This document shows, piece after piece, positions 1 through 64,000 of a DNA stretch of 64,000 nucleotides. Position numbers and translations under genes: made by a program. Position 1 is the first letter of the stretch. Every line of letters begins with the position of its first letter. The notes below the pieces were generated by a model. That model did not search any database. It was not told where the DNA came from and saw nothing but the letters and a program-made list of their open reading frames with translations. The DNA is from Octopus sinensis (lineage: Eukaryota): the NCBI RefSeq assembly GCF_006345805.1, contig NW_021832273.1, forward strand, positions 62,001 through 126,000, written 5' to 3'.

Positions 1-269
1 ACGGATTCGAGAGACTTTACTGTATTAACAATACAGGTAATAGGGATGAAGAATTTCATAATTATGATTCGATTTGTCACAAGATTCTTTCCGAAACATT
101 CATTATTTTCTCGGCAACAAGTCTTTAATCATCCAGAATGATTGAGAACAAATGATTGATTTTTTTGAGAACAAAAGGATAGTACGAGACCATGAAATTG
201 AGAAGACAGTTTAAAAACGATACATTATGTATATGTCCATTAGTCTGAAAAGAACAAAAACATTCCTTT

Positions 270-470
270 CGTAATCATCAAAATTGGCATTAAAAATGCC
301 TTCAACTCGATACGATGTGATACAATTCTGGAGGATTGCTTTACATACTACCCATCAGTGTATAGCTATATTCATAGCTCATATGGAAAACCATCCAGTC
401 TGGTGCACGGCCAATATTACATTCCATCGTGTTCTGGAATCCAACAAGGAAACCCACTGCCTAACCCTGA
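270..470 (+). mobile_element. CRE-type non-LTR RT remnant
   Basis: Manual translation KIGIKNAFNSIRCDTIL...YGKPSSL...SGIQQGNPL matches the RT motifs of the long CRE copy at 46.4-48.5 kb (KLDICNAFNSLRRD, GVQQGDPLG). Confidence 0.7.
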
Positions 471-1607
471 ACACCAATAAATGTGAAGTTATCAATTTTA
501 AAGATCAAAATAATATAAATTAATATAAATTTAATTCAAAAAGGATCAAAATAATATAAATTTAATTCAAAAAGTCAATATTGGTTGAGATTAATTAATT
601 GATAAAATAAATACAAATTCACTTGCAAAATAAACTTTATTCAGGATATTTTAGCAGTAGTCAAATTAATTAATCATCAAACAAATAAAAAACGGAAATA
701 TTATAAAAATAAAACATTGATTGTACAAAATAATAGAATAACAATTAACAACAGAAGAAAATAATATAACGTGCTTTACAAGTGAATAATATATCATATT
801 TAATTCGATAAATTAAGAAGATTTTATTTTTCAAAATAAATAAATAATTAAACGAGTCCCAGTTAACACACTTTCTATAACACTCAGCCGCAGAGTTGAA
901 CTGGTTCCGTCTGTGCGGACTCCCACATCGTAGATAGCGCTACTGTTCCTAATAAAATCTAGAAATATGTCCAAATTTCTGACATCTGAAGCACTAGACT
1001 TCTGGTTTTTTAAACCTTCTGAATAAAATTTTATTGAAACCTATCTTCATTTCTAATTCTACCAGAGATTGGGCTTTGGTCTTGTTCTGCATCGTGAGTT
1101 TTGCCACCGGAAAAGGCATTCCTTTACAAACGAATGAAACTAGGAGAGATTGAACAGGATACCAGGTTGAACAGGTCTACCAAAGCATTTTCTGTTACCT
1201 AGTAAAGTAGGTTTAGTATTACTAGTTTTTAGTTCCGCGGTGTCAAATATTCAATTGAGTGTCCATAAAGACTTAAAAGAAGATTCCGCTCCCAATCATA
1301 AATAAAGTCGTTTATATCCTCTGCATTCCAAAATATAAGTTCGTAAAGATTCATTATGGTGTTGCGAAGTCCGGGCCCTCGGGGCGGTTGGAGATTCACA
1401 AATTATATTTGCGAATTGGATCAAATCAATTGTAGTGTTAGTCGAACATACAAGAATAGTTAGTAGAATATTTTAACCCCAACAAACTTCTAACAACAAC
1501 GTGATTCATACAAAATGGCGCATGCTTTTGAATTTGTTAAGATCGCTGACTTTGCTGAAACCTTTACCTTTAAATGGCTCCGCTCTAGCCACTTGGCAAA
1601 AGCAAAG

Positions 1608-1674
1608 AAAAAACAAGACTCCTAAATATCAAAAATTCACAACAATTCAAAACACATTGGATTCGTATTTGATT
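1608..1674 (+). repeat. 67-bp exact direct repeat, copy 1 (copy 2 at 3630-3696)
   Basis: AAAAAACAAGACTCC...CGTATTTGATT is identical at both positions. Confidence 0.9.
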
Positions 1675-2035
1675 ATTTATTCTTTCACGTTTTTCGTTTT
1701 TTTGTTACGCTTGACTCTTCTTTTAAAACACTTTAATCCGATCGATTAAATTGGAGGGAGTTAAATTGATGGTTATGACACTCCTCTCAAATATATTTTC
1801 ACTGCAAAAAAGATACATTCATTTAGAGCATAAATCAGATATTAAACTATTGATTAGTGTCAATACTAGACATAATTGAAATCATATTTACAATATTTCG
1901 CAAAATAAATTAAAACTAATCGGCAGTTAAAATAAATTATAATGATTTACAGTAATTAATATGCTAAAATCATATAAAAAGAAGCTACGACGCAGAAAGT
2001 ATTAAATTACGAGAGGTGCGGATTAAAATTACAAT

Positions 2036-2473
2036 ATGAACTCTTCAATTGATTCAGACAAATTCTCCGAACTATCACGTGTTAGTGACCTAGTCAACAA
2101 CAATATATTGGATGAAAGTAACTTTGCTTTTCCAAATATAGACTTGCTCGCTAAAAGTAGAAAACCAGGTAGACCCCAATCATCAAATAAATCTGAAGAT
2201 CAAAACAGTTCGGCAAAGTAGTATTTTTTAGATACTTTATTGTTCAGTATTGAAAAAAGGAGAAAACATGCAGATCATGAAAAACAAAGACGAAAAAAAG
2301 AAAATGAAGACATTGAAGAATTAAAAGCGCTGATGAATATTCCATCTAAGCCCAGAAATAAAGGCTTATTAGAAATAGGAGTGGCACTCGAATATTACAA
2401 AGAAGCACTTATGGAAGAAATTAAGAATTTTTTAATGAAAACAGAGGAAAAAATAAAAAGTCTTGAAGAGTAG
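2036..2473 (+). CDS. Putative bHLH transcription factor, 2 exons (intron 2218-2247)
   Basis: Removing a 30-nt GT..AG intron joins the two ORFs in frame. KRRKHADHEKQRRKKENEDIEELKALM fits a bHLH basic region plus helix 1 (H..E..RR..N...EL). Confidence 0.6.
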
Positions 2474-2759
2474 GCGTGCAGAAAATACACTGGGTCAAAT
2501 TAGTCTTTGGACACTTTTTTATTATAACTGTTTTTATTTATTTTTTCAAAAAAGATAAAAAAAAATAAGTTTATTAATAAAAAGAAACTAATTAATTAAG
2601 TAATTTTCTAAGTCCAGAGCCTTCGAAGTGAGCAGAGGATGGCACTCCACGCACCTCTCTCCCTTCAAAAAAATTACAAAATTATTTTAATTTATAGAAA
2701 AAGTTTTCATTTATTTTCAAGAGCTGGAATATTAAGTGCCGATTAGTTTTGAAAATCAA

Positions 2760-4470
2760 TCCAAAAAATTTCTAAAGTGTTCATATTCCGAAGAGTACAG
2801 TATGGAACATTATCAATAAATAGAAATTATTAAAAACTACCAAAATTAAGCCAAGAAAAAAGTGCTAATAATCCGAGACTATCTCGTAAACAACTCTTTA
2901 CTTACTTGGGCGAGGTGGGATCACTAGTATGCTCACATATCGTTACAAATGTCCCAAGAATAGAAGGATTTCATAAATGTCTACGTAAAATTCGGCTGCT
3001 TATTAAGAATCACGCCATGCACGGTTAAAATATGCCAATTTTAAATAATGTTATTTGGTCAAATGAGAGAAAGATGAAAAATTTTGAGCAGAATTATACA
3101 AGTTGGTTCATGTCAGCAAGAGGTTGGTTCATGTCAAAAATAAGAATAACGGATACTGGTGCTTTAAAAAGTTAGTTATTAGATTTATCAAAGAATGGAA
3201 TTTTGAGAGGTATAAGGACGTTTAAGGAGCAGTGTCATTTTTGAATCGAATGTAATAGCAATCTAAAAATAACCTACATTATTTTTTAAAAATCAATTAT
3301 TAATGTCACTAAATTTAACAACAATTTAAATGTGTTTTGAATATACACAGTGCTTTAAAAATGCAGGAAAAATTTGATAAAAGCAAATTCTAAAGATTTT
3401 TGTAAAAATTGATTACAATACATTTCAAAGTTAACATTAGAGGTACTATATTTATTTTATCATTGTGAACTAATTTTTTTTAATTAGTCTTTTTTTAATG
3501 AATAAGAGAAATCGTCAAAAAAATCTAGCTATTATGAACTGGCTCGCAGGATTGAAAGACAATTCCCGTGTAAAACAGCCAGCGAGATCCTCTGAATAAG
3601 GAATATAAATTCCCTCGGATCTCTGGAGCAAAAAACAAGACTCCTAAATATCAAAAATTCACAACAATTCAAAACACATTGGATTCGTATTTGATTGTGA
3701 ACTAATTCTAATTCGAAATATCATTTTCTAGACAAGTGATATCGTCGGTGGAAAAGCAAAGATTTTGAAACATAGTTTAGAGAGAAGGGAGACGCTTTGG
3801 CTTTTCCAGATGAACTCATTTGTGATGGTAAGATTAAACTGCATGGATATCTGCGGCGATACCGATATTGGACTCGTGGAATAAATCAAATTTGTAATCT
3901 CTCTACATGGCTAGTCATTGAACATCTGAAGAAAAAGGCAGAATAATTAGCATATATAAATCTGGAAAAACAGACAGAGAAATACAAGATATCACCCAAA
4001 GATTGCTCGGCACGATATCGCAAATTATCAGAAGCTATTTAAATAATTGGTCGACGGACAAAAAAGTCGGGTCTGGTCGACCATCTTTGCTCAATCAAGA
4101 AATATTCTAAATTAAAGAGGCTTGAAAAGTGGGTGTCAATTTAAACTGTTTTAAATTTGCCAAACCATTTACAGAAAAAGCAGGGAATATTTCGGCAATA
4201 GAGGCACTTTTTTCAAGTAAATAATATCGAATTGCTACCATGACCTGCACAAAGCCCAGATTTAAACCCTATAGAGAATGTTTGGGCCTTTAGTAAAGAA
4301 AAAATCAAAGGAAGAGAATTTTTGAAAAAGGAAAATTTATTTGCAGAAATATCATCCATTTGGAATGAACTCAAAATAGAATACGCAAAAAGTCTTATTA
4401 ATAGCATATCAGGCCGTATACTAGATGTAATTAGAGCTAATGGAGGACATACTAGATTCTAAATAAATTT
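2760..4470 (+). mobile_element. Degenerate Tc1-like transposon fragments
   Basis: NNVIWSNE near 3050; (W)PAQSPDLNPIENVW near 4240-4290; C-terminal ANGGHTRF* near 4440. Confidence 0.75.
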
Positions 4471-4798
4471 AAGGAAGTTGATAAAATCTTAATTTAAATA
4501 TAACAGAAATTTACTTTCTGAGACAAGAGCTACGATTTAACTATATCACTACTGAAAAAAGAATGACATCAATATAATCCAAATGCGTTTCCATGGTTTG
4601 ATTAGAATCTATGGTTTGATTAGTTTGAATGGGTAAACCTGTTCGAGAGGGTGCACGCTTCATATCACCCAGAGCACGTTGAATAATCTATTTTTAATAA
4701 TAGATTGGGCTCGTAAATATATATGACTTCACCATGTTCTGTGTGAGAGTCTGTAAAAAATTTATCAGGCGTCCTTAAAGGTTGAGTTAATCCTAAAT

Positions 4799-5760
4799 AC
4801 AGTGAAACCTCTCGAATCCGCTCCTCAAGTATTACGAAAAATAATTTTTTATTTAATTGTAAGTTAAATTAATTAACATTTTAAAATTTAAATTGTATTT
4901 TTGTGATGCGTCGTTGTGTCGGACTTTCTATTAACGAAAAAATTTCTATACTATGTTATATTTCTGACAACCCATTTATTTCTGCACCTCAAATTTCCAG
5001 GATTTTTTCTTCACGATTAAAAAGAAAATTTCTCCGACCTTAAATCAAAATCGGACCTTTTGAATAGAACTGATATCCAAAAATTAAACATAACGAGAAT
5101 TCCAAAACTCAAATTTAATGAAATTGATGTAGCGATGATAAGTTGGATTGACTTAATGGAATCTAGTGGAGCAATTCTATCAGATTCGATGTTAATTGCA
5201 AAAGCTCTTAAATTTGGAAAAAATGATCCAGAATTTAAAGCAAGTCGTGGGTGGGTAGAAAAGTTTAAATTACGAAATGGTATCAAGTTAAGAAAATTTT
5301 ATCGAGACAGTGTATCAGTAAATCATGATGAAAAATCTATTACTGATTTTAATGAAACAATCAGTTTAAAAATTGATTTTCTTTACTATTATGCGCAAAT
5401 TGTTCTGGTTCCGATAAAAGAAGGCCTGTAATGATAGGATGATTCAAAATTCCAAGGTGTTTTATAAATTTCAACATTTGAAAATATGTTACCTACACCC
5501 ATTCCAAAAAGGCATGGATAAACCGTGAAATTTTCAACAAGTGGCTCAATGATTTTGATTGTGAACTTGCGAAGAAAAAAAGAAAAATTCTACTTGCAAT
5601 AGATCGATTCCCATCTCATCAAATTATTGTCACGTTAAACTCTATTGAAATTCTTTTTTTGCCTCCTAGAACTTCCTCGGTCTTACAACCAATGGATCAA
5701 GGAATTATAAAATGCTTTAAGCCAGGATTTGAAAACAAATGATATAATCTAAAAGGTTGA
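4799..5760 (+). mobile_element. pogo/Tigger-like transposon remnant
   Basis: Left end TA-CAGTGAAACCTC; ORF 5060-5431 has a CENP-B-type HTH (FKASRGWVEKFKLR); DDE motif FLPP..SSVLQPMDQGIIKCFK near 5660-5720. Confidence 0.85.
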
Positions 5761-5866
5761 GGCAGGGGAAAATTGTCAGAATCAATTAATGCAATCACCC
5801 TTATTTGATTTGAGTACGAAGACATTTTAGATATAAAAACAGCGTGCTATTTTGAATATAAAATTT

Positions 5867-5972
5867 AAGGAGAAATGATCATCGGGAACGGACATGACTT
5901 TTCCAACGCATATCAATAGCCATCTTGCGTGGGAATTGCCATTCCATCTTATCTTCTGCTAATAATTAAATA
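5867..5972. repeat. ~105-bp dispersed repeat, copy 1 (copy 2 about 11703-11808)
   Basis: GATCATCGGGAACGGACATG...CTTGCGTG.GAATTGCCATTC..CTTATC is shared, with substitutions between copies. Confidence 0.85.
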
Positions 5973-6586
5973 CGTGTTCAAAAAAAATTAAGGATAAACA
6001 CAATAAAAGAAATGTTAATACATTAAATCTGAAACATTAAAATTAACATGTATAAATACTTGTATTATATTTAAATTCAAATATTTTATTAAATATATTA
6101 TCGCTCCCTTTGACTTAATTATCGCCCCCCTGTACAGAATTTTTGCCCCTAGGGGGGGTATTCGCCCCCGGCTGAGAACACCTGCATCAGGAGATAGAAA
6201 ATGCGACCAAAAAAATTGGAAGTGTCCTTGAGAAAGAATTTGCATTTTGAATCTAAATTAAACAAAAAAGAGGGAAACAAAGCAGAAGAGGCATACTTTT
6301 CTCATTAATTTTCTTTCCCTTTTCGGCTTTTCCCTTTGAATAAATAATAATTCATTTATTCAACGAGAGGACACATGTGTAGATTCAATCGTTTGGCTGC
6401 TGACTCCAGAGAAACGTGGTATGATTAAAATAATCTTGTGGTAGATAATTTAGTTGACTATAATTATGCTAATTATATATTAGGAGTTTCTAATTATCAA
6501 AATAAAACCAATTCAATTACAGAATACATCATTTCGATTACATCAATAAATTAATTTATATTTAATCGTAAAAACTAATTTCCAGC

Positions 6587-6913
6587 TCAATAGACCATCC
6601 TCCTCTTTGCCCCAACACGGACAACCTTGACCGGTCTCCAAACTTCTTTTAGGCAATCTAAAGGATCATTCTTCTTTTCCCGGATGGGACGACTTTCATC
6701 AGGTTCCAATTCACAGTTCCATCGCTCTTCCTCTCGATTAATGTTATTATAGGAGTAGGACTCTTTTTCAAATGCTCCCGTCATTAAGTCGGTTTCGTCG
6801 AGTTTCTGATTTATGTTGTTATCAAGAAAAGTTATATTTTCTTCAAAACCGTCGTCCTTTTGGGACATCATTCCATGTTTATAATCGATGCACATACTTT
6901 CAAGAGTCTTCAT
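6587..6913 (-). CDS. Unassigned ORF, possible last exon of a host gene
   Basis: 108-aa acidic ORF in an AT-rich context; no motif recognised. Confidence 0.3.
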   Translation of the reverse strand: MKTLESMCIDYKHGMMSQKDDGFEENITFLDNNINQKLDETDLMTGAFEKESYSYNNINREEERWNCELEPDESRPIREKKNDPLDCLKEVWRPVKVVRVGAKRRMVY

Positions 6914-7299
6914 GATAATAGTTTGGATGTATGCTCTTACAGGGTACTCAATTTTCAGACCATTCTGGTATTGTTTGTAGTATTTACTGACAATGGAATC
7001 CCAACAGAATATTTAATATTCTGATAATTCTGTGAAGTTAACAATATATTTTATCAATTCTGGGCTGATAACTCAAAAATTTCTACATCTGCACGTTCGC
7101 TTAACATCACACGCACATGCATTCAGTCATTTACTATAAAGAAAACCCTTCAGAAAAACGACGTTTAACAGTGGAAAATGAAGAATAAAAGAGATTTATC
7201 ACCAAATAAGTGTGTTTACAACATATCCAGTGCCTGCCAGTACCTCGATAAGAAAGAGGCGGCTTTTCTACCTGAATCACTATGCGAATAGAGGATGTA

Positions 7300-8215
7300 T
7301 TTATTTTTCTTATTTTATTTAACAACCAAGACCACGGTAAAAACCGAACAAACGTCACGTGATCCCGATGCACTCGACCAGGGACCTCATCCTCGCTCGG
7401 TGATCTTTCCACGAGCCCACACAAGAACGCACCGGGCGGCTGGCCGTTTTTGACGGGGAATTTGCAGACGGACAGAGGTTCAGCTTGATAAGATCTTCCA
7501 GAGGAGCCGGAGCGGGGCGTTCGTTATCGTGTGACCAACGATCGGTAAATCTGTGGGCCCTTTGTTAGACCTCCTCGATTCGCCTCCTTTTTGTACCACA
7601 ATAACCGCGGACCCCATGATCCGCAGGCGTAGGAAATTGACGGTTCGAAGTATTGGCAGTAGATATTTGTCAGTACCGGATGTGAACCGTTTTTTATAAG
7701 CCGGATAAAGTTCTGAGGACGTTCAATTTCTTTTCGCATTTGCGAAGGAGGTTATCTGCGTGCGGGGAGAAACAGAGGTGCATGTCGAGGGTTACCCCTA
7801 GGACCGTCTGACTACTGTAGAAGGGTACGGACGCATTGTTCGGCTTCAAATCAACTGAAGTCCTTCCCAATCTTTTGTCCGATGTGAAAAGGGACGTGGC
7901 GGACTTCGCCGCGTTTACCACGAGTCGGTTGACCGTGAGCCATAGGTTCAGCCGATTCAAGTCAGCTTAGAACCTTCCAAAGGCTTTCTAGATGTCCCGG
8001 TCCCGTGAGGCTAATACGATGTTGTCCGTGTATGAGAGGACAATGTCATTATTATCCAGGGAGGGCGGGAGATCTTCCAGAAAAAAGTCGAAAAGGGCCG
8101 GGGATAAATGAGATCCCTGGGGTATTCCGTTGGGCAGAAGACGAGATGTGGACTTTAAGCCTCCGAGGCAGACACTTCCCTTTCGTCCACTTTGGAAGTT
8201 GATGATCCATAGTTT
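7300..8215 (-). mobile_element. Jockey/I-like LINE 3' fragment
   Basis: RT C-terminal motifs LGVTLD.HLCFSPH...LNVLRTLSG and YCQYFEPSISYACGSW; A-rich tail near 7300-7325. Confidence 0.75.
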
Positions 8216-8274
8216 GAGTTTCGGAGGAAATTTAGTTTGGAATATTTTCCTTTATAAGAGATTATTTAATTAAT

Positions 8275-8928
8275 TTGGATGACGACTGCCTGAGGATCGG
8301 GATCTCCCTCCGGCTTGGCCTTGACATATGCAGCATCCTCCGATGCCGATGTGGAGCCAAAGTCGACGATAAAGGGCTCCACCCTCTTTCGTGTCGCAGG
8401 AGTGCCGGTCGAAGTCCCCGCCACGCCTCGCTAAATTACGTCGTGCTTAGAGCCCTCAAGGCTGCAGGCTTCCCGCCACAACTTGAGCCTGTCGGATTGG
8501 ACCGTGGTGACGGCAAACGCCCAGACGGAATGACAATCTTTCCTTTTCGGGACGGCAAGTGCCTCGTCTGGGATGCTACGTGCATCGACTCTTTCTCTCC
8601 ATCGGCAATCATGTCACTTCCTCCGGGTCCGCTGCGGAAAAGGCTCAGACGGCCAAAATTAAAAAATACCAAGAACTTGGACGCCGTTTTATATTCGTAC
8701 CAATCGCTTTGGAAACATCGGGGGTCGCAGGGCCTCTAACCTCGGCCTTCATCAGCGACATCGGGAGGAAATTGGCCCACAGGACGAAAGTGCAACGCGA
8801 GGTTTCGTGGCTATTCCGCAGGAGGGTGCGTGCTTTATCCCCCCGGAGTTTCCCCTCTGTACATTCCTAACTTAATTTGTTTTCTCTCAAAAAAAATTAA
8901 TTTAAGTTATGTATCGATCAAAAGGAGA
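8275..8928 (+). mobile_element. 5'-truncated CRE-type element (restriction-like endonuclease end) with 16-bp TSD
   Basis: CRCG..HPLSC..RH..EP..RPDG..WD motif; AGATTATTTAATTAAT flanks the element at 8259-8274 and 8929-8944. Confidence 0.9.
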
Positions 8929-9839
8929 AGATTATTTAATTAATACTTAAGTTCTTTGAATTGATGTTTCTATTAAGATACGATATAATTTATATTGTAT
9001 CTCTATTAAGGGTTTTAATAGAATCCAAAACTCTTTTAGGAAAAAGCTGAAATCGTGGCAGTGACCCTCGAATTTCCTCTTTTTCTATATATTAAAAATA
9101 TCAGTGCCAGCTATTTTAGAAAAATTAAAATGATACTTTGTATAGTTTTGGAATTAACTAACTTTGATAAAACCCAATCCAATTTATCCATCAATCTGAA
9201 AAAGACGAGCTGGCTTTTTCATTGAATCTTGGTCGCTTTGCTCCGCGAAAATTGCCATTCAATACGTAGACAACTGTTATGCTTCGGACGAATCTTGAAT
9301 CGATAGATGACCAAAGACACTTACCCACAAACAAAAGAACGTGCGAATAGATGGCGGGGAGGATGGCTCTAGGCATGACTCAAGCGAAACTCTTCTAGGG
9401 CAACGCGAAAGAACTTTAAACTAACTAACTAGTTTCGTAATCAACTTAATTACTATTCTTGTGAGTTTGTGATTAGATACTATCCTTTCTGACAATCGAA
9501 ATGATGCTGGAAACTAATCTACCAATCAAGCCAATAATATCGGGAAATTCTTAAGTATTTATTTGAAGTATTAAATTTTAGATTCTAGTTGTTATTGATT
9601 CAATTTTGAAGCATGCAATGGTTAAGGTTGCAACTTTCAAAAACTCCAAAGTCTTGCTAATAATCAATTCCGATAATGGAAGAAAGTTTAATGGTTGAGT
9701 TATGTGCATCTCTCAAACCCCATAAAAGTACGTCTGTAAAATGCCCATCTTACTGTATAACTCAGGAACATGAGGACTGAATTGAAATTTTTTAAAAATC
9801 TCAGTGCTTTTCACAGGAAATAATTTTTAACTCAGAGAG

Positions 9840-10140
9840 CTCTCACCTCCGCGGGAGTTCCGTCATCCTCGAACCGGTTGGGCTGGATAGAAGTTGTTTA
9901 CGACTCGGTCTTCGCCTATGTGAGCCACATTTCTGCCGCTGTGGGCGAAAATCTGTCGCTTTGGTCAACACGCGCTATCATGTAAACGCAGCGCTGGCCA
10001 TATGCTCTAAAAGATCTCATCAGAAAAGCCTTAGAAGTCGCCGGAATCCCCTCCATACTCGAGCCACTGGGATCGACCAAGAGGCCCTTTGATGCAGGTC
10101 TGAATAATTCGATCTCTCTTGACGCTGTCAAAAGCGTTTT
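9840..10140. mobile_element. Scrambled CRE remnants on both strands
   Basis: Plus strand: CRCG..LKDLIRKALEVAGIPSILEPLG. Minus strand: AFDSVKRDRII. Confidence 0.55.
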
Positions 10141-10259
10141 TGAAATCGAGTTTAACAGCGATCTAGAAAAAAATCTATATAAGACTGATTGTGTTCCTCA
10201 ATTTGTCGAGTACAAAGATGTTTGGCTTGTTATCAACCTCGGAAAATAATAAATATAGT

Positions 10260-11380
10260 TTTTATAAACAGTTTAATCAAAATAACAACGTCAGGAAGTG
10301 AGCGGCCAAGCTCGATCTGCGAGCGCGACGGGGCAGAAGTCCAGTCGAACGGATTGCTTGCGCGTTGCCGCGCACGATTGCAAGCGAGATCCTCTGCCTC
10401 AGCCAAGAGGACTCCGAGCATCCATTTTCGTCCGAGTAATGAGGATACCGAGGTCTTTCATGAAGCATGAGGTGAGCGGACCGGAAACGCCTGATGTCCC
10501 AAAGCCCAGAGGCACGAAGGAATGCCGAGTGGCAAGATTCTTGTACTTTTCGACTTTGCGGGCTTCCGCCAAAGCAGCGGCCAAGCCGGAAAAAGAAACA
10601 GATGACAAAAGGGCGGATGGGGACCACGTGTCTGCACACATGGCATCCCAGATGAGGCAATTGCCATTCCGGAATGGGAAAGTAGTCATTTTATCCGACC
10701 GTTTGCCGTCCCCTCTGTCCAATCCGGCGGGTTCTAGCACATTGGGGAAGCCAGCAGCATTGAGTGCTTTTGAGATTATGTCCTTGATTGCTTCCTGGCG
10801 AGGCGAGCGGCCTGCGCTTCGGCGGCAGGAGAGGGGGTGAAGGGCTTTCACGTCCACCGTACTTTTGCATCGGCAGGGATGAGGGGCGCAGACATCAAGA
10901 CCCAGCCGAAGAGCAACCCCGATACGCAGTGTTTCGTTGTCTAATAGGGAACCCGTCGATGACGTTGGGTAAGCGTCGAGCCAGGATCCACTATGCTCGT
11001 GTGCTGCAGCAAGCAAGCACGCCTGGCGGTGTTGGTCCAAGGCCGGTTGGAGCGTAGAGAACGAGTGTGCTGCCCAGATCTCGTCCCAATCCCTCTGTCT
11101 GGACATCTCAGAAGGGATCTGAAGGTTGGAGTTGGTCCAGAATTTAAGGAGGTCAGCAACTCCAGAGAGAGTTTGTTGAAGGGGAGTAGAACCTCTCGGA
11201 CAAGTTGACGGCTTCTGGAAATTGAAGAGAAATGCGCGTGTGGCGCCAGATCTTTAGGCGAGCGAAGACCGGCCCATCCGAACCTGACGGGGAGTTTTGC
11301 AGGCGTCCAACTGATTTCGTCAAAGGAAATGCTCAAAACTGCTTCCGAAAATCTTTTCATTAACAATCTGATCAAACTTA
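10260..11380 (-). mobile_element. CRE-type element 3' half, frameshifted
   Basis: ORFs 10941-11375, 10399-11106 and 10277-10660 carry [31 protein letters not shown] and WLRQRISLAIVRGNA. Confidence 0.9.
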
Positions 11381-11839
11381 AAGAGCTCGCATATATAGAT
11401 TTATATTATAGATTAAATTTTGTGCGATAGAATAATAATCAATCGAAAACAAGGTATGCAGGTCAATTTCCGAAATGTAATATCCGGATCTCAAACTGCA
11501 AAGAATAGCACTAACAAAAATTCAAAAGCATGTTTACATAAATTTATTATTTTATTTTTTACAAAATACTTTAATGAAATATTGTAATAAAGTAATTTAG
11601 GCGATTTCTCATCTTTGAATAATACAGAGTTTAATTCTGATTGTTTAAAAATCGATTAAAAATTGCTTATAATTATTATATATTCAAGGAGAAACGATCA
11701 AAGAGAAACGATCATCGGGAACGGACATGGCTATTCCAAAGCGTATCAATAGTGATCTTGCGTGAGAATTGCCATTCATCTTATCCTCTGCTGCTAATTA
11801 AATATTTATTAACACTTTTTAAAAAATAAATGATGAAAT

Positions 11840-12600
11840 TATGTATTGCCTGATTAGTCAGTTATTAAAACTTTCCTGAGTGGTATGTTGATATGACGGG
11901 CATTCTCATCAAATAGAGACGGTGGATCGTCTTGGGCAAGTAAAAAAGTGTCAAGAAAGTTTTGATATCATTAAAAAAATAGGGAACTCAATCGAAAAAT
12001 ATATCTCTGTTATTAGTGATTTAATCGATGAATTTGAAACACGTTTGAATGATTTTATAAAAGTTCTACATATTATGAAAATATTTCCGTCACCTATGGG
12101 AACAAATACTGCAACCGCTTCATGTATGAGCTGGAGCTAATTTAAATTGAGGCAGATTTACAGCGCTATTTAATTAAAGTAAACTATTGGATTTTTGGAG
12201 TCAAATTCGAGAATGAAAATATCCGAACTTGGTCGATAATGCTAAAAAATGCATCAGTCTTTGGAAAAACGTATGATGTGTAAATCTTTTCAGTAAACTT
12301 ATGCGAATAAAAAGTAAGTATCGAAATCGACTAACTAGTGAACACCTAATTCAACTTTACGAACTTTGTCTTTGAACTTTACCCCTCTTTTCAATAAAAT
12401 AGTAGACGCCAAGCAAAATCAAGTCTCACATTGATTCTCTTATTAACTAATAAAGCCTTTTTTGATCAAATAAAATATTTTTTGTGCGGCCCGGAATGAT
12501 ACTCATAATTATCGATTTAGTCCTTAAGCTAAAAAGATTGAGAACTCTTACTCTTAATTATTGATCTGGCCCTTGAGCTACAAATGTTGAGAATCACTGC
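11840..12600 (+). mobile_element. hAT (SPIN/Charlie-like) 3' remnant
   Basis: LIDEFETRLNDF, FGKTY..IKSKYRNRLT.EHL dimerisation-region remnant; right end GTTGAGAATCACTG. Confidence 0.7.
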
Positions 12601-12699
12601 TAGACATAAAATCGGACTGCACGGTACTGTTTTATTAGTGTTGAACATGAAGTTTGCGGCCTGCATGTTTGACACTCATCGTCTAAGATATCTATGTTC

Positions 12700-13520
12700 G
12701 ATAGTAGAACCATCCGTATAGGTGGTGCCTGCTTAAGAGAGAGTTTTTTCCATCATGTTAAAGTCCACTGCTTCAGAAAGGCTGTGACTAACTCGTAAAC
12801 AGCTGAGTTTGTGCGTTGGGCTAGAGTTTTTTTCGTTTGGTCATTTTTAGATTTTAGTGGAAATACCCTGTTTTTTTAAATCTTCTATCGCTTCATTTGT
12901 AAAGTCAGATTGGGAGGAAACAGCGATTTAGAGTTCAGTAATTTTACTTGTAGGGGGATATAAATAGGATTCCGTGTAAATTGGAAGGATGTAAGGTTGA
13001 CTCTGATCAAAAAAGCAAAAGAGATTCCAAGATCGATTTCTAGAAAGAAAAAAAGTCAGCCAAGTCTAACTAGCAAATCCGAAAATTAAATGAAAAGCCC
13101 AGCTTTTAATGAAGTTTTTTTCTACTAGGAGAGAGGATATGTCTCTGAACTAAATCTTTTGTTTAACTATGATCACTTGAAGATCACTGTTTATAAATAG
13201 CTCGTGCCATTTGTAAATAGCGATTAGCGACATGAAACTGATAAAAAAAGGATGGCTATTTGCAGAAAGAAAATAATTTGCAGAAATAGGGTGTAATTGA
13301 GCGCTTTAATCAAACATTGACACGGGGTATGGAAAAACTGATAGATAATAAAAATTGGAAACATTTTTTAGACAAAGTTACGTTTTTATAATACGACACA
13401 TCACTCGGCAATAAATGAGACTTTCTTCAAAAAGTATAGAGATATATCTGGAATTTAACGTGCCATTCGTGAAATATTAGGTTATAATCTCACTTATAAG
13501 TTAGATGAAAATAATGAGGC
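12700..13520 (+). mobile_element. Degenerate Ty3/gypsy integrase remnant
   Basis: GVIERFNQTL near 13290-13320 and YNTTHHSAI near 13390-13415 are gypsy integrase motifs; many stops and frameshifts. The left boundary is uncertain. Confidence 0.65.
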
Positions 13521-14029
13521 CTCGTTTGTAGTAGATAAACTTGATAGAAAATATACGATGTATTTTTTAGAAACGAATAATAAAATTTTTGATTTTACTC
13601 CTCCAGAAATGAATTCATTTTATTTTAAAAGAATGAATAAAAAGATGGTAGTACACAAGTCAAAATATGATTTTGAATTAAGAAATGAGATATAATTAAA
13701 TAAAAACAGTTTAGGTTAGAATTTTAAAAGATTGTGGGGACGAATCTTTCATTGAAACTACACAGATTTGAATCCCCATATGAAGAAAAGGGGAAAAAAT
13801 ATAATGTCTAATAACAGATTAATGTGAGAAACTACACTTTAAATGAAAAATTTCAAATTTTATCCAGAAAAAAAATGATGAGACTATTAAGAAAATATAG
13901 ATTTTTCTGCAATAAGATATGAATGATTATCCTTCTTTACTTCTTTTTGTTGGTAGCTTCTTTTTACCTGGAAATGATTGATTGGCTGTAATTTCAATGA
14001 AAATGATTAATGGATTCTGATTAATATAA

Positions 14030-14230
14030 TGTAAATACAAGGAAAGAGTATTCTTTGGACCTAAAACAAAAAGTTGTAACAGCCTACCAAAAAGGTAAAA
14101 AAATATGGAAGATTTTTACACTGTTGACATCACCAGAAAGTACTGCTTGGTATATTATTACTCCATGAAAACAACACGGAACTGTTATTAATCTCTGTAG
14201 ATTGGTCGTCAGAAAAGTTTCTGTTCATAG
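14030..14230 (+). mobile_element. Tc1 transposase N-terminal remnant
   Basis: KEYSLDLKQKVV...G...ESTAWYII...HGTVINL matches the Tc1 paired-like HTH. Confidence 0.65.
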
Positions 14231-14346
14231 CGTCAAAAACCAACATGCATGTAACAACAAAAAAATAAAAATGATATTTGAATTCAGTAAAAGAAGAAGC
14301 AATAAACCAAATAGAGAGACATTGTTAAACTTTAGATGACTTGTCC

Positions 14347-15088
14347 TTAGGATTTATTAGTCAAATCCTTAGGATTAATGATAGTGACACTGTCAGGCAA
14401 CAATTTTTTAGGTCCCTTGACGCCAGTTGGGTCATGTGGCTTCATAATAGTGACTTGTATACCGATGACACCTACAAATATGAATAGTCATTACCTGATT
14501 TCATCTGAATCCCTGTCACAGCCCTGTCCAAATAGTAGTTGGGAGCATCCCCGGAGTGAATCAAATAACCGTCCACAAATTTAGAACACCTGGCCCTCTG
14601 ACCGCGAAGTTTTCCGGACACTTTGACCTCAACTCCGTTTGCACCCGCCCCCATGCATAACTTGATAGTCGAATGGGCTGCCCTCCTCACCGCCAACCCA
14701 CTTATCAGCTTGTAACGAATAGACTCCACCTGTGCCACTGCACTAAGCCCTTTATCTTGAAGACGTTCGACAGATATCTTGACTAACTAACAAATAGAGT
14801 ACTTCGATTTGATCTGTGGGGAATCCAAAGCGAGAAGATATCAGTCCTTTCATTTCTCTAATCTTCAATCCCCGATCAGCAGCGATTTGCTGAGGGCGAG
14901 TGGCCATTAGGACAATTTCAATCTTCTTTGGATGATGACGAATGGAGACATCCGATAATCCCTCTTCACGGAATATTCTCATCATTGTTGACTTTAGTTC
15001 AGTTCTTAGTAGACCTTCGGCCACAAACTAGTGATATTAAAATATTTGATACTCGTTTCTTCATCGAGAGATTGTCTTGTCCGTACAT
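14347..15088 (-). CDS. RPS3: 40S ribosomal protein S3, 4 exons (introns 15028-15052, 14778-14802, 14472-14494)
   Basis: The spliced 669-nt frame gives [17 protein letters not shown]...[19 protein letters not shown]...[20 protein letters not shown]...HDPTG.KGPKK.LPD.V.I..PKD. Confidence 0.97.
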
Positions 15089-15169
15089 GCCACTAGAACT
15101 ACAGGTGAGAAATTATTCAAATGTAGAAAATATAATTAATTTAAACTTTAATTAATTATGATAACAATA

Positions 15170-15560
15170 AAAAAGTTATCTTGCATGAACAGGCTGAAAA
15201 ATAAATGTGATTTTCACTTGACTTTAGCCACTTCTTCATTTTTTGGAAGTCATTGTGTAATACAACTGGTAACGTCATCCTTGGTCGACCACGAAAGCAT
15301 TCCCTCTCAAACATGAAATAATCCTCCATCGCCAGATTAGCTGGGGCAGCGAAATTTACACGCAGAATATGGCCATACAGTTTTCATTTGGCGTCAGTGA
15401 TATCCAGGCTTAAGGCCTACTTGTGCATTTGTTGTAAATTCCAGCATTTGAAATTCTGGCAGGCCAGTGCATTACAAATAAAATCCCAAGCTGTTTTTTG
15501 TAAAACGCACTGAAAGCCGTTGATTTCACATTCATACAGGCACAAGTGCCAACATTTAAC
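15170..15560 (-). mobile_element. RTE-like 3' remnant
   Basis: ANLAMEDYF...FRGRPRMTLPVVLHND parallels ANFAMEKYF...FRGLPRITLPEVLDAD at 51.9-52.1 kb. Confidence 0.7.
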
Positions 15561-16514
15561 AATATTATCGACTTTAAAAATAAATTTTACATATGCATCC
15601 GTAGATTGACATTGAGTTCTTTCGGAAGTGTTGTCCTCTTTTGAGTTTTTTATTGCTACCTCAGAAGTGTTGTCCTTTTGATGTTATATTCTGTTTCAGC
15701 CAGTAGGAATCCAAGCTTGTTGACGTGTCGCTAACATTCTAATTTAAATTTTGAATAAAAAATTATAAAAATTAACGTATATTTTTATTTTGTAGGTGTG
15801 TTCCAGAGCGAAGTTTATTCACCTTACTTTCTGAACTTTTCGTTTGTTCAATAAAAAAAATGTTAATATTTTTAAAACACGACATATAGATATTTTTATA
15901 TTAATTATCCCGCCATGGATTATTGATCCATTCATCATAAAACTTTTCGCAGTTGAGATCGAGAAACAAAAAGACATGGATTTGCAATCTGACATCATGA
16001 CGTTTTAGGTTACACTGATTTACCAAAAAATTCCCAAATCTATGGACAAGTCAATTTTTTAATTGCTTTTGCATCTACCTATTTAATTGAATGTGGCTTT
16101 AGAAAAGTAGTACGACATACAAAATCGAGGAATAGACTTGATGTTGTCAATAGAGGTAATCTACGAACACAATATCAAATATAATTCCCAAAAGGCCAAA
16201 TTTTTTAATTTTCTAAATTTAACTATTTATTTTAACTTTAAAAATTGAAAATAGTGGCCAGTAACAGAAATTTCCAAGTAACTGAATTTTCCTATAAATT
16301 TTATTTTTCGTAAAAAGTGGCGACTAATGGGGGGAGACTATCCCGGTTTGACTGTATTATTTGCAACGATATGTTTTGTATAAAAAATATTTTTTGAATT
16401 TAAATAATTTACGTGACAAATTTGATTTTTTCTTTTTGATGAATACAATATTTATTTAAATACTGAATAGTTAATAAGGTAGGGGAAGTTTAATTTGAAT
16501 TAGTCACCGTACGG

Positions 16515-16770
16515 ATGGACAGGCAATTTTTACGTAATATCGCGAGCGATATCCGTTGGAAAAGCCAGCTCGACTGTCGTGACTTCTGTCTTGAACAGGA
16601 ATATTGTAGACTTGTCAGGACGTTTTTGGTCTAGCCTAACTGGTTCCAGTACTGAGGGGAATCCAGCGTATAAATGATACATTATTAGATAATAGATTTA
16701 AAAGCAGAATTGGGTTGGCCTTCGGTTGGATTAGACTCATTTCACAAATTTTGTTAGAACAGACCATTAA
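16515..16770 (+). CDS. Possible small host gene with micro-introns, unassigned
   Basis: GC-richer island starting ATG GAC AGG (MDRQFLRNIASDIRWKSQLDC) with 21-nt GT..AG candidates; the splice model could not be resolved. Confidence 0.25.
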
Positions 16771-19279
16771 AAAATAATCGATCATAGAAGTCAGTATCAT
16801 TAGAAATTTAAAAAATTATTCTTTTTTGAGAAGAAAAATATTATTGCATACTCGCAACGGGAAGGAATTCGTCATTCGATTAGCAATTTTTTTACGATAA
16901 TTCGTGTCGGTGTTTAATGGCAACGGCTTTTTGTCAACCTGGGTTAACTAAAGACCGGTCAAAATTAATAAAAATATATAAATGACATTTTAATTTTGCC
17001 CTACGGATTATTCTTGGTGTAAAAAATTATTTTTAAAATTTTTAGTGAAATGTTTAATTAGAAATTAAAAACAGTATACAGTAAACTCTTTCGAATCCGC
17101 CATTTTTGGTTCCTGATCGAAATTTTTGGAATCTGGAGGATTTGTTTCCAATTTTTAATTGATATTCCTATTTTTAAAATCGGCGATCCAGTTGTCAGAC
17201 GGGTGTATGTTGACAATAATAAAAAACACGGAAAAGTGCCTTAAATGAGCACATGTTAAAGGAGTATCTGCCACGGGAATGATTGATCTAAAAGCAGAAG
17301 ATGGTAGTGTGATTGAAGAAAATAGCAGAGACTCAGCGAAGCTAGAATAGCTTAACCAAAAATTAATTCAATGACATTTATATTATCAAAAATAAAATGA
17401 TTTAGTGAATAATTTGAATATTTTAAAGCAAACTTGTAGTAATTCTACAACGCCAAGTTGTAAGATTTTCTTACAAATTAATTTTAATAAGATTATTAAG
17501 GTGATATACAGGAACAAAGATTTTCTTACATCTTTTCCGAAAATGATCAAGAAAAGGTGTTCAGCAATTTACTTTAATCAAAAATTATTTCAGTGTAACA
17601 CCGGCAATCGAGTCTTCAGGAGGGTGCATCTTGACTCTTCTTTGGGGACAATGCTGCCCAACAGCCATTCAATATGTGGTACGTCGTTGTTGAGCTGACC
17701 CTTGCAGCTTAGCTTGCACCTAATCTCATTCTCTTTTTGATCAAATATTTATTGTCATAACTTAGAATAAGGTAAGTTATAATTTGCAATCATTAGTATA
17801 GAACTTATTTTATCTTATTAGTATGGAACGTTTGTTGTTTTGTTATTTGACTTCTAAATCAGTATATTGAGTATCGATTTTTTAGCTGCTCGTATTAACC
17901 GTATCTAATTGTAACCGGTCACAATTATTAATTTCTACTTAATGCATCTTCTTTCAGTGGATTCTCCTCCTCTTCGAGCCAGAGCCAATCTTCGATGGGA
18001 ACACTCATCTATCTTACAGATCGCCCTAGTCTGTGGTCATTCTCAAGTTCGATCCAATGGCCTCACTTGACAAAGCTTCCTCCGTTGTTTCATTTGTAAA
18101 CTGAGTCATTTGGATTCTTCAGTTGGAATCATTCCAAACTTATTTCTGTACGGATACTGTCCAATATTTCCGTATAACCACAATGCTCTTCAGTAGTGTT
18201 CTTCAATAAGCAATCAATTAAAAAAAAATATCGCATAATTTTAAGAATTATGAAAAACAAAAATCGTTTCTTTTCGAAACGTATATGAAATTTCGCGACT
18301 TTAAACACTCTTCATTCGAAGTATGCATAGCATGCTATCTCTCTTGAGTGTACTTTTTTAGCTCTGAACTTAAGCGTGCAAGTCTAAAACATCATATCGA
18401 TGTGGAAATCGATCAAATGAAAACTTCATCGAAAAATTTAGCCCCCACCACATTGCATTTTTAGTGCAAATTGATTTTGCTTAATTTCTTCTAATATAAA
18501 CATTACGGTTGTTGATTCCAATTGGTCGGAATATCTTTACTCTAAAGTACCAAAAATTGTTCAACAGTGCTTTTTCTTGAATTTTCATTGACCTCTAAAT
18601 GGCCTTTCCTACTTCAAACCTAACATTATTAAAAGTTTAGTAGAATAAATTCAATTAAATAAACATCCTGGAATCTTTTAAAGTGGGCTTCTTCAACGCC
18701 TCTCCATTACCGTAATCCGCGGAAACTGTTCCGCAATCCGTGCGGCTGGGAGGGCGCCCTAAACTGCGTAGTCTTAAGCAAACTTTCTCTTTTTCTAACT
18801 GTCTTTGATTTAACTTCAAATTTGTAAAAAAAATTAAACACTGTTGATTTAAACACTGAGATATTCTATTTTAGATAAAGATGCTTCTAAATCTCACAAG
18901 TTTGGGAGCAAGTTTGGTTAAATAACATCAGCCATATGGATCCAGTGTACTTGTGTAATTTTCATACTTTTCCACCACTTTTATTGTCCTCAATACTTTT
19001 TCTACCCTTCGATATAGGTTTGACATGGGCACTCCTTAATTAACAGTATCTTAATTCCAGTTCTAAATTCGATTGGTAAGCTGTAAATATTTGGGCTCTT
19101 TTCTTTCTTCTTTTGTTATACTATTTACCTATACTTTTATTTTGACTTCACAGCTACATTTTGAATTGAATATTCGTCATATTTAATTACAAAATTATTA
19201 ATTAATCTATTTTTATCAAATTATTATGTAATACTTATTTCAATCCACAATCCACATTTCGCCCTTTCCTCCACAATCC

Positions 19280-20375
19280 ACATTTCAACATGGATTCAAG
19301 GAAGGATTGCAACGACCTCCTTCCTCACCACAAAACAGATTTCATAAAGGAAGGACACCAAAAAGAAGAAATTGCAGGAGAATCAATGTTATGCACTATC
19401 GACATTCAAAAAAGCGTTTGACTCCTCCCAAGGAAGATATCCTAATCAAAGATATTTGGTACAATATTTCTACACCTATGAAGCTATGGATAGCGAATTT
19501 TTTGAGCGGACGTCGGGGAAAGTGTGCGTCGGGAACGAGAGTTCAAGATCACGCTTTTTGCCCAATGGTGTACCCCAGGGTTCTCCTTTATCCCCGACCC
19601 TCTTCAACTTGTTTCTGATGATCTCCCGGTTCCTATGGATAATAATGACATACTACTCTCCTATGCCGATGACATAGTTGTCGCATCAAGGGATGTAAAT
19701 GTCGAATACGCGAAGGAAAGACTACAAAGAATACTGGACGAATTATATGGATGGCTATATGAAACAGACTACATGCATGTTCCGAAAAGTCAGCAGTCAC
19801 CCTATTCACGAAAAACAGGAAGATGGGGACGAAAACTATTGAAGTCACGCTGAATGGAGTCCCAATACCACAAAAGAAAACACAGAAGATATTGGGTGTA
19901 ACGTTTTGACACTTTCCTCTGTTTCTCACCTCATGTTGAATCGATCGTGTCAACTTGTATAAAGAAAATCAATCTTGTGAAAGCCTTTCTTTCGAAACTG
20001 GTGGGAGAACTTGTCCGCCAGGGGTAGAGACCCTTTACAAGCAGTATATCGAGCCAACAATAGGCTATGCATGTGCTGCTTGGGGCTGTAACCTGGCGGC
20101 AACGAACCAACAAAATCGAGAAAATCCAAGAAAAATCCATAAACATACTGAAGACCATACCGACATGAAAATTGTCCATCGAACACTGAGTCTCTTGTAG
20201 AGGCAAGTGGGAGGGATCGTGGAGATGGACCACAAACATTCACCGTACATACAGAAAAGTGTGTGGGTCCGGTCTGAACATCGTGAAAAAGATGGCTAGA
20301 CTGTTGAGAAGTGTCGGAATCACCTGAACACGTTAGTTAATGGTTAAGACGGTGATTCTGTTTTTGGCTTAAATA
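19280..20375 (+). mobile_element. Jockey/I-like LINE RT fragment (family E), frameshifted, (TAA)n tail
   Basis: DIQKAFDS, GVPQGSPLSPTLFNL, YADD, YKQYIEPTIGYACAAW; ends GGCTTAAATAATAATAATAATAA. Confidence 0.9.
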
Positions 20376-20600
20376 ATAATAATAATAAAATCTTCATCAG
20401 TACACTCGACTAAATGTAGTTTTCAAAATCATTCACAACAGAAAAATTTTAATTAATTTGTAATAATAAATTTTTTTTAATTTCTTAATAAAATTTATTT
20501 ATTATTTAAGTGCTGAGATGAAAGAAAGTAATCATCAAAATAACGGCTGAAAACATTTTTAACAATGTAAAAATAAATAAATGTATAAACCATAACCAGG

Positions 20601-21760
20601 ATGAAAGCTCTATCGGACATCGGACTCGTCAAAGTCCAAATTAACGAAGGAATGACGAAATCTCGATTTACTGAACTATCCGCAAGAACAAGTTTCCAAG
20701 TCAAAAACATGGCGCGATCTATTGATTACTGTCAAAACCACAAAAAGTTTTTTAAAAGTAAAGGTGTTAGATTTATCCCTCGAAAGCGAAATGATCCTTG
20801 TTCGGTTGAAGAAGTGAATCAAGAAGACTACACATCGGACGTTTTTCAGTTGATTTTTTAATGATATTTTTTATATTTAATTTTAAATTTAAGTCCAACA
20901 AATATATTTTTAGAAAAAGAACTTCTTAAAATAAACGAGCTCCGAGATTCAACGTGTGAAAGAAAAGATCAAATCAACACTCAGAGCAAAGCCAAATCGT
21001 TGAAATGAAATGAAAATGAAACAATCGATCTTCTTAAGGTGCAAATGACTATGGTATGTATTCCTACTAATTAAACTCTCCAGTGTTTCAATTAGTAGTC
21101 CAATTATTCATGGTTAGCACAAACACTCCCGATTGCGACACAGACATAATGGCTTCTGAATGTCGTCATATTCTGGTTTTCTAAACCTTGACATGCCAGG
21201 ACACTCTCTCAAAAACATTATCCTGTCAATTGTCCCCAAGACCACCAAATCTTGATGAAGCCATTAAAATGTTGGATGAAAAGAACATTATCAAACTATT
21301 TCCTTCAAAATATGATGAACTATTGTCTGAGGAGGTACTTGGGAGTCTAAAATGCCCCTCAAAAGGATTTAAAAGTTCTTTTCTGCCAATTTGTATTTCC
21401 GAGATTCTAAAACTCGGTTAATGTTCAATCACATGGATTTGCTGGCGTCAAGAATGGACGTTTTTCCATTTCCGAGATTATTCATGAGCAAATATCCTGA
21501 AATGAGCAATCGACGTCGAGTTTTAAGATATGACGAATTAAAGTATAGGAAATGTATTTTCAACGTTAGCCTGTTTGCATATGGTCTTGAAATGTGTCAG
21601 ACAGGTGGGGTGGAAGTATTTGGATGTGAATCGGAATTATCTCACATATTTGAGTCCTGCTTATCTCAAATCATATAATCACAAAATTGGTAAAAAATCA
21701 AGAAGTATCATTTTAATGCAGTCAAGGTTGTGTAGTTACTATACACAGAGTTTTTAGTTT
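20601..21760 (+). CDS. Probable multi-exon host gene or pseudogene, unassigned
   Basis: Chain of same-strand ORFs (20601-20861, 21188-21421, 21391-21678) with protein-like composition and no TE motifs. Confidence 0.3.
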
Positions 21761-22075
21761 TTAAAAACATATAAAATTCTGCCTCCGAATATCACAGATT
21801 GTCAGCTCCTAATATTTCGTATTCCCGAAGTTGACTGTATTTGGAGACTAGACAACATTGAAAAGCCGAATTGGTTGTTTGTTAGATTTTTGTCTCAATT
21901 GTATCCCAATAGGCATATTACTGTCATTTCGTTGTTCATTTTTGAAACATAAACTGAAAAATACTCATCCTAGCAATTTCTCTAGTCATGGAATTTCTAA
22001 GTTGTCTAATTTTTAAAGAATTGAAATGAAACATTACAGGTTTGTGTAATTGTAATAAAAAATGATTGTATAGAG

Positions 22076-24193
22076 CAGGGCTGGCCAACCAAGGCCCGCC
22101 GGGCCGCATGCGCCCGCGATGGAGTTGGTGCGGCCCGCGAGAGAGAAATTTGTATGTAGTTAACCTATAAATACATTCAAGATAAAATTTCTTAAGTTTA
22201 ATAAATAAGATAAATTTATAAGTTTAATAAATTTTAAAGTTTATCTATTTGTGTAGCTGTTATCAATATGAAGAAAAGGAAAAATTTGAAGAAAACAGGC
22301 AATTCAGCAATCATTGGGAAGAGATTACTTTTTTATAATGCATAATTCCAAGCCAACATGTTTAATTGCAAGGAGAAAGTATCGGGTGGTGAAAGAGTAC
22401 AATGTAAGAAGACATTATGAAACAAAGCATTCCGATACGCGAAATTTAGTAAGGAATTGAAAACAAGGAAACTGGATTCGCTTAAATCTGAATTGAGAAA
22501 TCAGCAAAGACTATAAATTCATCGATACACTCTTCTTCTGATAATGTTAAAGCAAGCTACTCTGTTGCAATGATAATTTCAAAGAGAATGAAATCATTTT
22601 CGGATGGAGAATTTCGTAAAAGAGTGTTTGGATGCTGTCGTGAAAGACATTTTGCCAGATAAAACTAAAAAGTTTCAAACATTAGCTTGTCACGTAAACC
22701 AATGTCGCAGGTTAATGACATTTCAAATGAAATTGTGGTGACTTTGCGTGATCAAATAAAAATATTTCAAAGTTATTCTTTGGCCTTTGACGAATGCACG
22801 GATATATCAGACACGTCTCAATTGTAGTATTATTCGTGGAGTTACCGAATCTTTCAAGTGAAACAAGAAATGCTTAACCTTGTCAGTTTGAAAGATACTA
22901 CAAAGGGCGAAATATTTTCCAAGCTGTTATGAAATGTTTACCGACAATGGAGCGAATTTAGAGACCCTTGGCTGGATGACAAAGATGGGGCGCCGGCTAT
23001 GATTGGAAGAAATAAAGGAGTTGTAAAGCTAATAATGGATGAGATGGAGTCAAGAAGCATAAAAAATGATTTATTTGTAATAACACTGCTTGATACATCA
23101 ACACAATTTGTGCGCGCAAGTGTTGTCTATGAACCATGTTATGAGTGTGGTTGTAAGAACTATAAATTCATTCGTTCTCATGCACTTCAACATCGCCAGT
23201 TAAAGAAATAGAATATTGAACGTTATATTCTCACTATGGTGATCTTGTGTATTTTTCCAATGTCAGATGGCTGAGTCGCGGAAAATTTTAAAACGTTTTT
23301 TCGACTTGAGAGAAGAAATCAAAAGTTTTATGATGCATAAGAAAATGACATTAACTGAATTAAATGATGAAGAATGGATGCTAGATCTGTGCTTTTTGGT
23401 AGATATAACCGAAAAAATTAATCAATTAAACAAGGAGTTACAAGGACAGGATAATTGATTACTAATGCATGCCATCAAGTCAAAGCATTTCGAATGAAAT
23501 TGTCATTGTTTGAATGTCAAATAAGAAATGGAAATGATCAACATTTTCCAACGCTAAATCAATTTTAAAATCAGCCATTGTAAAAATTCTTCAAGTACGC
23601 TGATGAAATAAAAATCTTGATGCAGCATTTGACAGTCGATTCTCGGACAAAAAAAATATGAGAAAATGTTTAAACATTTTCTTCTCCATTTCATGTTGAC
23701 GTTTCTATTGTTTCAAATACTTTGCAGACGGAAATAATTGACCTACAGTGCAACAGTGAACTAAGACTTGTTTATCCTACTATATCCAAAATTGACTTTA
23801 TAACAAATATGTGACTGCAGAAAAATATCCCAACTTAAGAATTTTTGCACAAGAGTTGTAAGCTCCTTTGGATCTACTTACGTATGTGAATCATTCTTTT
23901 CGAAATAAAGTTAGTAAAAGTAGATATAGATCTTCTTTAACAGATAAAAAATTAAGAAAACCAATTAAGATGTGCAACTAGTAATTGTGAAGTTGATTTG
24001 AAAAAATTAAGTGAAGATAAAGAAAAACAGATTTTCATTGATACGTATAATTGGACTGAATGCTATTTACTAAATAATAAAATCGCTTATCTGTGTTGTT
24101 TTGATATCTATCCTTAGTATGTAATGTATAGCGGCCCGCGGAAAGGAGTCTTGGACAAAGTGCCCGCGATGCGATTTGGGTTGGCCAGGCCTG
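22076..24193 (+). mobile_element. Full-span degenerate hAT (SPIN/GTF2IRD2-like)
   Basis: 15-bp TIRs CAGGGCTGGCCAACC / GGTTGGCCAGGCCTG; 8-bp TSD GTATAGAG at 22068-22075 and 24194-24201; LAFDECTD, DGAPAMIG and RWLSRG motifs. Confidence 0.95.
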
Positions 24194-25430
24194 GTATAGA
24201 GGAAACCAAACTTGCTTGAATGATCTGATTAGACGAGTAGTCGAAAAATTAATTCCAGTGAAATTCGATATGAGTGGTGTGTTTGATTTCTTTTTATATC
24301 TTTTTTGTGTAATAAGTTCTGTGAAATTTATTAAATGCTGATTAAAGCTAGAAAAAATAATGGAAGATTCATATTCTTCCATTTTTATGAATTAATACTT
24401 ACTTATTTAACATTTGTTTAGCTATTCTATTTTATATTCAATATATACATCAACGATTCTGTGATCAGTACAATCATTAAAAAAAAATCAAAGATCAACA
24501 AAACCCTTTCCTAATAAATAGTGCAGTCCAATTTTGATTTGGAACAGTCTTTAGGCTGAAATATCTCAGTTTTAGAAACACTTTGTAGGATCTCTGCCTG
24601 GAATAAATAATTGCTTTTGAATGAAAACTTCGATTTAGAACAAAATTTACCTGTGGAAACATTATTCCAAAAGTTTCAGTCTGAAACAACAACTTACGAT
24701 ATTTTTAAAACATTTGATAGTAAAGTTTTCGACATTTTTTTAACAATTACAGCTCAAAAATATTCAGGTTTCTGGTCATCTTATCTAAAAAATTAGTAAT
24801 TTTACTTTTTTTACATCGTTGATATGAAAATTGCAGTTAAATAAAATTGTCAAAGCTTTAAAGCATATCGAATGGTTGTTCAACCAATTAAAAAAACACA
24901 TGAACACATTAAAAATCCTTAATGGCGAAGGAAATTTGTGCATTCGTGGTGAAATTCAATCATTTTGAAAGTTTTCCATCAAAAATTGATGATAATTACA
25001 ATTTGTTGAAATAATATTTTTTAAAAAACTCTTTTTTAAAAGTAAAAAAACATTTATTTATAAATCAAGTGATTTTAAAAGAGTTGGAAGTTATGGAGTT
25101 GATTTTGATATTTTGAGTCATACTTCCGACCATTTTGGCACCTTGATGGGGCTAGTTTCATTGGTGCAAGCCCAAATTAACATGAAACATTTAAATGGCT
25201 GTATGAGAGACTTCTTATCGTTTCAAGAATGATCCCATGTACGTAAGGACTTGAATACAAGTATAATCATATTCCTCCATTTTAGAGTATATCCTGCCTA
25301 TAACTTTGCATATCCTATGTTAATATGAGTTACACAAGCTTTAAGAACTACTAAATATAGAGACAGGGGTGAGTAATATAACTGGATTTTGACCCAATTT
25401 GGTTTATTATTTATATTTTATTATAAATTG

Positions 25431-26369
25431 TCACAGTCCAGAGCTGCGAGACGTCAGGGCTCCTATACGACCAAGTTTCAACACAAAGATATAAAGTAAC
25501 AAACACTGATGGAGAAATGATCATTATGATGAAGAAACAGAAAAACACTGTACGTATAATCCGGGTGGAAAGAGGTTATCATAATTTTGATTCTCTTAAT
25601 TTTTTGATTTCTGAAAAACATGCATCAAACATGGGTTTACTTTCAGCAAGTCTTCTGATATGGGAGTGCAATTTTAGTTTTTTATCAGCAAATAATTTAG
25701 AATGGAAAGTTAATACAAAATCATGTTCTATTTTAATGCCGCGCTTCATGGATTGCAAGACAATTACTTCTAATAATGGCAAATTAAAAATTTTAATTAA
25801 CATTTTTAATAAATTTTATCACTAAAAATAGTCTGGTTGATCACTATTTTATTTTATTTATTAATCCCCCAAGCTTGCATAGCAAACCCAGCACTAACAG
25901 TCACAGCTAACTAATCGAATGAAGAAGCTAAGGAAAGAAGGAACTGTCTGTGTCGATCAGCATAAGCCTCCAAATCTTTAATACAGCCTTCCGGATTCAA
26001 AGAGAGGTGGAGAATATTTGGTATACCCAGTTCCTATTTGTCAGCCTCCTACCGTCGCTCACCCCACATCATTTGTTTTCGGAAGGGTTTTACATAATGA
26101 AGATTTTTTCATTGGTAATGTGATCAAGGGAAGGTAGGAGGTCCCCTTTCTACATCATTTTCCGTGGAAATTTAAATAAAATCATAAAACGCTACGTTCA
26201 ATTAATGATTTTGATGCTATGTTGTTTTGCGAAAAAGCACGATCTCTTAATAAAAAAATTAATAATTTTAGATATTTACCCAAGAGAACAACAAAAGAAC
26301 TTCAGAAATGTAATTTTTATAAAAATTTATTAATATTTTTAAACCTCGCCTAGCAGCTCTGGACTGTGA
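25431..26369. mobile_element. Unclassified 939-bp TIR element
   Basis: Perfect 17-bp TIR TCACAGTCCAGAGCTGC; flanking 9-mers TATAAATTG / TATAAATTA (8/9 match). Confidence 0.8.
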
Positions 26370-27467
26370 TATAAATTATTAACTTGTGAATATTAGGTTT
26401 ACGCATGCCGTAATATGAGTATGGCAACGTTGCGTTTAAGATGACTGTGATGTCAAAGAGGAAGTTGACGTAATTTGTGAAAAAAATGTATTTGATAGGT
26501 TGAATTACCTTCTCATAATTTATAAGGATGGTCCACGCTTCCCGACTATTCGTGGGATATTCCGCCATGGATTGAAATTTGAAGGTTTACGGGATTTTAT
26601 AACAGTTCAAGTTCTTTGCGGTAATTAGAATTTAAAGGGTTTTCTGTTGCCAATGTTATGTTGGGATGGGAGAAGCTATGGGTTTTGAACAAAAGGTAGT
26701 GACTGATAGCCATGGCAGGTGAGTGCCCCGGTATTTCCAAAATATACAGCCATGGTTAATGATAATTTGGTTTTAATGGTAATTGATTCATTGGAGGAGT
26801 GAATAAACAGCCAGCATCTAATTTTTTCCTACAAATAAAATAACATTTTCGATCAATAAATACAACTTTCGTGGTAAAACCAGAATAATGAATTTGATCA
26901 ACTACAGAGGACTTTCATTGGGAAAGAAGAAATTTGCTCTGAAGCCGAACTTTGAACCGTCCAAATCCTACGCAGTCTAATCGAACGTCTATACGACGTG
27001 GACAGTGGTTCTATGATTCCAACCATGATTTGAAATTAATCAAACTAACACTAAAGTAATATCAAAAAGGAATTGAATACGTCACATATAATACAAAAGC
27101 ATTTAGTACTGAATTATCCTATGCCAGGAGTGAACAACCAGTCGATCGCCTTCGATATGTAAATTGGTAATTAGATTTTTTATTTGATCAAATCTCAATA
27201 CAGGACCCGTTTAACGGATAACCATCTTGCCGATTGCATGAGAATAGCACTAAGCTCATATGAGCCAGAGAATTACAATTCCAAAAATCCCATCAACTTT
27301 TAATTATAAGATAAAAATTTTGTTATTAAAATAAACAAGTCGATCGATCAAAAATTGCAAAATGAAATCGACCAAAAATCACCACTGGCCTATGCGATCA
27401 TAATAATTGGTAAATACTCAGTTGGTAATTAACACGTTACTAAAGTAAGGACAACTTTGGTTGACTG

Positions 27468-28165
27468 TCACTGCTTACCGAAACCAGAAAATCCCATGAT
27501 TTTGGCGACATCGGGTTCCTCAATTTCATCGGGGGCATTGACCGTGCGTTTACCAAAGGAGGAGAAGCCGAGGACAGAAGCAATATACGCCCCATCTGCA
27601 TCAACTTCCACTGCTCTCTTCTTCTTGTCCTTCATCTCCTTCCTCCTCTCCTTCCTATTCTCCTTCCTCTTCTCCTTCTCCTCTAACAACACTGCCAGTC
27701 GTTCATGGATGTCGTACTCGGGGACATGCCTCGACATCCGATTGGCCTCGATTCGCTCACGCACTTGGGAGACGGTCGACTTTTCCACCTTCATCGACAT
27801 TCCCAGGTTCTTCTGGTCTGCAAAGGTCACATTTGAGGAATACGCTTTTTTCCGTTGATGTGGTCGAGGTAGTTGGTCGAGTCCTTTATCAGGCAGTCAC
27901 AGACCTCGCAAAAATATCTGCGTGTTTCACTTTTAGTACCCTGGTTGGGAAGAGGTGGGTGCCGAGGCTGTCACCATACGGATTTTCCCTAATTTGGAGT
28001 CCAAATCAGGCTGTTAGGGTCAGTCATGTTCATTACCTTCAAATCTCTTTGCTTTAGGGATTCCGCTGCTGTTTTCTCTGGCTTTTTTGTGTTTGTTTTG
28101 CTTAAATATTTTGCGTATTCAGATAGACTTTTTGTGTGTTTTAAAGTGTAGTTTTTATCAGCCAT
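27468..28165 (-). CDS. ZMAT2: Zinc finger matrin-type protein 2 / SNU23, 4 exons (introns 28011-28036, 27918-27939, 27818-27843)
   Basis: The spliced 624-nt frame gives [13 protein letters not shown]...[40 protein letters not shown]...MGFSGFG. Confidence 0.95.
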
Positions 28166-29984
28166 CAAACACAATAAACCAGAAGCGAATTTGGGAAACA
28201 ATAAATTATTTTGTTTATATTTTAAATTTAATTGTTAATTTATATATTTCAAACTAGAAAATATTCAAACATCATCAGCAATTGACATAGAAGATTTGTT
28301 TGTTTGTATTTCTCAACACTTTTCTTTTTAATGACCCACAAGTTGTTATCATAGGTGAAACTCAGGAACAAATAACAGTCATAACTAGCGATTCGAAGGC
28401 AGCAACAGTGGGTGGGTTTGTGTGTGCTGATCAACATAGACCTCCAAATCTTCATTATATACACTTTGCTTGGAACTTGAATTTTTTGATTTAATCAGAT
28501 TTAATCTTTAAATTACCTAAACAGTTATTTTTATGTAACCGTTAATTATACCTTTGAAGTAATTAATTGATTTGTTTAAATAAGCACAACCTTCTCCTCA
28601 TAGAGGGATCAGTGTGCGTATGAGAGGCTTATTAAGTCCAAAAAACCTAAAATCAACTGAAAGACCTTTTTAATGTGAACATTAAGGTAATCTGTTATCT
28701 TAGCATAGTTGTGCAATGTTAGGAGTTATTGTTGACAAATGTATCTTTATATCATGTGAAGCATTAAGTTTATTTCTACATTTTGTTTTGGCTAAAGTGA
28801 AAACCCTTACTCGCATAAATAAAATGAAATATTTTTTGACACCAGAACATAGCAGGGGTCCCCGGAACCCAGGTTGGGAACAACTGGTATGAATAGTCAT
28901 AAAGGGAGAATACAAAAGAATTCTATCCAAATCCGCTATGAAATACGAATCATTTGAGAAAAGCAATACATTCTCGAATTGAGAAAACTATACAGCAAAG
29001 ACAATTGGTATTTTAAATTTAATAGAAACTTCTATAAGATTAGAATGTTTTCTTTATCTCACGGTTAGTATCCTTCCCCTTAGGACAAAAAGTCTTATTT
29101 TCACATTTTTTCAATCTCGACTTGCAGTAAATTTTTCTTTATCCCATTTCAATCAAAAAATTGCGATTTCTTATCTTGTCGAAAAAAATAGGCTTGCAAC
29201 TCCTTATTCGAAAGTGCTTTGGTCTCTTTAATAAAACATTTTTTCACATCTAGTGGCACTGAGGTTGACCGTCTTTTTCTAACTCATGCAGTGGGAACAC
29301 ATTGAGTTTTCTACAAAGAATAAATTTCTGTTTTGCACAAGATTCGGGCATTTCATCAATTCGGGTGCGATTAATGAAGCTGGACCCTCAACCACGTCTA
29401 TATAATTTTATTCTTTGTGTTCCTCCAAAACTTTGACTAGTTCATCACACACGAGTGTTAATTACTGACTTGTTCCATAACAAACCGTGATTTTTTAATC
29501 AAAGTAGCAGGTCAATTGTGTCAATTGAGGAAAAAAAGTTAACATAAATTAAGATTAGCCATTGGCCGCACCGCGGATTGCAAGCGAATTACTTTGCAGG
29601 ATTGCTATCGATACTTTAAGGACCTTATTATGTAAGTCTGGGACATCGTAGTTGTTTATTTTAACCAAAATGTATAAAATACTTTTAATTTTTTTGGCGG
29701 GAAGGTTTAAAGTACCTTATCATGTTAGTAGAGGACATTTTTGTTCATTTTAAGCAAAATCCAGAAAATATTTTTGTCGATTTCTTGGCGGAAAGGTTTT
29801 AAGGACCTCATCGTTGAAGATATTCTCGAGAATATTTTTGGCGATTTTATTTTTTAGTACATTTTTCCTCGATAATTTCCAAATTTGGAAATTATAAAAC
29901 CCCACTATGGGGCACTTTACTAATTTATTTTAATATTATTACATAATACTTTTAAAAAACTTGATACTGTAGTCAGTAGTGTTG

Positions 29985-30547
29985 TGTCATCATCGAGAAC
30001 TACTGGCAGCACTACTCCAAGCTATGTGACCCCAATTCTTTCCTTAAGAGACTCAGAGACCACATGTTGTTGGCCTATGTTAAGGAATTGTACCCCAAGA
30101 GTGACATATTTGAGTTGGAAAAACAGGACTGTGCGGCCAGAAGCAGTGGGGATGGTCCAGTCTGATGTTGACAAGTTCGAGAGGTTGTTTGCGAGGCTGG
30201 ACGGGGGGAAAGGACTTCCTCTTCTTTCCAGTTTTTGAATGACTTGGTGAGACTGTTAAAGCAGGAGGACAGGTTCATAGAGATCACAGTTATGTCGTGT
30301 GTTATGTGTTTATTGACAAGTGTCCATTCGCGAGGACTTTAATAAGTCTGCTGTCAGGGATACTAGGGTCCGTAATAATAAACCCTACATGTTTGTCTGC
30401 GACAAGGCTCGGAACATCATTACGCACATCCAAGTTTGGATTACTTCTCAACAATCTATGAAGCATGTGAAATTCAAGAAATTACATAAATACGATCTCT
30501 TGGCAGGCGAATTTAAATTAATCCACAATGCGAAAATGAACCATTGA
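29985..30547 (+). CDS. Probable host gene with micro-introns, unassigned
   Basis: GC-richer island with overlapping open frames (RLRDHMLLAYVKELYPKSDIFELEK; VDKFERLFARLDG; NKPYMFVCDKARNII) and a 23-nt GT..AG candidate (GTGACCCCAATTCTTTCCTTAAG). Confidence 0.35.
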
Positions 30548-30659
30548 TTCTCACATGAGACGGAATAGTGGAACCTGTCAAGCACAAGAACCCTGTATTC
30601 CGGCCCATGAGTCTGGCAAAAAGAGGCGAATCAGAAGTAAAGAGGAGGAAGCTGGAATC

Positions 30660-30960
30660 AATATTATCTGGATAAAATATTATTACTATTAATAAGTTAT
30701 TTAATGTTAAAAACAGGCCGAATCGACGAGGCCCAACAAAGGGCTCACAGATTAACCAAACGTTGGTCGCACGGTAACAAACGCCCCGGACCGGCCCCTC
30801 TGGAGGACCTGATTAAGCAGAACTTTAGTTTTTGTGCCAATGCCGGAGCGAAAGCGGCTAGCCACCTGGTGTGTTCTTGTTTGGGCCCGTAGAAAGATCT
30901 ACAAGCGAGAATGAGGTTCCTGGTTGAATGCACCGGGATCACTTGACTTGCGTTCAGATT
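30660..30960 (-). mobile_element. LINE 3' fragment
   Basis: TRNLILACRSFY...WLAAF resembles a Jockey/I RT C-terminus, followed by a UTR and A-rich end. Confidence 0.45.
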
Positions 30961-31099
30961 TTAGCGTCGTCTTGGTGTTTTAATTATAATAATGGAAACA
31001 AAATTCTCCACACCTTTATATCAGAAACATCCCCAAATCATTAATCTTACTTCTCCATACTTTACGGTTAGAACAATAATGCATTTTTAAAAGGCATAT

Positions 31100-31430
31100 C
31101 CATTTTCACGATAAACGATTTGACATTTTTCAATATTAAAGACATCAAACATTGCTTTTTCTGAAAAATGACTGTTTTCCATATGCCATCAGAGATGCTG
31201 CATGCAACCATCTCGATTTAACATTTTTTACTATCAACAATGGTTTACATTTTGCAACTCGATCATAAAGACGACCTCTTTTCACAATTCTACCAATTGT
31301 TCGAGGGGGAATGGCAATATTGAATCGATCTTTATAAATAGAGATACAGCAGACATGCATACCTCGATATCACACATAAGTCATTGGAATGGTCGTTTGC
31401 CAGATATGTGGACGTCCTGACCCAACTTTT
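31100..31430 (-). mobile_element. Tc1 remnant
   Basis: RTIGRIVKRGRLYDRVAKCKPLL..NVKSR fits the Tc1 HTH/NLS region. Confidence 0.65.
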
Positions 31431-31559
31431 GATAGATCCCGTATTGCATATTTCTTAGTTACAAAGTCATCAGTTAATCTCGGAATATTCAATAGTAGAT
31501 CTCATTTGATGCTGCAAAAGCTCCTGCTAGAAGGGAGCACATCAGCAACATAGTCCCCT

Positions 31560-31900
31560 TGAAAATCATCGCTGTCATTCCTCGAGGTGAAAACCGACTC
31601 CTTCTGGCTAAAAGTAGGAGGCTTATATTCCAAAAACATCTCCCTCTGCACCAGTTTGATAGACGAATTTTTCTCAAGAACTCCTCACTGTCTTTTCGTT
31701 GACAAATACATCGAACTTGTCAGTGACCTGGGGCTCACAATTCACGCTAATTCGGGTTACTGCCTGCATGTCAAGAAAAAGAGAGCCATCGCTGCTCTCC
31801 GCCTCTTAAGAAGCATACATCTGGATCCAAGGACTTTTCTCTTCATATTCATATTCCATCATATGAAGCCAATATCTAAACATCTCTTTAGTTATCCATG
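31560..31900 (+). mobile_element. Internally deleted Jockey/I-like fragment (APE joined to RT C-terminus)
   Basis: KTDSFWLKVGGLYSK matches the 37.9 kb APE; RAIAALRLLRSIHLDPRTFLF matches the family C C-terminus (FHLSPDTFLF). Confidence 0.7.
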
Positions 31901-32564
31901 CATTTTTAGTCGCTATACATAATGGAATATTGCTCCTTCAAACACACGACCTTCTACATGTAAATCACAACCAACCTCCTTAATGGAAGGAACAACTGCA
32001 ACTCTTAATCGAGCACTACCTTCCAATATCCGATCCAATGACCTATCAGAAGATAGTCTGGCTGGATTAGGAGGTAAAGAAACTACAGACATAAGACGAG
32101 CGGGACAACAATCGTTTTCCATTGCATTGAATGTACCACTCGATCAAGCAATCCGTTCAATTTCAGCTTCAATTACCTCTACTTTGAGAAGGAAAAGAGA
32201 ATTGCTTTCCAAAACAGCCGAGTGGGAACGAAACAGAGAATGCATACAATTCTCCAAAAGAGTATTGCGCGAACTCAGTGGGTCAGCACAATTATTGTGA
32301 GGAGGCTGAGGCGAATTGAAATTAGTCGCATTTAGTTTAGTCTCCATTATAGACAAACCAAGATGTATTTCACTCAGATGAGAGTGTTGATGAGTCACGG
32401 ACTGTTGAATAAAATTATTGACGCAGAAAGATAAAATGAAAGAAAGTTTATAGAAAATTCTTCTTCCAAGCGAAGAAGAGAAATCACTGAAAATCTAGAT
32501 TTTTAATTAGATAATTTAAAATAGGCTTGCACTTTGGAAACACAATTTCTCTGAAGTTCCTTCC

Positions 32565-32850
32565 GGTGTCTTTTTTTAGCGGGATTGGGACAAAATTCTT
32601 TGGCGTCGATTTTCAACTGACTTGAACCACTCTTCGACCAACACAGACTGGCTTGTTTCCGTTCCGCCTGTCAGCCATACTCAGGCTCTTGGCTGAATGT
32701 ATTCCCTTCTCCGCTTTTAATAAATCTTAGTTTGAGGCTGAGAGGTGAGCGTTGTGCGGGACTGAAAAGACAGGAATGCTGAAGGTCCTTATCTAACCTC
32801 TACTAACAGCTTCTTTTTAAATAAATATTTTTCTTCAATCATTTCCAGTT
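32565..32850 (+). mobile_element. CRE fragment followed by a family-A LINE 3' UTR
   Basis: LFDQHRLACFRSACQPYSGSWLNVFP is CRE; GAGAGGTGAGCG...GAAAAGACAGGAATGCTGAAGGTCC...CTAACAGC matches 58021-58092. Confidence 0.75.
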
Positions 32851-33049
32851 TTCCGACAAATTTCAAATACAGAGCTTTTTATTTTTGATATAAAAATGCA
32901 GAAATCAGACTTTTTCGTTGTTCGGAGAAATTGGCAATTAACATACAGACCTGAATTCACAAATCAAATTTTCTATTTATAAGGGCTGCAAATTTTTTTT
33001 ATATAGCGTAATGAAATTAAAAAATGTAAGAATTTATTAACTACTTAAT

Positions 33050-36000
33050 CTATTTTCAAAATCTGCCTGAATCTGACCGCAGCAACTGACTTAGATAAAC
33101 ATCCGTTAGTCTATTGCGGTATCTGTTCTTAATTCTAGCTATTTTGCTGAAAATGGATTTGTATGCTTACGTTGATCCGAAAATTGAAGCATTCATATAT
33201 GCATTATTCACAAGATTCCTAAATTTTTTTTTATGTAGACATTGGTAAAATTCTAAGAAAAGTATTATAAAATAAGGCACTTAATTCTAAATTAGTTTTC
33301 AAATCACTTAATTCCATTTGGAATCGTACAGGACATTTTCTAATTTTGACATCATAAGATGTCGCAAATATTTTCATTATGGATAAGTTTTCTTTAAAAT
33401 TCTATATTTTATTATATTTGTAATTTAGCCCCAAAGCGGCACTCAAATTGATAAATTAAGTCGCCAATTATTGATATATAATTTTTATACGATGCGCTTT
33501 CCTTATTTTCCGAGAGCATAGGAAAAAGCAAAGAATGTCTATTTGAAAGTTGAATCTTCCACAAATATAGTTTTTTGAATAAAGAGGATATAAATCCATA
33601 TAATTGATAGCAAAGCTTGTCTTTTTCTTGTAAATCAATGTTCAAATCCGAAATATGTAATGAAAAATCAACAAAAAATTAAAAGGCTGCAACCTATTTT
33701 GATTATTCAGTTCGAAGATATTGTTGTTTATGAGAATAAACTCTTTTATTTCAGAATGCAATTTATAAAACCTACAAATAATTTATAATTATCATATAGC
33801 TTTTTAAACATACAGAACGACTTAACCATCTAACTGCAGTATAAAGAATAACATCTCCACAATCGGCATCAATATCATTTATAAAAGATTTGAAGTTTTG
33901 ATGATTGAGGGCGTTTGTCCTTATCCAATTAACAACGATTTTGGAACATTTTCCATTTTTATTGTTTTTGTAATTTAATTTTCCTGATGAATAACACAAT
34001 GATGATGCGGGAAAGACCATAATCGATGACCAAGAATCAGCAAACAAAATTGCAGCCTTTTACAAAGGACGACTAAATATCAATGACCACCTGGAACCAT
34101 TCGAAGGAACACCCAGAGGACTTAATAAAGACATCATCCGCTATGAAGTCCTTTCAGCCTTGAGCAAGCTGAAAAATGGCAGAGCTTCGGGACCAGACAA
34201 CGTGACTGCAGAGTTATTAAAATACGCGCCGGACAGAGTGGTTGAGTTGATCTGCACAGTGCTGAACAGGACGTTCAAATGTCACAGCCCATTTGATGCG
34301 GGGAATGCCACCTTAATCCCAATCCAGAAACCTGGAAAGGAGAAAGGAAATCTAAACAGCCTACGCCCGGTTACGCTAATGAATACGCTGAGGAAAATAC
34401 TTTCCCTTGTTGTGCTAGATCGTATTTCAGGACCTGTAAATAAGTTCCTAAACCCGAGTCAGAGTGGATTCAGACCTGGAAGGTCGACAGCAGACGTAGT
34501 ATGGAGCCACAGATGGCTGTGTGCAATGTGCCAGAAACACAAAGAAGAAATCTCAATCCTTGGAATTGATCTATCCCGTGCTTTCGATACAATCAACCGC
34601 AAAAAGCTGATGCATGTATTGGAAGACATCCTAGATGGGGATGCATTACGTATGATCAGATTCTTACTCGCCAACACATCGCTATCCGTGCGTGTGGGAA
34701 ATTATACCTCGATAAAGTTCAAAACCGACACTGGCGTACCTCAGGGCGACTCGTTATCTCCGGTTCTATTCATAATCTACCTGGAGGCAGCCCTAAGACC
34801 TCTTCGGAGGAATAAATGCTTTACCAACGTGATGGAAGTAATTTACGCCGACGATATTGATTTCGTCTCCCGAGATCAGGACTCACTGGAAAACTTATTA
34901 AAAGTGATCCCTTATTCGTTGAAGGACTGGTCCCTTGTAATAAACCCGGACAAAACGGAAAGAACTACCATATCCCGCCTGGGGACGAGAAACGAGGAGA
35001 AGTGGAGAACATGCAAGAAAGTTGGATCTCTCCTTGGGGACTCGGAGGACGTTATTCGAAGGAAAGTGCTGGCTGTTGCATCCTTCAAAAAAATGTGGAC
35101 GATCTGGATGAGGCGCAAGTACATAGGAACCCGCCTTCGAATTCGGCTGTACAACTCCTTTGTCGAACCAATCTTGCTTTACAACGCGGGGACCTGGGGC
35201 CTAACCGCTAAAGAACTGGAGCAGCTCAACTCTTTCCACAGAAAACAACTACGACTACTCCTGGGAATTCACTGGCCAAAAAAGATGACCAATAATGAAC
35301 TCTACAGAATCACCCATACATCTGAGATTGCAAAGAAAGTGATGTTAGCGAAGTGGATGCTTTTTGGACATGTCCTAAGAGCCTCGGAAATGACGCCGGC
35401 CAATCAGAGCTGGAATCCTACTTCTGCTCATTAAATAAAACGGCATACAGGGGCTGACAAAGAACAACATTACCGACTACGCTCGACCATGATCTCACGT
35501 CGATTGGAAGGAAACTGAAATCGGCCGATGATCTGGACGAACTGAGATGCCTCGCACGTAACAGGGGAGCGTGGATACGACTAACAGAGCGTATCCTGAG
35601 TCGGATGGCATAAGTGGAATCTTAATTAACTTTTTGATTCCGCGAGATTGCGTTAATAATACTAATAATAACACAATGATGCTATATACCTCTTATAAAC
35701 AAAGATGTGGCGCCACATCCAAAAAATGATGATTGTTTTGCATATTCAGATTAAAAAAATTTACTCTTTATTTCCTACAATCGTCTTTCTAGAAACGCCT
35801 ATCATAAATTGATTTGTATAGATTTTTGTTAAACAAATTTGGCACGTGGATATTTCAGAAATACAATCTCCTTGCAAATTAATTGTCAATTCTCTATGAA
35901 ACAGAAATAAATATTATTATCGCAGTCTTTATTTCAGATATCTGGACCATCATTGAGATATCCCTTCTGGTATTTACACTGTTTATAAGCTACTAGGTAG

Positions 36001-36080
36001 AATTGTGTTTTAATTAAAATTATCTTAATTTTTAGTTACCCAATTATTAATAGAAAACCTAATAAATTGTGGCACGTGTG
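33050..36080 (-). mobile_element. Degenerate hAT (SPIN-like) interrupted by an RTE insertion
   Basis: GDVILYTAVRWLSR and LQEKDKL..LYLWKIQL motifs lie on both sides of the RTE; ends not defined. Confidence 0.75.
34005..35666 (+). mobile_element. 5'-truncated RTE-like LINE with 424-aa RT ORF and 15-bp TSD
   Basis: ORF 34160-35434 (GPD, SGFRPGRST, GVPQGDSLSP, YADD); (TAA)-type tail; AATAACACAATGATG at 33990-34004 and 35667-35681. Confidence 0.95.
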
Positions 36081-36569
36081 AGCACTCTTTTGACATACCT
36101 TGTTGTCCGTTACATTATTTGGTCGATCTTAATTTTTTTATATAATTGGATTCAGAAGGGATAATTCGGGATGTAGTTTCTTTTAATGGTTAAATTATCT
36201 GAAATTTCATCATTTTGTAATATTTGCGAGTTTATTCTTTCAATATGTTTACATCGCTTATTTGAAATCTTCTAATTTATCTTTATTCATTGAATTTCAC
36301 CTTATTTTTGATAGAAAGTTCTATTCTTTATATTCTTACGTCAAACTTTTATTTATTTGTTCACGGATTTGGCGATCTGGTATTTTAGCGCCCTAAAATC
36401 TAAAATGATCAATTTCTACAAAATTTTAATCATTATTGTTATATTTTTTCTATTTCTAAACTTTTTTTAAACTGAACATGAATTTAATTATTGTTATATT
36501 ATTTTTATAAATTATTATGTCACAGGCCTAGGGTGTTACCGAGCCTAGGTGGTTATACTTTTGGACTTT

Positions 36570-39385
36570 TATTGTAAAGAACAAGAGACTGGTACAGAAA
36601 TATTTTTGACGTCTATACAACAAGATGGTTGCTCGAGGCACTCGAACTCTTCTGAGAAACGTCTATAGCTGTCCGGGAAAAGCTGGGCGGTTACTAGTCC
36701 TGATCGATAAACAGGTCGGTTACTTGAGATCTTCTATGGAAAGACCGGATAGATTTCTCAGTGAGCTGCATCGGTATTTTGTCGTGGCCTGGTGGGTTGC
36801 CTTTTGACGAACGGATGGCCCAGGTCACCTCTGGAGTGGTGATCGGGTGATGTTCCGACGACAGTGCTGCGGTGGTGGCTCCGACTCCGTGCCTTGCGGC
36901 GTTATCGGATTGGTTTCCTGGATAATAGCCAGGTGTTCTGCGAAAATGTTCGGGATTTCTTGTAGCGAAGCGGACATACCAGATTTATTGCACAGCCTCG
37001 GGGGTGAGGATTTTCCTTCAAGGTTAGCCACTTTGCGGAAACAGTCCCAGAAATTTGGGTTTCTGTAGTCTAAGTTTTGACAAGCCTTCTGCCATTTCCT
37101 GGCTGTTTCCAGCTTTGTCACGACTTGGACTTCATAGCCAATTTTTGAGATCATGTTTTTAAGTCTCCCCCTGTCAGTGGGGTCAACACAGCGTTTGAGT
37201 TTGTTTCTCAGCCGCTTTCTCTCGTTGAGGAGGAGTTTCACTTTCGTGCTTGGAGTGGATCTTCGTGGGCGGTCAGCACATGGCACTGTTCCGTACGATG
37301 TTAAATAGAAGAATGGTTTATTTAATACAATAGCTCCAAAAGAAAAGTGGCCGAGGAATTAGAGCTTACGATGTTAAATAATGGAGCATGAAATTGGTTA
37401 ACTCATCGCTTGCATAGTCGATGTCGCTGGCAGTGTTATAGCCAGTAGGGCGAGTGTTCACATGTGGGAAAGCACTCATGGAGCTTCTGTAGTGTCGCCA
37501 GTTGATCCTTGAGAGACTGTAGCGTGTGGATATGCGTTCTTGTTTAACAGTGCTAGTGTGAATTTTGATTTTGATTGTTTCGCTTGTGACACGGAAGGTG
37601 ATCGCTGCCGATATCGTCAAGCACTGTAGGCTTTTCCATAATGTTAGCGATCGAGTGAGAATAAATGCACAGGCATAGGTTGTCTTCGCCGAAGGGCGAT
37701 TGGTGTTCGGGTCTTCAGATGTTCTCACGAAAACACCAAGTTTGTCAGTGATCTTCTTCAGTGTTCGACATCCAAACGCCGTATGCTTCGAGTTTAAGTT
37801 TCCGATAAGAAGGCAGTGAGCGATGTTTGAGAAGAAATCGTCAATCAGACTGGTGCATGGCGGAAGATATTTGCAGTATATTCCACCGACCTTTAGCCTG
37901 AAAGATTCGGTTTTCACCTCAAGGGGGAGAAATTCACATAGTGTCCCCTCGATGATAGTGAGGTTACGGACTTGGAGTTTTTCGCAGTAGAAGATGCTCG
38001 AGCCAGTCCCAGGCGTAGAGCTGACCGGTAGCCTGGGAGCTGGTAAGAGTCATCTTCCTTGAGCTTCGACTCGTTGACGATAATAATGTCTGGATGGCCG
38101 CTGTTCACCATCTCAACGAAGTCGTGATGCCGTCTCTTGATAGATCGGGCATTCACAGCGATTATATTGATAGTGGCTATGTTGCTGAATTGTTCCCTTC
38201 TAGAAGGAGCTCTTACAGAATATTCATGTCCACTCAAAGTTTGGTCAGGGCTCCTACACAACGGCGGAAGAATTCCAGTAGGGCATCTCTGTTGTGTAGG
38301 TCATGATCCGAGTGGGGACCTCGTTGTGGCAAAGCTTTGTCATGGCGGGTTTCTGCTTTCTTATGGGGGACAGCCGAGCGGACGACTTGTGTGTTTTGGA
38401 CCTCGAGCTTGTGAGTGTGCTGGAGACCGGCGACGTCTGAATATAGACATCGACTTTGGACGGACTTGAGGGAGACCCTTTTGTCCAGACTGATTCTGTG
38501 GGATTGGCTTTTACCCAGCGGACTGGGCTTTTGGCTTGTGGGTTCTTCGCAACCCTTGAGGCTGCTGTTGCTGCTTTAGCAGACGGACATCCACCGTAGC
38601 ATGCCAAGTGCCCAGTGTTCTTGCAGTTAATGCAAGTTTTTGCAGCTGGGACGCTCGGTATCGCCTTCGAACTCGGGCAGTTTTGGTGCCTGTGTTCTTT
38701 ACCGCAGAGGAGACAACGGAGTTTGGGGGCTTGTGCCATTCGCAGCGGATATGGCTGAAGCCCGCAATTATTCCAAAACGGATGAGGGTGTTGGCCTCGG
38801 CTCTGGAATCCAGCGTGAGTCTGCCGACAGGCATGTCGGTTCCATTGGGAGAGAATCTTTCGAACTTGAAGTCCGATTCTAGACTTTCTCTCAGGTGGAG
38901 GTTAAGATCCTCTGCCGAGATCCAATGAGGGATTCCTTTAAGGACCAAGACTGAGGCTTTCTCAGCTACTGAGGCAAGTTTATGGCCGCCTTCGCCAAAC
39001 ATATTCGATTGAGACAGCTCTGCTTTGAAAGCAGCAGCATCCTCGGGGGATCGGAATTTTAGGATGAACGTGCCGGACTTCTGCAAAGTTATCCGGGCTT
39101 TGGAAGCAGTTGGCGACTTGGATAGGAGGTCTTGATCCTCTTGATCTTTCCAAGTGCCGGGTTTTCGATACTCAAAGTATATGTGAGGCTTGAGGTGTTA
39201 GGCTCAGTTTTCGTCTGATGGGATTGGGTCTCACTGTGTTTTTGAGGCACAGTGAGACTTCGGAGGTTCTGTGGGATCTTCAGCTTTGATGGGTTCGCAA
39301 AAAGGCTGTGGCTTTATCGCTGTTCGTTTTTGAACTTTGGAGCAAGCTTTAACTGATGAGAGATTTTGATTTTTCTTGACCATGA
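36570..39385 (-). mobile_element. Family-B LINE: gag-like ORF1, APE and linker, RT core deleted
   Basis: ORF1 is closely similar to 58197-59464; it continues into APE (NARSIK..DIIIVNESKL, IGNLNSKH) and the linker (W..AC..LD...PNFW), then jumps to the C-terminus/3' UTR. Confidence 0.9.
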
Positions 39386-40049
39386 ACAATCAATCAATCA
39401 AATGATTTTTTTTCAAATGAAACAAATAACTATAAGAACAGCCATTAATAACATGAACAAAGTTGAGAAAAATGTAATATGTTGCTGGATTTTCAGAAAG
39501 ATTTTTATGATTTGGAAAAAAAATTTATACGCAATTTAAAATTAAAAAATTACTCATTATTTTAAACAATTTTTGTTTTCCGTTAAATTCCAAGGTTTAT
39601 AATCAACAGAGTATAGTTATGTACACAAAAATAGTAAATTTTTATACGATTTTTGAAGCAACCTCTGTTTTTGAACGATTAATGTTCCAAACGAAGATTA
39701 GACTGTGACAATAAATTTTTACAATAATGTCTTGCAATTCATTCTTTTTAAAATTCCCTCTAGTCAAACAAAATTGGAAATAACTGTTGATGGCAGTAAC
39801 GCTCTCCTCAATCAATTCTGTCCATTACTCTGTACGTCCATTCGTACTCCCGCACTTGTTTCAGTTTGTTGCGGACATGATTCAGGAGAGCCTCTCTATA
39901 CTGCACATAACCAAGTTTCTTATATTCCAGAAAGTCCTTTAAATTCATTATTTTCGAATCACCCTATATGTAGAGCAGTTTATAGAATTAATTTATAAAA
40001 GTAAAATTGCCACAACCATTAACTGAAAGATAAAATATTTAATCAAGAC

Positions 40050-40622
40050 GGAAAATAGGAAGATGGGGACGAAAACTATTGATGTCACGTTGAACGGAAT
40101 TCCAATACCACAAAAGAAAACACAGAAGATATTGGGAGTAACGCTCGATACTTTCCTCTGTTTTTCACCTCAAGTAGAATCGAGGGTTTCAACCTGTATA
40201 AAGAAGATCAATTTTGTAAAAGCCTTCCTTTGGAACTGTGGGAGAACTTATCCGCCAGGGGTAGAGACCCTTTACAAGCAGTATATCGAGCCAACAATAG
40301 GGTATGCATGTGCTGCTTGGGGCTGTAACCTGGCGGCAACGAACCGGCTAAAAATAGAAAAAATTCAAGAAAGATCTATCAACCTACTGAAGGACCATAT
40401 CGATAGGGAAATTGTCCATAGAACACTGGAGTCTCTCGTAGAGGCAAATGGGGGGATCGTGGAAATGGACCACAAACCATTCACCGTACATACAGAAAGT
40501 GTGTGGGGTCACGGTCGGAACATCGTGAAAAGATGGTTCGACTGTTGAGAAGTGTCGGAATCACCTGAACGTGTTGGTTAATGGTTAAGACGGTGATTTT
40601 GTTTGGCTTAAATAATAATAAT
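40050..40622 (+). mobile_element. Family-E LINE 3' fragment (second copy of 19.8-20.4 kb)
   Basis: High nucleotide similarity to 19825-20375 including the 3' UTR and (TAA)n tail. Confidence 0.9.
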
Positions 40623-41689
40623 TCACAGTTAAGACATAATCAATAAAATCCAAAGTATCCGCCAACACGGAAAAGATTCCCATGGAATCATTATGGTAGG
40701 ATTTTCAACAGTCACGTCGGCCTCTGAATATTAGTATTATTAGCAAATACAGGTTTCGAAACTTATGCTGTTAAGGTAGCCAAAATAATTCTCAACTTAG
40801 GCACACTAAAAATACAAAAATATCCTTTTCGTCGTGCAAATCGACGCAACTTGTATTCTTTCACTAAAAAGACATAGAACAAATCATGGTCTCCCTTCCC
40901 ACCAGTATTTGATTTCAAATTGTTCCTTAATACAATGAAGAATCTTTCCACCGAGCTTTATCACTAACAAGCATCCTAAGAGTCATCCTTACTCTTAGCT
41001 GCTGTCGAGTAGATATAATATCTAAAAAATGCAAAGCAGGGGCACGCTAAAGAGAACTCCCAAAAATCAGTCCTCAAAGTAGAAAGTAAAGATTAAAAAT
41101 CGGCAGTTCTGGATTAGGCTGATCGATTCTGCACACACCCAAATCCACCAACAACTGGACAACCCAGGACGAGGAGGGACGTCGAAGTTGTTCAGAGACA
41201 CGCAGGAAAATGTTCTGAAAAGACCGAGAAGAGTCTTGAAATAGCAATAAATAAATACTTGGATTGTGTCAGAACACGACATTGTTCCCTCGTGCTCACT
41301 GCCCTTCTCATTTATTAAATTGGTCTATCGGTTGAAAAGAAGGGATACTATCGACAATATCAACGTGGAATATAGTTCTTCCTGATCGGCCAACTCTTTC
41401 TTAGCAATTTCTATTTTGCTGTCGAAGGATGATTCATTGAGGGAGTTGTAGAGTGACTCAAACCTCAAATGGTCGTCGGCATGTCAAAATTAATATTAAA
41501 ATATTATTACATTTTATATTCAGAATTTAAAATATTTATGAGATCCTGTTTTTGTTTAATGTGAAAATTCAGTTGATTGTTGGTCTGTGTATCATCATCT
41601 ACATCCGACATAACCCGATCTTATTAACAAATTTAAATACCTAAAAAATATACCATTATTTTATTACTTTTAAAGCATTTAACAGTGCT

Positions 41690-42870
41690 TGCACGGTGTT
41701 AGTCGCTCTGGATATCGAAAATGCATTCGATTCAGTACCGAGGAAAACTTCAACATCAAAAATTTTCTCCACTGGGATCCATCCGAAGATCAAGATATGG
41801 CTGGCAAACTTCCTTAATAGCAGAAGTGGACAGGTTATAATGAATAACCGAAAATCAAAACAACGATATCTCCCAAACGGGGTCCCACAAGGATTCTCCT
41901 TATAACCAATTATTTACAAGAGATCTCCCAAATCCAAACGACGAAGATACAATCCTTTTATCATACGCTGACAATCTAATTATTGCAGCAAAACATCAAG
42001 ATTACAAAGAAGCCACGCGGAAAGTTCAGGAGACGATTAATTGTATGAAGCCATGGTTTCTCAAAAACCGAATAAGATATCACCTGGGAAATCAAGCACT
42101 ACGATTATCTCTTCATACAGGAAACATACAGAACTGGACATACAAATAACTTGGGATGGACAACTAATCCCAGTTAAAAGGAACCCTTCAATCCTTTGAG
42201 TTACATTCGATCCATTAATGACGTTCAAAAATCAAGTGGAGTCACTGGTTTCACGAATCCAAAGAAGATCGGAATTCTCAAAGCTTTTGCCAGATCTCCA
42301 ATATCTTCTATTCCTCATTTTGAGTTATTATACAAACAATATATACTGCCTACAATTGAACACGCATGTGCGTCATGGATTATGCCACTGTCAATACGCG
42401 CACAAAACAAACTGGAAGTCGTACAGAACCAGTGCTTACGGATTTTACTGAAACGTGGTAAAATGAAGCTGACTTTGGAATTGAGAAATACACTCAACGT
42501 CAAAAAACTAATGGACCATCTTACAGAAAGACAGGACATCTTCTTAATGATGGCAAGATCTACCGGAGGTCCCTTTGAAGAGGAGTATCTTGCCTCCTTT
42601 GTCAAGATAATGCGGAGATCAACGTCCCATCATTTTGTGCCAAACGCGTAAAGTCGAATGCGTTTCAATTTGAAGCAAAAAATAATCAGGAGTCGGTTAA
42701 TTTTATTCATCTTGACAAAAGTCGTCTCAACTTATTTTATCGCTTAGATGTCCGAAAGCAGCCTCGGACGATGGACTCACTCGATGAAATATTGGGCGAG
42801 ACTATACGGCCTCATAAATAATTTGAATTATTGTGACTTGTTGAGAAACTCTTCGGTGTTTAGGGTCGAG
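41690..42870 (+). mobile_element. Jockey/I-like RT fragment (family F), frameshifted
   Basis: ALDIENAFDS, PNGVPQG, SYADN, YKQYILPTIEHACASW. Confidence 0.85.
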
Positions 42871-43491
42871 AGAATAAGACATAACTATGAAGATATTATT
42901 TACACTTGTAATTTTGCGTTGGTGAAACAAACACATACAAATAGATCTCAATAAATTACCGCAATGAAATTTATTAATTTTAAATATTAAAGATCTTGGG
43001 GAAACCCCGGTTGGGATTTGCTTTACTAGAAAATCAGTCTAGTGAAGTTTCAATGGTTTACCTATTCCTCTCGCTGAACGTTTGGTCGTAGATTAAATAC
43101 ATTTAGACTAAATACATTTGTAAACATTTTTAAATAAATCATTATTCATATCTTTAAGTAGCATATATTTTTATCAACCTTGGATATTTGTTATTTCGTT
43201 GAATCTATTTGATCATAGATATGGATATTTTCGATTATTAGGATTTTCATAAATATCGTGTCTCAGTAGGACATTGTCTCCTACGACTAAATCTTCATAT
43301 ACACTTTGTTGATTCAAACAATCGTCGTTGTTTTCGAAATAGTTATTTCTGATTGACTTAATTCCTCCGTTTCATTTCCTTTGGAGAATAATAACGCTGA
43401 TTCCGGAATTTGATTATTTCCTCATATGTTCAATCTAAAATAATTATGTAACAATCACTTCGATAGTTTGCAGTTTAAAATGCGTAATCAC

Positions 43492-44903
43492 TAGGGCAAC
43501 CAATTGCAATTTTTTGCAATTAAATATAATTTAATTAAAATTCGATAAATAATAAAGTAATGAATAGACATTAATTTTAATTATATTTTTATTCGATTTA
43601 AATTTGCAATTTTTTGCAATTTTTTGTAGTCATTTTACAATTTTTTGCAATTTTTTTAAATTAAAAAAAAAATTTTTTTATTAAAAAATAATATAATTAT
43701 AAGTAAAAGATTATTAAAACGTGTTTTAGTTGTTTGTTGTAATGGGTAAAAGGACAGTGTCACAGAAAATTTCATTTTATGCAAAGAAATTCCCCGAGTT
43801 TGTTATTGACAGTGAAGGGAATTTATTTTGCTCCAATTGCTCAACTGTTGTACGGTGTGACACAAAATTTTTTGTTGATGCGCACCGTTCTTCAAAAAAA
43901 CATTTAAAAGCACACAGTATTTCTTTGAATTTAAATTTATAGAATGGACAAATTCATCTCAGAGTTCACAAACATTTCTTTCGGCGATAACGGATACTCG
44001 AAAGGATTGGGGGATCAAAGTAACACAAGCGTTTTTGGAGGCAAACATACCAATTTATAAAATCAGACATCCTTCCCTCATACGGCTTTTTGAGCAGGAA
44101 ACATATCCTTTGCCATCTGAATCATCTTGCAGGTTAAATGTTAAAGAAATATCAAAATATAAAATTAATACCATTCAGACTCATTTACTGTTGTTTTTTT
44201 AAGTTATTCAATGTTTTCACGAATCGGAAATCCACCCGAAGTTGTGGTTACAAGATGGGGAAGCTGGCTAAAAGCAGCAAAATATTACTCCCAGAATCTT
44301 CCAGAAATTATTAAAATCGTATCTGAATTTGAAGGAGATGGAGTTTTAATACAAAATGTTTTAGTTTTTAATTATTTTAGGCAAAAAAATCAGTGAATAA
44401 TCCTACGTTGTTTCCAAGCTTAACCCAAATCAGTTCAAATTATTTGGGATTAATTGAAATGATTTCAAATACTGAATTGCTTGATTACTCCATTGCAACA
44501 GCTTATGGTGATCTAAACACCCTAGACTTTACATCAGATCCATGCGACATAAAATCCTATATATCAAAAAAGCTTGAGAAATCAGGAATACTAAGTATTC
44601 TTGAATTCTCAAATAAGAATCTATCGCCAGAAGTTTATTCACATCTCAGAAAATGTAGCGCAAGTTCAGCATCTATCGAAAGGGCAATATCTCTTTTGAC
44701 GAAAATTCTTAGTAAAGAGAGGAACTTTAAACCTGAAAATGTTCAGGAATATTTGATTTCCTATTACAATAAATAATTTCGTTAATTTTTTGCATAATGT
44801 AATGTTTACAATTAAAAAAAATTATTTTTGCAATTTTTTACAATTTTTAAAATTCATTTTTGCAATTTTTTTTATTAAAAAGTGCAATTTTTTGGTTGCC
44901 CTA
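43492..44903 (+). mobile_element. hAT with CGGBP-like zinc finger, internally deleted
   Basis: TIR TAGGGCAACCA / TGGTTGCCCTA; 8-bp TSD GTAATCAC at 43484-43491 and 44904-44911; LFCSNC..H..SKKH, TRWGSWL and SASIERAIS motifs. Confidence 0.95.
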
Positions 44904-45371
44904 GTAATCACTGGTTTTGTATTTTATGTATATTATCCCTTAGTCTTTAAAAATTAACTGTTCTGATAATTTTTTGTATCTTTTTTAGATTTCTCTAATT
45001 GGTTCATAAAAATAAATCTAATTGAACTTTTTTGATTATCCCAAGTTCATTTTTAGTAAGTTTAAGCAAAACCATTCCTGAAATATATATTTGATCAATA
45101 ATACTTATTATTTTTTCAAATAGGAAAACTTAGATAACCAAAACAATTTTGCACACTGGATTAATTCAAAAAAGACTTTGATAAATTACCAAAATAATTA
45201 AGAGCACTCAAAAATTTCTACAATATGCACAACTTTGCCAGTACCTGTCATTACTTTGAAAGGAAAGAGTCGGGCTTGCCCATCTAAATCATATGCGAAT
45301 AGCAAAAGTTACAAATAGATGGAAAAAATTATTTAAAGTTTAAAGCACAAATGATTTATAGATTGTAAAGA

Positions 45372-48300
45372 TTGTTTCCTGGGTTCTTGTGGGGCAAAAT
45401 TTATCCCGAAAGGAACTGGAAAAAGAAGAAAGAAAAAAGAGCCATCGAACAAATAGAGTGCGTAGAAACAGTCTCCAAGATGCAAGAACACAACACTACG
45501 CACATTATCCCTGTGAGAGTTGGTCTGGTGTGTTCTTCGTGCGGTTGTGGCAATGCACGCAAGTACGGGCTTTTCTGCTCGATTTGCGGGAACTTTTTCC
45601 ACCTCGGATGTGTAAGGATGTCCCGGCAGGCTGCATCCTCACTCAGTTTATGGAACTGCAATGTATGTATGGGCTTTGACCGGAAGACCCAGGCGAAAAT
45701 ATCGAATGAACCTGTCGTCTCTAGCGAGCCGTTGGATTTCGACAATACGGATTCTCTCCTGCTTTTCTTGTCTGAGCAAAGGAAGGCCAACAAGATTCCA
45801 CTTAAGATCCCGAGACCCGTCCGGATCCCTGCAGCTATATGCCTGGCTTCCGCTATTGACGATGCACTCACGTCCAACGACCAAGAGGCCTGGCTCAAAC
45901 TCTTCGGTTTCGCCCCGCTTGCACTTGGCATACCTTACACTGAGTCAAAGGAGCCACATCGGAACACTAGAGAAAGTTCCATGAATGGAAACTCACTTTC
46001 CTCAAAAATGAAGAAAAATATCCACGATTTCCAATCACGATCTATTAACAAAACGGAATTTTCAAAAGCAAAACATCCGGACGCCGATCATACGCTCTTT
46101 CGGAATTGCCCAGATACACTCGGAGAGAGAGTAAATCGTAAACTTCTTGAAGGAGACGTCCGAGCGGCGTTGCGGGTCGTTTCCAGCGACGATAACGTCC
46201 TGGCTCCAACACCTGAAGTCCTCGAGCAGATCAGACGAAAACATCCATGTCCGCCGGAAGATTACCGCCTATTCGTGCTCCCGGGAGATATGCCAAGGAC
46301 AACTATTACTGAAGGCGAAGTGCGCGCAGCATTTCGTCGTTCGCGGCGAGCAGCAGTGGAGGTCTCGATGGCTTGCGACCAGGTCACATCAAGGATCTCA
46401 CGGCTGGGGCTACTGCGGAGGCAGGCCGCAACCTTGTCAAATCAATCACAAGACTGGTTATGCGTATTTTGAACGGGGATGATCTGGACGCAAGGGAGCT
46501 TCTTTTCAGCGCACATCTACTTGGCTTCAAAAAACCCGAAGGTGGGGCCCGCACTATCGCGGTCGGGAACTACTTCAGAAGGCTAACAGCTAAAATTGCA
46601 TGCAGTCTTGTCTGTCCGAGAATATCTGAAGAATTCTCCCCCTTCCAACTCGGAGTTGGGGTAAAGAACGGATGTGAGGCGGCGGTGCATGCCGCAAGGT
46701 GCTTTTTCACACAGAAAAACGAACAAAATCCAAAAATGGGAGTCAAGCTTGACATCTGCAATGCCTTTAATTCACTGCGGAGGGATCAAATTTTCGAGAC
46801 TGTAAGCAAACGAGCCCCGGAACTCATTCCACTCGTCTACCTGGCCTACGGAACCAAGTCTTCACTCGTCTTTGCGGACAAGATTATCTATTCGGAGACT
46901 GGAGTCCAGCAAGGGGACCCGCTTGGTCCACTTCTCTTTGCGTTGGCAATCGACGAAACTGTACGTTCCATCAGCGCGGAACTAAACCTCTGGTATCTTG
47001 ATGATGCCACGATTGGAGGGCCGTGGGGAAAAGTTTTTGACGTTCTGTCACAAGCCGTGCCTGTACTACGAAAACTCGGACTTGATATAAATATAAAGAA
47101 ATCGGAGCTGATAAATATCACATACTCGGAAAGTGATTTTATCAACGTGGTCAAGTCTTTCAAATCGATATTACCTGGGATTACTGTCTTACCTCGGGAG
47201 AGGGCATACTTTCTTGGGTGCCCACTTGGCGAAAAGGAACTGCGGTGCCATCTGCTGGAAAAAAACAAGGGTCTTTCTAGAGTTACAGAGAAACTTTCCT
47301 TACTCAATGCTCATACTGCATTCTTCCTTTTGAAAAATAGCATTGGCTTGCCTAAACTCCAATACGCTCTCCGTTGTTCTCCCTGCTTGGAACATCGAGA
47401 CATTCTACAGACACTGGATAGGACTTTGAGAAGTTCAGCTGAATCGCTCTTGAACATCCACTTTGACGAACCTGGTTGGAATCAATGCAAGCTTCCTACA
47501 CGCATCGGAGGAACGGGTCTCAGGTCGGCGCTGGATTTCGCATTCCCGGCATATCTGTCATCGCTTTCAAGCTGCAGTCATCTCGTCCAGGAAATCCTAC
47601 GTAACACTACTGGACTCTCCTTGGACACAGTATTTGACAAGGTTTGCTTGCAATGGAAGGAAGCCGGACTTTCAATCCCAGATGATGTCTCGAGACAGAA
47701 TTGTTGGGACGCAATATCATGCAAGGCTGTCGTTGATGACCTGAAGCGGGAGTTGAACCAACACCGGCTCGTCTGTTTGCTATCCGGGGCACAGCACGGG
47801 AGTGGTGCATGGCTCCACGCATTTCGATGCAGTTCATTCGGTACGCTTATGGACGACGATTGTGTGAGAATCGGTGTTGCACAACGCTTGGGTCTTGACG
47901 TCTGTCAGGAACACAGATGCCGGTGTGGAGGAATAGTCGATTCCAAAGGACTACACCCTTTGTCTTGCAAGAGGAGTGCAGGTCGCGCTCCCCGCCATGC
48001 CGCACTCAACGACATAATACGACGGGCCCTCGAGAGCGCAGGATTTCCAGCACACCTGGAACCCATCGGGCTTGACCGGGGAGATGGCAGAAGGCCCGAT
48101 GGGATAACTCTTTTCCCGTACTCCCAGGGAAAATCACTCGCATGGGATGCGACGTGCGTAGGCACGTTCTCCCAGTCCATGATTCTTCGGAATATTCATT
48201 CGCCCGGTTGGGCTGCTAATGCAGCAGAAAAGGCGAAGATATCTAAGTATTTGGAGATCGGAAAACTTTTCCGTTTTGTCCCAATCTCGATAGAGACGTC

Positions 48301-48519
48301 TGGTGTAGTGGGATCCAAAACCGCGGAATTTCTCAAGGAAATTGGGGCGATGCTGGCTAAACGAAGGAGGGACAGTCGCGAGGGGTATTGGCTTCGCCAA
48401 CGTATCGGAATTGCAGTTCTTCGTGGCAACACGCACGCGATACTGGCTGCCGGGTTGTAAACTACGAAACAAAGTTAAAGATTGCTAAATTTTTTTTTTT
48501 TAATTCGAAAAACTAACGT
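45372..48519 (+). mobile_element. Near-complete CRE-type retrotransposon: PHD finger, RT and restriction-like endonuclease; one frameshift near 46337
   Basis: C4HC3 motif; QQGDPLGP, WYLDD; CRCG..HPLSC..RH..RPDG..WD; TSD GATTGTAAAGA at 45361-45371 and 48520-48530. Confidence 0.95.
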
Positions 48520-48797
48520 GATTGTAAAGAGTAATTTCTTTTACTCAACCATAGTTCTCAATAAGTTTACAAGTAAGATCAATAAAGATAAGTGTAGATT
48601 AAACAAATATTTATGCACGCTACACTCATATCATGTAACGGTAGGAGCCTAGCTAGTACTCAGACAGAAATTTCTTTATTAATTATACCGAATTTTTGAA
48701 TAGTTGATTATAATATTATACTTTTAATTAATTTATTAAACAAATTTAAATCTCGATCTATTGTTTTAACACTAGTTCGATGTGCAAAATATCTAAC

Positions 48798-49387
48798 ATG
48801 GGAGATTTACCAGATATAATTAATTTTGCAAATTGTAACCTCATTTAATCATAATTTTCTAGCTGGGCCTCAACAGGAAATCGGTCCACCTATTCGGATG
48901 ACACGACGCCGCAACAAAAAACAACCAAAAATAATAACAAAGCATTTTACCAGCAAAGTAAAGAATGATCTCAAATTTGGTCGTCAAGACATCCCACGTC
49001 AGGTAACCACAACTACCTTTAAACAGATGTTCTGGCAAAAAAGATTACAAAACTACTTTCCGTCCGATGAGCAATTTGGTCAAAAAATTAAATCCTGTCT
49101 TCCCGATGCGTTTGTTTGCACAGACTCAGGTCCCTCAGTCATGACATTGGCAGTGAGTGGAGCTCTCCAGAGTGTGGTGCACTGCCTTCACGAGGAACGT
49201 CACCATTTGGTTGGTCAACGGAATAATGGCGGAGATCTCTACGTCGATCCTGATCAGCCTTTGATTGCTGTTTGTGGGTTGAGTGAGGTCATAGAACTTT
49301 AATGTGACTGACGAGGACGTGGATGCTCAGCTCGAATATGTCAACTCCATCAGAGGAAAACTTGCTGGGTTTACACACAATTCGTGA
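48798..49387 (+). CDS. MBD2/3: MBD2/3-like protein lacking the methyl-CpG-binding domain (introns 48835-48862, 49003-49026, 49270-49294)
   Basis: Spliced product has PIR.T....QP..IT.H..SKVK.D....PRQMFWQKRLQ, YVDPDQPL and VTDEDVDAQLEYVNSIRGKL, matching the MBD2/3 MBDa and C-terminal coiled coil. Confidence 0.85.
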
Positions 49388-49958
49388 TGAAACTACTTTT
49401 TTGACAGTTCTCATTTTAGTGCGCTTTTGAGGCGATAATAGTGAGATATTAGAGAATTCTTTTTTGTTTGGATTTTGGTAGGTTTGAAGAATTTCCTTTT
49501 GACATTGGTGATTTACTTTTTTATCAATGTAGCCACGACTGTTTTTCTTATTTTTACCCACGTAAGTAACAGCCAGTCATTTTGGGTGATTTGAGAGTTG
49601 ATTTTGTGAAAAGCAAACGGTGGGTCTGGCGGGCGACGTTTGATGGGATACGCAGTTTTTCAATTACATAAAAATGGAGCTTTTGAAAATTTATAAAATT
49701 CTTTGTAAATATAGATTTGCCAGGGAAGTTTAAATAGCAATGTTTTTCTAAATTCAGACCGTCTGAACGGGCTAAGAAGAGAAAGAGTGAGAAATACGCT
49801 GGAACTGGGAACGGCAGAGTGTTTGTCCCCCAGGCTGTTAAGACGTCAGGAATACAGGGGCCTTCTATTTGGAGCCTACTCCTGCGAATTGGCTCACTAA
49901 TCGAAAGGGTTACCGGCGACCCGTGTGAGGACCGGTATTTGACCGAACGAATAGGCAT
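49289..49958 (-). CDS. Unassigned host gene candidate convergent with MBD2/3
   Basis: Two long adjacent minus-strand ORFs (134 and 90 aa); no motif recognised. Confidence 0.35.
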
Positions 49959-50635
49959 AGTCAGAGGGAATACTCTGGGTATCTGCTAATGACCAGTTTT
50001 CTCTTGTCCTTTTATTCATAAAATTAAAATAAAAAATTCAGACGTTGTTTTTGAAATCAAAATATCACATTTGTAGTTGAATGCATATATCATTTGTCGA
50101 GTTTTAGAACCTTCATGTAAAGTGACTAAATAATACTTATTTTGTTGTAGTCACCACTAGATTGTGTTGAACGACTAAAAATTTACTTTGCTAATTAAAT
50201 ATTTATGTGGAATGCCTTTAAAACACCCAATTATGACAGCTTGTGTCTGCTAGTCGCCCTTTGTGCAATTCTATCGTTGCATATGTAAATCTTAACATTA
50301 CTTACAAATCGTGATAAATGTACTTTTTCGTGAAAAATTCTGACTTTTTGTACTTTTACGAACTCAAATATTTAAAAAGAAGTCTTTTTGAAGGGGACTT
50401 GTATCGGTTTCTTTCAGGAGTGAACTGATACTCTTTTAGTCCTTGAAAAGTTTTAAAAGACAGTCAGCAGTATGCTTATGGAAGTCGGAAATCCTGCAAG
50501 TGATAAAAATACTGCACTTGGCTATAATTGCAGGTTTTTTTCCCTCGAAGTATACAATTCTCGAGAATATGGATTTTGAGTATATCAAAGATATTCAAAG
50601 AAAATGAATTATTCACACACAAGAAATAAGAACAG

Positions 50636-50856
50636 TTAATAGAGCCTCTTGGTTTCTCTCTCGCACTCCATGAGAGCAATCACGTCTCCCACACGCACAG
50701 GGCCCTTGACATTCCTGATTATACTGCGGTGGGCAGTGTTCATCAGGGTGACTCGCACTTGAGTGCACTGACCCTGCGAGCCTACTCTTCCCAGTACTTT
50801 GGTCACCTTCTATATTACTTAGTCGTCACCTGTCCTAATGCAGCAGGGGCATCCAT
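50636..50856 (-). CDS. RPS28: 40S ribosomal protein S28, 2 exons (intron 50807-50829, alternatively 50810-50829)
   Basis: MDAPAALGQ|[19 protein letters not shown]...[30 protein letters not shown]; absent from the supplied ORF track. Confidence 0.97.
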
Positions 50857-50952
50857 CACAACAATACTTAACGTGACTATATTTATTACAAATATTTAAT
50901 AATGAGAAAATATAAACAAATAATAGAAAAAGAATAAAGTAAGACTACTTAA

Positions 50953-51677
50953 TTAGAAGACACTCTGAGTGCTTGACTGGAGTGGTGAAGTAACGTTTGG
51001 GGACTTGTACGTTGTTGGCATCAAACAAGCGAATAGTGGAAGGATTTTCGGCCAGCCAGGGGTGTTGGAGGGCGAAGGAGAGGTGTTGTGGGTCATGAGT
51101 GGACTGTATATATTGCAGTATGCGTGGGGAGGGAGTGAAGTGTGATGGGGAAGAGGAAGGACACTTGTTGTGAGAGTACAGTCAGGCGGACACATCGACA
51201 GTCTGATTACAGTGTCGGCAGTGTTGTGGAGTTTGACAGTGGTGTGGAATGTGGACATCCCAGAGAACAAAAGGAATCTCGTCTCCTCTGTCTCCATGAG
51301 AGTACGGTATGCCCTGATTTCCGTGTCGAGGATGTCCTCGAATATTCCCTTCCCACTCCTCACTGATCTGTCAAACATGGCTGTCTCTCATTGTTTGAAG
51401 GGAGTTCTCCGCCTCTCTCCTCCCCAATGTCTCCTTCTCCAACTGATCACGTGTCACACTCAACTGCTTCTCCACAATCTCCAAGTCCCGCTTTAACTTC
51501 TTCACATCCTCACACGCCTCTTCCAGGGCTAACGACAGGCTCTCCATTTGTGCAGTCTTGTGACCCAACTGACTGCTCAGACTCCCTTCCTCAGTCTGGA
51601 CACATCGCACTCACTCGCCTCCAGTCTGCAATGTCACTCCACCCTCACTTTCCTCGCAGTTCCTCCCTTTCCGCCAT
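50953..51677 (-). CDS. Shortened lamin-like intermediate filament gene or pseudogene
   Basis: Coil 1b-like QLEKETLGRREAENSLQTM; IF rod-end LDTEIRAYRTLMETEETR; LTD-like VKLHNTAD; frame shift near 51385; 5' exon structure unresolved. Confidence 0.75.
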
Positions 51678-51799
51678 CAATCGAAAAAAATTTATTTTGT
51701 CTGCGGGAAAATTTAGTAAAGAAAATAATCAAAAGTTAGATGCTAGGGTAGGTAATGAAAAGTAGTCGAGATCCAACTATCTTTTTAGTTACTTACGTT

Positions 51800-52920
51800 G
51801 TCTGTTTATTATTATTATCCGCAACTTCCGTAGAAACATAATAGTTATATTTCCACACGTGCGGCACTTGAAACGATTTTCCAACCTCCCTGTTGCATGC
51901 TAGACTTCTCATTGCGTCCAGATCATCCCCATTTTTAAGCTTGCGGTTGATTGATTTGAGGTCAGCATCCAGCACCTCCGGTAGAGTAATGCGCGGGAGT
52001 CCCCGAAATTTCTTTCCACTAGCGGCAAAATATTTTTCCATTGCAAAGTTTGCGGGTGACATCTGGTCCATCCGTAGGACATGTCCGAACAGTCTCCATC
52101 GGGCTTCCATCACATCCAGAATTACAGGTTGCGCTGAGCATTTACGGTAAAGTGCCCCGTTGTTGATCCGGGTCGGCCATTGTACCCCACATAATATACG
52201 CAGTTGTCTTCGGTGGAAGGAGTTAAGGTTTTTAATTTCGGAAGCAGAGATCCCCCAACAGGAGGAGTTGTATAGCAAGACCGGTTCCACAAATGCATTG
52301 TAGAGGCGCAAACAAAGCGCAGTCGTTGCCGGCCTGTTAGCCACCCAATCCGTTTTCAGCCTGTTCAACGCGGCCGTCGATAGTACTTTCCTCCGGGTAA
52401 CGTCCTCACTATCTCCGAGGAGTGTGCCCAGTTTTCTGGAACGTCTCCATTCATCATCTAGTCTTGAACTCGTGCGTGCGACTTCCGTGATTTCCGTTTT
52501 GGTTGTGTTCACAGTGAGGAGCCATTTTCCAAGCTCTGCTGGGGCAACATTAAGTAACCGCCTCAGGGCTGCTGTGTCGTGTGATACAAAATCCACATCG
52601 TCAGCGTATACAATTTCGGTGATTTGCCCGTTATAGAAGAGCCTGAGACCACGCAGAGCCGCCTCCAGGTATATCACAAAAAGCAAAGGGGAAAGAGAGT
52701 CTCCCTGAGGGGTACCCACTGTCGTCGAAAAATTTCTGGATGACGTACTGTCAATTCTGTGTTCGACAATAGGACTTCTATCATCCTGACGCAGTCCCCG
52801 TCGAGGAATCCCCGCAAAACACTAATAAGTTTTCCTCGGCGAATTGTGTCGAAGGCTCTTGACATGTCGATCCCTAGAATTGTAATCGCACTCTCGAATC
52901 TTTGGCAAGTAGCGCAACGC
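51800..52920 (-). mobile_element. 5'-truncated RTE-like LINE (related to 34-35.7 kb)
   Basis: GIDMSRAFDTI, PQGDSLSPLLF, YADD; (TAA)n tail near 51808-51820. Confidence 0.92.
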
Positions 52921-53575
52921 CTTGAATTGACAGCACGCAGAATTCCAGCTTTTCTCAGACACACATTAGATTTTCTTTCCAAATCATACAGGAATCGGAA
53001 CAAGATGCATTCACTTCTGAACACGATTGAAGTGAGCTCTCTTCCAAGTTTATCTTTTGGTAAATATAGGCTCTCTTTATTTGCAGGCATTGAATGAAGT
53101 TTTGTCTCATAAAGAATACGCCGAACATCAACATCAATATCCTCAAACTCATGTGGTTCAATGTTGATTAGTCCAATATAATAATTGTAAAGTGATAGTG
53201 CGGATTCGTTAATTGCTTTGAACATATTTACTGCATTCAGTTTTGTGCTTGCCAAACCCTTAATTCTTTTTTTAACTTCATCGGAAATCTTTTCTAAAAT
53301 TTCCTGTTTTAGAGTGTTACTCCATTTATCCTCCAACACTCCAAGGTATCGATAACCTTCAGCTCCATCAAAATATTTTGCTTCCTTTGATAAACATTCA
53401 ACATTAGTAGCCGACTTTTCAATGTTTTTATTGAGTCCTGATGATTCAAAAAATAATTAAATATCATGCATCATCTTAATAATCGTGGCCTCTTCCTTGG
53501 CAAATATTTTTAGATCATCCATAAAAAGCAAATGATTAGTGGCATAGGTAATCATCGATGGACTAGACTGGCTAA
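52921..53575 (-). mobile_element. R4/Dong-like RT fragment
   Basis: NHLLFMDDLKIF, YRYLG, KLNAVNMFKAIN..., LH..PANKESLYLP...GREL. Confidence 0.8.
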
Positions 53576-53585
53576 TATGAACTGT

Positions 53586-53868
53586 TGAATGAATGAAGTT
53601 TATTGTAATTAACAGAGAAAGAGAAAGTGACAGGAATTAAGGACGGTGATAGGACGAGACTGATGCAAAGGCAACTGAACTCTTCTGAGCTTGCGTCCAA
53701 TTCATCTGTCGTGAGCCAGAGTTAATGGTGACTATGTTGCTGAATTGCTCCCTTCTAGCAGGAGCTCTTGCAGCATATCGATATCCACTCCAAGTAGGGT
53801 CAGGGCTCCTACACAACAGCGGAAGCATTCCAGTTGGGAATCTCTGTTGTGTAGGTCCTGATCCGAGT
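53586..53868 (-). mobile_element. Family-B gag-only derivative, 3' 283 bp, (TTCA)3 tail
   Basis: Near-identical reverse complement of about 59326-59610. Confidence 0.95.
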
Positions 53869-53881
53869 CGAATTTTTCCTA

Positions 53882-54046
53882 ATGTCTGGACGTGGTAAAG
53901 GTGGCAAAGGAGGAAAGAGTGGTGCAAAACGATTTCGAAAGATATTAATTGACAATATACAAGGAATTACTAAGCCAGCAATAAGAAGACTATGTCGAAG
54001 AGGGGGTGTTCAAAGAATTTCTGGAAAAATTCATGCAATTACAAGA
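53882..54046 (+). pseudogene. H4: Divergent histone H4 5' fragment (about 55 codons) fused in frame to LINE ORF1
   Basis: [48 protein letters not shown]..; AT-rich codons switch to GC-rich sequence at about 54047. Confidence 0.92.
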
Positions 54047-55366
54047 TTGGCTCGAGGAGGACCTCTTCCCAACGAAAAGGTTCCTGATGCGGACGGTTGG
54101 CATACCGTGGGGAAACCCAAACGTGTTGCCAGCCGTCCTTTTAATAGTTTAGGTACTGGGTGTGTGTCTGCGCAGGTAGATGCACACCCAAAGAAGACTG
54201 CTCGCGCCGGGGGTAGAATTACCTTCGGCGTGGTGGCTAGACTAGAAGTCTTTCCCACCAGTGGAAAGGCCTCGGTCATAAAGATCCTGGGGACGCTTGA
54301 CTCTATACAGCCATCTAGGCGGTATAGAGTCCTGAAGAGGGAGCCCACCCAATTCCTGCTTGGGTGGGAGAAGAAGGAGGACTTTTTCAGCTTTAAAGGA
54401 GAGCTGGAGAAGTCCAGCCCGTTCGGTCCTGGCATGCATCGGCTTGTCAGGATTGAACGAAAGGTAAGGCAGGTAAGAGTCCTGCTCCTCGGGGTCCCCC
54501 GGGACTTCGAGGATAATGACCTTTTAGGACACATACAGCGGGAGTACCCCAGTGCCTCTGCCCTTGCACGCTTCAAGCAGGGTAACCGCCCTCTTGAAGT
54601 GGTGGAGGTCATCCTGGGATCTCATGCGGAAGCCGAGCGCCTAGTACTTCTGGGTACTAGGATCGGCTACGTCAGGCTTCGTGCTGTCCGGCCCCGCCCG
54701 AAAGCCACCCAATGCTTTCGGTGTCAGGGGTTCGGACACATAAGCACGAAGTGTCCGGAGAAGGCGAAATGCCTAATCTGCGGTGGGGAGCATGGTCGCA
54801 AGACATGCCCCTCACCATCTATGGTGAGGCAGTGTGTCAACTGTGGTAAGTTAGGACACACTGCCAACTTCAAGGGTTGTCGTAAGTTCAAGGAGGCAAC
54901 CCGACAGGTTGGTGGGGATGTAATCCCGAAGGTAAGTCGCCCCCCTAGCGTCGCGGCCCCCGCGCAACCAACCGGCAAACAGGTAAAGCAGGCCAAACCT
55001 CCCAAGTCCGCTTGGGTGGCGAGGCCTGTGAAGCCTGCAAGCCACCGCACCCCTAGCGTCGCGGCCTCAGCGCCAAAACCTGGCAAACAAGCAAAGCAGG
55101 CCAAACCTCCCAAGTCCGCTTGCGTGGCGAAGCCTGTGATGCCTGCAAGCCACCGCACCCCCAGCGTCGCGGCCCCCGCTCCACAACCTGGCAAACAGGC
55201 AAAGCAGGCCAAACCTCCCAAGTCCGCTTGGGTGGCGAAGCCTGCGAGCCACATTGCTAGCGGGTCGGTACCGCCGTCGCCGACAAAGCTGGCAAAGCGG
55301 GTGAAAGCATCCGAGTCAGCTCGGATGCCGGAAGCCTGCAATGCCCTCCGAGTCGGCTACAGGTGA
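53882..55366 (+). CDS. H4::ORF1 (gag-like, 3 CCHC-type knuckles) of LINE family A
   Basis: [43 protein letters not shown]; open for 494 aa. Confidence 0.9.
54944..55255 (+). repeat. 108-bp (36-aa) tandem repeat, about 2.9 copies, in ORF1
   Basis: Units start at 54944, 55052 and 55160: [28 protein letters not shown]. Confidence 0.92.
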
Positions 55367-57998
55367 CACCGCCCAGCAAAACCTGGGGCCGAAAAGGCTT
55401 CCTCCATACGTGGAGATGCCATTGCACTCACCCCCTTGCGAGCGTGTGCCGCAGGACAGTGTTAGTCCTGCGGACATCCTGGTGGTCAACGAAACAAAGT
55501 TAAAGCAGGATCGGTACGTAGTTGATGGCTACAACTGCTGTCACATACCCTGGAAACAGGGGTCAACATGTGGCACTGGAACTAGCCTCTTATACAAGCC
55601 GTACCTTGCTCTCCGGAGCTCAGGTTTATGTTCTTGTAGCCTATGTGAATTCCTCCAAGTGAGGATTCGCATAGGTAATTTAACATTTTACCTAGGGGCG
55701 ATGTATTCGAAGAACTTTACGGCGTGTTCTTGGCACGTACGGGAGTTCTTTGGAAAGCATCCGAAGGCGATGGTCGTTGGGGACCTGAATGCCAAGCACC
55801 AAGAGCTCGGTTTCAGGGTAACCAACGCGCATGGTTTGGCTCTCAAGACGCTGGTTGAAGACCTCGGGTTGGAAATCAGATCTTCAAGCGAGCCAAACCA
55901 CATCGATTCGCGGGGAGGACAAGACTGGCTAGGCCTTGCTCTGGTCAGCCCCGGGATGCTAAATTGGGTTAGTAACACAATCTTATTGCCTGATATTGGG
56001 AGCGACCATCTGCCTCTATTGCACGAACTCCGTGAGCCAGTTCCTCAAAGGGCCCCAGGATACTTTGACCTCCGGTCCGGTTCCTGGGCCAACCTGGAGA
56101 GGTTCATGGCCAGCAGGTTGCCCTCACTCCTGGTGGGGAATACCTGCGCCAACATACGAGAGTTGGAGGCGTTAGATAATGGAATCAATGCTGCCCTGTC
56201 TGATTATATGCGAGATAATTTCAAACAGAACCCAGTACAGGGCCAGGCACATTCCACGCTCCCGTACCGGGTGCTAAATAAAATTAGATTCAAGCGCCGG
56301 CTGTCCAGACTGCGGGACAAATGCGTCTACCAGGAGAACCGTGTTTGGTTTCGCGGCTGGATCAGCCGGATTCAGAGGGAGATCCGGAGGGAAATCCGTG
56401 AACACGAAAGTTCACGGTGGGAGCGGGCCTGCCAAAGAGTGGACCCGCGCTTTCCGGACTTCTGGAAACAACTGAAGAGCCTGTCGGGGAGAGGGGAGGC
56501 AAAGTCAGTGCGCCTTAAGCGCTCTGATGGAACCCTCGTCTCGGACCCGGTTGAGGTGGCTGATATATTTTCAACCCACCTCAACAACATCTCGGGAACT
56601 GACGGAAGTCAGTTCGTAGAGACGTCGTCTTTTGTTACTATCCAGGAGGTATTGTCTTGGGACAAGCGCTGCCAGCTGGACATATCAAGGGTCGATGCAG
56701 GCGAAGTTTCCGAAAGGGAGATCCTGGCAGCGATCTCCCGAAGTAAGAACACCGCGGCGGGGCTAGATCGGATCCCTATGTCCATCTTCAAAAAGGCCCC
56801 GCCGTTGTTGATCACGGCCTTACAGGTTTTGTTTAGCGGGAGCTTGCGACTTGGGATGATTCCTTCCAGGTGGAAAGTGGCTGAGGTAATCCTCATTGGA
56901 AAACCTGGGAAGCCTCATGAAGTCCCCGGGGGATATATGCCCATTTCCTTGCTTCCCGCTATATCTAAAATCCTAGAAAGGATCATGCACCGAAGGCTCC
57001 TGGAGGAGCTGACGGTGGTTGACGCCCTCCCGGAGTTCCAATGGGGCTTCAGGGAGGGTCGTTCATGTGGAGACTGCTTGTGGAAGGTGTCTTCCGAAAT
57101 GAAGAACGCCCTCCAGAAAAGGGAGTGTGGTATGTTAGTTAGTCTTGACATAGAAAAGGCCTTCGACTCGGTGTGGCACGACGGCCTGCGGAGTTCCCTC
57201 GCCACGTGTGGGGTTTCTCCGTGTCTAAGGCGCTGGCTGTCGGGGTTCCTCGAATCTCGCGGTCAGGTCGTGCGACACCAGGGGGTCTTTTCTAAAGTCG
57301 CAACAGTCTTTCGCGGGGTCCCTCAGGGTTCTGTGCTGAGTCCCACACTGTTTAATATCTTTATGGCCTCTGCACCTATGCCAGTCAATGCTCGTACTGG
57401 AATGGTGATCTATGCAGACGACATTATCCTCTGGGATCAGTCGATGAAACCAGAGTGTGCGTGTCGTAGGCTACAGGTTGCTGTGGATGAACTTGTAAAC
57501 TGGTGTGGGAGTAGGGGTCTAAAGATGTGTGCGGACAAGTGCAGTGTCCTTAAAGTCTGTAAAAGGACGAGGGGTTACACTAATTTTATCCCTAGGTTAT
57601 CACTGGACGGGTCAGCGATCGCTGTAGTTGATCGGACGATCTACTTGGGCATGGTCTTCAAGCAGTCAGGTAAGTTCGATGATCACATTGCACGTACTAA
57701 AATGCGTGCAATGCAGCGATTAGGCGCGTTGCGTGCTTTCCACTTGAGGAGAGGTGCCTGGTTCCGTGTGTTCAACGCCATGGTGTTACCCGTGTTAACC
57801 TATGGCGTGCACGCTTGGCACTTCTGCGAGGACAGGGAGAAGTACGTTGACGCGCTTAAGAAAGTAAGAAGACGAGCCATCCGGCTAGCCTATGGCTTAG
57901 GATGGCGTGATGAGCTCTCCAACGCCCAGGAATTGTCCCTCAAAGGCCTTCCTGAGGTCCTGGAGAAGATAATGACTGGGTGGCAGGTAAGACGGTAA
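55341..57998 (+). CDS. ORF2 (APE endonuclease + RT, no RNase H) of LINE family A, uninterrupted
   Basis: [55 protein letters not shown]; 3' UTR runs to 58132. Confidence 0.95.
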
Positions 57999-58143
57999 GT
58001 CCTAACCTGTGGTTGTGTAGAGAGGCGAGCGTGTGTGCTGGACCGAAAAGGCAGGAATGCCGAAGGTCTCCTTATGTTACCTCACTAACAGCCTCTCTAA
58101 CTAATTATTTAAAATGAAAATTTTCCTTCCCAGAACTTGCAAA

Positions 58144-59618
58144 AACAGAATTGTTGTGAGAATCCAGCTGCATGGTAAAGGAAAATAAAGAAAAAATGGT
58201 CAAGAATAAACAAAATCTCGCATCAATCAAAGCTTGCTCCAAAGTTCAAAAACGAACAGCGGCCAAGCCACAGCCCTTTTGCGAACCTGAATATCCCACC
58301 GAACATCCGAACCCTACTGTGGCTCAAAAACACAGTGAGACCCAATTCTATCAGACGACAACTGAGGCTAACAGCTCAAACCTCACATATTCTCTGAGTA
58401 TCGAAAACTCGGCACTTGGAAAGATCAAGAGGTTTAACCTCCTCTCCAAGTCTCCAACTGCTTCCAAAGCCCGGATAACCTTACAGAAGTCCGGCACCTT
58501 CATTCTAAAATTCAGTTCGCCAGAGGATGCTGCTGCGTTCAAAGCAGAGCTGACTAAATCGAATATGTTTGGCGAAGGCGGCCATAAACTTGCCTCAATA
58601 GCTGAGAAGGCCTCAGTCTTGGTCCTTAAAGGAATCCCTCATTGGATCTCGACAGAGGATCTTAACCTCCACTTGAGAGAAAGTCTAGAATCGGACTTCA
58701 AGTTCGAAAGATTCTCTCGCAATGGAACCGACATGCCTATCGGCAGACTCACGCTGGATTCCAGAGCCGAGGCCAGCACCCTCATCCGCTTTGGAATAAC
58801 TGCGGGCTTCAGCCATATCCGCTGCGAATGGCACAAGCCCTCAGCAACGAGATGCTTCCGTTGCAATCAGTTTGGACATACGTCCTACAGATGCTCCGAA
58901 AAACTCCGTTGTCTCCTCTGCGGTAAAGAACACAGGCACCAAAACTGCCCGAGTTCCAAGCCAAAACCGAATGTCCCAGCTGCAAAAACTTGCATTAATT
59001 GCAAGAACACTGGGCACTTGGCGTGCTACGGTGGATGTCCATCTGCCAAAGCAGCAACAGCAGCCTCAAGGGCTGCGAAGAGCCCACAGACAAAAAGCCC
59101 AGTACGCTGGGTGAAAGCCGAACCGATAAAATCAGTCTGGACAAAAGCGGCTCCCCGAAGTCCGTCCAAAGTCGATGTCTCTACTCAGACGTCGCCGGCC
59201 CCCAGCACACTCACAAACTCGAAGACAACCACTAATGAGTGCCATAACTCAGAAGTGGTCCGCTCGGCTGTCCCTCATAAGAGGAGAAAAACCCACCGTG
59301 ACAAAGCTTTGTCACAAAGAGGTCCCCACTCGGATCAGGACCTACACAACAGAGATTCCCAACTGGAATGCTTCCGCTGTTGTGTAGGAGCCCTGACCCT
59401 ACTTGGAGTGGATATGGATATGCTGCAAGAGCTCCTGCTAGAAGGGAGCAATTCAGCAACATAGCCACCATTAACTCTGGCTCACGACAGATGAATTGGA
59501 CGCAAGCTCAGAAGAGTTCAGTTGTCTTTGCATCAGTCTCGTCCTATCACCGTCCTTAATTCCTGTCACTTTCTCTCTCTCTGTTAATTACAATAAACTT
59601 CATTCATTCATTCATTCA
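58144..59618 (+). mobile_element. Family-B gag-only non-autonomous LINE, intact ORF1 (58172-59464), (TTCA)5 tail
   Basis: CFRCNQFGHTSYRC, CLLCGKEHRHQNC, CINCKNTGHLACYGGC; ORF2 is deleted about 10 nt after the ORF1 stop. Confidence 0.95.
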
Positions 59619-59629
59619 GAACTTGCAAA

Positions 59630-61314
59630 TGGTGTTTCGTGCAAGCTCAGTTCTGCAAGATGAAGTATTTATTGGATACAATACAAATCAAACGAATTGG
59701 CCCCTTGTGTCCCTATTCCTGACAACCTCGCTAGAGTCACTCATACATCGGGCAGCAGTTCACACGACAAAACAAATTGAAAGTCTGGACCAGCTCGTTA
59801 GGAATCTCATCAACACTTCTTTGGAGAAGTTTTCCAGGAAAAAGTTCATTAAACACTCTGGTGGTGGGACTCATGAACTCGACGACACAGTAGTGAGTCT
59901 CCTGAAAGAAAAGGCAAGATACCAGAAGAGGCTACGCAGATGTTTTGACCCAACAGACTGCACACGCCTACGAGCAATGATTTCCTCTCTTAAAAAGAGG
60001 ATCGACAAAAGGTCTAAAGAAAACATTGACTCAGCTTGGAGATTGGAATGTTCTAAGCTTAATCGAAGACACCCAAGTTTCTGGAAGGCATATAATCGCC
60101 TAAAGGAAACGGAATGCAAAGGAGATGAAATCAATTTAACCACAGAAAATGGCTATGCCATCAACCGAGACGATGTACCTGACGCTTTACGTCAACAACT
60201 GGCGAAAATTCAAGATGTCGACCCGAGCTGTTTTGTCCCGACAGATATAATGGACGAGAAAAAGAGGGCAATAGCCTCTGCGAAAATGTCCCCTGGTCGA
60301 CTTTGTCACGCAATCACCCTGGACGAAACCCTACTAGCAATTAAAAGATGCAAGGACAACGCCTGTGGAAACTGCTTTGACCAACTGGAAACGCAAATCT
60401 CGAGGGCCCTTACACACAAGATGGGGATGACAGCTGTTTGTCTGGACATTTCAAAGGCGTTCGACAGCGTTTGGCACCTAGGCCTCCTGGAAAGGATCAT
60501 CAGTATCCATCCGGGGCAAAGGATTGTCAAATGGCTAGAGAATTTCTTACACATGCGAAAGTCTTTTATCAGATGTGGTAACCGGACCTCGGATACAATC
60601 AATCTAAGGAGGGGAGTGCCTCAAGGGTCGGTCCTGAGCCCTCTACTTTTCAACTTATACGTTGCCGACATCCCGAAACCAGTAAATTCGGAGTTGGAAA
60701 AGGCTGAGGGAATATGTAGCGAGGGTTGAGTCTTGGGCAATGGAGAAAGCCCTCTCTATAGCACGAGACAAGTCTACCATCACGTGGATTTCTAAAACTC
60801 GGAAAGGAAGAGAACCACTTCTGGAGACAATGGGACTAAGAATCTCTGACGACCTACGCTACCTTGGGGTAACGATCGGGGCTGACGGATCGTTCCTTAA
60901 GTTCGTGGAATCTAGAAGAAGGAAATGTTCGGGGATCCTGAGAAGCCTTATACGCTTCCATCTCTCCCCAGACACCTTTCTCTTCATCTATAAGGCGACT
61001 GTAGAACCAGTCCTTATCTATGGACATGAAGGTTGGTACCCTACAGACGAGAGAAATCGCATAATCACCAAACTGGAGAAAACAAGGCGCTTTGCGATTA
61101 AACTGGCGTATAAGCTACGGCTTGATCAGGATCTCCCCAGAGAGCTAGACGAACAAACTCAAAACATTCGGCAAGTCCTCTGCTCATTGCAAAGGGCATG
61201 AGAAGTGAAAAGGAAAGCAAGGAGGAGGCATTCGGTGTCTCGATTTTAAATAAAACCTTTTCTAATAACTCTTCTCTTTTGGTTGCTAAGTTAATAAAAT
61301 CTGTTCGTTCGTTC
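59630..61314 (+). mobile_element. Family-C LINE, 5'-truncated with internal deletions, (TTCG)n tail
   Basis: Linker, [11 protein letters not shown] and [10 protein letters not shown] are present; the YADD region is missing; C-terminal ORF 60740-61201. Confidence 0.9.
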
Positions 61315-61325
61315 GAACTTGCAAA

Positions 61326-61613
61326 CTAGCCTATATGCTAAATCCATGGGAGCCTGTCCCAAGCTGGGCGGAGAGCAAGTCTCCAGAGCTACGGCAGGCC
61401 ATCGAGGCTTCTATCCGAACTTTTCGGAAACGCTCTAAAGTGGCTGACCTATTCATCGATCGTGGAGAATAGCAGGTGTCCCTGCTCATAGACAGACAAA
61501 GCGGACGAACCATGGAAGAGCTCGAATGCCCAAAGCAATCGTCTCGTCAAAATTATTTTCCGCACTAAGTTTCTGTCTCGTTTCTTCTTTCTTACAATAA
61601 AATTCTTCATTCA
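61326..61613 (+). mobile_element. Family-D LINE 3' end (B-related UTR)
   Basis: IEASIRTFRKRSKVADLFIDR parallels EKSIRSFHRRSQVTDLFIDQ at 36.7 kb; GAAGAGCTC motif, TACAATAAAA, (TTCA)2. Confidence 0.8.
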
Positions 61614-61624
61614 GAACTTGCAAA

Positions 61625-61886
61625 GATGTTCTACTGGAGTGCTTCCGCGATTATGTAGGAGCCCTGAAGATATCTGGAGTGGATATGAATATGCTGCAAG
61701 AGCTCCTGCTAGAAGGAAGCAATTTAGCTACATAGCCACTATTAACTCTGGCTCATGACAGATGAATTGGACGCAAGCTCAGAAGAGTTCAGTTGCCTTG
61801 GCATCAGTCTCGTCCTATCACCGTCCTTAATTCCTGTCACTTTCCCCCTTTCTCTGTTATTACAATAAAATTGATTGATTGATTGA
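61625..61886 (+). mobile_element. Family-B gag-only derivative, 3' 260 bp, (TTGA)4 tail
   Basis: Aligns to about 59355-59618 including the deletion junction. Confidence 0.93.
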
Positions 61887-61897
61887 GAACTTGCAAA

Positions 61898-63950
61898 GAG
61901 CTAGACGAACAAACTCAAAACATTCGGCAAGTCCTCTGCTCATTGCAAAGGGCATGAGAAGTGAAAAGGAAAGCAAGGAGGAGGCTTTCGGTGTCTCGAT
62001 TTTAATAAAACCTTTTCATATAACTAGGGCAACCAGAAATATGACCTTAAAAAAGTTAAATATGACCGTAAAATATATGACTTTATGACTTTAAAATTCT
62101 AAAATATAACTTAAAAATATTAAAATATGACCTAAAAAATCAAAATATGACCTATCGAATTTTGATTTTTAGATATTCTGAATTCGAAAATATGAAAAAA
62201 TTAAACATTTCAATCAATGAATTTATTATAATATTGCATCATATAATATTTAATATTTTCTGGCTTGAAGTTTCTATCCTTTTCGAGCAATTTATTCAGC
62301 ATAGAAAAGCTTCTTTCTGCAGATATTGATGTTGAAGGACATTTCCATAAGTAAATAAATGTTTCTTGAGAAATACTAGAAATTCTAGCATTTTTAATAT
62401 TCGTCCATGGTAATCGTCCATTCTAGTATTACTTATCCGCTTTAAAAAATACTTGTTGATGTCACAATTATCCTCACCAAAATTAACGGAATCAATGAAT
62501 TCAATTGCATCTTTAATTGTATAAAATTTTTTTTGGCATTTTCTGATTTCATCAATAATAGGGTTGTATGAAGCCATTAACTCTGCCAGATTTTTCTCCA
62601 AATTTTCAGAGCTAACAGCATTTTTCGCATTCATCACAATCTTTCCACAATTTGGATAGGATAAGACAATTTCGCGAACTCTTGAAAGATGTCGACTATA
62701 ATATTTTGCTGCGTCCAACCAGCTGCCCCATCTTGTTAGAACAACATCAGGTGGAAGTCTAATAACTGTAAAAAGATTCCTCCGGGAGGGATTTTTTACA
62801 ATCGACATTTTGATAGACGAGATTAAGTCGTCAATATATTTATAGTGTGCTCTAATCTTTAATGCACAATTGTGCAGAAGATGAGCAAAACAAGTTATAT
62901 GAATCATTTTAATATATACATAACCTTCAATGTACTCGCTGCTAAAGTCATATAACGGGCAGCATCAGAAATAAATAATAAAAAATTTTCCCTTTTTATA
63001 TCATAAATTCGAATTGTGTCATCCACAATTCTACAAATTGCAGATGCATCACAAATTTCAATTTCCAAACAATTTAATAAATAAATTTTTCAGGACTTTC
63101 AATAGTCCCACAAAGAACGTTAACAAATTTCTGTTTATTGATTTCCGTTTCATCAACAAGTATGAATATATCTTTTCCAGAAATAATTGTTTTAAGCATT
63201 TCAATCAATTGATATTGCAAATCTGGAACTATATTTCTGCACCAACTTTCGCTGGGAACAGTAAATCCGAGATTATTAAAAAAATTAATAAATTGTGCAT
63301 TTCTTATTTTGTAAAGAGGTATATTCGCCTTCGTCATCATTTCGACTAAGCAAATTCCGAAATTTTTCTTTGCTTCAAGTTTCGGAAGAGTGTTGAGTTG
63401 CGTTTGAAATTTTGTCTGTTCCTTTTTATGCCGGGTAGTTTCCCTGTGCTGCACCACATTAAACGTTTTCGTAAAATTAACAAAAACTGAGCATTTCAAA
63501 CAAAATAAACGTCCAGCTGAATCAATCTGAAATTCAGACGGGTATCGTTTAATTATTTTATTTAACTTTTGATTGTTAGATTGCTTTTGTTTCGGCATGT
63601 AAAAATCTATAATATTTAAGCGGCCAACTACCAAAACGTGTGAAAACGTGTTATTGTCAAAATTTAAACAAAGATTAATAAAAATATATGATTTAATAAA
63701 TATAAATATGACCTAACAAAAAAAATATGACCTAAAAAAATAATATGACCTAACGGCATAAAATATGACCTATAAGACCTAAAAAAATTAATAAAACTAT
63801 TAAAAAATATAATAATAGTTTATTAATTATAGAAATAACATCAATATGATCAATAAAAAATAATATGACTTATATGACTTTTGGTTGCCCTACATATAAC
63901 CCTTCTCTTTCGGTTGCTAAGTCAATAAAATCTGTTCATTCATTCATTCA
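61898..63950 (+). mobile_element. Family-C 3' end (about 180 bp) split by a hAT insertion, (TTCA)4 tail
   Basis: 61898-62024 plus 63901-63950 rejoin to match 61141-61314. Confidence 0.92.
62025..63892 (-). mobile_element. hAT with CGGBP-like zinc finger (same TIR as 43.5 kb), disrupted transposase
   Basis: TIR TAGGGCAACCA; TSD CATATAAC at 62017-62024 and 63893-63900; RLFCLKC..H.ETTRH, LVDETE, TCFAHLLHN and TRWGSWL motifs; ATATGACC subterminal repeats. Confidence 0.95.
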
Positions 63951-63972
63951 GAACTTGCAAATTTTGTGGATA

Positions 63973-64000
63973 ATGGCACCTAAAGTTAGCATAAAGGCCC
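63973..64000 (+). CDS. Start of a possible host ORF MAPKVSIKA (histone H2B-like), cut off by the window end
   Basis: Only 9 codons are visible; a MAPK start is typical of many H2B proteins but also of RPL23a and H1. Confidence 0.35.

Follow-up and report, generated by a model that had tools for sequence, protein, structure and literature searches.

Site-specific LINEs serve as models of mobile element-host coexistence and as templates for programmable gene insertion. In Drosophila, tandem arrays of R1 are separated by short rDNA duplications, and the Jockey-clade elements HeT-A, TART and TAHRE build mixed head-to-tail arrays of a single orientation, in which the copies are variably 5'-truncated. 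Ty3, which is an LTR element, and TRE5 and TRE3 of Dictyostelium insert within a few nucleotides of transcription starts, and are tethered, at tRNA genes, to Pol III factors. The targets known for APE-type site-specific LINEs are snRNA and rRNA sequences, microsatellites and other transposons (PMC4640811, PMC3812793). Among the Tx1-clade and RLE-type LINEs (Keno, Dewa, Mutsu, Utopia, NeSL/CRE), arrays composed of elements and gene fragments occur (PMC4640811). A search of the literature for a histone-targeting LINE found none.

The locus analysed here lies at the right end of a 64-kb stretch of octopus DNA (the window), where six LINE copies follow one another head to tail, each followed by the same 11-mer. 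Our main reading, to which we give a probability of roughly 65%, is that no fewer than four APE-type LINE lineages, related yet distinct (A, B with ORF1 only, C and D), were inserted serially through target-primed reverse transcription (TPRT), using the same two nick positions in the leader of a histone H2B gene copy.

Organisation of the Array

Self-BLAST and tblastn resolved the array into elements A, B, C, D, B' and C', in that order. The features of the region are as follows.

53586..53868, minus strand: B(-), a 5'-truncated off-array copy of B, 98.6% identical to B at 59328-59610
53882..54049, plus strand: H4 head, 56 codons (tblastn E 6e-14; PDB H4 E 1.5e-20)
54050..58132, plus strand: element A, 54.6% GC (Pfam zf-CCHC, Exo_endo_phos_2 and RVT_1)
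58133..58143, plus strand: 11-bp duplication, copy 1
58144..59618, plus strand: element B, with complete 5' end and (TTCA)5 tail
59619..59629, plus strand: 11-bp duplication, copy 2
59630..61314, plus strand: element C, a 5'-truncated ORF2 (Pfam RVT_1 6.6e-16; tblastn to A ORF2)
61315..61325, plus strand: 11-bp duplication, copy 3
61326..61613, plus strand: element D, the final 288 bp of a fourth family (ORF2 end and 3' UTR)
61614..61624, plus strand: 11-bp duplication, copy 4
61625..61886, plus strand: element B', 262 bp from the 3' end of family B, tail (TTGA)4
61887..61897, plus strand: 11-bp duplication, copy 5
61898..63950, plus strand: element C', a 3' fragment (about 180 bp) of family C with (TTCA)4 tail
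63951..63961, plus strand: 11-bp duplication, copy 6, running into the native downstream leader
63962..64000, plus strand: presumed remainder of the H2B leader, TTTTGTGGATA, and the first nine codons (MAPKVSIKA) of an ORF, up to the window end

The 11-mer GAACTTGCAAA occurs six times in the window, on the plus strand only (58133, 59619, 61315, 61614, 61887 and 63951), against a mean of 0.15 and a maximum of 1 in shuffled sequence. By count it ranks in the top three non-low-complexity 11-mers of the window, and the other 11-mers counted six or seven times belong to DNA-transposon subterminal repeats. All six copies lie directly 3' of a LINE 3' end, and the first base after the 11-mer is the start of the next LINE copy, which is usually 5'-truncated. 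The insertion point and the duplication length are thus constant, with six identical 11-mers and exact boundaries. The tails preceding the 11-mer are ...ttccttccca in A, (TTCA)5 in B, (TTCG)n in C, (TTCA)2 in D, (TTGA)4 in B' and (TTCA)4 in C'. The original prediction, made from the sequence alone, had described six plus-strand copies, each with a short tail and then the identical 11-mer, the next element adjoining, and all six junctions agree with it. Repeated insertion at a single site, which it also proposed, is the sole reading that fits all six.

Coding Capacity of the Elements

The hallmarks of LINEs are present: LTRs are absent, 5' truncation is variable, and both a 3' tail and a target-site duplication occur. 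Element A alone in the array has both ORFs. Its ORF1 contains three CCHC knuckles (regex search) but lacks a start codon of its own and is read from the H4 ATG (53882-55366). ORF2 (55341-57998) specifies an APE endonuclease and a reverse transcriptase (RVT_1, E 1.6e-36) without an RNase H domain (Pfam), so that A combines the two features of the I group (Jockey/R1-type), an ORF1 with three CCHC knuckles and an ORF2 free of RNase H. Element B has an intact ORF1 (58172-59464, 430 aa, three CCHC) followed directly by the 3' UTR, a junction common to several B copies; as it has no ORF2, B is non-autonomous. Element C begins near residue 242 of A ORF2, past the APE domain, and retains RT motifs, with a deletion inside it and a frameshift. 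D is akin to the 3' end of a minus-strand copy at 36.57-36.79 kb (75% column identity). B' is 88.9% identical to B (self-BLAST), and C' matches C at 96% over 133 bp and further at 85%. C' is interrupted by a DNA transposon of 1868 bp, also termed hAT (62025-63892), with an 8-bp duplication, CATATAAC, and the TIR TAGGGCAACCA. Proteins of the four lineages are 25-41% identical to each other. The insertion events were independent, to judge from 5' truncation at five different points and from four 3' UTRs that bear no relation to one another. The expectation of three or more APE-type families with different 3' UTRs was thus borne out as to the families, of which there are four, but only A has an APE domain within the array.

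The APE domain of A was recognised by Pfam (Exo_endo_phos_2, E 5.6e-9), and the corresponding region is absent from C, D and B of the array. The alignment shows no variation at the catalytic residues Y122, D148, N150, D222 and H223. A phmmer comparison of the nuclease domain with PDB sequences gave no match. In a fold search, an AF2 model of the domain was closest to the TRAS1 endonuclease (TM 0.81, E 1e-12), a site-specific R1-clade nuclease; the fold also matched the L1 endonuclease, and that of R1Bm was only at rank 18. As regards clade, the fold match is a structural hint. Exact look-up of the A ORF2 and B ORF1 protein sequences returned no match. Among homologues of A ORF2, the highest identity was 31% (protein P0001), and P0001 is found in two different flanks and is thus not site-specific.

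Copies Outside the Array

Downstream of its (TTCA)3 tail (53586-53597), B(-) is flanked not by the 11-mer but by ACAGTTCATATT, within a truncated AT-rich RT element, and its 5' end lies 12 nt ahead of the H4 ATG. Another B copy from O. sinensis (L007) starts at the same 5' base (AACAG) as array B and does not carry the 11-mer; the ORF1 of B shares 87% identity with a protein of O. sinensis (94.7% at the DNA level), which shows the host to be an octopus. The 11-mer is best read as a target-site duplication remade at each insertion, and its absence from the 98.6% identical B(-) and from the O. sinensis copy argues that it is not element sequence. This had been anticipated from the off-array B at 53586 and from an A-like 3' end near 32.8 kb, and the A-like 3' UTR (near 32.74-32.85 kb) indeed has no exact 11-mer. 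The flank at 32.8 kb was also considered as a decayed 11-mer followed by a B 5' end, and this was rejected, the similarity being weak (18 of 500 shuffles reach its score). A B/D-like copy at 36.57-39.38 kb, with a decayed APE domain at 37.6-38.1 kb, is likewise off target. In all, six copies are on target, at least two of the same families are off target (B(-) and L007), and two of related families are off target. The window as a whole is rich in transposon fragments and pseudogenes. The 20-mer GAACTTGCAAATTTTGTGGA was absent from viral contigs and gave only chance matches in metagenomic phage and prokaryote coding DNA; genome contigs contained one chance match, in a Pirellulaceae MAG.

Histone Sequences Flanking the Array

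The H4 head has a host-like GC content (37.5%), a one-residue deletion and about nine substitutions relative to canonical H4, and is joined in frame to A ORF1. It lies about 10 kb upstream of the MAPKVSIKA ORF, on the same strand. Two gastropod-type histone units have H4 and H2B on opposite strands, so the H4 head may not be a native neighbour of that ORF. The suggestion that an array beginning with H4 marks a histone cluster was therefore upheld only in part: the H4 sequence is present (PDB E 1.5e-20), but a decayed half gene is weak evidence for an intact cluster. None of the reading frames of the 11-mer fits H4, and a site inside H4 was rejected.

At the other end of the array, the 11 nt of TTTTGTGGATA span the interval from the last 11-mer to the ATG at 63973, which places the site 11 nt upstream of the MAPKVSIKA start codon, as predicted. 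Over the nine codons that fall in the window, seven of nine residues are identical to the H2B of Pomacea (MAPKVSSKG); a further mollusc H2B N-terminus is MPPKVSSKG. The pattern M[AP]PKVS.K fits one of the 2015 ATGs of the window and had no match in 200 shuffles. A CATTCAG box occurs 21 nt before the ATG, the same position as in the mollusc-type H2B gene L010, and is here made up of the (TTCA)n tail of C' plus G. The distance from ATTC to ATG is 27 nt, equal to that in Haliotis, and H4 genes share the box. The presumed H2B leader sequence at the site is GAACTTGCAAATTTTGTGGATA. The idea of a histone target gains from these comparisons, as MAPKVSIKA resembles a mollusc-type H2B start and the site appears to coincide with the CATTCAG-box position of mollusc H2B and H4 genes. 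With a mollusc H2B query, no octopus H2B was found among the best 120 matches or in 10 clusters.

Proposed Mechanism

The insertion point is best placed in the H2B leader of a histone remnant that has decayed, some 5 nt from the start of that leader. The bottom strand would be nicked just before GAACTTGCAAA, some 5 nt past the presumed cap site (CATTCA|G), and the top strand 11 bp further on. Each event would duplicate the 11-mer and usually leave a 5'-truncated copy. A (TTCA)n-like tail plus the duplication would then rebuild CATTCA-GAACTTGCAAA and keep the site open to further hits, and it is this proposed survival of the site through each insertion that would account for the stacking. Other H2B genes of the genome would also be targets; an occupied site would read tail + GAACTTGCAAA + TTTTGTGG, and the ORF past 64000 would continue as H2B (...KKAGKAK...KESY..YIYKVLKQVHPDTG). 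As for the locus, it is probably a histone remnant that is now dead, since the H4 head has decayed and runs into a 5'-truncated A, and the upstream duplication and the promoter are missing (A, the leftmost element, has no duplication upstream). The main reading is drawn from a single locus and from nine codons of the gene downstream; counting against it are the off-target copies, the lack of a duplication upstream of A, the derivation of the CATTCA before the last 11-mer from the tail of C', and the opposite strands of H4 and H2B in the two gastropod-type units.

A broader version, possible but held at rather less than even odds, is that octopus harbours a guild of LINEs homing to the H2B cap site, with (TTCA)n tails that rebuild the CATTCAG box and so regenerate the target. 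If this is true, site-specific retrotransposons would here for the first time be directed at a multigene family that is protein-coding and transcribed by Pol II, and inserted copies might be transcribed from, or restore, a replication-dependent histone promoter.

Alternative Explanations

The array might instead be a local hot spot, in which dispersed LINEs with a loose preference for TTCA/GAA-like sequence piled up at one locus after a first chance insertion had created a good site, histone genes being no general target. Copies of the same or related families elsewhere lack the 11-mer, two different flanks surround the closest ORF2 relative (P0001, 31% identical), and the window is full of transposon fragments and pseudogenes, all of which count in favour of a hot spot. 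However, four lineages with proteins only 25-41% identical share the same two cut positions and the same 11-bp stagger, the site adjoining A was reused although the tail of A ends in CCCA rather than TTCA, and the match to the conserved H2B cap-box position is left unexplained; we consider a hot spot unlikely. It is improbable that the target is some other repeat, such as an Sm-class small RNA gene or a transposon, and the MAPKVSIKA ORF a coincidence. An Sm-site-like sequence, AAAUUUUGUGG, does follow the 11-mer directly, and known APE-type site-specific LINEs use targets of this sort (PMC4640811, PMC3812793), but Rfam returned no match over 63930-64000 even at E 10, nor any in the window, no second similar site occurs in the window, the H2B-type start is statistically unique and an H4 fragment is nearby. 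Scans of the window and the 3' flank for tRNAs were also empty, and the Rfam and tRNA scans lent no support to an snRNA or SL-RNA gene as target. A (TTCA)n microsatellite was rejected, as the 5' sides of the elements show the 11-mer and not the repeat.

Two further accounts dispense with serial insertion at one site. The 11-mer could belong to the element RNAs, either as a 3' flank picked up by transduction or as a 5' leader derived from donor copies, and the array could have arisen when templates were switched serially during one event or a few. R1-type elements are known to read through into the target sequence that flanks them, and here AATAAA precedes the end of the 11-mer by 17-32 nt and the 11-mer itself ends in AAA. 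Against this, B(-) has no 11-mer at its 3' end, nor has the O. sinensis B copy at its 5' end, the leader runs on from the last 11-mer without a break, and 5'-truncated copies are unable to carry a 5' leader, which together make the proposal very improbable. Finally, insertions in separate histone units might have been joined in the assembly through their common tail and 11-mer, the region being highly repetitive and the junction strings common over 27-31 bp. Single insertions would show the native promoter, not an element tail, before the 11-mer that precedes a 5'-truncated element, with k-mers of the usual size 15 bp or less of truly shared sequence would be unlikely to suffice for a join, and the hAT insertion has clean 8-bp duplications; an artefact of this kind is hardly credible.

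Comparison with Known Systems

The R1 clade (R1Bm in 28S rDNA, TRAS1 and SART1 in telomeric repeats) resembles the octopus array in the APE endonuclease, the reverse transcriptase and the ORF1 CCHC knuckles, in the constant duplication and in the several lineages that can use one site, and, on the main reading, in precise cutting of both strands with a fixed short stagger and in a multicopy target; the A endonuclease, as modelled, is closest to that of TRAS1. The octopus target differs in appearing to be the leader of a Pol II gene (histone H2B) rather than rDNA, a telomere or a microsatellite, and the octopus elements have (TTCA)n tails and off-target copies. Tx1-clade and RLE-type LINEs home, as the octopus elements would, to small genes that are highly expressed and repeated in tandem, but their targets are RNA genes or spliced-leader exons, whereas the octopus site has no Rfam match, and Utopia, NeSL and CRE, unlike A, use a restriction-like nuclease. 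HeT-A, TART and TAHRE extend chromosome ends, and their copies have no duplication between them, while the octopus array has an 11-bp duplication at every junction, is internal and ends in a gene. Compared with Ty3 and the TRE elements, the gene concerned would be a histone gene transcribed by Pol II, and targeting is likelier to depend on sequence-specific nicking. B, which lacks ORF2 yet keeps its ORF1 intact together with a 3' UTR, recalls the ORF1-only LINEs of the HAL1 type, from which it differs in the Jockey/R1-like type of its ORF1 and in its presence at a specific site. A histone-gene leader would add a cell-cycle-regulated Pol II multigene family to the targets of LINEs, and would provide a second natural system, after rDNA, for host-sacrificable gene copies, for the specificity shared among lineages, and for target-rebuilding tails versus stacking.

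Structure of the Array

Self-BLAST, tblastn with the array ORFs and Pfam searches gave the following map of the six LINE copies (A, B, C, D, B' and C') and the histone H4 fragment at their head.

Features of the array
53882–54049: H4 head, 56 codons running on in frame into A
54050–58132: A, 5'-truncated ORF1 with three CCHC knuckles; ORF2 with apurinic-like endonuclease (APE) and reverse transcriptase (RT); 3' end ...ttccttccca
58144–59618: B, 5' end complete; ORF1 of 430 aa intact, three CCHC knuckles; (TTCA)5 tail
59630–61314: C, ORF2 beginning just past the APE domain; internal deletion and frameshift; (TTCG)n tail
61326–61613: D, a fourth family, last 49 codons and 3' UTR; (TTCA)2 tail
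61625–61886: B', 88.9% identity to B; (TTGA)4 tail
61898–63950: C', 96% identity to C over 133 bp; (TTCA)4 tail; interrupted by a 1.87-kb DNA transposon

Six copies of the 11-mer GAACTTGCAAA are present in the window, all of them on the plus strand and within nt 58133–63961; shuffled windows contained a mean of 0.15 copies and a maximum of one. Allowing one mismatch adds just two sites, both unrelated, and an equal frequency is reached only by the subterminal repeats of two DNA transposons. According to the sequence reading and the junction table, the order is identical at 6/6 junctions (element 3' end, short tail, 11-mer, first base of the next element), as originally noted. The last 11-mer runs on into unique downstream sequence, and a 25-mer spanning it and the leader beyond is found once in the window even at three mismatches.

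ORF1 identity between A and B is about 33%, that between A and C is 41% across the RT core, falling to about 25% outside it (tblastn), and the four 3' UTRs of A, B, C and D are mutually unalignable. They are thus separate lineages, four where at least three had been proposed, and the five differing 5' end points indicate separate insertion events. Together with the uniform junctions, these data bear out the proposal that the array was made by repeated insertion at the same site, in which we have high confidence.

The description of the families as APE-type holds for A; C begins after the APE domain and B has no ORF2. ORF2 of A (885 aa) carries APE and RT domains without RNase H (Pfam), and has no relatives exceeding 31% identity. 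The nuclease retains its catalytic residues (Y122, D148, N150, D222, H223), and its AF2 model (pLDDT 79) is nearest to the TRAS1 endonuclease (TM 0.81, E 1.3e-12), followed by that of L1, with R1Bm lower. Within ORF1 of A, a 108-bp unit is repeated in tandem about three times (nt 54938–55247, ~90% identical) and encodes a Pro/Lys/Ala-rich segment downstream of the zinc knuckles. B is an ORF1-only LINE derivative: its 3' UTR directly follows ORF1, a junction common to three copies (58144–59618, 53586–53868 and 61625–61886). Its ORF1 is 87% identical to O. sinensis 'uncharacterized protein LOC115231492', and a second protein of this species shows 49% identity; these matches mark the window as octopus DNA, from O. 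sinensis or a near relative. LOC115231492 carries a protein-coding gene annotation.

The transposon within C' (nt 62025–63892) has an 8-bp duplication CATATAAC, the TIR TAGGGCAACCA and, subterminally, AATATGACCTA repeats; its minus-strand ORFs are decayed and include a CFAHLLHN motif. We take it to be hAT-like; Pfam returned no match to a hAT domain.

Copies Outside the Array

Whether the 11-mer belongs to the elements or to their target can be judged from related copies elsewhere.

Off-target copies
53586–53868, minus: B fragment, 98.6% identity to B
O. sinensis locus L007: B copy, 94.7% identity
36565–39383, minus: B/D-like copy, 85% DNA identity to B, D-like 3' end
32737–32875: A-like 3' UTR, flank GACAAATTTCAAATACAGA

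The 53586–53868 fragment ends in (TTCA)3 and passes directly into a truncated AT-rich RT element. The L007 copy starts at the same base as array B (AACAG), and is preceded by ctgctcgaatc. Both lack the 11-mer, which places it outside the element, as originally noted. Moreover, 5'-truncated copies could not have brought their own 5' leader. A target-site duplication, remade at every target-primed insertion, explains all these observations. The GACAAATTTCAAATACAGA flank shows a weak resemblance to the 11-mer joined to the start of B; its score is reached by 18/500 shuffles, and it may be a decayed copy of that junction or a chance match. The B/D-like copy has a B-like ORF1 and APE remnants; no 11-mer follows it, and in its own orientation it comes after (TTGA)3, as though it had been stacked onto a further tail.

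The Histone Context

The last 11-mer is followed by TTTTGTGGATA and then ATG GCA CCT AAA GTT AGC ATA AAG GCC (MAPKVSIKA), nine codons of which lie inside the window. A mollusc-type H2B query returned gastropod N-termini beginning MPPKVSSKGAKKAGK (Haliotis, Aplysia) and MAPKVSSKGAKKAGK (Pomacea), the last sharing 7/9 residues with MAPKVSIKA. Among 2015 ATGs on both strands, this is the only one fitting M[AP]PKVS.K, and composition-preserving shuffles gave 0/200. Histone units of a metazoan in an ENA assembly (L010) and of Haliotis rubra (L013) were compared. H2B of L010 has caccATTCAG, 21 nt and ATG, with a ATTTGCAT octamer and TATA-like box upstream; in L013 the ATTC-to-ATG distance is 27 nt, and both H4 genes carry CATTCAG 23–24 nt ahead of the ATG. 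In sea urchins, the classical cap box of histone genes is PyCATTCPu. In the window, the C' tail and the G of the 11-mer form CATTCAG, with exactly 21 nt between it and the ATG, the CATTCA part being element tail; judging from the relatives, the native sequence ahead of the 11-mer probably also read CATTCA. Counted from the start of the presumed H2B mRNA, this spacing would put the insertion point at about 5 nt and the second nick at about 16 nt. We have fair confidence in an H2B leader as the site, and modest confidence in histone genes as the general target.

H4 at the start of the array is weak evidence for an intact histone cluster. The head is a genuine H4 N-terminus (E 1.5e-20) of host-like GC content (37.5%, versus 54.6% in A), but across its 56 codons one residue is deleted and about nine are substituted, too many changes for a working H4. 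As A has ~4 kb of stop-free reading frame, the H4 had probably decayed before joining A's 5' end. The absence from A of both its own start codon and an upstream 11-mer implies deletion or later rearrangement at this junction; the minus-strand B fragment, which is young and lies 12 nt upstream of the H4 start codon, likewise points to this. Both gastropod-type units carry H4 and H2B on opposite strands, so, barring a different arrangement in cephalopods, H4(+) then H2B(+) cannot be read simply as a single intact unit. No further histone genes were found in the window. H4 and ORF1 of A together form a 494-aa ORF (nt 53882–55366) starting at the H4 ATG. In the comparison metazoan (ENA ERZ24894577 ctg511742c), loci L009 and L011 carry H3-H2B pairs followed by runs of 56-codon ORFs at ~160 bp spacing, which look like a satellite within the histone region.

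In the 50 kb around the array, fragments of LINEs are intermixed with DNA transposons and the remains of decayed genes.

Other features of the window
5060–5431: Tc5/pogo-type HTH ORF
14752–15024, minus: decayed ribosomal protein S3 fragment (PDB uS3, E 1e-13, ~50% identity)
27468–27830, minus: ORF with Lys/Glu-rich stretch and MGFSGFGK motifs, resembling a decayed gene fragment; weak DUF3752 match alone in Pfam
43500–44900: clustered TTGCAATTTTT repeats, which probably lie subterminally in another DNA transposon
45372–48460: different retroelement, weak PHD-finger ORF, then 695-aa RT ORF

Proposed Mechanism and Relation to Known Elements

An R1/TRAS-like APE nuclease would make sequence-specific nicks staggered by 11 bp; target-primed reverse transcription would follow, often with 5' truncation. 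Each insertion would deposit a tail, the duplication and the native leader and, because the tails are (TTCA)n-like, recreate the site, so that copies stack instead of one insertion blocking the next. B, having only ORF1, would need the ORF2 of another element. It may be speculated that new copies enter at the left-most duplicate, A's deletion closing the series; this fits the intact ORFs of A on the left and the later DNA transposon in C' on the right.

A full-text literature search on histones and LINE target specificity found no histone-targeting LINE. The array behaves like site-specific LINEs of APE type in the R1 and Tx1 clades: the mode of insertion is familiar, and the novelty lies in the target class (histone) and perhaps also in a target rebuilt by the tail.
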